Below, one piece after another: positions 1 through 64,000 of a DNA stretch of 64,000 nt. The position numbers and the translations under genes are program-made. The notes beneath the pieces are model-generated. The model saw only the letters and a list, made by a program, of their open reading frames with translations. It did no database searches and was not told where the DNA came from. Positions within the stretch are counted from its first letter, which is position 1; the number at the start of each line of letters is the position of its first letter. The stretch spans positions 50,096,001-50,160,000 of the forward strand of contig OY740786.1 in assembly GCA_963514005.1 (NCBI GenBank), read 5' to 3'. Origin of the DNA: Raja brachyura (lineage: Eukaryota).

Positions 1-6
1 GGCTTA

Positions 7-85
7 GGCCTGTCCCACTTTGCCCGTCACTTACGCGACAGACCGGTGGCGCGCGAAGAATTTGTTCGCTAAAAAATTTTGCACA
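7..85. mobile_element. Fragment of a Harbinger-type DNA transposon end (single TIR)
   Basis: TTA followed by GGCCTGTCCCACTT, resembling the TIR of the MITE at 59923-60444. No partner TIR was seen. Confidence 0.45.
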
Positions 86-615
86 ACTCCATACCCCTCC
101 AATGTTGTGTTCAAACTTTATTTAATATTAAGGATGTAATCCCTGATCTCCCACATAATCTCCCATTATGGCACTTGCACATTTTAATCTGCATTTTCTC
201 TGGAGCTGTAACACCTTAACATTGTACTTTGTGCACTCAAAGAGAGAATGGACAGTATGTTACGTCATTTAGTTACTAACTTTCTCCTCTCTCCATTAGT
301 ATTCCTCCACCGCACACTCAAAGCACATATCCATGAGCACTCAGTGTATAAATTGTATTGTTACAATTGAAGAAAAATTACTTTCAGTTAAATACAAATT
401 ATTTTTGTCTATTCTGACAAAGGTGACCCAGGAATTCAGATGGGAGAATAACAATAGTAATTCCCATTATCATTTACACTGAATTTTTCTTACGGACCTT
501 GTGTCAAGGGATGACACTTTCACAATGAGAGGACAAATTATTCAATTATGACAATAATTGACTACGTCAGACAACGCATAGAGGTCATTCTTGTGGAGTT
601 ATCCACTACTATTCT

Positions 616-755
616 GACTTCTTCTTGTGTATGGGGTGCACTGCCTAAAGTTGTAGAACAACTTGTTCTATTTGATCTTATTTGATTGTGCACGGCGGGT
701 TGATTGCATTCGTCGAAACGGGGCGGACCACGTGAAGGTTGCAATCTTCCACCCC
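616..755 (-). mobile_element. 140-bp short retroposon with a ribozyme head and an (AAG)n-like tail (RTE-type non-autonomous element)
   Basis: 8-bp TSD ACTATTCT at 608-615 and 756-763. The minus strand starts GGGGTGG and ends CACAAGAAGAAGTC. Confidence 0.8.
702..755 (-). ncRNA. Minimal HDV/CPEB3-like self-cleaving ribozyme (54 nt, P4 reduced to a loop)
   Basis: P1 GGGGUGG/CCGCCCC, P2 GAUUGCA/UGCAAUC, P3 ACC/GGU, L3 UUCACGU, J1/4 GU, UUCGA in place of P4, J4/2 CGAA with the candidate catalytic C at 712. Confidence 0.85.
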
Positions 756-1490
756 ACTATTCTACTAATGCCCAAGGATACACCTCATGGAACATGATGC
801 ATTCTTGACGGTAATTAAGGTATTGGAAAATGCTTTTGCTCTGTAGGGCACAGGATAAATGAACAGCAAGTACTCTCCAAAAGGACGAGGCATATATTAA
901 ATAAATTAATCCATTGTAAAGTAATAATATTTGTGAAGATGCTGTAGTTCATTCAACTACAGGTCCTTGAAGATATTTGACAGTTCAAACAATTGGAATG
1001 TGTAGATGAGGGAGGGAAATATTGTGTCATTTTCAAACTTCTAATCGCATTCAATTCATGAATGCAAATATATCCATCCTTCGACACAGAGTCTAAAAAT
1101 GCTTCTATTTAGGCAGCCCATAGAGATTTACGCGACTCAATTTTTTTGTATTCCCTTCTCCCACAATAAACTTTATTTTTATTTCGGACACAAGGTCCAG
1201 AGAAGGGATAACATTACATAAAAATACAATGCATATAAAAACATCGCAAAATACATATAAAATCTTAGTATGTCACATAAAAGCATCATAAATTATATAT
1301 ATTAAAAAAACGCAATACATGAATTAAAAAAATATATATATTTAGTGTTCTCTGCAAACATACTAACCTACCTATATTTTTGCCCAATTCATTCATTTAT
1401 TTATATCACAAACAGCAATGTCCCAGCAAAGATCCCTGCAGAACACCACTGGTCATAGATCTCCAGCCAGAATAAAAAACATCCTTCCAC

Positions 1491-3394
1491 CATAGAAAAC
1501 ATAGAAAAATAGATGAAGGAGTAGACCATTCGGCCCTTCGAGCCAGCACCGCCATTCAATATGATCATGGCTGATCATCTAACATCAGTAGCCTGTTCCT
1601 GCTTTTTCCCCATTTCCCCTGATTCCTTTAGCCGTAAGGGCTATATCCAACCCTCTCTCTTGAAAGCCACAGAGAATTCCACAGACTCACCACCCTCCAT
1701 GAGAAAATGTGTTTACTCATTTCCGTTCTAAATGGCTTACTCCTTATTCTTAAACTGTGGCCCCTGGTTCTGGAATCCCCCCGACATCGGGAACATGTTT
1801 CCTGCCTCTAGTGTGTCCAAACCCTTAACAATCTTATATGTTTCAATGAGATTCCCTCTCATCCTTCTAAACTCCAGAGTGTACAAGCCCAGCTGCTCCA
1901 TTCTCTCAGCATATGACAGTCCCGCCATCCTGGGAATTAACCTTGTAAACCTACGCTGCACTCCTTCAATAGCAAGAATGTCCTTCCTTAAATTAGGGGA
2001 CCAAAACTGCACACAATACTCCAAGTGTGGTCTCACTAGGGCTCTGTACAAATGTAGAAGGACCTATTTGCTCCCATATTCGATTTGTCTTGTTATAAAG
2101 GTGAACATGCCATTCGCTTTCTTCACCGCCTGCTGTACCAGCATGCTTACTTTCATAGACTGATGTACAAGGACCCCCAGATCCTGTTGTACTTCCCCTT
2201 TTCCCAACTTGATGCCATTTAGATTGTAATCTGTCTTCCTGTTTTTGCTACCAAAGTGGATAAGCTTACATTTATCCGCATTAAACTTCATCTGCCATGC
2301 ATCTGCCCACTCCGCCAACCTGTCCAAGTCATGCTGCATTCTCATAGCATCCTTCTCACAGTTCACACTGCCACCCAGCTTTGTGTCATCTGTAAATTTG
2401 CTAATGTTACTTTGAATCCCTTCATCCAAATCATTGATATATATTGTAAATAGCTGTGGACCCAGCACCGAGCATTGTGGTACCCCACTAGTCACTGCCT
2501 GCCATTCAGAAAGGGACCCATTAATCCTTACTCTTTGTTTCCTGTCTGCCAACCACTTCTCTATTCATGTCAGCACTCTACCCCCAATACCATGTGCCCT
2601 AATTTTGCCCACTAATCTCCTATGTGGGACCTTATCAAACACTTTCTGAAAGTCCAGGTACACCACATCCACTGGCTCTCCCTTGTCCATTTTCCTAGTT
2701 ATATTTTCAAAAAATTCCAGAAGATTGGTCAAGCACGATTTCCCCTTCGTAAATCCATGCTGACTCAGACCGATCCTGTTACTGCTATCCAAATGTGCGG
2801 CTATCTCATCTTTTATAATTGACTCCAGCATCTTCCTCACCACCAATGTCAGGCTAACTAGTCTATAATTCCCCGTTTTCTCTCTCCGCCTTTCTTAAAA
2901 AAGTGAGATAACATTAGCTACCTTCCAATCCACAGGAACTGATCCTGAGTCTATAGAATATTGGAAAATTATCACCAATGCATCTATGATTTCTAGAGCC
3001 ACTTCCTTAAGTACCTTGGAATGCGGACCATCAGGCCCTGGGGATTAATCAGCCTTCAGTGCCATCAGTCTATCCAACACCATTTCTAGCCTAATGTGGA
3101 TTTCCTTCAGTTCCTCTGTCACCCCAGATCCTCTGGCCACTACTTTATCAGGAAGATTGTTTGTGTTCTCCTTAGTGAAGACAGATCCAAAGTACCTGTT
3201 CAACTCATCTGCCATTTCCTTGTTCCCCAGAATAAATTCACCTTTTTCGGTTTTCAAGGGTCCAACTTTGATCTTAGCTAATTTTTTCCTCTTCACATAG
3301 CTAAAGAAGCTTTTACTGTCCTACTTTATATTCTTGCCTAGCTTACCTTCACACCTCATCTTGTCTCCCCGTATTGTTTTTTTGGTTATCTTCT
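1491..3394 (-). mobile_element. CR1 LINE, 5'-truncated, disrupted ORF2 (reverse transcriptase)
   Basis: ORF pieces QHGFTKGKSCLTNL, VYLDFQKVFDKVPH, SGVPQCSVLGP, KFTDDTK, YRALVRPHLEYCVQFW. Tail (CTATGTTT)-like repeat at 1491-1510. Contains stops and frameshifts. Confidence 0.93.
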
Positions 3395-4170
3395 ATTCAC
3401 TATTCTTAAACAGTGATCCCTGGTTCTGGACTCCCCCAACATTGGGAACATTTTTGTTGCAACTAGTCTGTCCAATCCTTTTAGAATTTAAATGTTTATA
3501 TACGATCTCTTCTCGTCCTTCTAAATTCCAGTGAATGAAAGCCCAGTTGACCCATTCTTTCATTATATGTCAGTCCCCCCATCACGGGAATTAACCTGGT
3601 GAACCTACGCTGCACTCCCTCAATGACAATAATGTCCTTCCTCAAATTAGGAGAACAAATTGGCTACCATCCAGTCCATAGGGACTGATCCAGAGTTGAG
3701 AGAATATTGGAAAATGATTACCAATGCATCCACGATTTCCAGGACCACCTCCTTGAGTACTCTGGGATGCAGACCATCTGGCCCTGAGGATTTATCTGCC
3801 TTCAATCGCAACTGTTTACCTAACATCATTTCCTGACTAATGTGGATTCCCTTCAGTTCATCCCACCCACTAGATCCTTGGTCCCCTAGTATTTTTGGGT
3901 GATTGTTTGTGTCTTCCTTAGTGAAGACAGAACCAAAGTACTCATTTAGCAGTTCTGCCATTTCCTTCTTTCCCATTATAAAATTACCTGTCTCTGATTG
4001 TAAGGGACCTATATTTGTCTTCATGAATCTTTTCCTTTTTACACATCTAACAAAGCTTTTGAGTCTGTTTTTATGTTCCCCACAAGCTTTCTTTCATGCT
4101 CTTTTTCCCCCCTCTTAATGACCCACTTTAGCCTCCTCTGTTAAGTTCTAAATTTCTCCCAGTCCTCCGA
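3395..4170 (-). mobile_element. Second CR1 LINE fragment with an internal deletion
   Basis: ORF 3647-4024 (KSSGPDGLHPRVLKE) is joined near 3655 directly to C-terminal ORF2 sequence homologous to about 1740-2000. Confidence 0.85.
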
Positions 4171-4199
4171 GGATTTAGATGGGACTTACATCAACTAGA

Positions 4200-4955
4200 T
4201 AATGACACAAAAAGCTGGAATAATTCAATGGGTCAGGTAGGATTTCTGGATAACATGGATAGGTGACATTTTGGATCGGGACCCGTCTTCAGACTGATTG
4301 TGGGGGAAGGGATTGGGGTAGAAAGCTGGAAGAGGGGAGGGACAGTACAAAGCCTGGCAGGTAATAGGCTGAAACAGCTGAGGGGGGCTATTAATAGGCA
4401 AATTGTGGACAAAAGCCAAGGGTAAAAAGGCAAGGTGTGAGAAAAAGATTGAAGAATTGCTAATGGTGAAGCCGGAAAAAGGATAGATAGGAGGGAAGAA
4501 ATAGATGTGAGTCTAGGTGGTGCTCAGGACATTCTCTCATTGCTATAGATAGGTAGTTAACATGAGAGGCCAAAAGGTATCTTACTGTGCTGTATAAATC
4601 TATCTTTCAACAGAAAAGATAGACACAAAATGCTGGAGTAACTCAGCGGGACAGGCAGCATCTCTGGAGAAAAGGAATGGGTGACGTTACGGGTCGAGAC
4701 CCTTCTTCAGACTGAGAGTCAGGGGAGAGGGAGACTCAGAGATATGGAAAGGTAAGGTGTTCAAGGAAATTGTAGAGTAGATCATTGTTAGCTAGGAAGT
4801 GATGACAAAGCAAACAGAGATAAAATGTCATCGGAGACAGTCAGACTGGTCAGAGAACCGGGAAAGTGGAGGGATGGAGAGAGAGGGAAAGCAATGGTTA
4901 CTTAAAGATAGAGAAGTCAATGTTCATACCGCTGGCGTATCAGCTGCCCAAGCGT
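4200..4955 (-). mobile_element. Two Penelope-like 3' end fragments with hammerhead-like motif
   Basis: Reverse copies of CTGAAGAAGGGTCTCGACCCG(A/T)AACGTCACC at about 4262-4293 and 4681-4710. Segment 4895-4955 matches the end of the GIY-YIG ORF at about 31830-31890. Confidence 0.7.
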
Positions 4956-6113
4956 AGAAAAGTCCTGTTCAGCTATCACCTCTGTGCTGATTGATTTATA
5001 TTGTTCTTTGGACAACATCTGCCCCAGAGATAAAATGGTCTTGCTTGTAGTCAAATCCTTCCAAGGCATTTCTATAAGCACATCAAAATCTTCCATAAAC
5101 TCCGTTCCTGCAACTCCAGCTTATAAAGCACTTGTCTTATTTTTAAATGGTAGGCATGAACTTTTTTGAAATATCCTCACCTCTCCAATTCTCTTTTGCC
5201 CTGCTTCAGCCTACATCCTTATACAAATGTGTCCATCAGTGTGTCTTGCTGTTACATTTTCCTTGATTCTGTAAAGCATTGGGGGATATTTTCTTACATT
5301 AACGCACTTTATAAAATCATGTTGTTGATGGTATTGTACACTTACTCCTTCATTGCTATTTAGTTATGCATCACAAAATGATTTTGTTTTATTTATTACA
5401 ATGGTTGTCGAGTAACGTCCACAATTATATTGCTGCTCTGAAATTACAATTGTATGGAGTTGTGGGAGAAATGTCCACACAAATTTTCTTCAGATAATGA
5501 CATATTATATGTGGAATTGATCCAAAACATTAAATTACTACGGTCTCACTTTTATTATTTAATATCAATCTGATCACATTAATGTCAGTGGTTAATATCG
5601 CACAAGTGATAGTCCCTTTATAAAACAGGAAGATTAGCTCAGACCAGTGACAAGGAAGTCCAGTTAAAATAATTTCTCTGGGTTTTTTTTTCTGTAAATA
5701 TGAGTGAAATTTGCATTCTAGTGTTGTTGCTGAATGTGTAGTGATACATGTTACAATTCTATGACAACAAATCAATATAAAAGCAGATATTAATGCAGGA
5801 TCTGAGCCTTATCAAGCCCTTTGTCCCTTAATGCAGCTTTAGTTTGTGATTTACAGCAACAAAGACAACTAGGATCCAGACAATTGTTTTATTGAGATTA
5901 AATGAGAACTTACCAGTTTGAAGTTTGATCTTTATTTTATGAGGAGTTGCGATGAGGGATTTTGTGAAGACCCCGCCAGCACGCATGCGCGACATTCTTC
6001 AAAGCAGCGGTGTGGAATCACAGAACCAACAACAAGGAAATGACTTGTTATAGTAAGATTGAAGAGACTCTATATACCAGTTGACCTTATGATAGAGGGT
6101 TGGGAGCGGAGGG

Positions 6114-6226
6114 CAAGAAATCCCTCATCGCAACGCCTCATAAAATAAAGATCAAACTTCAAACTGGTAAGTCCTCATTTAATCTTACTATTTCATTTCG
6201 GAGTCACGTGAGTGACTTCGTGAAGA
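6114..6226 (-). repeat. DIRS internal complementary region (ICR), copy 1
   Basis: 6114-6190 is the reverse complement of about 5895-5966, and 6190-6226 is the reverse complement of about 10325-10361. Confidence 0.9.
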
Positions 6227-6372
6227 TTTCAAAGCTCTGTGATTTCATGCCCTGGATCATGTCCATGCTCTCACACATGCCACAATATGAATGGATAGGA
6301 GTATAAACATGTTTCAGACTGAATGTACTGAAAAATAATAATGTTTATTAATCATAAACAAAAAGAAACCCC

Positions 6373-7367
6373 TCACTGGGGAATAACTGTATGTTGTTGA
6401 CCAGCACTCAGCACGGCCTCTGCGAACATAACAGGAGCGGTAACAGGTTTATTGTAAAACCGCTGAAAGGTGGCTTCACTAGCCCAGCCTGCTGTGGCAA
6501 AAATATGATCCATGGGCACCTCCATGACCTTCGCCGCCAACGTGGATGCAGCCCTGGTGGAATGGGATTTAAAGACATTAATGTCAATACCTGCTGCATC
6601 CAACATGACCCTGAGCCACCTGGAGATCATCTGTACTGACACTCTGTGATTTTGTTTCTTATGGCTTATCAGCAGATACTTCTCCATTCCCCTTAGGGTC
6701 CGCGTCACTTTTATATAATGATGGATATGGGTGGCTAAACAGAGCCTCACATCAGCGGGGTATACCGGAAAAACCAGCTGCAGCCCTGTAAATCCAGGTC
6801 TGTGCTGCTTCAGTAACTCGTCAATGTAAAAAGTTACTTTCTCCGGGGTAGAGACCATTCTGTCAATATTGATTTTTTGTAATGTCTGTACCCATTGTGC
6901 TGATGTTAGTGCCAATAACATCACCAATTTCAAGGCGAGTTTGTCCAAAGAAAGTCCAACCATGGGTGACCATGTCCTGAGTAGGGTTAATACTACCTCA
7001 ATGTCCCAGGTGACATTGTAACGTGGTCGGGGAGGGTTTGAATTAAATATACCCCTCATCAATTTGGGCACTAGTTTGTGTGATCCTACTTCAATGGTAA
7101 GGTAGGAGGATAGTGTACTTCTGGCACTATTGATGGCATTGATTGGTAGCTGAGGTGTTCATCATGATGCAACCCCGCAAGAAATTCCAACACATGTGGT
7201 ATAGTTTCGGAGTCATATGATATGTTCATCCGGCTGCAGTACGCCTCCCATTTTCTTATTTGGGTTAGGTATTGCCGTCTTGTTGACTCCCTGCACAATG
7301 CTCCGATGGTATCCATGGTCCTTGGTGTGAGACCATATTGCAGTAGGAGTCTGTTCAAAACCTGCAG
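6373..7367 (-). pseudogene. DIRS tyrosine recombinase, copy 1 (frameshifted)
   Basis: ORFs 7086-7493 and 6373-7071 carry HSTR, AGW and FY. The first catalytic Arg is changed to Trp (SAQW versus SAQR in copy 2). Confidence 0.9.
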
Positions 7368-8746
7368 GCCAATAAGTTCAAGTGACTGTGGCAGGGATGG
7401 CATTCCCCTGTAACAGGGTTCGTCACCAATTGAGGGCATTTTTCCAAAATAGCCCATGGTTCTCTGATCATCCCAAGAACCACCAGACACCATGGTTGTG
7501 TAGGCCAGTCAGGTATGATTAGAATGCCTTTTGCAGAATCTAATTTGATTTTCCGCAATATCCGACTGATGAGGCAAAATGGAGGAAATGCATAGAAAAA
7601 CCATTTCCCCCAGTGCAGCGAGAAAGCGTCCATCGCTATTGCCCCAGGATCTGGTTCCCATGATACATATGTTGGTACCTGATGGTTTAACCGTGACACA
7701 AATAGATCAATATCCGGTTTACCAAATTTGGCTGTGCTTTTTGTAAATATTTGGGGATTTAACATCCATTCAATGTTATCATTGAATATTCATGACCTGG
7801 TGTCCACCACTGTGTTGAGCTTACCTGGATATCCAAATATTACGTTGTATGCACCAGAGCCAAATTGTGTTAGCCAATTCATCGCAAGAAATTGACCTGA
7901 TACCGCCCATATGGTTTAAATATGCCACCACAGTGGTATTTTCTATTTGGAGATGGAATAAGCTCTTAGTCCGTAAAATGCTCCAAGCATCTCCAAATAA
8001 TTTATCCCTCGTGACAACAAAAGGGTAAATTCTTGTGAGTCCCATCTGCCACCACAACTAGAGTTGTTGTCAGTAGCTCCGCAGCCATGGGAACTTGCGT
8101 CAGTTTGTAAATACACCGACGCGCAAGGCACAATGATGGGTTTGAATGAGTTACAAATATTGTCAATTCACCATTGTAACTCAATTTTTGCCTTAATTGG
8201 CAGCTGCGTAGGTCTATCAAAATGTCCAGCATTCAATTTTAATGCTGAAATCTTGGATCTTTGCAAATTTTGATAATATAAAGGTCCAAATTGGGTAGCT
8301 GGAAAAGTGGCTATCAATTTCCCCATTACCTTGGCAGCATGCCTAATTGTTGGTGTACTGGCGCAGACCAGATTATTACATGCCTCGATGATGTCCATAG
8401 CTTTGTTAATTGGTATGGAGGTAATCATTTGATTGGTATCAACTGTGAATCCCAGATAGTCCATAACCTGTGATGGACAGAACTTTGATTTATCTGGATG
8501 GATTATAAACCCCATTTTTGGAATAATGAAACAGTGGCTGTGACTGCCAATTTCGTTGATTTCAGGGTATGTCCTATAATTAGGATATCATCCAAATATG
8601 CCATAACCATATGTTTTTGTCTTCTCAGTGTTGCTAACACTGGTTTTAGTAATTTGGTAAACAATTTGGGAGCTGTAGTAAGCCCATTAGGCAAGGCTTT
8701 GTATTGCCAAAGTTGATCCATCCAAACAATCTTCAACAACTTCCTG
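7355..8746 (-). pseudogene. DIRS pol remnant (partial RT, RNase H, adenine-MTase-like domain), copy 1
   Basis: ALPNGL, YLDD, TDAS, INYLEM, IDLF and YAFPPF are spread over several frameshifted ORFs. Confidence 0.9.
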
Positions 8747-10159
8747 AGCAATTTCAGGTGCCACAGATTCGTGAACCCGAATCTCTTCCTCTTCCCCTGG
8801 CTACCTTGTACTTCCCATCAATGATAGGGATATATTACCTCCCATTGAAAGTCTCCTGGAACTGGGCACGTCCTGCTGTTGCAGATTTTGTTAGAAACAT
8901 AGAAACATAGAAAATAGGTGCAGGAGTAGGCCATTCGGCCCTTCGAGCCTGCACCGCCATTCAATGTGATCATGGCTGATCATCCAACTCAGTATCCCGT
9001 ACCTGCCTTCTCTCCATACCCCCTGATCCCTTTAGCCACAAGTGCCACATCTAACGCCCTCTTAAATATAGCCAATGAACTGGCCTCAACTACCTTCTGT
9101 GGCAGAGAATTCCAGAGACTCACCACTCTCTGTGTAAAGAATGTTTTCCTCATTTCGGTCCTAAAGGAATTCCCCCTTATCCTTAGACTGTGACCCCTTG
9201 TTCTGGACTCCCCCAACATCGGGAACAATCTTCCAGCATCTAGCTGTCCAACCCCTTAAGAATTGTTGCAGGATGTGCTCCATCATACGTTCCATACATT
9301 CCATACGACCTTCTCCACCATATGCAGATGATAGGTCGGAACCCTCAGGTCTGAAGGAACTCCTGAGGCTTCTATCACTGGCCCGTACCTCATCGAGGTA
9401 AGAATCCCGGTGCCGTGATAGGAAGTTGCTACCTGCCGCAGCTGCGGGGCTATGCGACTCCCACGCAGACCCGCCGCTCGTTCACCGTCTTCCAAACGAG
9501 AATGGCCCGCTAGCCTCAAAGGACATATGCGGTGAAAAGGCGGCACCTGACGCCGCAGCGTGGTGACCCGACGTCCGCACGGGCTTGCCGCCTGTCCTCC
9601 TTATGGATAAAGGCGACGAACGGTCACATCCTGCCACTAATGGGCGGTGCGGTGACCGTGATGAGACTCCACCTGCCCGAGATTTACTGGCCTTGCTGGG
9701 TGGTGAGTCAATACTGGCCCTGGTTGGTATGCCAGTAGACCCTGGTCTCGATAATTCACCTGTCCGGTTTGTTCCGGTGAAAAATCAGCCCTAGCAGGGC
9801 TTGACTGTAGAGCAGCTCTTCCCCTAGCTCATCCTCGAGTGGCCCGAGTGGCTGGGTAGAAAGACCGTGCCGTAGAACGGGTAACACGTCTGCTCATCTC
9901 AACCAAACTCTCCCTTGCAGAGGGAGATAATGATAGAGTCAGGATCTTGTATTACCTGCTCTGGCGCTGTACTCCCACTTTGCTGTTCTGAAAGCAGCTG
10001 TGTAGGTGGGTCGGGTCCTGTGGTCCCAGGGCTGCCCGACTTTCGCGCCTTTTCCCCGGCCCGACTAGCAGGTGTTGCCGTTGTAGAAAGTAGCTCCGGG
10101 AAAAGTGGTCGTCGACTTCTTTCAGAAGTCCTGCGACCCGTATTTTTGCTCCTATCCAT
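8740..10159 (-). pseudogene. DIRS gag N-terminal remnant, copy 1
   Basis: MDRSKNTGRRTSERS..GPDPPTQL is homologous to the copy 2 gag start. Interrupted by CR1, frameshifts and the deletion. Confidence 0.8.
8893..9262 (-). mobile_element. CR1 3' fragment inserted in DIRS gag
   Basis: Tail AGAAACATAGAAACATAG and ORF ESRTRGHSLRI..FFTQRVVSLWNSLP. TTGTT at 8888-8892 and 9263-9267 is a candidate TSD. Confidence 0.9.
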
Positions 10160-11905
10160 ATTCCCTGTGAACAGAATAGTTCTAAAACTGGAAACAACCA
10201 GCTCAAGGTTAGCTATACTTACCTGAGCGGCTTCTTATGAAGGGCTGGTGGTGAGACGCGCTCCACCGCCAGCCGTCGACTGCAAATGCGAGCGACGATA
10301 TGTCGTGCATGCGTGCTAGTGGGGTCTTCACGAAGTCACTCACGTGACTCGGAAATGAAATCTGGGCAGTGAATCGGTAAATCTCTTCCGCACCCTCTCC
10401 AAAACCTCCACATTCTGTAATGGGGCGACTAGAACAGCACACAATAGACCAAATGTGATCTAACCAATGTCCTGTGAAGCTGCAACTTAACTCCCTGGAA
10501 ATCATCTCTACACTACTCTACCAACCTTCATATAATCTGGACAGAGTCATCTGAGGCAATTCCCTAGTTACATCATCATATGCCTTTATATCTATAAGGT
10601 CAGTAAGCAATCACCCTGAAACATTTTACAGTAGACAGCGAGTATTGTAATAGTGACTTTAGGAAATCATCCTGCTCTTCTGCAAAGGTACACTTCAGGT
10701 GTTTCTTTCCACACCCATTCCAAAGATAGGAAATGTTAGAGGGATTTGGGACAAAAACAGGCAGGTGGAATTAGTGTAGATGGGCATCTTGGTTGACATG
10801 GACAAGTTGGGCCGAAGGGTCTTTTTCTGCGCAAATGACTCTATAACTATCTCAAAGATATACAGGTTGGTAGGTGAGTGTTTGATGGTCAGCACAGACT
10901 GGTTGAGCTGAAGGATGTTGACATGTTATATCTCTCTATGATCCCATGTCTCTATTCCCTTCTCCATGGCTTCAATCACATTTATCCTTTCCAGCACCTC
11001 CCCTCCTTCCTCTCTCAGTCAAATTAAAGTCATTGTCATACAGCACTGAAACAAGTCATAAATCTCACCGATACTAGGCTGACAAACATGCATGTTTAAA
11101 ACAAATCTTAATACATGCTATTCTTCCCAAGTTTCCTTCAACTTCCCCTTCTGCTGTGTCTACTACGCATCTAGAGGAAAACAATGTGAACATGAAAAAA
11201 ACATACAAATTTCACATAGACAACACCGTCAATTTTTGTGTCATGTCCAATCTTAATATCTATGTTAATTACATTGTCAATCAATCTGTTAAAATAGATG
11301 ACAAACAACAGCAGACCCAGTACTTATTTCCGTACTTCTGTAGCATACCACTGGTCCCACGTCACCAGTCTGAATAACAACCTTCCACTGCCACACTCTG
11401 ACACCTCTCATGAGGCTATCTTATATCCAATTAGTTAGCTCAACCTGGATCTCTTGTAATCTGACAGACCAGCCTGCAGTGCAATACGTTCTTGTAAAAA
11501 GCCTTGTTAGAGTCCACATAGATGATCTTTACCACCCTGTCCAATACAATTGCACTGTCAAAAGAAAATTTGCTGGGTCAGTCCAGAAAAATCAATGATA
11601 ATGGACCCAAAGAGATATACAGAAATATGTTTCCAATGTTAGAATAGATAAATGCATCCCTATGGCTAAAACAATTCATCTGTACAAAGATTTGAAGCCA
11701 CCAATTTTCAGTATACTGATCACAGGGAGTTTTCAAGGTCATACTGACTATCTGACTATCATAGGATTTTTAAGGGTGAATGTCTGATGATATTTATATA
11801 TATCGAAGAATATTCCTAATTTTAAGATGGTATCACTAGGAGACTGACTTAGATCGCTGAGCCTAGACCAAATTAATCCTTTAAATGCAAAGATATTTTC
11901 ATATC

Positions 11906-12220
11906 GGGTGGCACGGTGGCGCAGCAGTATAGTTGCTGCCTTACAGCACTTACAATGCCAGAGACCTGGATTCGATCCCAACTCTCGGTGCTTGTCTCTA
12001 CGGAGTTTGCACATTGACCCCGTGACCTGCGTGGGTTTTCTCCAAGATCTTCGGTTTCCTCTCGAAGGTCTGTAAAGACATACAGGTTTGTAGGTTCATT
12101 GGCTTGGTATAAATGTAAATTGACCCTGGTGTGTGTAGGATAGTGTTAAAGTGCAGGGACCGCTGGTCAGTGCAGAGTCGGTGGGCCGAAGTGCCTGTTT
12201 CTACGCTGTATCTCTAAACA
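11906..12220 (+). mobile_element. tRNA-derived SINE
   Basis: A-box-like GGTGGCGCAGCAGT, B-box-like GATTCGATCC, core CCCCGTGACCTGCGTGGGTTTTCTCC, LINE-like tail CTGTATCTCTAAAC. Confidence 0.85.
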
Positions 12221-12329
12221 AAATATAGTGCAATTAAATGACAGACCATGCAATCCATGGTCACACCCCTCCGCTCTTTCCCATGCCTTCCACCCACAAA
12301 AACACACATATTTCTCCACCATCTGCGAT

Positions 12330-12730
12330 CACGCTCCCCGTCAATCTGCTTTGTTTCCTTCTTTCTATACTCGCCTTCCATCCACAAATCTCACATTCAT
12401 CCGCCTTCTTTTCCCCTTCCCCCCCTGTCCCATTCTTACCATATCTCTCCCATCAGCTTTCCATTTCACTCGTCTTCTTATTTAATCTAACACTCCGTTG
12501 GCTCCTTTTCATCTCTTGTATTTGTCACTTTCTCTACCCATCTGCCTATCATCCCCCTAACCTGTATCTGCACATCACTTGTCAGGCTTTGTCCCACCCT
12601 CACTTTGTTTTTCCAGTCTTCTTACTACTGCAATCAGTCTGAAGAAGTATCGGAACCCGAAGCATCATCTGTCCATTCCCTCCACAGATGCTGCCTGATC
12701 TACTGAGTTCCTCCAGCATTTTGTGTTTAT
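12330..12730 (+). mobile_element. Penelope-like 3' region with degenerate hammerhead-like motif
   Basis: Pyrimidine-rich tract, then CAATCAGTCTGAAGAAG..CCCGAAGC..GATGCTGCCTGA..CCAGCATTTTGTG. Confidence 0.6.
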
Positions 12731-13609
12731 ATAATCAATTGCAGATTGTTTGTAATCTCTTGCTCCTGTTAACTGTGGTTAGGATGATGAAAGTAGAGTT
12801 GAGAAAAGAGCTTTGACTTTCTGTCTGATTGAACCTGCAGCTGAATGAGGCAGTGACCTTGACAATGACCATCCCCCTGGCAATTTAGCTGCAGATGTAA
12901 TTACAACAGCATATTTAACATCAGCACAGGGCCAATGCTAATCACATATCAACAGAAGCAATTTATAATGGCTCAAGGTAGGTAGGCTTACAAGGGTTCC
13001 TTAAATAGTTAATGATATAAAGACAATGTATTTCTCCAAATATTTTGCCAAATGATCATTCTGACTCGTAGCACTTTATCGATTAAGTATTGCATTTATA
13101 TTAACTTCTGCAATTAATTTTATTCTGGTTTGATGATTGCCATTAATAGCAATGGAATTATGGTCTTAGTATTAAAACATTCTCAAACGAACTTCAAAAC
13201 AGCCTAATTAGATTCTTTCAATAACACTGCTGGGGTTCACAAGGACTGAGAAATAAAGAATGTTTTCCGTACATATTCCAAGAAAATGTGTAATACAAAA
13301 TGTTATCCAAGTGTCCCATCTAACAGCCATTTTGTATCAAATTTGCATATGCACCTTGCTTGTACGTTGTGTTAGTAAACCTGCCTAGTGCATCTGGTTT
13401 GCCTCATTCAATGCAATACTTTGAATGAACAAAAATGTAAATATTTTGTAAAATACATGATAGGTGTTTGAATGGATATGGTATACGAATGGAGAACAAT
13501 ACTTAGATTGGAAAATATTTCAACATCAGCTGATTCTGGGCACATGTTATGTAGTATGTCTGTTGTTTCAGCACAATTATCCAAGTTTATTTAAGAAACC
13601 TTGTCAAGT

Positions 13610-14489
13610 AAAGTTCAAAGTTCAAATGTATTTGTCACATGCACCATAAGGTGCAGTGAAAGGTAATTAACCATGCAGCGTTACAATTAAAAAAAACACA
13701 ATACACAACATAATTCAACACAGGCATCCACCACAGCATTCTTCACTGTGGTGGAAGGCAATGCAGTTCAGACAGTCCTCCTCCTCCTCCCTTGTTCACC
13801 TGTGGTCGGGGCCCTTACCCTCGGTAGTCACCGCTATGGATGGCCCGATGTTCAAGTCCTCTGGTTGGGATGGTCAGAACGCCGATGTCGAGACAGGTCG
13901 AGCACACCCCGTGGCCTGGAGCTCCCAAATCGGCCACCTCCATACGGAGACTGCGGCTTCCAGATGTTGTAGGCCGCAGGCCGTTGGTCGGAAAGTCTGC
14001 TCCACGCCTGCCGCCAGAAGCTCCATGTGCCGCGGCTTCCAGATGTTATAGGCCACAGGCCAGTGGTCGGAGCGCTTCTCCGGCGACCCCCGGCAAGGGG
14101 GTCCGCGATACTACAGTCCCTGCTGTGCAGGCACTGAATCTCTGGGCTCGCGATGTTAAGGTCCAGCTGCGCCGCCGCTGAAGCTCTGGGCCCGACTCCG
14201 GGAAAGGCTTCACCAAACCAGCTGTGAGGCTGCATGGAGGGAGCGAAGAAGCGACAAGGAAGAAAGTCACCTCTCCATCGAGTAGGTGCCTGAAAACAGT
14301 TTCCCTCCATACCCCCCCCAGTTCCCCCCCCCCCCCCCCCCTCCTCCCCCCCCCCCCCCCCCCCCCCCTACACACAAGACATACAGAGAAACACTAAAAC
14401 ATACTTTTGGACAAACTTTTAAAAAAAAAAATTAAACAATGACCCGCTGCAGGCACGGCAGCCGACTCGCAGCGCCACCGGAACCGAAA
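13610..14489 (-). mobile_element. GC-rich non-coding retroposon with (TTTGAAC)n tail
   Basis: Candidate TSD GTCAAGT at 13603-13609 and 14490-14496. CpG-rich body with an internal poly-C tract. Shares a motif with 18720-19260 and 25075-25445. Confidence 0.65.
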
Positions 14490-14649
14490 GTCAAGTTTAT
14501 TGTCATATGTAGAAGAACAATGAGCTTCTACATATGACAATAATGTAGAATGAATATCTTGCTTACAGCAGCATCACAGGCACTGAAACTCAATCAACAC
14601 ATAAAACATAAACTATATACAAATTACACTTAAATTCTGCAAGACAGGC

Positions 14650-15090
14650 AGGGGCTGCTCGGTGGTGCAGCGGTAGAGTTGCTGCCTTACAGTGTCAGAG
14701 ACCCAGGTTTGATTCCGACTATGGATGCTGTCTGAACAGAATTTGTACGGAGTTTGTTCTCCCTGTGACCACGTGGGTTTTCTCCGAGATCTTTGGTTTC
14801 GACCCACGCTCCAAAGACCTACAGGTATGTAGGTAAATTGGCTTGGTAAATGTAAACATTGTCCTTGATGAGTAGGATAGTGTTAATATAATAATAATAA
14901 TAATATATTTTATTGTCATTACACATAAGTGCAACGAAATTTGGTTTGCAACTTCCATCTGATGTCATAACTTAATCGACAAATAAAATTTAGGTTTAGA
15001 TACCCAGAGAACAAGATATACGGGGATTGCTGGTCGGCGTGGACCAAAGAGCCTGTTTCCATGCTGTATCTCTAAAACTAAAAAACTAAG
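14650..15090 (+). mobile_element. tRNA-derived SINE with a small insertion (about 14890-15020)
   Basis: Same A/B boxes, core and tail as 11906-12220. Confidence 0.8.
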
Positions 15091-15189
15091 AGTAAAAAGA
15101 AACAAATACAGTTCAAAATAAAACAAAATATTAGTTCAAAATACAATTGGAATAAAACAAGTTTATGGTACTGCAAGAGATAATCTGTG

Positions 15190-15530
15190 GTGTTACATTG
15201 CAGAGGTAGGATTAGAGATTATGGGTTGATTTAATAATATAATAGTAGTAAGAAAGCAGTTGTTCGTCAACCTGTTGGTGTGGGACCACAGATTCTGTAT
15301 CTCCTGCCCCTAGTGAGAAGCGGGTATGACCCAGATGGTGGGGAGGCTTGATTAGAAATGCCACCTTCTTGAGGCAGCACCTTATGTAGATACTTTCATT
15401 GGTGGGGAGTGCGATCCCCATGATGGACCAGGCTGAGCCCACCATTTTCTACAGCCTTTTATGTTCTTTGTGGTGGACTCGACCATGATGCAACTAGGCA
15501 TGATACTTTCAACAGTGTATCTGTAGAATA
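15190..15530 (-). mobile_element. Rex1/Babar-like LINE 3' fragment
   Basis: LPTNESIYIRCCLKK..HHLGH is homologous to 24495-24851. Confidence 0.6.
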
Positions 15531-16329
15531 TTGTTAGTCTTTTTTTTCACAGTAATTTCTGCATAATTCATGTGTGATTTAGATTAATTAAGTATAATTA
15601 ATGTTATTGTGTGTTTGAAACTATGTGTCTGTGAAATTGCTGCAAGCAATATTTTAATGATTTGCGCACCTTACCATACCTATGCATATGACAAAATCAA
15701 ATTGACTTGACTTAACCAACTCTGGATGTTTTAATTCTCTCAATGATACTGCAACCTCAAAACACTCACAGAGTTGGAGAATCATTGCAGAGTTGCAGGA
15801 GAACATTTGGGCTAGAATTTGATGAGTATTAAAATGTTACATGGAAGACAGAGATATAGATATAACAAGACTCAGAACAATCAACACAGACATGTGGGGA
15901 AGAGCTCTGATGAGAATCTCACTGAGATTTATAATAAGCCTTCTTTTATACACCTTGGAGGCAAGAACAGCAATTAACAATCAGATGCTAATCTGACTAT
16001 TAATGTTTTTACTTATAGATAGGTTAACTATTTGGCCACTCCATTGTTATTATTTAGTATGCAGGTTAAGTGTACCAGGCAGTATATTTAGTAATGCATA
16101 ATTTGAGGGAATCGTGTTTCAAGGAAATGCAAGAGGAGGGGATAATTAATTAACAAAAGAATAGACAAAACACATAGAAGGTCTCTAGAGAACTATAGTA
16201 GTTGAGGATTCTGAGCTTGTTTCTGGTATAATTGTCATGGTACCCGAGGCCATTAACTGAAAAAAGATTGCCCCTATTCTGATGTGAAACATTGCACTGG
16301 CCAACATTATGGCATAAGGTTATGGCGAA

Positions 16330-16850
16330 ATGATAGGAGTAGAATTAGGCCATTTGGCACATCAAGTCTCCTCTGCGATTCAATCATGGCTGATCTATCT
16401 GTCCCTCCTAACCCCATTCTCCTGCATTCTCCCTATAACCCTTGACCACCATACTAATCAAGTATCTATCTATCTTTGCCTTAAAAGTATCCATTGACTT
16501 GTCTCCACAGCCTTCTGTGGCAAAGAATTCTACAGATTCACCACCCTCTGACAAAAGAAATGTCTAGGAAAGAACTGCAGTGGTTGGTTTAAATCAAAGG
16601 TAGACACAAAATGCAGGAGTAGCTCAACTGGACAGGCAGCATATCTGGAGAGAAGGAATGAGTGATGTTTCAGATCAAGACCCGTCTTTAGACTGAAATG
16701 TCTCCTCATCTCCTTCCTAAAGGAACGTCCTTTAATTCTGAGGCTATGACCTCTGGTCCTAAACTCTCCCGCTAGTGGAAACATCCTCTCCACATTCATA
16801 CTAACAAAGCATTTCACTATTCGATAAATGTTTGGTAAGTTTCAATGAGT
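16330..16850 (-). mobile_element. CR1 3' fragment interrupted by a Penelope-end short element (about 16560-16697)
   Basis: RTRGHSLRIKGRSFRKEMRR...FFCQRVVNL is split by the short repeat, with AAATGTCT on both sides of it. Confidence 0.8.
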
Positions 16851-18719
16851 CAGTTGCATTACGAGTAGTTCAGGTTCAGTTCTGACCTTTGGTATTGTTT
16901 ATATGGATTTTACAAGTTGGCCCTGTGACCACATGAGTTTCCTTTGGATTCTCTGGTTTCTTCCTACATCCCAAAGAAGTGCTGCCTGTTAGGTTATTGG
17001 TTATATTAAGTTATACCTGGTAGATCACTGGTGGGCGAAATCACAGGGTGCTAATGGGCTGGTGTGAGAAAATAGATACAGGGAAATAAATGGATGTTAA
17101 ATTGATGCGATTGTTGTGGCACCTTCGTGATGGGTTAAATAAGCTCTTTCTATGTTGTGAGGAGATAGGAGAATAAAATATGGGAACAGCCCAATAGTAT
17201 CATATTGGCCTTCTTATTCATTACTTGAATCAAATGGATTTTGTCATTGACTTCTAAAATGACGTCAATTGTTCCCAGTGCTATACTTCCATAATCTGTC
17301 CTCCTACACTGGATTCTTTTTTTGGTATCTTTTCTGAATAATTTAAAGCTGGAAATATTTTAGAAATAAAACTCTTTTTTGAAACATGAACTTCATATTC
17401 TTCCACAACTAATTGTATCTGCAGCTTACTTAACATTATTACCAGTTATTGTGTATTTACACACAGGAATTTAAATCTGATTTTGTCATGTTCATTGGCT
17501 CTGCTAGCCTGCTCCCACCTTTGTTGTTGCACCTGTTTTATATGTTACTCCCAATCCTTCGTCCAACGTATTATTCAATTTTATAGCAATATGTTGTTCC
17601 CCACATCCTGCTAGTTTAAAATCTTTTACAACCAAACTCGCAAATCTCCCCATAAGGAAATTGTTCCCAAACACTTTATACAGTGAACACAGAAATCAGT
17701 ATAAACCTCAAATATATTTTGAACATGGTGTAAAACATTATCCCATTGTAAATTTGCAGTGAATTGGAGTAGTACTGGGAATTTGTGCTAATACAGCATT
17801 GCTTTCCAAATGGGTACACAAGCAGAACCAATAAAAATCCTTTCATTGCAGGCAAAACATTAATGTTGCTTCCTGCTGTGTTTTAGGTATTGCAAAATGA
17901 CTACATTTGGCAGCATTTGTTTTCAACACAGTTTGACATTTGACAAACCCAGCCACCGTTCGACATGAAGGTAATCAGCATAATCATTCATTCATGGGCC
18001 GTTGTAACCTGCTGTATAAAATGAATAAATTGAGTTACATTCACAGCTATTGGTGGTGCAGGCACTATTAATGAGGGTGATTTCAGGTCATCATTTAAAA
18101 GGTATGAGTCATTAGAAAGAATATCTCTATTGAGATCAAAACAGTGCAGGCACTGCTGTTTATCAGTGCTCTGAGGCTCGTTCTTGACATATACATTCTC
18201 TGGAAGGAATATACTCACCTGAATTATCTCCTCTGAACTTACTTCATTGCTTTTGTACTAGGGACCAATGACTATTCCTCTGTGTGATACGAATGCTGGC
18301 ATTCATATCTCCTTTAAATAGACGATTTCAATGGAAAAAAAAATGTATATTTCAATTAATAATTGTACATTAATTATTTTTCCCTTTATTACAGATATAT
18401 AGTACATTAATTATTATTTCCTATTGTATAAATATCTGGTACAGCTTAATGTATCAGGCATAAATGTGAGGTAATTATGTTAAAGGTAACATTACATTAC
18501 TAACATTTTCAGAACACACACCTCAGCAATCCGATTATAAAAAAATGGGAGAATTATAAGATTTCTCTTGTGCTTAAACTATCATAAATTCTCAAATTAT
18601 CTTTTTTTTCATTGGTTTAGACAAGATCACTTTTACCAATATGAATACTTTTACTGGTGGGTTTTGTTCAGATCCCTTATTATAGAATACTCACGTCTGT
18701 GAAATTTAAATATCTTTCA

Positions 18720-19260
18720 TAATCATAACCATAATCATACTTTATTAGCCAAGTATGTTTTGCAACATACGAGGAATTTGATTTGCCATACAGTCAAACC
18801 AATAAAAAGCAATAGAACACACCAAATACATACAAAATACATTTTAACATAAACATCCACCATAATGACTCCTCCACATTCCTCACTGTGATGGAAGGCA
18901 AAATTAAAGTTCAATCTCTCCCTTCTTTGTCCTACAGCGGTTGGGGGCCTCTTATCTTCCGTTGACGGTTCGATCTTACTCCCGTAGTTAGTGGCGGGCC
19001 CTCCTCATCGGGTCGATCAAGCTCCTGCATCGGGGGGGGGGGGGTGGGGGGGGGGGGAAATCTCAGCTCCCCCGTGCTGGGCAATCTACCCTGGGTCGGG
19101 GCATTTGAACGTCGTGCGCGTTTTGGAGTTTCCCGACGTCGGTCTCAACCCGGGACTGCGAGCCCTTCATGTTATAGTCCGCAGGCTGCGGTTGGAGGCA
19201 AGGAATCGGCTCCGATGATAAGTCCATGCCCTGTGGTGGGGCTTTATGAATGCCTCTGAT
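18720..19260 (-). mobile_element. GC-rich non-coding retroposon fragment with (TGATTA)n-like tail
   Basis: Its 3' end is the reverse complement of 25285-25445. Confidence 0.65.
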
Positions 19261-19724
19261 AACAAAGTAAGTTTGCAATATGAAGACATGGTGGTAACCA
19301 TATTAGGGTGGACACCGGAGATTACTGCACATAGTTATTTGTAAAATTGAATTTTTTTAAAGCGAATTAAAAACAAGTTGTCTACCACTAACAAAAAAAA
19401 TATGGATAGCAATAGGATTGTTGTAAAAGATTAATTAATGCTTTAGTCTGGTCCTCGTATCCCATATTACACAGTTAAATCATTACACCTTTGGCACTCA
19501 CATGGGAAAGAGATGGGTAATAAATGCAAACTTGATTAAGATGTTCACATTCCAAGAATAACTATGTTTTTAAATAAGGAACTGGTAATCTGTCTAAGAT
19601 AATAAAATGGTCATTAAATTACTTAACTCATGTCAAAATATTATCCGTGCAGCAGAACAACACAACTTTGGAATTCATTTTAGTTTTAAATTAATGAGAA
19701 CATGTAAACAAATAGAGAAAATGA

Positions 19725-19890
19725 AATAAATAGGGCTAACGGAATCAAGGGATATAGGGAAAAAGCCAAAAAAAAAGCAGGAATGGGATACTGATTTTGG
19801 ATGATCAGCTATGATCATATTGAATAGCAGTGCTGGCTCAAAGGGCCAAATGGCTTCCCCTGAACCTGTTTTTCTATGTTTCTATGTTTC
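19725..19890 (+). mobile_element. CR1 3' end
   Basis: GGAATCAAGGGATATAGGG..TTTCTATGTTTCTATGTTTC tail. Confidence 0.8.
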
Positions 19891-22236
19891 TAATAACAAT
19901 AAAAGTCTTACACACATTTACAATAGAAACCCTGCAAGATTCTCCTTGAATGGAAATAATATAAAGTCATAATGTAAATGTTATTCGTTATTTTTCAAAT
20001 AATAGGTTTACATGCTCCATGCTCTTTTTTTTTGTTTTTGCCTGTCTCCTGACTGCGGAAGCTGTGATGATCTCTTGAAAGCTCCAAAGAAATTTTCCTG
20101 AATCTGAAGAGCACTACTTTGCAAATAAACTCAGAAACTGTAATTTGCACTTTCTTGACTGTCAAAGAAATAATGAATCTTCTATGCATAATGGTAAGTC
20201 ACACTTGTTTTATAGAAGATTGGGACCTCTCACAAACTTCGTAGGCAATGAGCAAAAACTTCTGCATGAAGTTAAATTTAGAACAACACAGGTTGCCTAT
20301 TAACCCCAGAAGCTGAATTTACATTAGGCAGGGTAACACAGCTCCGAAATGTATGCTGAAAAGCACTTCCCTCTAACTTCCATGTTAATTCCATGATTAT
20401 CCTGTTTTATTCCCTGCTATATTTTAGTGGAAGGGAAAATAAATGAACAACTGTTAATATTAATTAATATATACATGATCCCAGAGCTGGAAAAGGAGGT
20501 CATCCTATGCATAATGACTGTACCAGCTGTTTGAAAGAACCATCTGAGACCTCCCATTTCCTGTTTAATTCCCACTACCAGACTTTTTTTCCTGCTGCTC
20601 TTTCACCAGATTTACCACGAGAGCTTGGGAAATATGGAGAGATGGTCAGGGTATAGGTGAATTAATATGCAGAAAATTGAGTAATCCAGATATCTCTGGA
20701 ATAATTTCTCAAAACCCTTCAGCAATTATGCAGTGTGATCTCATGCAAGTGTTATCCATCTAAAGCTTCTTTCTAATCTGGAAAGATAAAATACCCAGTC
20801 TTTGTAATTAAATTAGCAGGTCCTTTCATAATGAGATTGATGATGTATCTATTCTGTATTAAGCTACAGTAAGTGGTTGATTTACTATTCCAGCAGCTCT
20901 GCCTTGCCATGCCTTGTGCAAAAGAAGACAGGACTTTGCTGTGACTGTCTATTTTCTATCGCCCCATCTGCCTAGTAATTCCTGGCAAGAAAAGAGCTCT
21001 TGGAGGAAGCATTCAGGCCTTGCCAGATATATTGTATGCTGAAAAGCTTGTGTGAATTGCTGAGCGAGAATGCAGTAAGGCTTTTCTAAATATATGTGTG
21101 CCTCAAATATTTTTTGCAGTATATTTATTGTTTGAAAATTCAGTTGAATGACCCAGATTCAGAGCACATTGACCAACAGTTAATGCCAACATCCTCTCTT
21201 CCCCTGGATTTAAATCGTTCAGATCTGGGAGGCCTATCCTGTCCAATGGGTCTTCGACCAATGCAGGTTTGAATGACATCAATCAATGTACAGATAAATT
21301 AATGATAGGTCAGGAAATGTACACAAGACAGACAAAGCTGGAAAATTAAATTAAGTCTGAAAAGAGAAATCATGAATGATGTTTGAAATGTCTTTAAGTA
21401 ATTGCAATGGAGAGATTGTTAACCAACATTGTGTGGAATTAAGTAACTAGCAGAGAAAAATAATTACTTATTACTAAGGGGAATTTGATTAACCAAATAA
21501 ATTGGCAAATGATTGACCAACAACACTAGAAATTATTATTTTTGGCAAAGAGGGGGAATACATAATAAAATAGATAGTAAAGCAGAAAATGAAGTAACAT
21601 TTGATGTATGTACAATTATGAGAGATATAGTTAAGGAAATCAGCCTGAACCTTTCTACCCAGGGTGGAAATATCAAAGACTGTTGGGCATCAGCTTAAGG
21701 TCAGACAGGAACATTTTAAGGGACATGTGCGGGGAAAATATCTTACGGAGAGTGGTGGGCCTTGAACACATTGCCATGGATGGTGGTGGAGGCAGATATA
21801 TTAGTGGTATTTGAGGCTTTTAGAGAAGTACATGAAAGTGCAGGGAATAGAGGGATCTGGATCACTTGCAGGCAGAGTTGACCAATAGAACTTGGAATCA
21901 TGTTTGGAACAAACATTATGAAAGGCATGTTTCTGCGCTGTACTGTTCTATATTCAAAAGGGAAGGTTGGGATTCTTTAACTGAATAGTCATGGACATCC
22001 ACCAGAGAATTAACAAGAGAGTAGAAATCACTAACCAATGTTTAAATTCAAAACACTAAGTATTCGTTTGGTTTGTGTTGTGATTTGTGAAATAAGCCAA
22101 TGAGAACCTGAAACCAGTTGATATAAAAGTTGTTATCATCTGGAGAAACAGACATTTGGAGATTCCCTTGGTAGAATTTTCCAAATATCAAATGTTTATA
22201 TTCTTATGACCAGAGATTCAAGATAATAGCAGGTAG

Positions 22237-22419
22237 ATCATTACAATTTCAAACCCGAACTTCAGTATTGGAGTCTCACAAAAAAGTTCCATTAAATCAT
22301 TACAATTTCAAACCCGAACTTCAGTATTGGAGTCTCACAAAAAAGTTCCATTAAATCATTACAATTTCAAACCCCAACTTCAGTATTGGAGTCTCACAAA
22401 AAAGTTCCATTAAATTACA
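22237..22419. repeat. Tandem repeat, 3 x 59 bp
   Basis: Units start at 22237, 22296 and 22355 and differ at one base. Confidence 0.95.
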
Positions 22420-23099
22420 TATTTACAATATAAGCATGTCGTAGTTGACAAGACACCTCTGAATATTCCAATACTTTTTTGATTCAAAGTAATTAATAAG
22501 GATGGTCTTAAAGCTTCCAACAAAATAAACTGCAGATGCTGGAATATTGGGGGGGGGGGGGGAGCACAAACAGTTGGAGGTGCCTGCTGAGTTTCAACAG
22601 CACTTTGTGTTTTGCCTTGTTGAAGGTGCAGTTATGGTAGACTTCAGGGCAGAGCACAAGCAGCTCATAAACTGCTGATAGTTTTGTGGCTTCTGTAGGC
22701 TGGAAATGTTCTGGTCATTTCTAAGACACTGCCAAATAAGTGCTGCCTTTGTGGGGTACTTGAGATCCTTGAGATCTTCAAGATCAAACATTTTGAGGCA
22801 ACACTTCTGTTAACAAGTTTGTGCCTGTCATGGTGTGGATAATGGGAATTTCTTTGTGGTTCTTCATTTGGATAATGACACAATCATACAGATGTCAGTG
22901 ACATATGTTGGTTCATCGGAACTATCAAGCCAATTTCTGGACTAATCAACCTTGGTTCCACACCGCTAAGAGCCAAGAATAGGCATAAATTCATTTGGGT
23001 TGTGAGATAGTTAATGCCCCCTGGGAGGAAAAGCACGGAGGCCTCCTCAATCGCTATAGCCTTAATGTCTATGCCCTGTATTCATCCTTCATAGGTTGA

Positions 23100-24030
23100 G
23101 CTAAAAAAAACAAGAAGGCTATATCTCATCTCCAAAATATTAAGTATTCAGGATCCCCACTGATGGCATGTCCACTGAAGTTCTGAAGAGCTGACGAATC
23201 CATAATCTCTTTACACCTGGGAAGAAAATGATGTACCAGGCGATTCAGAGATGCTGAAAAGGTGATAATCTTCAAGAGAGGAGGCAAGTTATTTTATGTT
23301 AATTAAAGAGAGCTATCCCTCAATTGCCTCCCAGTGCCAATAACTATACATGATATTCATCTAATCTCAGTAAAGTACCTCATTCCATCAGCCTGCAGGG
23401 TCTGTTGAACATGTTTCTCAAAAATGTGCTCTCATCATATGTTTGGTCATGTCAATATGAAAGCCAAGATCAGAACCAAAGGGTCTAAAACAGAACTTAT
23501 CTCAGTGAAGACTGTGTTATTGTCCCAACATTCCTCACTCTTTCATGCCTCCATATTGCACCTCATCTCTGACAAACTTCCCATGAGAATAGAACTAATG
23601 TTCAAAACTAATTGGAAACCGTTCAATTGATGGTGACTACCCTCCAGAACCAAGGTTGTTTGAATCTCAGTAGACGAGCAGCAATCTGTTTGTAGGTTAA
23701 GGTTCAAGTCATTCCGACTTGAACAATGATGCGTTTGAGAGGATGACCCTTGCACTCATCCACAATAGGAAACTCTACTAAACTGTTCCTGTTATGTGAT
23801 ACTATCCTTGTATAATAAAGGTACAAAGCAAGATCCTGAAAAAAATGTGAACCACTTTGCATATTTCAGGAGTCATATCTCGGCGAAGGAAAATATTGAT
23901 AATGAAATTTGTTACCTGCTTCAATGGGTTTTCACACACATTTTTGTTGATTGAGGAAAATAATGTTGGCAAATCCTGACCTTAGATATGACACAAACTG
24001 GTCTACTGAGCAGCAGTGTTCCCTAATCTC
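23100..24030 (+). mobile_element. Degraded RTE-like LINE RT fragment (resumes at about 30385)
   Basis: Decayed codons resembling RDA..IFKKG..YRGISL and FxYLGS..VYRAAV.P. Continues after the nested insertions with YASET... Confidence 0.55.
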
Positions 24031-24124
24031 TTTCGATCTTATACCTTAGAGATACAGTGCGGAAACAGGCCTTTCGGCACATTGAGTCTGTGCTTACCCC
24101 AGCAATTACCCCGTATACCCCGAC

Positions 24125-25445
24125 CACCAGGGATGCCGGGGAGATGGCCAGCCCTGCCGGCAGTCTGTTCGTTTTTCATCATTTTGTTATTTTTAATGTC
24201 TGTTAAGAGTTTGTTTTAATGTACTTGGGTTGGTTTTATGTGGGGGGAGGGGGTTGGGGGATCAGGGGAATTTCTTTTTTCAAGTTCTTACCTTCCCAGA
24301 GATGTGATCATTTTTCGGATCACATTCTCCAGGCTCTGTGACCTAACATAGATGGAGTTGGAAGCCTTCTCGGACTGTCGTGAGCCCCATCGCGGGGCGC
24401 GGACTTAAAATCGGAGCTGATCCCTTGCCTGGGATTGCTCCCACAGCGGCTTGCGGACTTACCATCAAGGTCTCGCAGTCTCGGGATTGTCAGTTTGTCA
24501 ATCAGGGTCGGTTTGTCAAGGAGGACTCTCTCTAACTTCTACAGGTGCACAGTAGAGAGAATACTGACTGGTTGCATCGTGGCTTGGTTCGGCAACTTGA
24601 GCGCGCTGGAGCAGAAAAGACTACAAAAAGTAGTAAACACTGCCCAGTCCATCACTAGCTCTGACCTCCCTTCCATTGAGGGGATCTATAGCAGTCGCTG
24701 CCTCAAAAAAGCGGGCAGTATCATTGAGGACCCACACCACCCTGGCCACACACTCATCTCCCTGCTACCTTCAGGTAGAAGGTACAGGAGCCTGAAGACT
24801 GCAACTACTAGGTTCAGGAATAGCTACTTCCTTACAGCCATCAGGCTATAAAAACTTGGCTCGGACAAAACTCTGACCATTAATAGTCCATTATCTGTTT
24901 ATTTGCACTTTATCAGTTTATTTATTCATCTATGTATATATTTATATAATGGTGTATGGACACACTGATCTGTTTTGTAGTCAATGCCTACTATGTTCTG
25001 TTGTGCTGAAGCAAAGCAAGAATTTCATTGTCCTATCAGGGACACATGACAATAAACTCTCTTGAATCTTGAATCTTGGGAGAGGCTAGTTGGGAGCTCC
25101 AACGCCGCGGAAGACTCAACCAGCCTCAACGTGAGGTTTGATCGCCCGGCGCGGGGGAACCCCCCGATGCAGGAGCTGAACACCTCGATGGAGGGCCCGA
25201 ACGCCGCCAGCTACAGGAGTCAAGACCGTCCTGTCAACGAAGGGCTCGAGGCCCCCGACCGAGGAAGAACCAAAGGAAGGACTTGAACTTTATTTCGCCT
25301 TCCATCATAGTGAGGAATGTGTAGGAGTCACTGTGGTGGATGTTCATGTTAAAATGTGTTTTTGAGTCTGTTGCTTTTGACTGACCTGGCTAGTGAAATT
25401 CCTCGTATATTGCAAAACATACTTGGCGAATAAAATCTGATTATA
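24125..25445 (+). mobile_element. GC-rich non-coding retroposon, interrupted by a Rex1/Babar-like fragment
   Basis: CpG-rich halves at 24125-24490 and 25075-25445. The tail matches 18720-18910. Confidence 0.6.
24495..25075 (+). mobile_element. Rex1/Babar-like LINE 3' fragment
   Basis: NFYRCTVERILTGCIVAWFGN..LQKVVNTAQ..HPGH..LLPSGRRYRS..TTRFRNSY, followed by a 3' UTR and (TTGAATC)n tail. Confidence 0.8.
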
Positions 25446-25607
25446 GTATCCTACACACACTAGGGACAATTTTACCACTTACCAAAACCAATTAACCTAC
25501 AAACGTATACGTCTTTGGGATGCGGGAGGAAACCGGAGCACCCAAAGAAAATCCATGCGGTCACAGGGTGAACGTACAAACTATGTACAGACAACAGTCA
25601 TAGTCAG

Positions 25608-25810
25608 TGTAAATAGGCAATTTACAAACTCTAAAAGTGTTCAACACATTTTAATGATAGCACAAGGTATTACATACATCCTCAAATACTGGCTACATTC
25701 TTCTAGTGAACCGTATCCAGGAAGGGGAAGGCGTTATGATTGATGTTAACTAGGCGGGGTTAATGGTACTGAGGTAACTATGTTATTGGTTGCATGCAAA
25801 ACCATCTACA
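25608..25810 (-). repeat. Gypsy 3' LTR
   Basis: Identical to 30119-30321 by direct comparison. Confidence 0.97.
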
Positions 25811-25820
25811 TCCTTCCCCT
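25811..25820 (-). other. Polypurine tract
   Basis: AGGGGAAGGA on the minus strand, immediately before the 3' LTR. Confidence 0.9.
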
Positions 25821-25872
25821 TAGAAAATTTAAAAGAAACAGACCGTTGTCACTACAACAGAATTAAACAGAA

Positions 25873-28800
25873 TTAAACAGAATCGCCATAACGAACAGGT
25901 GGCTTGCTGATCCGGCCCGAGCGCGTACGGATGCCTCCCCCTTCCCCCGGAGGAGCAGAAAAAACAGGGGGACCCGAGACAGCAGGGGAACCAGGGAAGG
26001 GCGGTGGGGTTGGAGGAACAGCGGAGGGAGAACCGCGACTGCCAACAGGTGACCCGCGCAGAGGGGAACCGGGCGCTCGATATGGGGACCGAGGCATGCA
26101 GGGAACGCTGGCTGGGACAGGAGCCGGCTGCTGGTATGAGAGCGGCGGGGCATAGGGGCCCGGGGCCTGCGGCTTCGGCTCATTAACCGCAAGCAGGTGT
26201 TGTCGGCTTCTACGGTAGATGGTTCCCTCATAGTCGACCAGATACGAACGAGGTGAGTCGGCCACCCCAACCACAGTAGCCAGACGGGAGTGACCACTGG
26301 CGGTTTGCAATCGAACAACCTGTCCAGGCAACAGAGGATCGAGTGGTCTGCACGACCGATCGTGGGAACGCCGCTGGCTGTCATGTTTCTCTTGAATGCG
26401 CCTCTGCACAGAGGCAGGCTCCAGCGCCCGAGGTTTCAGCTGGCGCTGGGCAATCGGGATGGTAGATCTGGTTGTTCTGGACATCAGACGCTGAGCAGGG
26501 GACCCCATGGCCGGATCTCTGGAAACATTCCTGAGGTTCAGGAGATCCAAATACAAATCAGAGTTAGACAGTCTCGCTTGTTCCATCAGAAGCTTGGCGC
26601 TGCGGACGGCCCGTTCAGCAAGGCCGTTGCTCTGTGGGTACTCCGGGCTGCTGGTGAAATGCACAAAATTCCATTTGTCAGCAAAACTTTTGAACTCACG
26701 GCTGGTAAACTGCCTGCCATTGTCAGTCTGCAGCCTGACAGGGGACCCAAACGTGGAGAAGTGTTTCCGCAGCTTCCGGATCACCATCTCCGACGTGAGG
26801 GATGTCAGCAAATCCACCTCGAACCAGTTTGAGTACGAGTCGACCAGGACAAGGTAGTGGTTACCACGCCACTCGAAGATGTCGGCAGCCAGCGAGGACC
26901 AGGCCAAGGCAGGAGCGGGCTGTTGCAGCAGGGGCTGTCGCTGCTGATGTGGAGCAAGACTGTTGCACGTGGAGCAGGCAGAAACACGGTCTCGAATATA
27001 TTTGGCCATTCCAGGCCAGTAGAATTGGCACTGAGCATGGGCGAGTGTTGCATCGACCCCGGGGTGTCCGCTGTGGGCTGCGCAGTAGTAAGAATCGAAC
27101 AGGGAGGACGGGACCACCACTTTATGTCCCTTAACGATAACGCCATTCTGGAGCACCAGTTCGTCACGGACCAGGAAGAAGGGCTGTGTTTCAGGCGGTG
27201 CAGCGGAGCGCTTTGTTGGCCACCCTGATTTAATCACAGACGCAAGCCGTTGCCAAACTGGATCGGCAGCGGTGTGCTCGGCCAAAAGCTGCAGCTGCTT
27301 GGTGGGAATAAAATTGACGCCCAGTACGAGCAAGTCCTCTGTTTCGTAGGGGTGGCGAGCACAGGAGGCCCGCGGGGCGCGCGATAACGTGTCCGCGATG
27401 TGCATCTCGGTGCCTTTCTTGTAGACGATGTCGAAATCAAAGCGCTGGAGCTGCAGCATCATACGCTGCAGCCTGGCAGGGGCAGCATGAATCGGCTTGT
27501 TCAGGATTGTCACCAGTGGCTGGTGGTCGGTTTCGACTGTAAATCTGCTGCCAAACAGGAAGTCTCTGAACTTGGAGCAGGCAAACACCACCGCAAGCAG
27601 CTCCTTCTCGATCTGAGCGTACCGCTGCTCGGTGTCCGTCATGGTGCGGGAGGCATAGGAGACAGGATGTAACGATCCATCGACAGATTGGAGGCATGCC
27701 GCGCCCAGGCCGAACTTAGAAGCGTCACATGTGACGGTGATGGGGCGACTCGCATCAAAAAATCGCAACGTCGGAGTGTTAATCAGTTTCGACTTGAGAC
27801 AGTCAAACGCCTGCTGGTGCTGTGGGAGCCAGACCCAGGCGATATCCTTTTTTGTCAGCTGCCGCAGGGGAGCACTCAGCTCACTGAGATGTGGTACAAA
27901 CTTCCCAAGGTAGTTCACCATGCCCAAGAAACGTTGTAGACCTGGCACGTCGGTGGGGGCTGCCATCTCAGAGATGGCCGCTGCCTTCAAAGGGTCGGGT
28001 TTTAGTCCGTTAGAGGTGAAAACGTGTCCAACATACGTGACTTCTGAGACACGAAACCGGCACTTCTTTGGGTTCAGCTTCAGGTTGGCCTTTCGCGCCC
28101 GATCCAGGACGCGGCGGAGGTTCTGGTCATGTTCGGCAATGTCCTTCCCATAGACTAAGATGTCATCCACGATGATGGCACATGGCAAGCCCGAGAATAT
28201 CTGCTCCATCGTTCGCTGGAACACCTCACTAGCGGAATTGATGCCGAATGGCATTCGCAGGAATTTGAATCTGCCGAATGGTGTGGCGAAGGTTGTCAGG
28301 TCGGAAGATGCTTTGTCCAACGGGATCTGCCAGAACGAGTTCTTAGCGTCTAGGACCGAAAAGACGGTGGCTTGCCCGACCTGAGCCGCCACGTCCTCAA
28401 CAGACCGCATGGGGTAGTGTGGTCGCCTGATGGCAAGGTTTAAGTCCTTGGGGTTGATACACACACGTATTTCATTCTTGTCTTTCTTTATCGTGGCAAC
28501 CATGGTGGAGACCCAATCGGTGGGCTCGCTGACCGCTTCTAGCACCCCCTTGTCAACCATGTTGTTAAGCATCGCCTCGACCCCGTCTTTCATGGCGGGG
28601 GACACCCTGTGAGGTGCGCGGACCACGGGTTGTACATTTGGGTCAATGGAAATATGGTATGTCAGTGGTAACTTTCCCAGGTCATCGTTGAACAGGTCCT
28701 GGTATTCTGCAATCGGGTTAAATGACAGTTGCACTTTGTGGACCGTGTGGTCGAAGGACACCAGGCCAAGATCTTGGCACGCACGGTTTCCCAGCAGGGT

Positions 28801-30024
28801 AACACAGTCAGAGTTCAAAACATAAAAAATCAAGTTTCTCGTGGCCTTCTGTAGCCTGCAAGTTAAAGTGGCCCTCCCCACAGGCCTGAGAATTTCTCCA
28901 CCATAGGCATGCAGTGTAGCATTGTCAGCGACCAAGGCCTCATTAGTCCTTATCTTGTTGAAAAGATTTATTGACAAAACATTGACCTTTGCCCCAGTAT
29001 CTAACTTCGCAAGGAAGGTTACATTGTTGACAGTCACAGACACGGAGGGATCAAGACGTTGGCCAGGTGCCTGGAGGAGGGTAAACACATTCGAATCCTC
29101 GGGAGAATTAATTGGATCTGCATCATAGGATTCAGCAACATCGGGCTGTGGGTTGGAACAGCTATCAGATTGTTTAAGCATGTTTAGACTGGGTCTGGAA
29201 ATCTGTACCTGTCTCCCACGAGAACGGAATGAGCGGCAGGCAGAAGCGAAATGATTCAGTTTGTTACAAAAATTACAAGCCTTGCCATAGGCAGGGCACG
29301 TCGACCGTCTGTGGTGCATGTAGTTACAGTTAGGGCACCTTTTTGGGGGCACATCAGCAGGACCAGGGTTGGCACGCGGCAGAAAAGCATTGTTTCCCCT
29401 CTGAGGCGGGGCTCTACTAAATCCAGCCTGGTGAACAGACTTATCTCCCAAGTCCCGGTGATCATCTGGCAATACAACGACCTCAGACAATCTGCAGGCA
29501 TGCATGGCTTTTTCTAACGTTAGATCCGGATCCCTAAGAAGCTCACATCGCAGCTTCTGGTCACGCATGCCAGTTACTAAAATGTCTCTAGTGAGCTGGT
29601 CTGTCATGTCACCGAAACGGCACCGCTGGGCGAGATAACGCAAATCGGCAATAAAACATTCAGCATGTTCCTCCGGCAGCTGTCTCCTTGTAAAGAACCG
29701 TGCCCTCTCTAGAATGCGGTTCGAGGGCAGGTCACAAATCTCCCTGAACTTACGTAGCAGGCAAGCAGGGTCACTGGCAGATTCTGCAGGGGTAACCACC
29801 ACGTTGTTGTCGTCCAGGACCGCTGGAGCATAGACGAAAGTTCTGGCTCTCTTCATGGCATCAGGTCCGACAAGGTTGAGTAGGAGGGAGGCTTTGAGGG
29901 AGTCAGGATCATTGCGGTGAGCGACGTTGACAAAGTGGGTGAAATCAATTTCAAACGTAGCCCAGCGCTCAGAAATATCAGCATCAAAGACAAGCTGCGC
30001 GGGCTTTCTGCACGAGGATGCCAT
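25873..30024 (-). CDS. Gag-Pol polyprotein (Gag with two Cys/His knuckles, protease, RT, RNase H, integrase)
   Basis: Open frame 25873-30096, first ATG at 30024 (MASSCRK). Motifs CPNC..H..C, CNFCNKLNHFASAC, LDTGA, RMPFG, IVDD, TCDAS, AHSGH..CSTC, ADIF/TDNG/NGLAER and C-terminal TRSGR..KPP. Confidence 0.95.
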   Translation of the reverse strand: MASSCRKPAQLVFDADISERWATFEIDFTHFVNVAHRNDPDSLKASLLLNLVGPDAMKRARTFVYAPAVLDDNNVVVTPAESASDPACLLRKFREICDLPSNRILERARFFTRRQLPEEHAECFIADLRYLAQRCRFGDMTDQLTRDILVTGMRDQKLRCELLRDPDLTLEKAMHACRLSEVVVLPDDHRDLGDKSVHQAGFSRAPPQRGNNAFLPRANPGPADVPPKRCPNCNYMHHRRSTCPAYGKACNFCNKLNHFASACRSFRSRGRQVQISRPSLNMLKQSDSCSNPQPDVAESYDADPINSPEDSNVFTLLQAPGQRLDPSVSVTVNNVTFLAKLDTGAKVNVLSINLFNKIRTNEALVADNATLHAYGGEILRPVGRATLTCRLQKATRNLIFYVLNSDCVTLLGNRACQDLGLVSFDHTVHKVQLSFNPIAEYQDLFNDDLGKLPLTYHISIDPNVQPVVRAPHRVSPAMKDGVEAMLNNMVDKGVLEAVSEPTDWVSTMVATIKKDKNEIRVCINPKDLNLAIRRPHYPMRSVEDVAAQVGQATVFSVLDAKNSFWQIPLDKASSDLTTFATPFGRFKFLRMPFGINSASEVFQRTMEQIFSGLPCAIIVDDILVYGKDIAEHDQNLRRVLDRARKANLKLNPKKCRFRVSEVTYVGHVFTSNGLKPDPLKAAAISEMAAPTDVPGLQRFLGMVNYLGKFVPHLSELSAPLRQLTKKDIAWVWLPQHQQAFDCLKSKLINTPTLRFFDASRPITVTCDASKFGLGAACLQSVDGSLHPVSYASRTMTDTEQRYAQIEKELLAVVFACSKFRDFLFGSRFTVETDHQPLVTILNKPIHAAPARLQRMMLQLQRFDFDIVYKKGTEMHIADTLSRAPRASCARHPYETEDLLVLGVNFIPTKQLQLLAEHTAADPVWQRLASVIKSGWPTKRSAAPPETQPFFLVRDELVLQNGVIVKGHKVVVPSSLFDSYYCAAHSGHPGVDATLAHAQCQFYWPGMAKYIRDRVSACSTCNSLAPHQQRQPLLQQPAPALAWSSLAADIFEWRGNHYLVLVDSYSNWFEVDLLTSLTSEMVIRKLRKHFSTFGSPVRLQTDNGRQFTSREFKSFADKWNFVHFTSSPEYPQSNGLAERAVRSAKLLMEQARLSNSDLYLDLLNLRNVSRDPAMGSPAQRLMSRTTRSTIPIAQRQLKPRALEPASVQRRIQEKHDSQRRSHDRSCRPLDPLLPGQVVRLQTASGHSRLATVVGVADSPRSYLVDYEGTIYRRSRQHLLAVNEPKPQAPGPYAPPLSYQQPAPVPASVPCMPRSPYRAPGSPLRGSPVGSRGSPSAVPPTPPPFPGSPAVSGPPVFSAPPGEGGGIRTRSGRISKPPVRYGDSV

Positions 30025-30100
30025 GGTCAGAGAGATAAAGCACAAAAGGCACAAATCAAATAAAAGAAATAAAACCCGATGGGCAGGTAGGCGCAAGTAT

Positions 30101-30118
30101 CTTCCAGCTCCGACACCA
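30101..30118 (-). other. Primer binding site (tRNA-Leu-like)
   Basis: TGGTGTCGGAGCTGGAAG directly after the 5' LTR. It resembles the TGGTGTCAG-type Leu PBS; the tRNA assignment is tentative. Confidence 0.65.
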
Positions 30119-30321
30119 TGTAAATAGGCAATTTACAAACTCTAAAAGTGTTCAACACATTTTAATGATAGCACAAGGTATTACATACATCCTCAAATAC
30201 TGGCTACATTCTTCTAGTGAACCGTATCCAGGAAGGGGAAGGCGTTATGATTGATGTTAACTAGGCGGGGTTAATGGTACTGAGGTAACTATGTTATTGG
30301 TTGCATGCAAAACCATCTACA
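30119..30321 (-). repeat. Gypsy 5' LTR
   Basis: Identical to 25608-25810. Confidence 0.97.
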
Positions 30322-30384
30322 GTCAGGATTAAACCTGAGTCTCTGCCGCTGTAAGGCAGAAACTTCACCATTGTGCCACTGGCC

Positions 30385-30900
30385 GCCCGATATGCTTCTG
30401 AAACCTGAGCTACCTCTAACTGATACAAGACACTGGAAAACCAGTACCAATGTCGTCTTTGCAAATTTTCCAAATTAATTGAAAGGATAAATGAAACAAT
30501 GTCAATGTGCACTCCCAGACCAACATTTCCAACATTGAGGCCCTCATCACACTCAATCAGCTCCACTGGGCAAGCCACATTATTTGCATGACAGTTGTCT
30601 GCGCTCTGTCATTGAAAAGCAGACATAGGAGCAGATTGAATGTGTAGGAATGAACTGCAGATGCTGGTTTAAATCAAAGATAGACACAAAAAGCTGGAGT
30701 AACTCAGTGGGACAGGCAGCTTTTCTGGAGAGAAGGAATGGGTGATGCTTCGGGTCGTGACCCTTAAGAAGATTGAATGATGCTTCGGGTCTCTCTGAAG
30801 AAATACAACACGTAGTGCCCTCTGAGATGTTTTGGACCATGATTCCAATTTGGAATGGTTTTGAAAACCAACATTAGGAGAACACAGAAACCTGCATAAG
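30385..30900 (+). mobile_element. RTE-like LINE fragment (continuation), with a Penelope-end insert at about 30640-30800
   Basis: Decayed YASET..HQxxLxKIxQI..WxGH-like codons. Confidence 0.5.
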
Positions 30901-31109
30901 CAGTGGTAAGGAATATACCCACCTGCCCTTGGGTGCCTTCAGCCCCACTGTAGAAGTGCCTGTGATTCCTATATTGATCTCACCAACCATCACACCCCAC
31001 AAACCCAGACTAGAAGCCTATCATTCACAATCCAGAGAAACTGTTTAAAAATAAATCTCTGTTGTTGGAATTCATGAGCAGTTCAATATAACAAAAGATG
31101 CAACAACAA

Positions 31110-32120
31110 TTATCAGTCAGCTGTTTGAAAAAGACCAGGGTATCGGGGATGTCTTCCAAACCAGGGCATCGGAGATGTCCTCATTCTTTAGGGAATGGGG
31201 GTACCCCTATTCGACTATTGATGAGGCTCTCACCAGGGTCTCTTCTATACCCTGTAACTCTGCTCTCACTCTCCACCTGTAACAAGGGCAGAGTCCCCCT
31301 TGTCCTCACCTTCCACCCTAGTAGCCGTCACATACAACAGATAATCCTCTGACATTTTAGTCACCATTGGCCACATCTTCCCATCTCCTCTCCTTGTGGC
31401 TTTCCGCAGAGACCACTCCCTCCGTAACTCCCTGGTCAATTCGTCCCTTCCCACCCAAACCACCACCTCCCCTGGTACTTTCCCTTGCAACCGCAGGAAA
31501 TGCTACACTTGCCGCTTTACCTCCCCACTTGACTACATCCAAGCACCTAAGCAGTCTTTCCAGGTGCGGCAGAGATTCACCTGCACCTCCTCCAACCTCA
31601 TCTATTGCATCTGCAGCTGAGACTACGCTTGGGCTCATCATTGGTGAGACCAAGCGTAGGCTTGGCGATTGCTTCGCCCAACACCTTTGCTCAGTTCGCA
31701 ATAGCCAACCTGATCTCCCGGTGGCTCAGCACTTCAACTCCCCCTCCCATTCCAAATCCAACCTTACTGTCCTGGGCCTCCTCCATGGCCAGAGTTAGTC
31801 TCACCATTATTTGGAGGAGCAGCACCTCATATTTCACCTGGGTCGTTTACACCCCAGTAGTATGAACATTGACTTCTCCAATTTCAGGTAGTCCTTTCTT
31901 TCTCCCTCTTTCCCCTCCGCTTCCCAGCTCTCCACAGCCCACTGTCTCTGCCTCTTAATTTCTTCTTCCCGCCCCCACCACCCCCATCAGTTTGAAGAAG
32001 GGTCTCGACCCGAAATGTCACCTATTCCTTCACTCCATAGATGCTGCCTCACCCGCTGAATTTCTCCAGCATTTTTATCTACCTTCGATTTTGACAGCAT
32101 CTGCAGTTCCTTCTTAAACT
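31110..32120 (+). mobile_element. Penelope-like element 3' part (GIY-YIG endonuclease remnant plus terminal repeat)
   Basis: RVPLVLTFHP, CNRRKCYTC, FTCTSSNLIYCI, IGETKRRL..QHL, PVAQHFN, followed by TGAAGAAGGGTCTCGACCCGAAATGTC. Confidence 0.9.
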
Positions 32121-34012
32121 GTTTTAGATTTGGATCTGATGTCAGCTTCACTTCAGTGACTACACTACAAAAATAAAGCACTTTGGGAATATCTGATGTC
32201 ATGAGAGGTACTTAGCAAATGCAATCCATTCTTTCTTTCCTTGCTTTCTTAAGCTGTATCAGTACCTGAAACTGTTATGTTGATCTGTAAAAGTACCAAT
32301 TGTCTTTCCAAGAATAGCTTTTTACCAGACTACCTCTCAATGTACAACCAAGTCAATTATTTATCCTACAGCCTTAAGTTTCAATAATGATGGGAAGTCA
32401 GAAACAATATAAGACTACTTATTACCTGGTTATGGTGGCTCATTAATTCCCAGCAAAGTTCATGAACATATCAATACTGTCTTTGTCTGAATGGAACCAG
32501 TATGTCTCAAACTATCAAAGTTACAGGAAAACTGCTGGATAAAGCTAAGCTTGGTCTCATCACAAAATAGATTATTTAAAGCAAACATTCTTGCAAATTC
32601 AAATAGCCCATGGCTTAAATATTGCAGTATCACTAACCTACAAGGAACGCTCACACTGTTCTCTCATGAATTCCCAGTGGGAACTGAGGGAAACTTTATC
32701 TAACTATTATGTATTGACAGAGCCTGCTGTGCCATAACTTAGCAATGCCTAGAAAGGCTTTTAAGAGATATGAGCCACAGTCAGCTAGAATAAGCTCTGA
32801 TAAACATTCAGAAACAATTCAGATTTAAAGCGTCAAACCATTCATTAAAATTGGTGAAAAGATTTAAAAGAACACAAAAAACTTTTGAATACACAGAAGG
32901 AATTTGAAAAATCTATACATTGGCAGGATTTACCAGAGTTCCAAATTATTATTTTGAAATGAAAGTAGATTTGTTCTTGCACCAGCATGGCTTTGTGCAT
33001 GGTAAATAATGTCTCACAATTCTCATCAACGTTTTTTGAAGAGGACAACAGGAGGATTGATGAGGCAAGGGCAGTGGCAGGTTAGCAGAAGATTTTAACT
33101 ACCTCAATGCATATGAGAATAATAAAGCAATAACAAACAAAAACTAACATCATTGTTGGTGATTTAGAACAAATTGTTGGTAATATTTACACCTGGAAAC
33201 ATGAAGCTCTCAACTATCTCCACTTCAGCATTATTGATGCCGATTGGGGCATGTACAACACCACATTTCCTGAACTCAGAAACTAGCTTGTTTATCCTGC
33301 TTGTATTGAGGGAAAGATTGTTGTCCTAACACTATGCTACTATTCTCTCTCTCTCTCTCTCCTTCCCGCCTTGATCATTCACCTTGTCATTGTTCGAGAT
33401 CCAGCGCACCATGGTGTGGTCATTAGCAAACTTGAATGAATGAATGAATGTTTATTGGCTAAGTATATTCACATACAAGGAATTTACCTTGGTGCTCCGC
33501 CCGCAGGTGACAACATGACATACAGTGACCGTTAGGAATGACACAAAAAACATTAAATGTTAATAATAAAATATTATTGATTAAACATGTGAATTAAGTA
33601 AAATACAAGATCATTGTAAATTGAGTTAACGTAGAATTTGGCCACAGAGCCGTGTGTATAGAGAGTATAGTAAGGGGCCGTGAACACATCCTTGTGGGGC
33701 TCTGGCATTGAGAGAAGTATGATGGAGAATGTTTTTTCACCTATTCTTACTGACAGGGCCGGCCTTAAGCCGATTGGACCGATTGCGCCCAATTGGGCCC
33801 CGCGCCTAAGGGGGGCCCCGCACTAATGTTCCGTATTTCGTACGGAAATACAAATTATCCTTGTTAAATGAAGATGGTTTTTTAATTCGCCATCCGGATT
33901 ATTTTTTTAAACGAACATGGATAACAACCGCTTCACAGCCATCAAACACAAACGATTTGTTAACTAGTACTGTTAGCACTTCTTAACAGTAAGTAGTTAA
34001 CAAGTAGTTATA

Positions 34013-34185
34013 CAATGTGTCATCAATGCATAGATCGACATTCCTCAGTAAATGTAATTGTGTTTTGAACAAGTATTAATGACGCCGCATTCCTTTGAAT
34101 AATATTCACGCAGCAGCATTAATACTTGTTCAAAACACAATTACATATACTGAAGAATGTCGATCGATGCATTGATGACACATTG
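34013..34185. repeat. Long inverted repeat (69-bp arms, 35-bp spacer)
   Basis: 34013-34081 versus 34117-34185, about 3 mismatches. Confidence 0.95.
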
Positions 34186-34894
34186 AGAATTTCTTAAAAC
34201 TCACCATCATGATTGAGGGCGAAAAGGGTTTTTTTCTTGGTGTGCAGGTTAGTTGTTCACCTACCGACCCACGTTGTGTCTCTCTGTGTTTCGACTTCTA
34301 CCTCCCTCTCTCACGCATGCTCTCTCACGCTCGCTCTCTTTCGCACTCTCTCTCACTCCCCATCTCATCTCTCTCTAATTCTCCCACTCCCTCTCTCTCA
34401 CCCTGTCACCTCAGCATTCCCAGAATCCTTGACATTTTGCAGAAGACAAAAATGCTGGAAAAACCCAGCGGGTGAGACAGCCGCCTTGCCCGCTGAGTTC
34501 CTCCACCACTCTATGTTTTTTGTATGGCTCTGAAGTTGAAGGTAGCTGAGCGTGATGGGCAGGGGCTCTGGGGAGAGGGTTGCATTTCTGGTCGAGACCC
34601 TTCTTCAGCCAATCACAAATACTCTCACCAACGAGAGTTCAATTCAGTCTGAAGAAGGGTCTTCTCTCCAGATTCGCTGCGCTGCTTGTCCTGCTGAGTT
34701 ACTCCAGCTTTATGTCTATCTTCAATTTCAGAGAAATAAAATTTCTCACGGGGGACTTATAATGTCTACCCCTCCCCCCCTTCTTTCCCAACCTCAGCCT
34801 CACGGACCTTAGCGTACCCCGAGTTCCAAAAACCCATTTCCATAATTGTTCATGATGCACTTATAATGCAGAGATGGGCTTGAAGTGATTCTGT

Positions 34895-35026
34895 GAAACA
34901 AAAAGATAAAGAGCTGGTTTCAGTCCAACAGCAGCCTGAAGCACTTCAGCTTCTTAGCCTTGTGACCAGCCATTTCAAGTTTTGTACTGCTGTAGCACTG
35001 AAATCAGCTCTTTATCTTTTTGTCTC
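34895..35026. repeat. Inverted repeat (about 40-bp arms, 52-bp spacer)
   Basis: ACAAAAAGATAAAGAGCTGGTTTCAGTCCAACAGCAG versus CTGCTGTAGCACTGAAATCAGCTCTTTATCTTTTTGT. Confidence 0.9.
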
Positions 35027-37734
35027 GCCCCCTGTCTGTCCACATTCATCTCCTTCTCTTCCCCCCCTTCCTCCCACGGTGCCTGCTGCTTTGGTGGCAG
35101 GCATACCATAATGTTTAAATTGCCAGTTAACCACTGACTTATTTTCAAGTGGTCAGTGCAAAGTCTGCCTTCTTTAAAAACTGGTATCGTTGCCAAAAGT
35201 GACTTGCTTCGTAAAAATTGGCATTTGTAAAATTAAACCCTTTCTCTGAGCTACGTGTTACTGTATTGTTCAATATTCTTGCTAATTGTCCTATTAGCAT
35301 TTCAATGCTGCGTGTGCTTCAGCATGGGCCATCCATTAGTTAGATCGCAGCGGAACATAGTATTAAATCGCAAGCGACTGCAGATCTTGAACAAAAAAAC
35401 TGCTGGAGGAATATTAAGTCACATCATTTAGTGAAGCCACCTAACAAAGGGTTGCTCTTTGGAGGCGAATAGTCACTTCCTGACTAACTGCTAACTCTTT
35501 TTAACTTGGCGCAGAGTGCAATGGTTACCCGTTTTCTATTGCACAAATGCATGAGTGAAGAGTCGTGTCAAGAATGTATGATTGTCATGTGTACTCACAA
35601 CAGAACAATGAAATTCTTATTTGTAGCAGCTTAAAGTGTGTAAATACAATACTCATAGATTGTATGAGAACGTATGAGAAACGACTAAATTCAATAACTT
35701 AACCCTAATACTAGTGCAAAAAAGCTCAGGGTGCCCCATCAAATCTTATCAATCGCTTGCTAATCGCATGACTGCGTGCAACTGCTGTCTGATTCGTTGA
35801 TCGTATTGCTATATATGAACTGTTTTGGGAGAGAAAAATGCTCACGGCAGACCAAACGTGTTAAACAGAAATTAGTCAGATACTGAGCTTTGCACAGTGA
35901 GAAATCGTGTGAAATAATCACTGAATTTTATTTTAAATTAATGCACCTGCATGTTATACTGTTTAGTTTGGAGATACAACCAGATAGTCCACTGAGTTCG
36001 CACCGACCAGCGATTTTTGTTTTGCTATTTGACAATTTTATTTGGAGGCCAATCAATCGCTGACTCTAAGGGGGTTGCGTCCAATCACCAACCACCTTGC
36101 CTTAAAATTCCTGTCCAATCAACAAATAGGTCTCCTCCCGTCCAATCAGCCACTGTCTCCAAGGGCATTGTGTCCAATCACATAATGCAGTTTAATGTTA
36201 ATTCGCTGCTATGGTAAAGGTTGGAAGCCAGCGGAGGTACTGACAGTCAAACGGGAGCAGGAGAGATTCAGACAGTGTATAATCCATAGCACCTTAGTGT
36301 ACAATTTCATAATATATACTAAATAACAGGGCTGACAGACCTTGGCTGGGAACCTGGGGTTCACCAAAATTGTTCCCAATTGGGCCCCGCACCCTGCTAA
36401 GGCCGGCCCTGCTTACTGATTGTGGATTAAGGGTGAGAAAATCGACCATCCAATGGCAGATGAGGATGTTGACTTCAAAGTCCAGAAGTTTGTATGGGGT
36501 TATGGTGTAGAAGGCAGAGCTACAGTCAATAAATAGGAATCTGATGTAGGTCCTTGTTATCCAGATGTTTTGGTGAGGAGAGGAGGAAATGGTGTCTACC
36601 ATGAACCTTTTGCAATGGTAGGCAAATTACAGTGGATCAGGGCTGCAGTGGGAGACTGGAGTTAATGTGTGCTATGACCAGCTGCTTGAAGCACTTAATG
36701 TGGTGAATGTTAAAGTTACTCATCTGTAGTCACTAAGGCACACTGACACTGGGATGATAGTGATCTACGTAAAGAAGGTGGGAACCTCAAAATGGATTAA
36801 GGAGATGTTAGAGAGATTATTGTGAATGCTCCTGCACGTTTGTTGGCACAAGTCGTACTGACTAGTGTGGGACTACATGTCAGCCAGTTGATTTCTGCAA
36901 ATACACTCCCAGGGAAGCCAATTTGATATCTTTGATGTTAACAATAGGTTTAGACACTCTGAGGCTGTTGGGCCAAATGGCATGATTCCACAGATCCTCT
37001 GTTCAAATACATTGAGCTCATCAAGGATGGACATATTATTACCAACGATTTTGCAAAACTTCTCTTTGTAACCCATTATAGTGGGCAAGCCGTGCCACAA
37101 TTGGCAGGTGTCCCTGGGGTTATCTAAATTCTAGTAAAAAATATCATCCAGTGTTAAAAGAAAGTGATGTTGAGAATAAAGGGTAGCTTGGAAGGTATAT
37201 GCAAAATGAAAAAAAAGAGAAAAAGTAATATCAAGAGTTAGAATTAAGGGTTATAGATTGGCGAACGCAAGTCATATTAATGTACAACATTTTATATTAT
37301 ACCTTTTTATATAATGCTATTTGTACTGTGTATATTTATATTACTTGTTCACGATATCTGGCTAGATTTTAGTAGACCACTTAGAAGTGTTCTAAGTTGT
37401 TATTCTCTGCGAGTCTTGTTTTTTCTATATCTAGTTGATTTAGGCCACATTCAAAGAACAGCCATGGGAGATGCTACCTACAGCACAGATCATTCATTCA
37501 ACTCATGTCAGAACTGCCTAACCTGTTCAATCTGCTTTGAGCATGCAGATTATTTATATAATGACTGACTTTTTATGAAAACTGATTTTTAAAGTCACAC
37601 ATTGCAATTGTTTATTTTATTGTTCTGGTGCAATATTTGATGCAGAGAAAGTAATTGAGCATTTTAATTGAAATAGATGTTGTTGGATTATTTCTTCCTT
37701 CTACCACATTCTGAGTTCAATTTTACTTTTTCTG

Positions 37735-37965
37735 TAAAGAAACAGCATGGAAACAGGCCCTCTCGCCCACGCAGACCATCGGTCACAAATGCACATTGGT
37801 TCTATGTTATGACATTTTCTTATACATTCCTTACACACCAGGGACAATTTAGAGAAGCAAATTAATTGTTAACCCTGTATGACCTTGGGTTGTGGGAGGA
37901 AACTGGAGCACCCTGAAGCAATCAATCCAATCACATGAAGAACATGCAAACTCCACAGACTGCAA
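37735..37965 (-). mobile_element. tRNA-derived SINE fragment
   Basis: CAGCATGGAAACAGGCCC..GGGAGGAAACTGGAGCACC..TGCAAACTCCACAGAC. Confidence 0.7.
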
Positions 37966-38449
37966 TATTTGATTAAAAGGGAAAGTTAGAAGGGTGTAAA
38001 ATGGGTAACCAAAATGTTGAAACATGTTCTCTGCCTTCTGCATGTTTAATTAAATCTCAGTTTTGTAAGGCAGAAGTTTTATTTTCAGGACTGTTGGCCA
38101 TTTGAGTTTTGGTTGGACATTATCTCAATGCCTAATGTTTATCCCACTAATCACGAATCACAAAGTTCCAGGTACCAGCCACATTAATTCTCGACAGCAC
38201 CCACTCTGTATTTGGCTTCTTACACAGTCTCAGTAAAGAGCATTGCCACCTTTAACATTTGATCCCTCTCACCACAATGATCTGGATCCTGCTAATATTT
38301 CTTATGTTTCTCTGTAAAACAAGCACATTTTTAAATGAGATACATTCCTGTGGTCGAGGTGGGCAGCAGGTCACTTTTCTGGTCACCCTGTATGATGTGT
38401 TTGGCACTGAAAGAATGCATTTCTGCCTTATTGCACTCTGTCAGAAAGA

Positions 38450-39780
38450 GACAATGGACAATAGGTGCACAAGTAGGCCATTCGGCCCTTCGAGCCAGCA
38501 CCGCCATTCATTGTGATCATGTCTGCTCATCCACAATCAGTACCCCATTTCTCCTTTCTTGGCATATCCCCATGACTCCGCTATCTTTAAGAGCTCTATC
38601 TAACTCTCTCTTGAAAGCATCCAGAGAATTGGCCTCCACTGCCTTTGGAGGCAGAGAATTCCACAGATTCACAACCCTCTGTGTGAAAAAGGTTTTCCTC
38701 ATCTCCATTCTAAATGGCTTACCTCTTATTCTTTAACACCTGGCCCCTGGTTCTGGACTCCCCCAACATCGGGAACACGTTTCCTGCATCTAGCATGTCC
38801 AAACCCTTAGTAAACTTATATGTTTCAATAAGATCTCCGCTCATCCTTCTAAATTCCAGAGCATACAAGTCCAGCAGCTCCATTCTATCAACATATGACA
38901 GTCCTGCCATCCTGGGAATTAACCTCATGAACCTACACTGCATTCCCTCAATAGCAAGAATGTCCTTCCTCAAATTTGGAGACCAAAACTGCACACAATA
39001 CTTCAGGTGTGGTCTCACTAGGGCCCTATACAACTGCAGAAGGACTTCTTTGCTCCTATACTCAACTCCTCTTGTCATGAAGGCCAACATGCCATTCACT
39101 TTCTTCACTGCCTACTGTACCTGCATGCTTACTTTCAGTGACTGATGAACAAGGACCCCCAGACCTTGTTGTATTTCCTCTTTTCCCAACTTGACACCAT
39201 TTAGATAATAATCTGCCTTCCTGTTTTTGCGACCAAAGTGGCTATACTCACATTTATCCACATTAAACTGCATCTGCCCACTCACCCAACCTGTCCAAGT
39301 CACCCTGCATCCTCATAACATCCTCATCACAGTTCACACTGCCACCCAGCTTTGTGTCATCTGCAAATTTGCTAATGTTACTTTTAATCCATTCATCTAA
39401 ATCATTAATGTGTATTGTAAATTGCTGTGGTCCCAGCACCGAGCCTTGCTGTACCCCACTAGATACTTCCTGCCATTCTGAAAGGGACTAGTTAATCCCT
39501 ACTCTTTATTTCCTGTCTGCCAACCAATTTTCTATCCATGTCAGTACCCTACCTCCAATACCATGTGCTCCAATTTTGCCCACTAATCTCCTATGTGGGA
39601 CCTTATCAAATGCTTTCTGAAAGTCCCGGTGCACTACATCCACTGGCTCTCCCTTGTCCATTTTCCTAGTTACATCCTAAAAAAATACCAGAAGATTAGT
39701 TAAGCATGATTTCCCCTTTGTAAATCCATGCTGACTCGGACCGATCCTGTTACTGCTGTCCAAATTTGTCGCTATTTCAT
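38450..39780 (-). mobile_element. CR1 LINE, 5'-truncated
   Basis: Collinear with about 1510-2810. YRALVRPHLKYCVQFW, FFTQRVVNLWNSLP. Confidence 0.92.
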
Positions 39781-40294
39781 ATTTTGATATTTCATTTTTT
39801 ATATTTGGTATTTCATTTTTTAACTCTTTTGAGAGAATTTCAATTGCTCATCTAAGTACCTTTCTGCTGCCCACCACTGGTAACTATTGAACAGAAAAAT
39901 AAAAAGTACTTCATAGGTGCTTTAAGCTTTTCTCATTGAATGGTTGTGAATTTAATAGACCAAAACTTCAGGTGCATCATCACTGAAGTCGTCTTAGGAT
40001 TGCTTTGTAAGAACGTTTTTAATTTTTGTTCCAAGTGAGCATAAAAACCTATTCAGCACTGGCTCTTTGTCTTTCTTACGCTTTGATTGATTAATTTCAA
40101 CAAATTAATTTTTCATCCATTATCATTCTCAGTCACAAAATTAACCTGACATAAAAAGCTCACTTTTTCTTCAGAACAAAAAAAAAACAAATAATTGAAA
40201 ATTAAAGGAATTCCACAAGAGATTAACAGAAATGTTGTGGTCTGCACTCAATCACAGGGTTAATACGTTTGGTAAAAGGCAATTTACAAGACAT

Positions 40295-41035
40295 TATGTG
40301 TAGGAAGGAACTGCAGATAGACACGACATTCTGAGTAACTCAGCGGGTCAGGTAGCATCTCTGGAGAAAAGGAATAGGTGAGGTTTCGGGCTGAGACCCT
40401 TCTCCAGACTGAGATTCATGGAAGAAGGAAACTAGGGATATGAAAAGGTACAGAACATATCAGTGCCAGCGCCAATGGCCAAGGAGCTCACACAAGTCCA
40501 CTGTTGGCTGTGGAGGAGGTGATAACGAAGGAATGCAAACAGTGAAACTAGCAGGATGATGAGGGTGGGGAGAGACAGGTAGAGAAGGAATGTAAGGGTT
40601 ACTTGAAATTAGATAAATTAATATACATACAATAATGCTGGGTTGTCAGATACCCAAGCAAACTATCAGGTGCTGTTACTCCAGTTAGCCTGTGGCTTCA
40701 CTCTCACAGTGGAGGAGGCCCAGGACAGATAGGTCAGTATGGGAATGGGAAGGGTAGTTAAAATGTTTGGCAATTGGGAGATCGCGTATGCCAAGGCAGA
40801 CTGAGCGGAGGTGTTCAGCAAAACAATCTCGCCGAAATATATAGAAGTCCACACTGAGAACGATGGACACAATAGATGAGGTTGGAGGAAGTTCAAATGA
40901 ACCTCTGCCTCACTTGAAAGGACTGTCGAGGTCCCTGGATGGAGTCAACAGAGGAGGTATAGGGACAGGAATTGCATCTCCTGCGGAGGATGTACATGGG
41001 GAGGGGTGGTTTGGGTGGGAAGGTATGTGTGAACC
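40295..41035 (-). mobile_element. Penelope-like 3' fragment
   Basis: DCFAEHLRSV..LPIAKHFN..HSHTDLSVLGL, with the terminal repeat at 40300-40410. Confidence 0.8.
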
Positions 41036-41105
41036 CGGAACTAAGGTGCTACTGCACCCGCTGAGTTTCTCCAGCTTTTTGTGTAACCCTCGATTCTCCA
41101 GCATC

Positions 41106-41501
41106 NNNNNNNNNNNNNNNNNNNNNNNNNNNNNNNNNNNNNNNNNNNNNNNNNNNNNNNNNNNNNNNNNNNNNNNNNNNNNNNNNNNNNNNNNNNNNNN
41201 NNNNNNNNNNNNNNNNNNNNNNNNNNNNNNNNNNNNNNNNNNNNNNNNNNNNNNNNNNNNNNNNNNNNNNNNNNNNNNNNNNNNNNNNNNNNNNNNNNNN
41301 NNNNNNNNNNNNNNNNNNNNNNNNNNNNNNNNNNNNNNNNNNNNNNNNNNNNNNNNNNNNNNNNNNNNNNNNNNNNNNNNNNNNNNNNNNNNNNNNNNNN
41401 NNNNNNNNNNNNNNNNNNNNNNNNNNNNNNNNNNNNNNNNNNNNNNNNNNNNNNNNNNNNNNNNNNNNNNNNNNNNNNNNNNNNNNNNNNNNNNNNNNNN
41501 N
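41106..41501. other. Assembly gap (396 N)
   Basis: Run of N. Confidence 1.
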
Positions 41502-41994
41502 ATACCATGTAAAGGGTGGCATGCATATATGTATGGTGAAGGTTATAAATAGCTGGCATGAGTTAATAAGGGTTAATCTACACCACACGAATGATGTGAA
41601 TGGTGATTTTGATTGTTAAAAAAACCCGGCAGTGATTGTTTTTGTAAGCATGTGAATAATAGCTGTAATGGCTGCACAGTCACAGCCCGTGATGAATTGG
41701 GAATTAAGGAATATGGAGTTAGGAAAATGGCATTGAAGTAAAGAAAACAATCATGATCTTAAGAATGCTGAAGCAGGATTGAGGGACCAAATAGCCTGTT
41801 GCTGATCCTATTTCTTATGGCCTGGCTATGATGTGCAAAGAGCACTTTACCTGATGTAATACTGTGGTCACACATCAGTGTGATTAATCCCAGCACTGTC
41901 ATAAATAATATCTTCCATACTCTCAGCAAGTAAGAATACTGATTGGAAATTATTTCCACAAACAGCATTGGTTGGTATTATTTTCTACAAGAAT

Positions 41995-43560
41995 AGACAA
42001 AAATAGTAGCAGGAGCAAAATGATTCCTCAAGCCAGCTTTTATGTTTAATATGATCATCTTCTGTGCCGATTCCCCATATCTCTTGATTCCCTGATCTTT
42101 CAAAAAATAATCTACCTCCATCTGAAATACTTCTAACGATACTCCACAATTTTCTGGATTGGAGAATTCCAGAGATTCACCACCCTCTGAAAAAATAAAT
42201 GTTTACACCCCTCCCCCCATTTTAAATGATAGGCCCCTTATCTTGTAAATCTATCCACTTGTTCAAAATTCTCCTACCAGTGAAAACTTCCCAACATCTA
42301 CCCAATTTGCCGTCTGAGAAACGCATTTGTCTCAATTAGGATGGCCCTCATTCTTTTAAACCTCAAATAATACTGGTGCAGACACAACCTACTTACTCTC
42401 TCTTGATAGGTTAACCTCCTTACCCCAGGAAATATCTGGGCGAACTGATGTTAGACTGCCTCCAATGTTACAATATCATTGTTTACATCAGTTTAGTTTA
42501 GTTTGTTGTTACGTGTTAGCACCCAACAAATGATACAGTGAAAAAATGTGTTGGGTGCTAACCAGTCAGTGGAAAGATAATACATGATTACAATCAAGGT
42601 AGATACTAGTTCAGGACTGCTCTCTGGTTGAATGGTTCAGTTGCCTGATAAAAGCTGGGAAGAAACTGTTCCTGAATCTGGATGTGTGCGTTTTCAAACT
42701 TTACCTTTTGCCCGATGGGAGTGGAGAAGACGGAGTGGTCAGGGTGGAACTTGTCCTTGATTATGCTGCTGCACTTGCCAAGGCAGCGTGAGGTATAAAT
42801 GGAGTCAATGGAAGGGAGGTTGGTTTGAGTGATTGCCTGGGCTGCGTCCTCAATTCTCTGCAATTTTGTGCAGTTTTGGATAGAGCTGTTCCCAAACCAA
42901 TCTGTGATGCATCCCAATAACAATGCCTTCTACCAACACTGTGCACAATTGCTCAAAGTATGGTCACTTCGCCGCCCTGCACAATTGTAACAAAATGTCC
43001 CCATTTCAAAAACGTCAACCCTTTTGCAACTAAGTAATATGTCATGCTACATGCTGCACCCCCCTGCATTTTGATTGTGATTTATGAACAAGATCACTGA
43101 GATCTTTTGAATATCCTCACTCTCTCCATTATATATTAATCCACCTTTAGATTTCTCCTACCGAGGTGCATGAACACAAGCTTTTCCACATTGAATTCCA
43201 TCTGCCAAGTTTTTGCTTAATCACTCAATTACCCATGTCAGAGTCACAGTACCTTAATCACAACTGTCCTTCCAACTATTTTTGGGAACTGGCAAATTTG
43301 GGAAAAATACATTTCACCCTTCCATCCAGGTGTTAACATAAATAGTAAATAATTTATACTTTCTTCTAACCTGATTCATCTCTGCTTTCTATGTGATGGA
43401 CAATTTTCAATTTATGCTAGTACACGTTCTTCAGAACCATAACCTTTTAAATAATGCACCAGCCTTGAATAGTGTACCTTGTTAAATGGCATTGGGAAAT
43501 ATAAATACATTACATTTACAAACTCCTCACAATCAGCTCTTTATCAAATCCTCAAAGATG
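41995..43560 (-). mobile_element. Old degraded CR1 interrupted by a Rex1/Babar-like fragment (about 42490-42945)
   Basis: GAATTCCAGAGATTCACCACCCTCTG and other CR1 remnants. The insert encodes GCITDWFGN..LQRI..LPSIDSIYTSRC. Confidence 0.65.
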
Positions 43561-43689
43561 TACCGTTCATTAAACCATATTGATTTGGTTTGATAATATC
43601 AAACTTTCCAAATGACGATGAAATGTATTTTATGAGGAGTCTTGGAGAAGAATATTTCTTAGTCAGAGTTGTTTGAGGTGGAAATACAG

Positions 43690-45240
43690 AAACATGAAAT
43701 CCAGATGAAAGAAAGCCAGATGAGGTTAGAGGAGGTGTACGTGAACTTCTTGTCTCACTTCGAAGGACTATTGGGGTTCCTGGATGGAGGTGAGGGAGGA
43801 AGTATAAGGACAGGTTTAACATCAGCAATTGCAGGGGAAAGTATCTAAGAAAATCTGGGAAAGTGTCTGAAGAAGCGACCCAACCTGAAACATCACCTAT
43901 CCATTTTCTCAAGAAATGCTGTCTGACCCATTGAGTTACTCCAGCATTTTGTGTCCATCAAAAATATCTGGGGTTGGGATTGGCTTGGTTGGGAGGGGAT
44001 GTGTGAATCAAGTTGTGGAGGGAGCAGTCTCTGCGGAAGGCAGAAAAGGGTAGTGATGGGAAGATGTGACTGATGGTTGGATGATGTTGGAGGTGACAGA
44101 AATGTCGGAGAATAATGTGATGCATGCAGTGACTGGTGGAGTGAAAGATGAGGCCCAGGGGAACCTTATCCTTGTTCCTTGTCCCATCTGGGAGGAGGGG
44201 GAGTAAGAACAGAACTACAGATCACAGAAGAGACACGGGTGAGGGATCCTTCTAAGACAGCGGGGGAGGGGGGGGGGGGGGGGTTGAAAAATGTTGATGA
44301 AGAAAGAAGGCATCTTGGAAAGCTTCATCTTGGAAGCAGAAGTGCCAGAGACAGATAAATTAACAGTAGGGAATAGCATCTCTGCAAGAGGCTGAGTCAG
44401 AGGAGGTGTAGGCCAGATAACTGAGAGTGTTTTTGTCATGGACGTCAGTCAATAGTATGTGCTCTGTGATGGAGGCAGAGAGATCAAAAAAAGGGTCAGG
44501 AATGGTCCAAGTGAATTTGGTCAGGTTGGAAGTTAATGATATAGTTAATGAAATGAACGAGTTCTGTACAGGTGTAGGAAGCAGACGTTGATATAATGGA
44601 GAAAGAGTTGGGGGGTGGTACCATTGTATTTTTGGAACGAGGACTGTTCAGCATAACCAACAAAACAACATGCATATCTGTGACTCATGTGAGTGCTCAT
44701 GGCTACAGTAAATTGAAGAATTTGAGAGGAGTAAAGTTGTTGATGATGAGGATAAGTTCGGCCAGGCAAGGGAGAGAATGATAGTGGAGGGAAATTGATT
44801 GGGTGTCTGTTCAAGGCACCTTGACACCTCCTGCTGGGGATGGAGGTATAAAGGGACTGGACATTCATTATAAAGATGAGGCAATGAAGGGCCTAGAAAT
44901 TGAAAGTTATTGAAGAGTTAAAGTGCATGTGAGGTGTCTTGGATGCAGGTCGGGGGGGGTGGTGTAAGGATGGACTCAAAGTATTTGGAGAGGAGTTCTG
45001 TGGGACAGAAGCAGGCAGAAATAATGGGTCTGGCAGGACAGTCCTGTGTGTGGATTCTGAGAAGGAGATAGAAGCCAGAAATGCAGGGATGGGGAACAAT
45101 AAAGTTGGGTGCTGTGGAGGAGTGATCGCCAGTGGAGATAAGATCAGAAACCGTCTGGGAGACAATGGCATTGAAGAGAATACCAACAAAATGGCATGCA
45201 TATCTGTGGTAGAAGGAGGTAGAAGGAAAACCAAACTGCA
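43690..45240 (-). mobile_element. Degraded Penelope-like element with RT remnant
   Basis: PARPIISACFCPTELLS, MNVQSLYTSIP, VAMSTHMSHRYAC.FVGY. Confidence 0.8.
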
Positions 45241-46415
45241 TCAATTAGATGAATGCAGGCCAAGAAAACAGTGAAATGTTGAGTTTGGATAATTAGCAAC
45301 ATTGATCAGGCTTTGATAATTGGCAAATCATTAAGTTAACAGTCTGTAAGTTAATGCTTCATGGTCTTGGCAAACATGCCAATGAACACACTCTGCATTA
45401 AATGAATTAATTTGCCAATTACTGGAAAGAAAAGTTGAGAGGAATATTTTTGCCAGCAACAATGGTGGAAGCAGAATCCTAAACAGGTTTTGTAAAGGTA
45501 TGTAAATAATTATTTCATAGAGAAAAAAAAAAAGAAAATGTTACAGACGATGGATAAGAGAAGCTATTTCAGGGAGATGGAATGGGTAAATTACTCTTAT
45601 GTTGGAAGCTTGCATAAACTAGCCTATGCAGAATGAAATTGATAGGTTACAAATGGCTTAGTAAACTTGCAATATACAGGAAGCATGCCAGAACTATTCG
45701 GCCATTATCATTTTGAACTTGCATACATCAACATCAAAAGCACATGTTAGATTTACGGAGGCTGCAAGACATCTAAATATAAAATTACAGCCCGGCATTG
45801 CTCTAAACACTTTTTTTAAAATACTGGTATACTCCAATGTTATGCTGCATATATTACTGAACGGGGTAATTGAGGTCAATGTTGTTTTCATTCATGGGTT
45901 CTTTCAAATTCAGACATAATTACGTCACTTCTACCTGCACTTGTCTTCTCGAGTTGGAATATGTTCTTTTCTAACCTGGCGAACAACTTAATAGCTAAAT
46001 CCTGGACTATCTCCTCATTAGGTAACCATGTTCAGTGGCAAAACAGGGCTCTGGTAAGAGCCGTGATTCTGTAAGAAATGTGGCAGAGCAAAAAATTGGT
46101 AAGCTGAGTCTACACTTCCAATGCATGGATCATTATGGAGGAAACTTGCTATAAAAGGTATCCAGATACTTTTAACTCAATTGTAATTTTCTCGATGCGT
46201 CAGAACCTGGCCATTGTAATGAATCAACTATTATCAATGCCTGCATTCATAAAAGGTACAGGGAAAAAGTCAAGATGAGGAGGTTCCAGGAAAAGGAGGA
46301 AGAGCAGGAAGGAGATCTAGGAGAATGTAAGCAGTAATAAACAGTGCTTAAGGCTGACTAAGCTTGATGAGGTTACCGACCAAAGAGTGCTATGTGTAAG
46401 TTAAGCCTGACATCA

Positions 46416-48268
46416 TCATATACTTATTAAAACTCTGTGTGTGTGTGTGTGTGTTATCTCCTCGATAACCCAACACTGAAACTGTGAAGTTTTACATATT
46501 CCTGTAGAATTCTACCTCATGATTTCAAAAATCCCATCAACTGTAAATTTGCTTAATTATTTCCCGAGTTGTTTATTAAACTGTTAACAAATCTAACTTT
46601 TTTTTCAAATCTAACCGCTGGGCAGCTGATTACATCACAATGCCTTTGCTCGTGGCCCACCTGGCTCATGGCCCACCCACCCCACACCCACCCCACACCA
46701 GCTCTGGATTAAAGCCACTGCTGTCAATTGGCAGGTGCAGTGTTTTCCACGAGTTACGTCACCACCGTCCCCCCTCCCCCCGGTCCCCCGACTCAATCAT
46801 TTTTTCACCTCACGCTGTGCTCTCAACTAGCACTTGCCCGGCTGTCCACAGTCCAGCTCTCAGCCCACTAGCCCAGCCCCACCAACAGCCCAGTGGCTCA
46901 ACACTAAGTATGCTCACGCCTCGGTTCTCGCAGTGCCCAGCCACTCCCACAGCCCAACCGCAAAAAAAGAAGTCCACTCGCGTTTTGGCTCGGGTTCTAG
47001 AACATTGCGGCGGCGGCCGGTATCATTGCGTGGGCGCGGGGCAGCGCAATGGGAAGGTGGCTCCAGCGGCCATTACTCCCTCTGGGAGAGGTAGTCTATG
47101 GAGACCTGCAAATCCGCCGCTGATTGCAGGGACATGGGGAATCGTGACGCCTTTTCCTCGCTAGTGATCCCGATCTCAGGGAGGGAGGGAGAGGGGATGG
47201 AGAGGACGGGTGTAGTGGGGGTGGAGAGGGGAGAGGAGAGGGGGGTGGGGATGGAGAGGGCGCTTCCTCTCTGATCCCCCTCCCTCTCTAGGGAATCGCC
47301 CACTTCCCCCGTCTCCCCACCTCGCTCCCCTCCCCCTCCCTCCACATCCTCCTCCCCCCACATCCTCCTCCCCCTCCCTTTGCCCAACTCTCCCCCAGTA
47401 CCATCACCCTACACCCCACCCCTCTCCCCCTCCTCCTCTACCCTCTTCCCTTCCCCCACTCTGCCCCAACCCCCACTCTCCCCCCTCCTTTCTCCCCTCC
47501 ACCCCCTCCTCGCCCCCTCTCCCCCCCCCCCATATGGGTGTGGGTTGGTTAGTGTGTGTGCGTGTAATGCTGTAGGCTCACCCCTCCCAACCATACGTTG
47601 AGGGTACGGTACCTGTGAGGGATAAAGTGATTAAACCCCACTATTGTAAGGATTCAGGAGAAGATTCTAACGTAAACAGGATTCTAACCGATAGAGGCAG
47701 GGAGAAGATGTTGACATAGCTGAGAGTGGGTTTATCAGAACTGTCCTTGGGTGAGGATGGATTGCATAGTGTAGCGTAGAAGGAGGATGATAGATGGGAC
47801 CCTTGTCAGTAGAGACTAGGGATGAAAGGGGCCCTTGTCAGTAGAGACTAGCTTTAGTTCAGATATAAAAAAACTGAGATGGGTCAGTTGGAGGTGAGAA
47901 AACTAGGCCAGGTCAATTGCAACTGGGCATGCTTAATGCAATAAATGAATATTACTGACACGCCCCTGGTCGAGAAATTGCTCACTATCATGAACATGCT
48001 ATGTATGATGTGGGAGGTACTGGGGGATGTACCCATAGACTGTGCACCTCAGTGCTCTGATTGGGGAGAGCCAGAAGGGGAGGTTATGCCAGCAGAATTG
48101 TGTATATAAAGGGGCTTTACTGTTCTGACTTTGGTGTGTCTCAATTTGGGGAGGCACCCGATTCTGCAGATTCGCAAATAAATAAAAATCATTTCTTGTT
48201 TCGATGATTTAGTCTCTGAGCAGTGATTGTGAGCACGAGTTATATCTCACAGTACCCAACTGGTCTAG
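46416..48268 (+). mobile_element. Probable non-autonomous Helitron (contains a solo LTR)
   Basis: Starts A|TCATATACTTATTAAAAC then (TG)n, and ends CTAG|T. Removing the LTR restores the palindrome GGGTAC-G-GTACCC 11 nt before the end. No TSD. Confidence 0.6.
47614..48251 (+). mobile_element. Solo LTR, 638 bp
   Basis: TGTGAG..CTCACA termini, 5-bp TSD GTACC (47609-47613 and 48252-48256), TATATAAA at about 48103 and AATAAA at about 48177-48186. Confidence 0.88.
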
Positions 48269-48737
48269 TCTTTGATAAAAAAATGTTCCACACTCATTAT
48301 TAATGTAAAGGCGCCAAAGTCACGCACATAACCAGTGACAGAACTGCAGCACCGCTAAAGGTAAGTTTTGTAACATACCTACTCATGTTAAATGGTCCAT
48401 GGTGTAACATGTAAGTTATGTTGTTCTAGAATTTTTACTGATTTTTTTCCCAGTAACAACCTGTGATGTAAAAGGCTGGTAAGCTTTCATTGGGGATGTA
48501 TTTGGGATGAAATCTGCATTATTATTTTTACATGTATTTGCCAGGATAATTTGTCCAGCAGTCTGTACCTACAAGGAGCCTGGCAAACTAGGCTGTGAAA
48601 GTGTAAATATGTTTTTGACTGACAACAACAAAAGGCTGTTCCACAGGAGGATGATCATCCATCTTGGTAATGCCTTTGTTTATTCCTGACTATGTTTACG
48701 CATAGTATTTAGGGAGCGCTGCTGTATTTCATTTTGG

Positions 48738-48783
48738 AGTCACGTGAGTGACTTTGTGAAGAACCCGCCAGCACGCATGCGCG
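48738..48783 (+). promoter_or_regulatory. Candidate internal promoter motifs in the DIRS 5' terminus (E-box, NRF1-like)
   Basis: AGTCACGTGAG and CACGCATGCGC. The E-box and the CACGCATGC core are also present in copy 1. Confidence 0.35.
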
Positions 48784-48930
48784 GCATATCGTCGCTACGC
48801 ATTTGCAGTCGACGGCTGGAGGTGGAGCGCGGCTTACCACCAGCCCTTCATAAGGGCCACTCAGGTAAGTACAGGCAACCTTGAGCTGGTTGTCCCTGCT
48901 GTTTTGAATTGTTTTTTCTCCAACAGGGAC

Positions 48931-50689
48931 ATGGATAAGAGGAGTACGGGCCGCAGGACTTCCGAAAGGAGTCGTTGGCCGCTTATCCCGGAGCTCTCTT
49001 CAACGACAGCACCCGCTAGACGGGCCGGGAGAAAGGCGCGAAAATTGGGGAGCCCTGTGTTTACAGGACCAGACCCACCGACACAGTTGTGCACAAGCGG
49101 GGTTCCCGCAGAGCAGGAAGTCGGTACGACGCCCTGACTCCATTTCATTATCGCCAACAGGATCGTTGGCTGATATGAGTAAACGGGTTTCACGTGCTGC
49201 TGCACGGCCCTTCTCCCTGAGCCCTCGTGGAAGAGCCAGGGATAGAGCTCAACAACCAAGCCCTTTTCGGACAGAGATTTCACCAGAGACCGCTAGATTG
49301 CGGACTGGTGGGTTAGCGAGACCCGAGTCCACTGGCAGACCAGGGAGGGCCAGTGTAGACTCACCACCTAGTTGGACCAGGAGGAGTCACACAGGTGGAG
49401 TCTCGCCACGGTCACCACATCCCCCGTTGGCGGCAAGACGGGACCGTACGCCGTCTGGGTCCAGGAAAATGACAGTCGGCAAGCCCGCGCGGATGTCGGG
49501 TCACCACGCTGCGGCGTTGGGTGCCGACTTCACACCGCATATGCCCTTGGAGGCAGTCGGGCCTAGCTCAGCCAAAAGGAGGCGTATGAGCAGATCCGCG
49601 CGGGAGTCGTTCAGTTTCGCTGAGGCGGCTGGCAGCGAATTTTCGTCACAGCACCGAGATTACCTCGACGAGGTACGGGCCGATGATAGGAGCCTCAGGA
49701 GTTCCTTCGGGCATGAGGACTCTGACCGCCTATTCGCGCACGATGAAGGGCGCATTGATCGGATGGAGAGGATGATGGAATGGATCCTGCAGCAAAATCA
49801 ACGGCGGGAAACATCCAGTTCCAGGGGACTCATGGACATATCCCCATCATCAATGGATAGCATGAGGCAGCCAGAAGAAAAGGAGATCTTGGTACACGTA
49901 CCAGTGGCACCTGAGGTCCCTCAGGAAGAACTCCTGGACGTGGCAGCCAAGTTTGCGTTACCCGAATCATCGGGACAACCCCTCAATACCAAACTGTCCG
50001 CTACCATTGATTTCCTCACCAACCATCAGCTACAGGATCAGGTCCTTGCGGAGGAATTGAACAGACACAAGGCACCGAGTAATTGTAACTCGCTCAATGT
50101 GCCTATTGTGAACATGCCTATTTGGGGCAATATTAGCCCGGGCATTAGAGCACAGGAAGTAAAGTTACAAAGAATCCTGAAACTGCTCACATCTGGGATT
50201 ACCGCTTTTGCGAGGTCGGTGGACGGTGTGGACTTGAACTCCGAACAGGAGGATGCTCTTGCACTACTATGCAACACGCAATATGAAATAAATGCGTTTC
50301 GGAAAAGCATCATCAAGCCTACGTTAAACCCCAAATTTGCGGGGCTATGCAGAGCATCCCCAACACCACCACCCAGACAGCTATTCGGAGAAGGCCTTCC
50401 GAAGCAGGTCAAGGATTTAGATGACCAAGCCAAGACAGTGGGTCTTATGAGGTCACACACCTTGACCAGACAAACGGCCAGGAAAACATCATATTTCAGG
50501 CCACGGGGTGATACCAAAAGGCCAGCAAGGACCTACATACCGGCGCCTCCACAATACCAACATTCTCAACAGCCCAGGCCTTTTTTAGGGCAAGGCCCGC
50601 AGCGGCCAGCATGGAAGATGCGGTTTCCGCATCACCAGCACAACCCAGCACCTCCACGTCCCACCAAACATATCAGGGACCGCCGATAA
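48931..50689 (+). pseudogene. DIRS gag-like ORF1 (one frameshift near 49133)
   Basis: ATG at 48931 (MDKRST). The frame continues as the 507-aa ORF 49166-50689 after a +1 shift, inferred from alignment with copy 1 (PDSI). Confidence 0.85.
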
Positions 50690-52610
50690 CCATGAAGGTA
50701 AGGCGGTCTGGATTTCATGCACTTGCATGTCTAACCTCACATGTTGGGGGTAGACTACGGTTTTTTAAGGAGGCATGGGAAACCATCACCTCAGATGAGT
50801 TTATCTTACAAAGTATTCAAGGCCATGAGATTGAGTTTATAAATGGTCAAATTCCTCCACCTCAGCTTATGCCGAATCGCAAATTTGCACTTTCCAGCAA
50901 GGAAACAGCAGTAGGCTATGCTGAAATCTTGAGACTACAAGGGAAAGGTGTGATAGAAAGAACTATACATGAACCAATTGAATTTGTATCTAACATATTC
51001 ACAAAAACCAAGAAAGATGGTGGATGTCGGGTCATTATAGATCTAACCCATTTGAATACTTTTGTAAAATATACCCATTTCAAAATGGACACGTTCAAAA
51101 CAGCCAAATCTTTGATTTCTGAGGGCTGCTTCATGGCATGCATTGATTTAAAAGATGCATACTATTCAGTATCCATTCAGAAACATCACAGGAAGTTCTT
51201 GAAGTTTACCTGGATGGATCAACTTTGGCAATACAAAGCTTTGCCCAATGGGCTTACCACAGCCCCCAGATTGTTTACTAAATTACTCAAGCCAGTGCTA
51301 GCAACACCGAGGAGGCAAAACCATACGGTTATGGCTTACCTGGATGATATCCTAATCATTGGGAATACACTGGAATCAGCAAAATTGGCAGTTTCAGCCA
51401 CTGTGGAAATATTTCAAAAAATGGGATTTATTATCCATCCAGATAAATCAGTTCTGTCCTTCACAGATCATGGACTATCTGGGATTCACGGTGGATTCCA
51501 TTCGCATGATTGCCACCATACCAACTAACAAAGTTGGGGATATCATTCAAGCATGTAAGAATCTGGTCTGCGCCAGTATACCATCAATCAGACAAGCTGC
51601 TAAGGTGATTGGGAAAATTGTACCAGTTTTTCCAGCTGCTCAATTCGGACCTTTACATTATCAAAATTTGCAAAGATCCAAGATTTCAGCGTTAAAATTG
51701 AATGCTGGACATTTTGATAGACCCATGCAGCTGCCATTTAAGGCAAAAACAATGGTGGATTGATAATATCCGTAACTCATTTAAACCCATCATTGTGCCT
51801 CGTCCGGTGGTATACTTACAAACAGACGCAAGCTCCCATGGGTGGGGAGCTACGGACAACAACACAAGTTGCGGAGGCAGATGGGACACCCTTGAATCTA
51901 CCCTGTTGTTATCACATGGGATAAATTATTTGGAGATGCTAGGAGCATTCCACGGACTTAGAGCTTATTGTTCAAACTTTACTGACACTCATGTCCGTCT
52001 CCAAATAGACAATACCACTGCGGTGGCATATCTAAATCATATGGGCGGTACCAGATCAATTTCATGTGATGAATTGGCAAATACAATTTGGCTCTGGTGC
52101 ATACAACGGAATATTTGGATTTCAGCTACCTATCTACCAGGTAAGCTCAATACAGTGGCGGACACCAGGTCACGGAAATTTAATGACAACATCGAGTGGA
52201 TGTTAAATCCCCAAATATTCACCAAAATTACAGCCTAATTTGGTAAACCGGATATTGACCTTTTTGAGTCACGGTTGAACCATCAGGTACCAACATACGT
52301 ATCATGGGAGCCAGATCCTGGGGCAATGGTGATGGACGCGTTCTCGCTAGATTGGGGGAAATGGTTTTTCTATGCATTTCCTCCATTTTGCCTCATCAGT
52401 CGGGTATTGCGGAAAATCCAGTTAGATGCTGCTAAAGGCATTCTTGTCATACCCGACTGGCCTACTCAGCCATGGTATCCGGTGGTCCTTGGATTGATCA
52501 GTCAACCATGGGTCCTCTTAGATGGTTGCCCACAATTGGTGACGAACCCTGTTACAGGGGAACAACATCCCTGCCATAGTCACTTGAAATTATTGGCTTG
52601 CAGGTTCTGA
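50611..52610 (+). pseudogene. DIRS pol (RT, RNase H, adenine-MTase-like domain) with two frameshifts and one stop
   Basis: VGGRL, IDLKDAYYSV, ALPNGL, YLDD, TDAS..GWGA, IDN, N..AD..SR, YAFPPF. Breaks at about 51450, about 51750 and TAA 52236-52238. Confidence 0.93.
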
Positions 52611-53587
52611 ACAGACCATTACTGCAGTATGGTCTCTCATCAAGGACAATGGATACAATTGGAGCATCATGCAGGGAGTCCACAAGACGGCAATATTTAA
52701 CGCATATCAGGAAATGGGAAACCTACTGCGGCCGCTTGAACATTGCATATGACTCCGTTTCAATCACAGATGTGCTGGAATTCCTTGCTGGGTTGTATCA
52801 TGACGAACACCTCAGCTGCAGTGCCATCAATAGCGCCAGGAGTGCGCTATCATTCTACCTCAATATTGAAGTAGGATCCAATAAACTGGTGTCCAAACTG
52901 ATGTGGGGAATATTTAATTCCAATCCGCCAAGACCCCGTTACAACGTCACCTGGGACATTGGGAAAGTTCTAACCCTACTCAGGACGTGGTCGCCCATGG
53001 CTGGGCTTGAATTGGACAAACTCACCCTGAAGCTGGTGATGTTATTGGCACTTACTTCAGCACAAAGGGTACAGACATTTCATAAGGTCAAGATTGACAG
53101 AATGTTCTCTACCCCAGAGAAAGTAATTTTCTTTGTTGATGAATTACTAAAGCAGCATAGACCTGGATACACAGGGCTGCAGCTGGTGTTTCCAGCATAC
53201 CCCACTGATGCTAGGCTATGTTTAGCCACCCATATCCGCCACTATATAAGAGTGACGCGGAAATTAAGGGGAATGGAAAAATACCTGCTAATCAGCCACA
53301 AAAAACCTCACCATAGAGTGACGGTACAGACGATCTCCAGATGGCTCAGGATCGTCTTGAACGAAGCAGGTATTGACACCAATGTCTTTAAATCCCATTC
53401 CACCAGGGCTGCATCAACATTGGCGGCAAAGGTCATGGAGGTGCCCATGGACCATATTCTTGCCACAGCGGGATGGGCTAGTGAAGCCACCTTTCAACAG
53501 TTTTATAACAAACCTGTTACCGCTCCTGTAATGTTCGCAGAGGCCGTGCTGAATGCGGGTCAAGAACATACAACTACTCCCCAGTGA
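52598..53587 (+). CDS. DIRS tyrosine recombinase, open frame
   Basis: 329-codon ORF with SAQR, HSTR, AGW and FY (R-H-R-W-Y set). First in-frame ATG at 52649. Confidence 0.9.
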   Translation: MQVLNRPLLQYGLSSRTMDTIGASCRESTRRQYLTHIRKWETYCGRLNIAYDSVSITDVLEFLAGLYHDEHLSCSAINSARSALSFYLNIEVGSNKLVSKLMWGIFNSNPPRPRYNVTWDIGKVLTLLRTWSPMAGLELDKLTLKLVMLLALTSAQRVQTFHKVKIDRMFSTPEKVIFFVDELLKQHRPGYTGLQLVFPAYPTDARLCLATHIRHYIRVTRKLRGMEKYLLISHKKPHHRVTVQTISRWLRIVLNEAGIDTNVFKSHSTRAASTLAAKVMEVPMDHILATAGWASEATFQQFYNKPVTAPVMFAEAVLNAGQEHTTTPQ

Positions 53588-53685
53588 GGGTTTTTTTCTT
53601 TTTGTTATTATTAATAAATATTATTATTTTTCAGTAGAAGCAGTCCGAAAATTTGATTACTCCTATCCATCCTTACAGTGGATCT

Positions 53686-53785
53686 ACTCGCGTGACTCCA
53701 AAATGAAATAGTAAGATTAAACGAGAACTTACCAGTTTGAAGTTTGATCTTTATTTTATGAGGAGTTGCGATGAGGGATTTCGTG
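53686..53785 (+). repeat. DIRS internal complementary region (ICR), copy 2
   Basis: Reverse complement of 48725-48749 joined to the reverse complement of 53934-54013, overlapping at TATTT. Confidence 0.92.
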
Positions 53786-56700
53786 CCCTCCGCTCCCAAC
53801 CCTCGATCATAAAGTCAACTGGTAATTAGAGTCTCTTCAATCTTACTATAACAAGTCATTTCTTTGTTTGTTGGTTCTGTGATTCCACACCGCTGCTTTG
53901 AAGAATGTCGCGCATGCGTGCTGCCGGGTTCTTCACGAAATCGCTCATCGCAACTCCTCATAAAATAAAGATCAAACTTCAAACTGGTAAGTTCTCGTTT
54001 AATCTTACTATTTTGATAACCACTGTAAACAAGGGATCTAAAAACAAATAGAGCAGCCTTCTAATCTACCCAGAAGCTCTGAGAATTGTTGAGAAAAGCC
54101 CTGTCATATAATTCACCACCATAATGTTAATAGAGTTGATCATTTGATTTATTTGGTGTAGAAATCTCAAAGATGTCCATGAATCTTTGAGACTAGTGAT
54201 GTTGATCTCTTCCCAAATTTGTGACATTATGCATAATCGTATTGACAGATAGTAACATCTTCTAATGAATGTTGCCAACCTTCTCTTAATCTCAACCATC
54301 ATGCAATGTCACCCTCAGACAAGGTAACAACTAGAGTTGAGTTTAGTTTATTGTCATGTGTACCGAGGTACAGTGAAAAGCTTTTTGTTGCCCGCTTACT
54401 TTTCCATTCTGTCTGTTTTCCTTGATGTGGTGAGAGCTGAAACAGATAAGTGGGTGGTAAAAGGATATGCAGCTCATCTTGCAGGGTATGAGGTGAGACA
54501 GTAATTCAACAAGAAAAGGTGGATTAGATATGAATGAAACCTGCACAATTGTTTATGGGAATCGATGCAGGAGAGAGAATGTGTACTGGGTCCTTTGGTG
54601 TGGTAGGACTCTGCTGCCTGGAATTGTGTGCATTCTTTACTTGCAAAAAGGACGGGAGCAAACCCATGAGAATACTTCAAAAATAGCTTGTTAATTTGGG
54701 ATATCTTGTAATTATTTAACTGGCAATTTGTTCTTTTTTAGTATCACTAACATTTTTCCAAAGCTGTTAAATTGTGCTCCAATTTGAAGATTATAAACGG
54801 AACAATAACTATTCGAGTGCAAAGTCTGGTAAGATGGAAAGAGAGTGATGGAAAATGGTGAGATGAGGTGCTGATGTGAAGGTTTGTGTACACCATGCAT
54901 TGTAAGCTCACTGGTAGTGGTAGAAATAAGTTATATTCTTACCTTGATTACGCTACTGAGGTCAATGGATTTTATCCATCATTACAGTCTTCGTTTTTAG
55001 AGATAAACTCCAAAATAACATTTTTAGGGAGTTTTAGACAAAGATTGGTAGTGCTGGTTCTGGATTTCTCATGTTGATGTAGAGGTCTGAGCATTTTCAT
55101 AATCAAAGACTCGGGCATCTTGTAAACACATTTTCTTCTGAAAGAGGAGGAGGTAGTCAAGCCAGGTACAATTAAAACATTTAAAATATATTAACAGTAG
55201 TTAGGTAAATTAATGTAAAGGTTTAGATGGATATGTGCCAAAGGCAGGCAAATAGAGCTATCTCAGATAGACAACTTTTTTTGTCAGCTTGGACAAGTTG
55301 GGCTGAAGGTCCTGTTTCCATGCTGTATAACTTTATGATTCAAAACCATTCAAACTGAACATGGAATGAGTGCTAATACTTCAGTGTCGGTGAATATTCA
55401 AACCTGTCTACAATGAAAATAAATAAGTTCTTCTGAAAACCTTAGTTAAATCTATAAATGATAATGTCATCTTTTGTTTGCTGCTCTCTTGAAGTTGATG
55501 TGGAGAAAATATTATGTTTAGTGTTAATCATCTAACCCCGAAACCATTCTGAGATTCAGGATTGACACAACTTATTGACAAAATAGTTCTTAGAGTCATG
55601 GTATGGTAACAGTTAAGATTTTTTTTTTGCTGTTCTGGATAATACCAAGATATGGCTGCAGTTATTATAGTTACCCTTGTCTCCTCTATTTTTTATGTTT
55701 GCATCATACATATTTTATGATATCGTCCTCTTCTTGGCATTTTTAAGTAGTAGCTGATGAAAATGTGGTAATAGCATTCTAAGATGCCAAATGCATGTGT
55801 GATATCAGCATTTTTATTTGTTTACAATATGAGACCATTAATCTGGCGGCAGGCATTTATTGCCCACTCTTAATTGACTTTCAAAACCTAATGGAATTCC
55901 AACTTGAACTGCCGTGGTCATAATGCACAGAAACAGACCCTTCAGCACCAACTTTTCCCTTGCCGACCAAGATGCCCGATCTACGTTCCTGTGTTTGGCC
56001 CACATCCCTCTGAGCCTTTCCTATCGTGTGCCTGTCCAAATAAAACAAAAATGATTTATATCATAGCTTTAATATGGTAATTAAAACAAATATCCTATGG
56101 AGTGGACAAGGTACACAAACAATAAGCCATAACAGAAACATTGGAGAAATGATCATATGCATGATCAAGCAATAAGTTTTGCAATAAGTACCTGCTGTAG
56201 TTGAGGAGGGATTTTGAGGATTTAGAGCAACCATTTGGATGCCTACCTTGTCACACTGAGGCATATAAATGTACCCTGTGCATCATATAACCCATGTACA
56301 TAAGATCAAATTACAACACAAGATGGAGCACCACCCTCACCACCATCCCCAAGAATGTTTCTCAATATTTCAATAAAGTATTTTATACACTGTTGTAGTA
56401 TATGTTGGTTTTAATTAAGATCAATTAAAAATAAATTAGGTTGTAGCGTAGATGACAAATCCATAATGTTGGATTGTCATTCTGGCAATGAAGATGACAA
56501 ATGTCTGTTAATAACAGAAGGGAATTCAGTGAACATATGGTTCCCTTGGAGGGTAAATTACAAGGGCAAGAATTACAATGATTAGTTATGAAGGTTCAAT
56601 GAATATGCATGGATTTATTGAGCTTTAAATCTCATGCAAATCATCAGGAATATTGAATTGCATCATTATTGTGCCCTAGTCACAGGGTATAAAGCCAACC

Positions 56701-57030
56701 TTCTTTGCCTATTACTTTATTTTATATGATGCTCCTGAAATTTGGTCAAATTGAAAGCAACAAAACTGAACTTTGGAAATGGAATTACTATTACAAATGC
56801 TGTTATTTTGGATAATTTTCACTTTGCTGTGACTGAAATCCTTGTTCAAATAACTCCTTAGAACACTCAAATGATACAATATGCTCCTTTTTTTTGGATT
56901 TGGAGCTTAATTTTACGAACACCACTGCTTATCAATAAATCAGTTCTGATTTTTGCCTGTCTGATGTAGCATTAACATAAATCTCCCCTGTGATGCTTTT
57001 CCTCATCATGTGTTTTTAATCCCCTTACAT

Positions 57031-57295
57031 TTACCCCAAATCCCATATTCCTATAGTCTGAAGAAGGGTCTCGACCCGAAACGTCGCCTTTCTCCTTCGC
57101 TCCTTATCCCAAATCCCATATTCCCATAGTCTGAAGAAGGGTCTCGACCCGAAACGTCGCCTATCTCCTTCGCTCCTTATCCCAAATCCCATATTCCCAT
57201 AGTCTGAAGAAGGGTCTCGACCCGAAACGTCGCCTATCTCCTTCGCTCCTTAAATGCTGCTACACCCGCTGAGTTTCTCCAGCTTTTTGTGTAAC
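57031..57295 (+). repeat. 3 x 73-bp tandem repeat, each unit carrying a Penelope-type minimal hammerhead-like motif
   Basis: CTGAAGAAGGGTCTCGACCCGAAACGTC at 57058, 57131 and 57204. Confidence 0.9.
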
Positions 57296-57959
57296 CCCAT
57301 ATTCTCATATGCTCTCCTATTCAACCCACAAAAAAAACAAAGTCCTAGAGTAACTCAATGAATCAGGCAGCATCGCTGGAGAAAATTGAATGGTTATGTT
57401 TTGGGTTGGAACCCTTCTTCAGTCTGATTGTAGTGAGTGGGGAGAAACTTGGAAGAGAGGAGGGGCCTCCTTTCTTCCAGCTATCTTCCCCTCCTCCCAC
57501 CAAATCAATCTTAAGAAGGGTCCCGACTGGAAACGTCACCCATCCATGCTCTCGAGAAATGCTGTCTGAACTGCTGAGTTATTCCAACATATTGCATCTT
57601 ATTTTTTAAACAAATATCTGCAGTTACTTGTATCTACGTTTCCATCTAAGCCTATATCTCAGCTAACATCCTCTGTTTGGTTGGCTCTGAAACCTTGAGC
57701 TTTCAAAATCACATTTTGTTCCACTATTTGACCTTCAAATACTTTGACAATATTGATAGACCTATCTCCTTAATCCATCGATAGCCTTCGTTTCACTCTA
57801 AACACCATCCAAATTTATTGTTTGTATCATGCATATGATAAATGCTCCAAAGTTTCAGTTACAGCTTATTGTTCCATTTTCATTCCATAGGTTGTTTTTA
57901 TTATATTAAAGCCATGATATAAATGTTGTCTTTCATTTCATTTCTTTGTCATGAAGACC

Positions 57960-59250
57960 CAAAATAATTGGAGTCAGAAAATTGGGTTTAGATGCAAAGT
58001 ACACAAAAAGTAATGAATAAAGATTACAGGATCTGGTTACATAAATGTTTAAATATCCATATCTTCTACAGAGAATAGGACCCCTTTAAAGATAATTGAG
58101 CTTGTCTATGTGCGGAGGCACAGGAGAAGGGTGACGTCCTAAATGAATATTTCTCAACAATATTTATCATGCAAAAAGGCATGGACACAAGGGAACTCAG
58201 ACAATTAAATAGAAGTCTTGAAGCAAGTCCATATTACAAAATAGGGACAGCTGGAGCTTTGAAAATACATAGCGGCGGATAAATCTCTGGGCAATATCCT
58301 AGGATGTTGGGGGATGTGGCCCATGGGCCGGTAGTTTAGCACCCCTGGTCTAGTTTATCACTATTTCTCTCGGAACCCCTAGCAACTTCTTGCCGAACCC
58401 TAGTGATCCGGAGAACCCCAGTAGAAAAAAGCTGAACTAGACCAATGGGCTAAGGAAAAGTAGATGGAGTTTATTTCAAGTAAATGCAAGGTGTTGCATT
58501 TCGTATGGCAAACCCAGGGCAGGAATTATATACTAAATAGAAGTACACAGGGGAATGTTGTAAAACAGAGAGTCCCAGAGGTACAGAGTTCCGTGAAAAT
58601 GATGACACAGGTAGGCAGGATAGTAAAGAAGGCTTATGGCATACCTGGTTTCTCCAGTCAGGGTACAGAATGGTCACCAGTCAGAGGAAAGGAGTTGATA
58701 CGCCATGTTCCAAATGTACAAGATGTTGGTAAGGCCAAATATGGTGTATTGTGTACAGTTGTGGTTGCCCTGTTGAAGGAAGGGCCATAAAGGGAACAAA
58801 TGCATTTATGAGGCTGTTATTTAGACCAAAGGACTTGAGGTATAAGGAAAGACTAGAAAAGATGCGGCTTTTTACCCTGGAGCATGGGAGGCTAAAGAGC
58901 AACTTTACAGAGGTATATCAAATCACGAGGAGAATGGATAATTTGGATAATAACATAATTTATCCATGGTACAGGAGTCTATAAGTGGAGGGCCTAGTTT
59001 TAAGAGGGAAGGGGAAGATTTGGGACCTGAGGGGCAAAGCTTTCATACAGCGTGTATGCATATGTGGATGAGCTGCCAGAGGAAGTGGTGGAGGAGTGCA
59101 CAATTATGACATTTAAATGGTACTTTTAAAGGACAGGCACTCGTTTAGGAAAGGTTTGGAGAAATATGGGCCAGGTGCAGGTACATAGGAGTAGCTCGGT
59201 TTGGCAACTTGGTCGGCATAGACAAGTTGGGGCAAAAGGCCTTTTTGCAA
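57960..59250 (+). mobile_element. Old CR1-like LINE fragment with hAT (Charlie-like) end remnants at about 58310-58435
   Basis: KCKVLHF, LRYKERLEKMRLFTLE..EVYQI. TIR-like GGGCCGGTAGTTTAGCACCCCTG followed by GTCTAG. Confidence 0.65.
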
Positions 59251-59844
59251 GCTGTCCGATTGGATAGCTCAAAATGCTATCTGAGGTATGTTTAAACTAC
59301 AGCTGTTTGACCTGGAGAAGGTGACTCCTTCCTCTTTATCATGTCTTCAACATCCAGACAGCATTAATGGAATTAATTATTGCCTTATTTCTGTGAGTGG
59401 GTAGCAGGATTTGAGGTTAGCTAGCTTTGATTGAACTTATGACTTCACATTTTAAAATGGAAGAAAGTTTTTGTCTGAAACTTGAAATTATTCCATAAAT
59501 TATGAAGCCTCACATAGCTTGTTAAGAGCAGGCACCATGATTTTCAGACTGTATTCAATGTCTTGATGGATGAGAAAGAGAAGTGTACGATACTGTCCAG
59601 CTCTCTGGACAATGAGCGAGTGTCCTAGTCAATGTTCGTGCCACACTCAAGTCTCAGGGCTGTAGGTGAGTGCAACAAGGAGTTAAAGGCCCAGGTCAGT
59701 GAATGCATTTTCCATTACCATTTACTAACAACTGCACCAATTACTTCAAATGCTGCCTTGTACCAATTATTACACACACTGTTCTGATCAGTCTGCCCTT
59801 ATCACTCACAACGTCAATCTTTATCAATCATGATTCATACACCG

Positions 59845-60650
59845 GCACAGGGTAGCACAGTGATAGAGCTGCTACCTTACAATGCCAGTGACCCGGGTTC
59901 AATTCTGACAACATAATTGTTATGGGACTGCCTCATTGTGGCGACCTAATTGGCAAGTTTAGAAGAGTTTGAAAAATTGTCATGTTGAAGACCTCCTTCG
60001 ACTATGTAGAAGACCTCCTTTGACTATGTTGAAGACTAGTTTCGACTAGCTACAACTAACTTCGGCAAAATTGGATACCGAATAGTGGAGAGTGAAGGCG
60101 ACCTCCTTCGATCTCCCTTTGACTATGATGAAGGTTATCTACGACTACCTTCAACTACCTTTGACTACCCTCGATTACCTGCAACTAACATGCCGACCTA
60201 CTACGACTAAACCTACGAGTAAAAAAAGTATCAATTTTTTCCATGACGCCTTTTTTTACTCGCGGGCATTTTTCAACATTTTGCCGTGACCTAGCTGAGG
60301 CCTCGAGTACATGGGGACTACTCTCGAGCATAAAGGAGAGTTACAAAGACCTCCTAGGACCCCGTGCCGACCATGTTGCAAGTATCAGTTGAGGGCAAAC
60401 TTGCCAGAACTCGCGGATTAGGTCGCCCAAGTGGGACAGCCCCTTTAGTACGTTCTTTCAGTGACAGTGTGGGTTTTGTCTGGGTGCTCCAGTTTACTCC
60501 CAGATTCCAAAGATGTGCAAGTTTGTTGGTTAATTGGCCTTTGTCAATTAACCCTAAGCGTGTAGGATAAAACTAGTGTATGAGTGGTGATTGTTGGTTG
60601 GCATGGACCCAGGGACCAAAGGGCCTGTTTCCACAGTTTTTCTGAACTAA
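59845..60650 (+). mobile_element. tRNA-derived SINE split by a MITE
   Basis: Head with B-box GGTTCAATTC at about 59896. Core and tail resume at 60448. Confidence 0.75.
59923..60444. mobile_element. PIF/Harbinger-type MITE
   Basis: Imperfect TIRs (TGGGACTGCCTCATTGTGGCGACCTAAT / ATTAGGTCGCCCAAGTGGGACAGCCCCT), TTA TSD, internal (TTCGACTAC)-like repeats. Confidence 0.8.
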
Positions 60651-60734
60651 ACCCACCATGCACCTAGAATGACTTCATGTCCCATTCACATATCATAAAG
60701 TTTTCACTTACATCCATATTGGTTCAACCATATT

Positions 60735-61300
60735 GGACACCAAAGCCTCACTTCCTTAAGTAATTTGACATGTCTCCAATGACTCTCACTAATTTCTACA
60801 GATGCACTGTAGAAAGCATTCCTCGTAAACACAATTTGGTTTGGAAACTGCATTGCGCAAGACTAAAAAAACTGCAGAGAGTTATGAATGCAGTCATTGC
60901 ATCACAAAAACCAGCTTCCCTTCATAGACTCTGCCTACACTGTACGATTCCTCAACCAACATAATCAAGGAGCATTTATACCTTGATAATCTCCCTTACC
61001 CTCTCTATCATCAGGCAAAAGATACCAAAGATGGAAGGCACATACCACTAGATTCAGGAACAATTCTTCTCTGCTGTTATTAGGCTATTGAATGGTCCAC
61101 CCAAAAGCTAAGAGTGTAGCCCTTATCTCACAGCCAACCTAATTGTGCCTCTTACACTTAAAACTTAAAAAAAAACAGCTCTTTCTCTGGATCTGTACTA
61201 CTATAACATTGCAGCATGACATTCTGCATTCTAGTCCTATTTCTCTTTAAACTACCTGTTGTAGTTGTGTATGATCTGATTGTACTCGTGTATGGACGGA
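60735..61300 (+). mobile_element. Rex1/Babar-like LINE 3' fragment
   Basis: MSPMTLTNFYRCTVESI..KKLQRVMN. Confidence 0.7.
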
Positions 61301-61363
61301 AATCGAATTTAAAACAGGGGGGGGGGGGGGGGGGGGGACACACAATGAGGCCTGACATCTAGG

Positions 61364-61640
61364 ACAGTGGTGGACAATGTATGGCCCATCAGCAGGATCC
61401 GGCCCATAACCCGAAATCATCTGGCCCGCAGGTGTTTTTTTTTCAATTAGATTTCGCAACATGGGAACTGCAGCCAGTCCTGGGGCACGCAGGCAACCTG
61501 GGCGCTACAGCCAGACCTGCTAGCCGACCTCGGAGCTACAGCCAGTCTCGGGGCAGGCGAGCTGACCTGGGCACGCAGGCGACCTGGGAACTGCAGGTGC
61601 TTTGGTCCACCGTGTCCGCGCCGACCAGCAATTACCCCTG
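61364..61640. mobile_element. hAT (Charlie-like) left-end remnant with GC-rich short repeats
   Basis: CAGTGGTGGACAA..GGATCCGGCCC preceded by ATCTAGGA, and repeated CCTGGGCACGCAGGC. Confidence 0.45.
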
Positions 61641-61641
61641 C

Positions 61642-62360
61642 TGTTGTGGTTGCTGATACTCAAAATTAACTCGAGTGACGCGGAGAATACTTCAAGAAGT
61701 TCAAACCTTTATTTGCAAATTAAGGCTGGAACATTCAAAGAGCAAATCACTTGAGAGTTCACTCCAAACAAAGAGCTGTCCCTGTCATGTTTAACTCTGT
61801 ATGTGACACAGCCCCAGTGCATTTCCGTACCCAATCATTTGCAGACATTCCATTATCGATAACCAATCACTTGCACACATTCCTTTAGCAATAACCAATC
61901 ACTTGCAGTTACTTTTATCCTCCTTCCCAGATTTTCCATTCCATAACTCCTATTTTTTAAGTCACACGACTCCCCTTTCTTGGGCCCCTTATTTCTCTTA
62001 GCTACGGCTTGGAGTTACAAATGTCATATAATTCTCACAATTGATTAATGCTAAGTGCTAATCTAGCTGAACCCAATGTTTACTTTCCTATCTTAGGCCT
62101 CTTTTATCGCTCTGTCATCTCAGCTATGGGTGTTACAAATTTACAAAGATCCTATAACTGTCACAATTAATTTACGCTAAGTGGTGAGCTAGCTTCGAGG
62201 GGAGAACCCAAACACCTTCCCCCTCAATTTATATAAACAAAACACACAAATGAGAGCACAACTATCTTGCACAAATGTCTTATCTCAACATAAACAAGCT
62301 AATCCAAACATGCAGAGCAAAGCTAAATCCAAACATGCAGAACAAAGCTAAATCAACGGA
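61642..62360 (-). mobile_element. Possible solo-LTR-like element
   Basis: AATAAA on the minus strand at about 61710, three ACCAATCA(C/T)TTGCA repeats, TGTTG..CAACA-like termini. No convincing TSD. Confidence 0.35.
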
Positions 62361-64000
62361 TAATAGATAAAGGATAATATTTAAGTAGCTCAAGTATTAC
62401 AAACACCAAGAATATAAAATATAAAGATAATATACTCCTATACTCCACATCCAAACTTGCAGACCCAATCAATATGGAGAAACTGGCAGCCAATGTCCAA
62501 GCCGTCAAATTTCTGCATACTCTAGCAGAAACTCTGATTAATCTCATATATTTTCCAGAGATGCTACCTGACCCACTGACCCACTAGTTACTCCAGCAGT
62601 TTGAGTCTTTCTTTGTAAACTAGCAAATGCAGTTCCTTGTTTGTTCTATAAAGATGAAAGTAATGTCACAAGAAAACCTTATGACAAATAGACTCAGATG
62701 GCCACCATCTGGGTCTGGCTACCAAACTCTGCTGAATCCTTGGTGTTTAGTTTGGTTGTGCTGGAATCAAACCTGTATTCCACAAGAATTGACAATGTAG
62801 CGGTGAAAATAAATTGGTAAAGGTACTGGTAAGAAAGTGGCGAGAACTGTATTTGTGATACGGCTGCATCAGTAAGAGACTTGTATTACGATGCAAAATT
62901 AAATGAGTTACGTTCACCCTTGCTCATTACAGGCAGACACAACACATGTATTATTATTGCAGGTCAGGCAACATCTCTGAAGACAGAAAATGAGTCTTAG
63001 AATGACCAAATTTTAGAGAGATGTCATTTCAACAGAACTGGTAAAGTGAGAAAACGTATCAGCATCTTAAACAATTTCAGTTTGTATTTCAGACTTCCAG
63101 CATCTGCAGTCGTTTACTTTTCCACATTTATTATTGTGATATCCAGAATGTAGAAAACTGAAAGTTATGCTAAAAATGTCTCCTTTCATTCACAAACAAA
63201 ATTAGAAGCAAATTGTCATAGACGGCTCTGAATAAAAGAACACTACCCAGGCCTATTTCACAGTTGAAATATCTCCAGTGAATTATGTAGTGGATGATGC
63301 AAATTGATTTTAAAGTGGATGAATATGGAACATATACTTCAATAGGAACCTTGTAACATTCAGAGTAAAAGTGGATTGTGTGTGAAACATTGGAAGTGAT
63401 TGACCACTGGATTAGAGGAGGGCAAGAGGTGCTTTTTTGAATTACTCTAACAAAATGCCACAAGACATAATGGTCCAATGGCAGTTTTCCATTGGCCTTC
63501 CCAGAATATAATTTAAACTACTCAACAAACCAAGTGATAATAATAAGTGTGTGCATGATGTGGGGGCATGTGTAATGTAAGAAATTAGATGGAAGAAGGT
63601 GATTATCTGCAGATCTGAAACTATTTGGTCAGTCTGAAGCAGTTATCAGTAATGCTGAGCATCTGTTCAAATATAAGTGCACATCAGAAGCCACAAAGAG
63701 AAACCCTACTTTAACAGAACTCTCAAGTGAACTGCAGCATTTTCAATCAATGATGTTTTTACTTCTTATTCTCAATAGCTTCTTGCTCTTGAATTTTTCA
63801 TTTATTCTGCTGGAACTTTCTGGGAAAATGACTGTATGTGAATAATGCATGATATTATTAATCTGCAAATCCAACAGCAATTTGTGTCGAGGAAGTGATA
63901 CTCATTGCTATGTATATGACCTCTGTGGGCTCCCAGTCCATAGTGAAGTAACATGCCAAGTAAGCAGTATAATAATACATGGGACCAGGGAATGCTCTGA

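Follow-up and report, generated by a model that had tools for sequence, protein, structure and literature searches.

A family of short retroposons headed by a predicted P4-less HDV-like ribozyme and its likely Vingi-clade partner LINE

Results and Discussion

The element and other features of the window

The window, by which we mean the whole stretch of 64,000 nucleotides (nt) that was analysed, from a genome of 2.7 Gb, contains on its minus strand a short retroposon of a family that we designate V1 (subfamily A). The initial annotation had described a 140-bp retroposon at 616..755. An intact element was indeed found, and its span was refined to 620-755 (-), 136 bp, once a target-site duplication (TSD) of 11 bp is accepted. 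As had been proposed, the TSD boundary coincides with the predicted cleavage site: G755, which is nt 1 of the element, adjoins ACTATTCT (756-763), and the second copy of this 8-bp core lies at 608-615. Judging from the sequence, the TSD is likely 11 bp long with a 1-nt insertion at 616 (756-766 versus 617-619 plus 608-615), a reading that agrees with the family mode of 11-12 bp. Its two copies then cover 756-766 (5' copy, with one indel allowed) and 608-619 (3' copy), both (-).

All parts of the element are given here on the minus strand. A minimal (P4-less) HDV-like ribozyme fold was recognised at 702-755, with cleavage predicted 5' of G755. The 5' strand of P1 (749-755) pairs with 720-726, beginning with G1-C in the window copy and G1.U in the family, and that of P2 (740-746) pairs with 702-708. 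P3 (737-739/727-729) and its loop L3 (730-736), which contains the P1.1 cytosine, together cover 727-739. The segment 713-719 consists of J1/4 (718-719) and the 5-nt loop in the place of P4 (713-717), and J4/2 (709-712) contains C712 as the predicted catalytic cytosine as well as 711, one of only two sites of the fold that vary at the family level. The fold is part of a block (675-755) that aligns to nt 1-81 at the 5' end of a partner LINE. A junction linker at 662-674, which probably stems from a short duplicated piece of the LINE 5' UTR and a few extra bases, connects it to a block from the 3' end of the partner (620-661) with the last ORF codons and stop, about 20 nt of 3' UTR and the (AAG)n tail. 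The predicted arms of an end-pairing stem lie at 688-696 (5' arm) and 633-641 (3' arm), and are weakened in the window copy by changes at 695 and 635, respectively.

Elsewhere in the window, an open frame of 1,419 codons is located in a GC-rich stretch at ~25876-30132 (-) and looks like what we take to be an LTR-retrotransposon polyprotein. Open frames of 261-593 codons at ~48900-53600 (+) and near 6400-7150 (-) resemble what are presumably genes of tyrosine-recombinase (DIRS-like) retroelements. The sequence at ~1495-2000 presumably derives from the 3' end of a LINE of CR1 type that is similar to shark/ray HER1. Repeats in the vicinity of the element presumably belong to types known from cartilaginous fishes.

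Family size, copy ends and insertion traces

The 22-mer core of the head had 9,238 exact matches in the genome and a tail 26-mer (one N) had 8,171, with 0 matches for the reversed control of the head and 0 for the control of the tail. By mark-recapture (exact head word in 30/70 tail-anchored copies, tail word in 7/20 head-anchored copies) we estimated ~22,000-23,000 copies, which is likely a lower bound. Stated conservatively, the family has at least 9,000 and likely about 20,000 copies.

The 5' ends were determined for the first 70 tail-pattern matches on contig C1, picked irrespective of the head. In 59 of these the element began at nt 1-3, in five at nt 5-6 and in one at nt 20, and the head was absent in the remaining five. 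A TSD of at least 7 bp was found in 52 of the 59 copies that begin at nt 1-3 compared with 20 of 590 mismatched-flank controls, and TSD length in the 52 copies was 8-13 bp with a mode of 11-12 bp. These counts substantiated that the locus belongs to a real retroposon family with TSDs, an (AAG)n tail and a common 5' end at G1. Extra bases at the 5' junction (n=52) were none in 40 copies, T in four, G in three, C in two, and A, CT and CG in one each, and thus no cap-like excess of G was seen. 5' transduction was not detected by a simple ungapped test, in which no pair among 99 distinct copies was at least 70% alike over 30 nt of upstream flank. Two copy pairs seen by eye to have both flanks in common are duplications. 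The absence of a junction-G excess and of a common upstream flank fits a cut 5' end, without proving one.

The copies fall into two subfamilies, A and B, that are distinguished by the length of the linker. For copies of modal length only, the median divergence from the subfamily majority was 5.7% in A (14 copies) and 3.1% in B (32 copies). Closely spaced head matches on contig C1, which had been considered as LTR-like or tandem units, turned out to be independent or rearranged copies instead. Among single loci, a subfamily B copy with TSD (L186:132-267, +) is inserted inside the 5' end of its own partner LINE. Two rearranged loci were also noted, one with two elements joined tail to tail (L055:6084-6253), and one in which the tail has grown to a purine-rich triplet repeat of ~1.9 kb (L042).

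The HDV-like fold of the window copy and its family

The letters of the minus strand from 755 to 702 and the P1/P2/P3 pseudoknot were found as first written down. All 17 of 17 pairs of P1-P3 are formed in the window copy, plus C22-G37 as P1.1. The replacement of P4 by a 5-nt loop was seen in the mini-element and already in its partner LINE. Among V1 copies the catalytic C was present in 60/65 and is followed by any base, then by A in 63/65 and A in 65/65, and G1 was present in 59/65. Family-level variation within the fold was restricted to nt 8 (J1/2) and nt 45 (the second base of J4/2), and the equivalents of these two positions are tolerant in HDV ribozymes. The fifth pair of P1 is U5.G in the mini-element versus U5-A in the head of the partner LINE. 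In the pseudoknot-free minimum-energy fold of the window copy P2 is kept, but nt 58-62 replace the P1 3' strand as the partner of nt 3-7, an option that arises from the copy-specific change at 695 and that we counted against the interpretation given below.

The letters of L3, J1/4 and J4/2 are, as the initial annotation stated, identical to those of the mammalian CPEB3 ribozyme (RF00622). P1.1 consists of a single Watson-Crick pair, which we likewise counted against this interpretation. This C22-G37 pair was present in 11/13 head rows, never covaried and adjoins a U.U, and one pair plus U.U is also what forms P1.1 in the CPEB3 ribozyme (PMC9901934). V1 differs from the CPEB3 ribozyme in the sequence of P1, P2 and P3 and in the absence of P4, and it fails the RF00622 model: at E<=10 there was no match (cut-off 35 bits) for the window copy, nor was there one for three other V1 loci. 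The best that the window copy reached in Rfam was 16.9 bits on HDV-F-prausnitzii (RF02682), below the cut-off of 44. No other RNA family matched the element at E<=10, none of the Rfam matches was to a P4-less model, and a scan of window positions 1-3000 gave sub-threshold matches only. The fold is not a chance occurrence: a 25-mer was absent from all of 100 shuffled sequences, and with a structure-only HDV descriptor 79 matches were obtained in 1.18 Mb of DNA, consisting of loci chosen for holding such elements, versus 0 in the same DNA reversed. The fold is predicted to self-cleave 5' of G1.

The partner LINE

When the tail of the mini-element was read as the end of an ORF, the resulting pattern had 51 matches, which were mostly 3' ends of one LINE. 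An autonomous LINE sharing both head and tail, for which the initial annotation had suggested a search, thereby came to light: L159 is a full-length copy of 3.1 kb with both, and other copies of this LINE begin at G1. Several full-length LINE copies are without the first 7-9 nt, a point that we counted against the interpretation given below. Mini-element and LINE have the last ~37-38 nt in common and both end in (AAG)n. The subfamily majorities align to LINE nt 8-81 (A) or 9-72 (B) plus the last 37 nt, with a match of ~90% at both ends. Since the first ~80 nt and the last ~40 nt come from one LINE, the element is a LINE with an internal deletion, as is already known from NARTc and R2 SIDE. It shows the features of a bipartite, ORF-less non-autonomous LINE, with 5' and 3' blocks from the same LINE, a TSD, a common tail and no tRNA-derived Pol III head. 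The initial annotation had seen no Pol III A/B box, and inspection likewise revealed no canonical one; ARAGORN gave 0 genes in 5/5 loci. A tRNA-derived head was rejected on these ARAGORN results and because the element starts at nt 1 of the LINE. The earlier notion of a separate module, in which a ribozyme head had been joined to a LINE tail, was given up as well: the head is the LINE's own 5' end, and P4 is already absent there.

The LINE consensus, with a broken ORF, matches a homolog of 1,019 aa (P0001) over aa 33-1019 within ~3.1 kb. P0001 is the closest of the listed homologs with 67% identity, followed by others with 44-50%; those with names come from arthropods. Pfam domains of the partner were APE, RVT_1 and a weak C-terminal zf-RVT. 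RNase H was found neither in P0001 or P0070 at E<=1 nor in six pieces of the LINE (Pfam). Vingi elements are described as having a compact single ORF with APE and RT and without RNase H (PMC13708176), and on these sequence features the partner likely belongs to the Vingi clade. In an RT tree the partner of V1 and the LINEs of two families described below, V2 and V3, formed one clade (SH-aLRT 88) apart from the RTE and CR1-like rows; the tree was made by a quick method from 43 rows with long branches, included 35 of 120 listed homologs (index-picked, plus five by hand) and contained no named Vingi or Ingi row. V2 and V3 are placed in another subclade than the partner, and this, together with the identities and origin of the protein homologs, may point to horizontal transfer. 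PDB matches were distant R2 and L1 RTs only. Copies of the LINE showed a mean identity of 91.6% to the consensus and none near-intact was seen, and the LINE family may therefore be extinct. Beyond this genome, head-tail joints of the mini-element were present in three organisms (contigs of two, RNA reads of the third), and the body of the LINE in contigs of other organisms.

The initial annotation had assumed an RTE-type LINE as the partner, i.e. a SINE made of a ribozyme head and an RTE tail that is mobilised by RTE. There is indeed an abundant RTE family of similar age with (AAG)n at the end as well, and at its 5' end lies an HDV-like fold of its own with a 16-nt P2-P3-L3 word in common with V1. 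Its tail, however, is unrelated, with no similarity in 30 + 20 RTE loci (local scores 14-16), and it is another LINE, far outside RTE in the tree, that matches both ends at ~90%. A search with DUF6451, in which 50 loci from 150 matches all belonged to one RTE family with an unlike tail, likewise led us to reject this partner. Mobilisation by RTE is thus largely refuted, and we regard it as highly improbable. By eye, the RTE 5' fold (L088 ~2495-2660, +; L089; L091) has an extended P4 region, and C is the first base of its P1.

Sister families with related heads

Among 59 scored candidates from the genome, 41 matched the RF00622 model, 32 of them at or above the cut-off of 35 bits, compared with 0/14 prokaryotic controls. 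The 23 passers that were inspected are heads of sister families, designated V2-V5. The best 20 matches represent three families with a full P4 (V2, V3 and V4), whose heads reach up to 65.8 bits. A V2 head was found on a full-length LINE with TSD (L307), and V3 heads adjoin inverted ORF pieces of the same LINE clade in L308 and L309. For V4 no LINE body was found within 4 kb. The heads of the V4 loci (L294, L295, L296, L304 and L305) are CPEB3-like, have a longer P4 and are followed by ~40-50 nt that these loci have in common. Three lower matches represent V5, a second P4-less mini-element of ~165 bp with a 6-bp P1, an (AAG)n tail and a TSD (L324, L325 and L326; it also occurs within L060). A further family, V6, was found by the descriptor scan at L091:180-375 (+), with ~190 bp, a full-P4 HDV-like head and a 12-bp TSD.

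An alignment of 13 heads from six families showed that 94.8% of cells were paired, compared with 39-51% in slid controls, and that two-sided changes occurred in 13 of 18 pairs; the rows are related and hand-picked, with four from V1, V5 offset by one in P1 and two V3 rows decayed at the catalytic C. The HDV/CPEB3-type fold with conserved pairings, originally read from one locus, is thus borne out by pairs that covary across sister families. These five sister families with covarying heads, one of them near the CPEB3 consensus, are new here.

End pairing and LINE inversions

Pairing between a 24-nt stretch that follows P2 and a 30-nt stretch ahead of the tail is predicted in five families. The mean duplex energy was -14.7 kcal/mol within families (n=29) versus -9.0 across families (sd 2.7, n=92), and pairing was best within the own family in 10 of 11 rows. 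Compared with shuffled sequences, 7/11 rows beat at least 99%, and the other 4/11, including the window copy, were weak (40-87 of 1000). Both stretches were delimited after the stem had been noticed by eye, and the V1 arm contains a palindrome. The stem is strong in V6.

An inverted 5' piece was found in 11 of 72 LINE copies, a small sample anchored on the 3' end or middle of the LINE from which five duplicates and three mini-element matches had been excluded. In 9/11 of these the captured piece was the head; it ended at nt ~68-106, and 0.3-2.9 kb between the two parts was missing. The 5' block of the mini-element ends in the same zone. From head capture and this common end zone we infer that the LINE protein may hold the region just behind the ribozyme during insertion, and both RNA ends appear to act together. 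The recurrent stem between the 5' and 3' ends and the capture of heads by LINE inversions are also new here.

Proposed mechanism and RNA evidence

The copies have shared ends, TSDs and 5' ends at G1, the fold covaries among the sister families, and the architecture of the partner is evident from L159 and its relatives. We hold it to be highly probable that the element is an internally deleted derivative, ~135 bp long, of a 3.1-kb LINE of likely Vingi affiliation, retaining its first ~80 and last ~40 bases, that its first 54 bases adopt an HDV-like fold without P4 whose predicted cut lies before G1, and that it is likely copied in trans by the endonuclease/reverse transcriptase of the LINE. A copy would be transcribed, most likely by host Pol II read-through, and the fold would then cut at nt 1 and shield the uncapped 5' end, so that new copies would have unit length and no upstream flank. 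A stem of 7-9 bp between the bases just after the ribozyme and those just before the tail might hold both ends for the LINE protein, which would prime on the (AAG)n tail and leave a TSD of 11-12 bp. The element itself might have arisen by a jump from the 3' end to nt ~80 via the same end contact, which would explain both its origin and head capture in LINE inversions.

Four sequencing sets were aligned to the element and four to the LINE; for three sets the label as RNA is a guess, and ends cannot be read from contigs. In the RNA run X23 (poly(A), from a related species; 828 aligned reads from the 6% of the run that was covered) no pile-up of ends at nt 1 was seen. In the same run 315/828 reads crossed 755-757 into the flank, counted without strand resolution and held against cleavage. 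First mates were oriented at about 1.5:1, a ratio from which we draw no conclusion. The reads across nt 1 may derive from antisense, mutated or slow copies.

These reads would also suit a head that is mainly an internal Pol II promoter like Pr77, where the transcription start sets nt 1 and the ribozyme does secondary trimming. Such a dual function is known from the sister clade, in which the first 77 nt of L1Tc/NARTc are both promoter and ribozyme (PMC3383444), and the 5' block kept in V1 (~72-81 nt) is of like length. A capped template might, however, leave an excess of G at the junction, which was not found (G 3, CG 1 of 52); the heads of the six families conserve pairing and not sequence, and the one RNA run contains hardly any LINE body. 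A head that acts mainly as a promoter is therefore unlikely in our opinion. The two roles are not mutually exclusive.

Alternatively, after the loss of P4 cleavage might be slow or absent, and the fold might serve the RNA 5' end as a protective knot or as a handle for protein binding. The function of the R2 template has been reported to improve with a highly stable HDV-like fold, likely because this limits 5' decay (PMC11331408), and the one-pair P1.1, the uncut-looking reads across nt 1 and head capture in 9/11 inversions, which suggests protein contact near the head, are in line with this. On the other hand, the majority of every family retains the catalytic C and the following AA, with the base between them varying, minimal P4-less ribozymes are active in vitro (PMC10879173), and a knot alone gives no precise 5' end from read-through RNA. 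We consider a fold kept for such a role, with slow or no cleavage, quite improbable, and favour a self-cleaving head on the internally deleted LINE.

Comparison with known systems

HDV-like ribozymes in animal LINEs and SINEs are known in general (PMC6765202), and those of R2 SIDE and NARTco self-cleave in vitro (PMC3414825, PMC4035085). NARTc, RIME and NARTco, the non-autonomous derivatives of L1Tc/Ingi with Pr77, are like V1 in being ORF-less and consisting of the first ~77 and the last ~30-40 nt of a LINE (PMC3383444, PMC4035085). NARTc and V1 further share an HDV-like fold from nt +1 and dispersed insertion, and the clade of the NARTc group is sister to Vingi (PMC13708176). Unlike NARTc, V1 has an animal host, a partner without RNase H, a length of ~135 bp and ~20,000 copies; L1TcRz has a P4 and the V1 fold none, and the tail is poly(A) in NARTc and (AAG)n in V1. 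The R2 SIDEs of Drosophila are likewise internally deleted LINEs that kept a 5' HDV-like ribozyme and the 3' end, and non-templated bases occur at the 5' junctions of both (PMC3414825). They differ from V1 in being specific for 28S rDNA, ~530 bp long and equipped with a large ribozyme and an RLE-type partner, whereas V1 inserts genome-wide and has an APE-type partner. Non-autonomous Vingi derivatives (Vingi-1_EE) also arose by internal deletion of a Vingi LINE with both ends kept (Kojima et al. 2011, via PMC5786205).

In its fold V1 resembles the minimal HDV-like ribozymes (drz-Mtgn, theta), which likewise have a short loop for P4 and the catalytic C in J4/2. Nearly 99% of minimal/theta ribozymes are from Caudoviricetes phages (PMC10879173), whereas the V1 fold heads an animal retrotransposon with thousands of copies. 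A P4-less HDV-like head on an animal retrotransposon family is thus new here, this form being otherwise described almost only from phages in the accessible literature. The ~20,000 P4-less mini-copies represent a natural variant library and are a possible source of cuts in host RNA.

Vingi heads and the CPEB3 ribozyme

The majority sequence of five V3 heads was identical to the Rfam CPEB3 consensus at 59/67 positions (by eye), among them the two strands of P4 and a two-sided change in P2; a single decayed V3 copy (L290) agreed at 54/67. The match thus includes the sequence of the P4 stem and goes beyond what the fold dictates. The V2-V4 heads resemble the head of the Repbase element Vingi-2_Gav as printed in the supplement of PMC5786205 (nt 2-74), which matches the CPEB3 consensus at 52/54 positions outside the tip of P4 (by eye). 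Shared descent is likely, as the simplest reading of the resemblance between the V3/Vingi heads and the CPEB3 ribozyme. The latter is a single intronic copy, stated not to have been found beyond mammals and to lack outgroups (PMC8233481). Because the mammalian copy is single and intronic and the mobile copies are many, we infer the direction from LINE to gene, and the CPEB3 ribozyme is likely a domesticated Vingi head.

In the accessible part of PMC5786205 CPEB3 is not mentioned and Vingi is absent from the ribozyme-bearing clades, and the connection is not made in the accessible parts of PMC10919898, PMC5753468 or a 2026 preprint. Our literature search retrieved no paper linking CPEB3 and Vingi, and among its results no title or opening of an abstract pointed to the V1 family; Ruminski 2011, Kojima 2011, Webb 2009, Webb and Luptak 2011, Riccitelli 2014, Repbase reports and patents lay outside its scope and may hold part of the link.

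In a wider reading, which we think is probably correct, the CPEB3 ribozyme would be a domesticated 5' end of a Vingi LINE, the heads of the Vingi clade would be of CPEB3 type with paired RNA ends, and the loss of P4 in some lineages would have produced the tens of thousands of minimal ribozymes seen here. The Vingi heads would then be the missing outgroup of CPEB3, and the ribozyme-plus-stem cassette of ~135 nt a minimal template for a Vingi gene writer. As to the origin of the CPEB3 ribozyme, the LINE heads supply candidate relatives with 59/67 consensus positions. Vingi proteins are under development as gene writers (PMC13708176), and the 5' and 3' signals that may suffice for this purpose can be seen from a natural element of 135 nt that is full-length in most copies. 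An even shorter element of ~95 bp, at L306:~1512-1605 (+), seemingly consists only of a V2 ribozyme and a tail of ~25 nt.

Follow-up and report, generated by a model that had tools for sequence, protein, structure and literature searches.

In a DIRS1-like retrotransposon of Raja brachyura, the gag, pol and tyrosine recombinase (YR) genes are predicted to yield three products: Gag itself, a Gag–Pol fusion made by −1 ribosomal slippage near the end of gag, and a Gag–YR fusion made by the same slip on RNA from which pol has been spliced out. The probability of this model as a whole is put at roughly 0.7. The element lies in a window of 64,000 nucleotides, the whole stretch of DNA that was analysed, in which an initial annotation had recognised two donor-like motifs (D1 and D2) and three acceptor-like motifs (A1, A2 and A3) and had read them as a splicing scheme giving Gag, Pol and YR. 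All five motifs are present in the window at the positions given below. The feature is real but was partly misread.

The segment 48725–54013 of the window is a DIRS1-like retrotransposon, with inverted termini, an internal complementary region (ICR), and reverse transcriptase (RT) and tyrosine-recombinase domains. Three pairs of repeats join its parts (48745–48787 with 53905–53947, 48725–48749 with 53686–53710, and 53706–53785 with 53934–54013). Pfam profiles matched RT (PF00078, E 4.7e-19) and tyrosine recombinase (PF00589 and PF13495), with no DDE integrase. The gag-like frame, of 580–590 amino acids, is in the expected place and has no Pfam match. A methyltransferase-like domain was found in several homologues, and family-4 pol has a weak, Dam-like match below the cut-off (PF05869, E 0.0035); the window's own pol fragment gave no methyltransferase match in Pfam. 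The main parts of the element, and the second copy present in the window, are as follows:

48725–48787, + strand: left terminal repeat, its first 25 nt complementary to the ICR and the following 43 nt inverted with respect to the right terminus
48931–50689, + strand: gag-like ORF1, from ATG 48931 to the stop TAA 50687–50689, broken in the window copy after 49132
52604–53587, + strand: YR exon of 327 codons, with Phage_int_SAM_4 and Phage_integrase
53686–53785, + strand: ICR, recognised by repeat pairing
53905–54013, + strand: right terminal repeat and extension, recognised by repeat pairing
5895–10361, − strand: copy 1, a member of family 2 with 72–83% identity, carrying one insertion as well as a deletion that spans the heptamer and D2, and retaining D1, A1 and A3

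In the window copy, pol is also broken, after 51450 and 51748. Candidates for the family run into the thousands, with 3,183 loci in the 2.7 Gb genome. Of 20 sister copies, four have an unbroken gag frame between ATG 48931 and the gag stop, and four have a pol frame that stays open to 52608. The ATG previously proposed as the start of gag is indeed that of the family, opening the 580–590-amino-acid frame in those 4 of 20 sisters, but it is out of frame with the window copy's own long gag ORF. The families sampled were family 1 (the window's), family 2 (that of copy 1), family 3 and family 4 (pol about 60% identical), plus single members of others; conservation among copies that are 95–98% identical was not counted as evidence, given their shared ancestry. 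In copy 1, the counterparts of D1, A1 and A3 lie at 10222, 10165 and 7362, and A2 and D2 fall inside its gap, in agreement with the initial annotation.

The donor-like pattern MAGGTRAG occurs 13 times in the window against 8.8 expected, a number reached by 14 of 100 shuffles, and the strict acceptor pattern, which excludes A1, A2 and A3, occurs 33 times against 25 expected. Motifs alone are not above chance, and the case stands on comparison rather than on motif strength. The comparison bears most directly on the signals that flank pol (here and below, a slash marks the splice boundary):

50695–50703, + strand: D2, donor AAG/GTAAGG, 8 nt past the gag stop, in pol phase 0
50698–52603, + strand: GT–AG intron of 1,906 nt, containing the RT, RNase H and methyltransferase-like coding sequence (pol)
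52590–52603, + strand: A3, acceptor ...TTGGCTTGCAG/, in YR phase 0, the YR frame opening just 24 nt upstream

The splice from D2 to A3 is very probably real, with the spliceosome as its presumed agent. The earlier claim that an intron of 1,906 nt, in phase 0 at both ends, removes pol and brings YR into phase is well supported by genomic copies carrying the junction and by the donors and acceptors of distant families. The features of a U2-type intron are present, with GT–AG ends that are conserved and in phase, and with precise loss in copies. Spliced retroelement RNA is sometimes copied back into the genome as intron-less retrocopies. A 21-letter probe for the predicted D2^A3 join matched 86 places in the genome (control, 0), and in all 40 copies that were retrieved the missing part is precisely the D2–A3 span, with gag, YR and the 3' end still in place. 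These pol-less copies share 72–76% identity with the window copy in gag and 77–84% in YR, and 17 of the 18 that were extended upstream retain an unspliced D1-like donor. Full-length relatives of this large pol-less lineage have GT and CAG at the two ends of the intron. The junction copies form one clade in a tree of the gag 3' region (100/99), so most of the 86 go back to a single event that was then amplified; the YR tree intermingles them with full-length family-3 copies, which may be taken as a sign of recombination.

A second probe gave six matches, two of which (L246 and L247) are further junction copies and four of which are not. L246 and L247 are nested among full-length copies, a single clade with the first lineage being rejected (AU test, p 2.6e-47), and both of their 60-nt flanks equal those of a full-length copy, with 0 mismatches, against 6 and 3 or more differences from the first lineage. 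This second pol-less lineage would most simply have a separate origin. Since L246 and L247 have the same unusual 5' end as the first lineage, they could conceivably be recombinants, produced by template switching on both sides of the junction. For families 1, 2 and 4, no junction copy of their own was found with D2^A3 probes: the family-4 probe had no match in the genome, and the family-1/2 probe had a single one, in a member of the large pol-less lineage. In contigs of four sequencing datasets, one of them perhaps of RNA, no GT–AG joint lay at the predicted sites among the joints listed (15 of 62 and 15 of 21), a result that weighs neither way.

D2 and A3 have AGGT in common, and a template switch at AGGT could produce the same join. 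On such an account nothing would be spliced: the pol-less copies would be microhomology deletions at AGGT, and YR would be reached through an internal ATG at 52649 or by a second frameshift. The sharing of AGGT by both ends, the single dominant founder event and the position of YR in −1 relative to pol in nearly all distant clusters (best 80 of 453 loci, plus one) all agree with it. It is nevertheless very improbable, as about 28,900 pairs of identical 4-mers at least 1 kb apart are available in the element, yet the one that recurs is the join that splice motifs had pointed to in advance. Moreover, ATG 52649 is not retained in family 4, and the phase and position of the donor are conserved. 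Other deletions of 100 nt or more numbered 20 in 60 copies, no two of them alike. As for a second slip from pol into YR, no consistent heptamer was found in the pol/YR overlap of the distant clusters (again the best 80 of 453 loci, plus one).

These distant clusters, 55 in number and with about 37–55% identity in pol, were built from a metagenome scan, of which the best 80 of 453 loci were used, plus one locus from prokaryote genomes, where the search gave two loci, one of them a usable DIRS. No relative was found in viral contigs. The clusters are related by descent and their counts are not independent; all counts in this paragraph refer to the best 80 of 453 loci plus one. Gag and pol overlap in −1 in 33 of the 55 clusters; six have the two genes fused in frame, one has them in +1, seven are broken and eight have no gag match. 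For the best donor in the interval from −30 to +70 nt around the gag stop, the 33 −1-overlap clusters were compared with 330 control windows: it is in pol phase 0 in 31 of 33 clusters versus 113 of 330 controls, and scores at least 5 of 7 in 30 of 33 versus 37 of 330. A phase-0 donor is also present in four of the six clusters fused in frame. On the acceptor side, 42 of the 46 clusters with a YR match have an FPPF motif, which precedes the A3 position by about 215 nt. In 32 clusters there is an AG in YR phase 0 at FPPF-S, after a pyrimidine-rich tract. From this acceptor onward the YR frame is open in 31 of the 32, and in eight clusters the TAG of the acceptor provides the final stop codon of the YR frame, which opens exactly there. 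Among the eight FPPF-C clusters, the type to which the window belongs, four carry the proximal TGCAG, 21–174 nt past the point where the frame opens, three have a different in-phase YAG at −201, and one has none. The position of the acceptor is thus tracked by the 5' edge of the open YR frame.

Serine AGY and TCN codons seldom interchange, so that the AGY count of 32 of 33 is not independent evidence. Predicted gene models use the homologous point as well. Two NCBI sea-urchin models, under the name Diadema antillarum, connect the −1 linker with YR there, and one from Holothuria enters YR there.

The motif annotated as acceptor A2 appears better read as a −1 ribosomal frameshift site than as an acceptor. 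Two further features are concerned:

50581–50587, + strand: T TTT TTA, a slippery heptamer in the gag register with GGG directly after it (the earlier A2); predicted −1 frameshift site
50588–50697, + strand: −1-frame linker of about 37 codons, common to the predicted Gag–Pol and Gag–YR, holding the non-conserved ATG 50611 and the locally conserved ACC-ATG 50692

At this point the gag register reads CCT TTT TTA GGG, a heptamer of the X_XXY_YYZ type that sits in the zero-frame register; downstream of it the −1 frame, which is that of pol, is open. The −1 frame is open from the heptamer to D2 in nearly all copies of families 1 and 2 that have the run of six T, and in family 4. U_UUU_UUA is the shift site of HIV, and A_AAA_AAC is among the most shifty heptamers in mammalian ribosomes (accessible part of PMC5009743). 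Both types recur in the distant clusters (for the counts that follow, the best 80 of 453 loci plus one): a heptamer is in the gag register in 29 of the 33 −1-overlap clusters (TTTTTTA in 18, AAAAAAC in nine and TTTTTTG in two), while the same heptamers occur in the other two registers in 1 and 0 of 33. Only 12 of these 29 have a G after the heptamer, making AG; the other 17, with AAAAAAC, with TTTTTTG, or with TTTTTTA then T, have no AG. A pol-frame Met before the first RT motif is absent from 17 of 33 clusters, and the open pol frame of two clusters starts precisely with the heptamer.

The pol-less copies differ at this site. In the large lineage the T-run is 2 nt shorter in 39 of 40 copies, which places gag in frame with YR, a fusion that may be accidental, because gag is full of stops; the second lineage (L246 and L247) retains the heptamer. 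Downstream of the heptamer, where a stimulatory structure would be expected at a distance of 5–9 nt, a small GGCC hairpin in families 1 and 3 is not kept in families 2 and 4, where the folds differ. The z score of the fold is −1.4 over 72 nt and −2.8 over 112 nt, and no conserved stimulatory structure was found across the families. With considerable confidence, the register and the substitutions of the heptamer point to predicted frameshifting as the main route into the −1 frame.

Upstream of gag lie the two remaining signals of the initial annotation:

48862–48870, + strand: D1, donor-like CAG/GTAAGT, a candidate donor retained in families 1–5 of this genome
48911–48926, + strand: A1, acceptor-like tract 4 nt upstream of ATG 48931, defining a 62-nt candidate intron

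Conservation of the annotated sites across copies holds for D1 in families 1–5, but the A1 tract is degenerate in family 4 and the AG of A2 is often absent from distant homologues. The spacing from D1 to A1 is 62 nt in the window and 58 nt in copy 1, as had been noted, and D1 is 50–63 nt from an acceptor-like tract across the families of this genome, except in family 4, where no such tract is recognisable. No consistent D1-like donor was found in the 24 distant clusters examined. Nor were any D1-spliced genomic copies found, either with family-1 probes for D1^A1 and D1^A2 or with degenerate probes for D1^A1 and D1^A2/A3. D1 is likely a U1-binding site or a 5'-UTR donor particular to this clade, and RNAs that use it do not seem to return to the genome as copies. 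Either D1 may be seldom used, or its spliced RNA may escape copying, as in retroviruses, whose packaging signals lie downstream of the major donor. The accessible part of one study infers that a DIRS gag exon co-opted in TMPO and ZNF451 brought its own acceptor (PMC4495291), which would fit an A1-type site.

In the scheme proposed initially, D1–A1 would give Gag, D1–A2 would give Pol, and D1–A2 together with D2–A3 would give YR. Translation could then begin at ATG 50611 or, through leaky scanning, at ACC-ATG 50692. The AG after the T-run is kept in nearly all sampled full-length copies of the genome, D1 persists in family 4 despite its degenerate A1, the 50611 position has a perfect Kozak context in family 3, and ACC-ATG 50692 is conserved in families 1–5, all of which speaks for the scheme. 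The proposed start of Pol at ATG 50611 is not supported as the main route, however: all 17 aligned family-2 copies have GTG there, and the ATG is missing in family 4 too, a loss in two of four families. Past the site, family 1 and most of family 3 have their first ATG in the pol frame, but 15 of 15 family-2 and 10 of 10 family-4 copies have it in the gag frame. The AG is absent from 17 of 29 distant homologues, and the distant families show no consistent D1 (best 80 of 453 loci plus one). Genomic copies joined at D1^A1, D1^A2 or D1^A3 were not found, and splicing needs no −1 placement of pol relative to gag. D1–A2 splicing is therefore unlikely as the main route to Pol, although splicing from D1 to A1 or A2 could run alongside frameshifting in this clade.

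A different way out of gag would be for ribosomes to stop at TAA 50687 and reinitiate at ATG 50692, two bases on, making free Pol from unspliced RNA and free YR from RNA spliced from D2 to A3. The sequence TAA-CC-ATG-(G or A)AG/GT is nearly invariant across the families of this genome, as such a restart would predict. It is quite unlikely all the same, as just 7 of the 31 clusters concerned (best 80 of 453 loci plus one) have any pol-frame ATG ahead of the donor, and restarting offers no account of the in-register heptamer. The ACC-ATG at 50692, which stands directly before D2 in each of families 1–5, may be a genuine start codon and is not explained by the model of frameshift plus splice; its conservation is what keeps both the restart and the D1–A2 scheme alive.

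In the preferred model, Gag would be made by ordinary translation from ATG 48931. Gag–Pol would arise on unspliced RNA by the predicted −1 slip at U_UUU_UUA (50581–50587), followed by the linker of about 37 codons and then by the RT/RH/MT sequence. The Gag–recombinase would arise from the same predicted slip on RNA with pol spliced out (50697^52604, donor D2 at 50698 and acceptor A3 at 52603). Fusion to Gag would bring both enzymes into the particle. It is somewhat more probable than the opposite that a broad clade of animal DIRS1-like elements shares this plan, with one −1 slip at the end of gag feeding either RT/RNase H, on unspliced RNA, or YR, on spliced RNA. Read in this way, the donor would stand beside the gag stop and the acceptor would be hidden in the methyltransferase coding sequence, both enzymes would be Gag fusions, and the long overlap of pol and YR in DIRS elements would merely mark where the acceptor is located.

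Retroviral env and foamy-virus pol are expressed from subgenomic spliced RNAs, the downstream gene being reached by splicing. The predicted removal of pol would likewise allow expression of a downstream gene, but here the donor is at the end of gag rather than in the leader, which would make the downstream product a Gag fusion lacking its own start codon. The position of pol in −1 relative to gag can be likened to the −1 frameshifts of LTR retroelements, and in HIV-1 gag-pol the heptamer, its register and the GGG that follows are identical, with pol also in −1 relative to gag (accessible parts of PMC5009743 and PMC4373837). Unlike HIV-1, the window element has no LTRs, protease or DDE integrase, and no conserved stimulatory stem-loop was found in its families, so that the likeness is one of mechanism alone, and a single slip would feed two alternative enzymes picked by splicing.

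DIRS1-like elements described previously likewise have inverted terminal repeats, an ICR, and ORFs for gag, RT-RH-MT and YR (Piednoël et al., 2011, PMC3266345; for Xenopus, PMC9210276). In their accessible portions, these two papers do not mention splicing, mention frameshifts only for broken copies or not at all, and give no mechanism for the translation of ORF2 and ORF3. Native splicing or frameshifting of DIRS elements is not described in the accessible portions of PMC7192593, PMC3266345, PMC4495291, PMC6681497, PMC5633606, PMC9210276, PMC12440569, PMC3537659, PMC5009743, PMC3950715 or bioRxiv 10.64898/2026.05.21.726589, nor in those of PMC4373837 and PMC5737442; the accessible portion of PMC5009743 does not mention DIRS at all. 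No publication on DIRS splicing or frameshifting was found in the openly accessible literature surveyed.

Reviews and surveys, in their accessible parts, present DIRS elements as having three overlapping ORFs, but give no account of how ORF2 and ORF3, often without a start codon, are translated. The plan proposed here can be tested at precisely defined signals, namely a single heptamer, a single donor and an acceptor at either of two positions. If it is correct, the real proteins would be Gag–Pol and Gag–YR rather than the annotated free ORFs, the position at which the YR frame opens would be explained, and a non-autonomous lineage of at least 86 copies would consist of spliced retrocopies. 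DIRS would then join the elements that use −1 frameshifting, and the expression of three overlapping genes would be explained in a widespread and poorly understood class of animal retrotransposons.

The interval between the donor-like site D1 and the acceptor-like tract A1 ahead of gag contains a motif, AACCTTGAG(C/T)TGG (48878-48894 of the window, and homologues), that is kept across DIRS families 1, 2, 3 and 5 and in part in the pol-less lineages, and is a candidate packaging or promoter element. These gag+YR lineages, which lack pol and are non-autonomous (L061-L100, L246 and L247), have a 5' end that is not alignable to the window. Its first ORF has 47 codons, it bears tandem repeats, and a 52-nt donor-acceptor pair lies directly against the ATG. 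The YR part of these lineages recombines with full-length copies.

Another strong donor-like site, CAG|GTAAG, lies within pol of the window element, in RNase H at the LPGK motif and in pol phase 1. It is conserved in copy 1 and family 4, and protein constraint may drive this conservation.

52138-52145, + strand: donor-like CAG|GTAAG in RNase H (sequence motif)
7820-7827, - strand: its counterpart in copy 1 (sequence motif)

At the heptamer, the predicted frameshift site, the T-run is longer by +1 or +2 in single copies (L039, L043, L047, L049, L114); such variants recall the way in which reverse transcriptase slips on the HIV shift motif (PMC5737442).

DIRS copies are frequently nested within, or adjoin, other DIRS copies (L033 with L160, L116, L119). 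A complete animal-type element with gag-pol in frame (L162) is found on a contig of a bacterial MAG (Sedimenticola sp.), where it is probably contamination from the host. Two further features were seen in the window, the second interrupting gag of copy 1 and similar to a LINE 3' end.

25873-30132, - strand: polyprotein of a Gypsy-like LTR retrotransposon, intact single ORF of 1,419 aa
8880-9260, - strand: short non-DIRS insertion

In family 4 (L160, 1805-1960), an upstream ATG opens a gag frame that runs through D1, with D1 in phase 0, so that a direct splice from D1 to A3, the acceptor at YR, would match the YR frame; such an in-frame route to YR would exist only in this young family.
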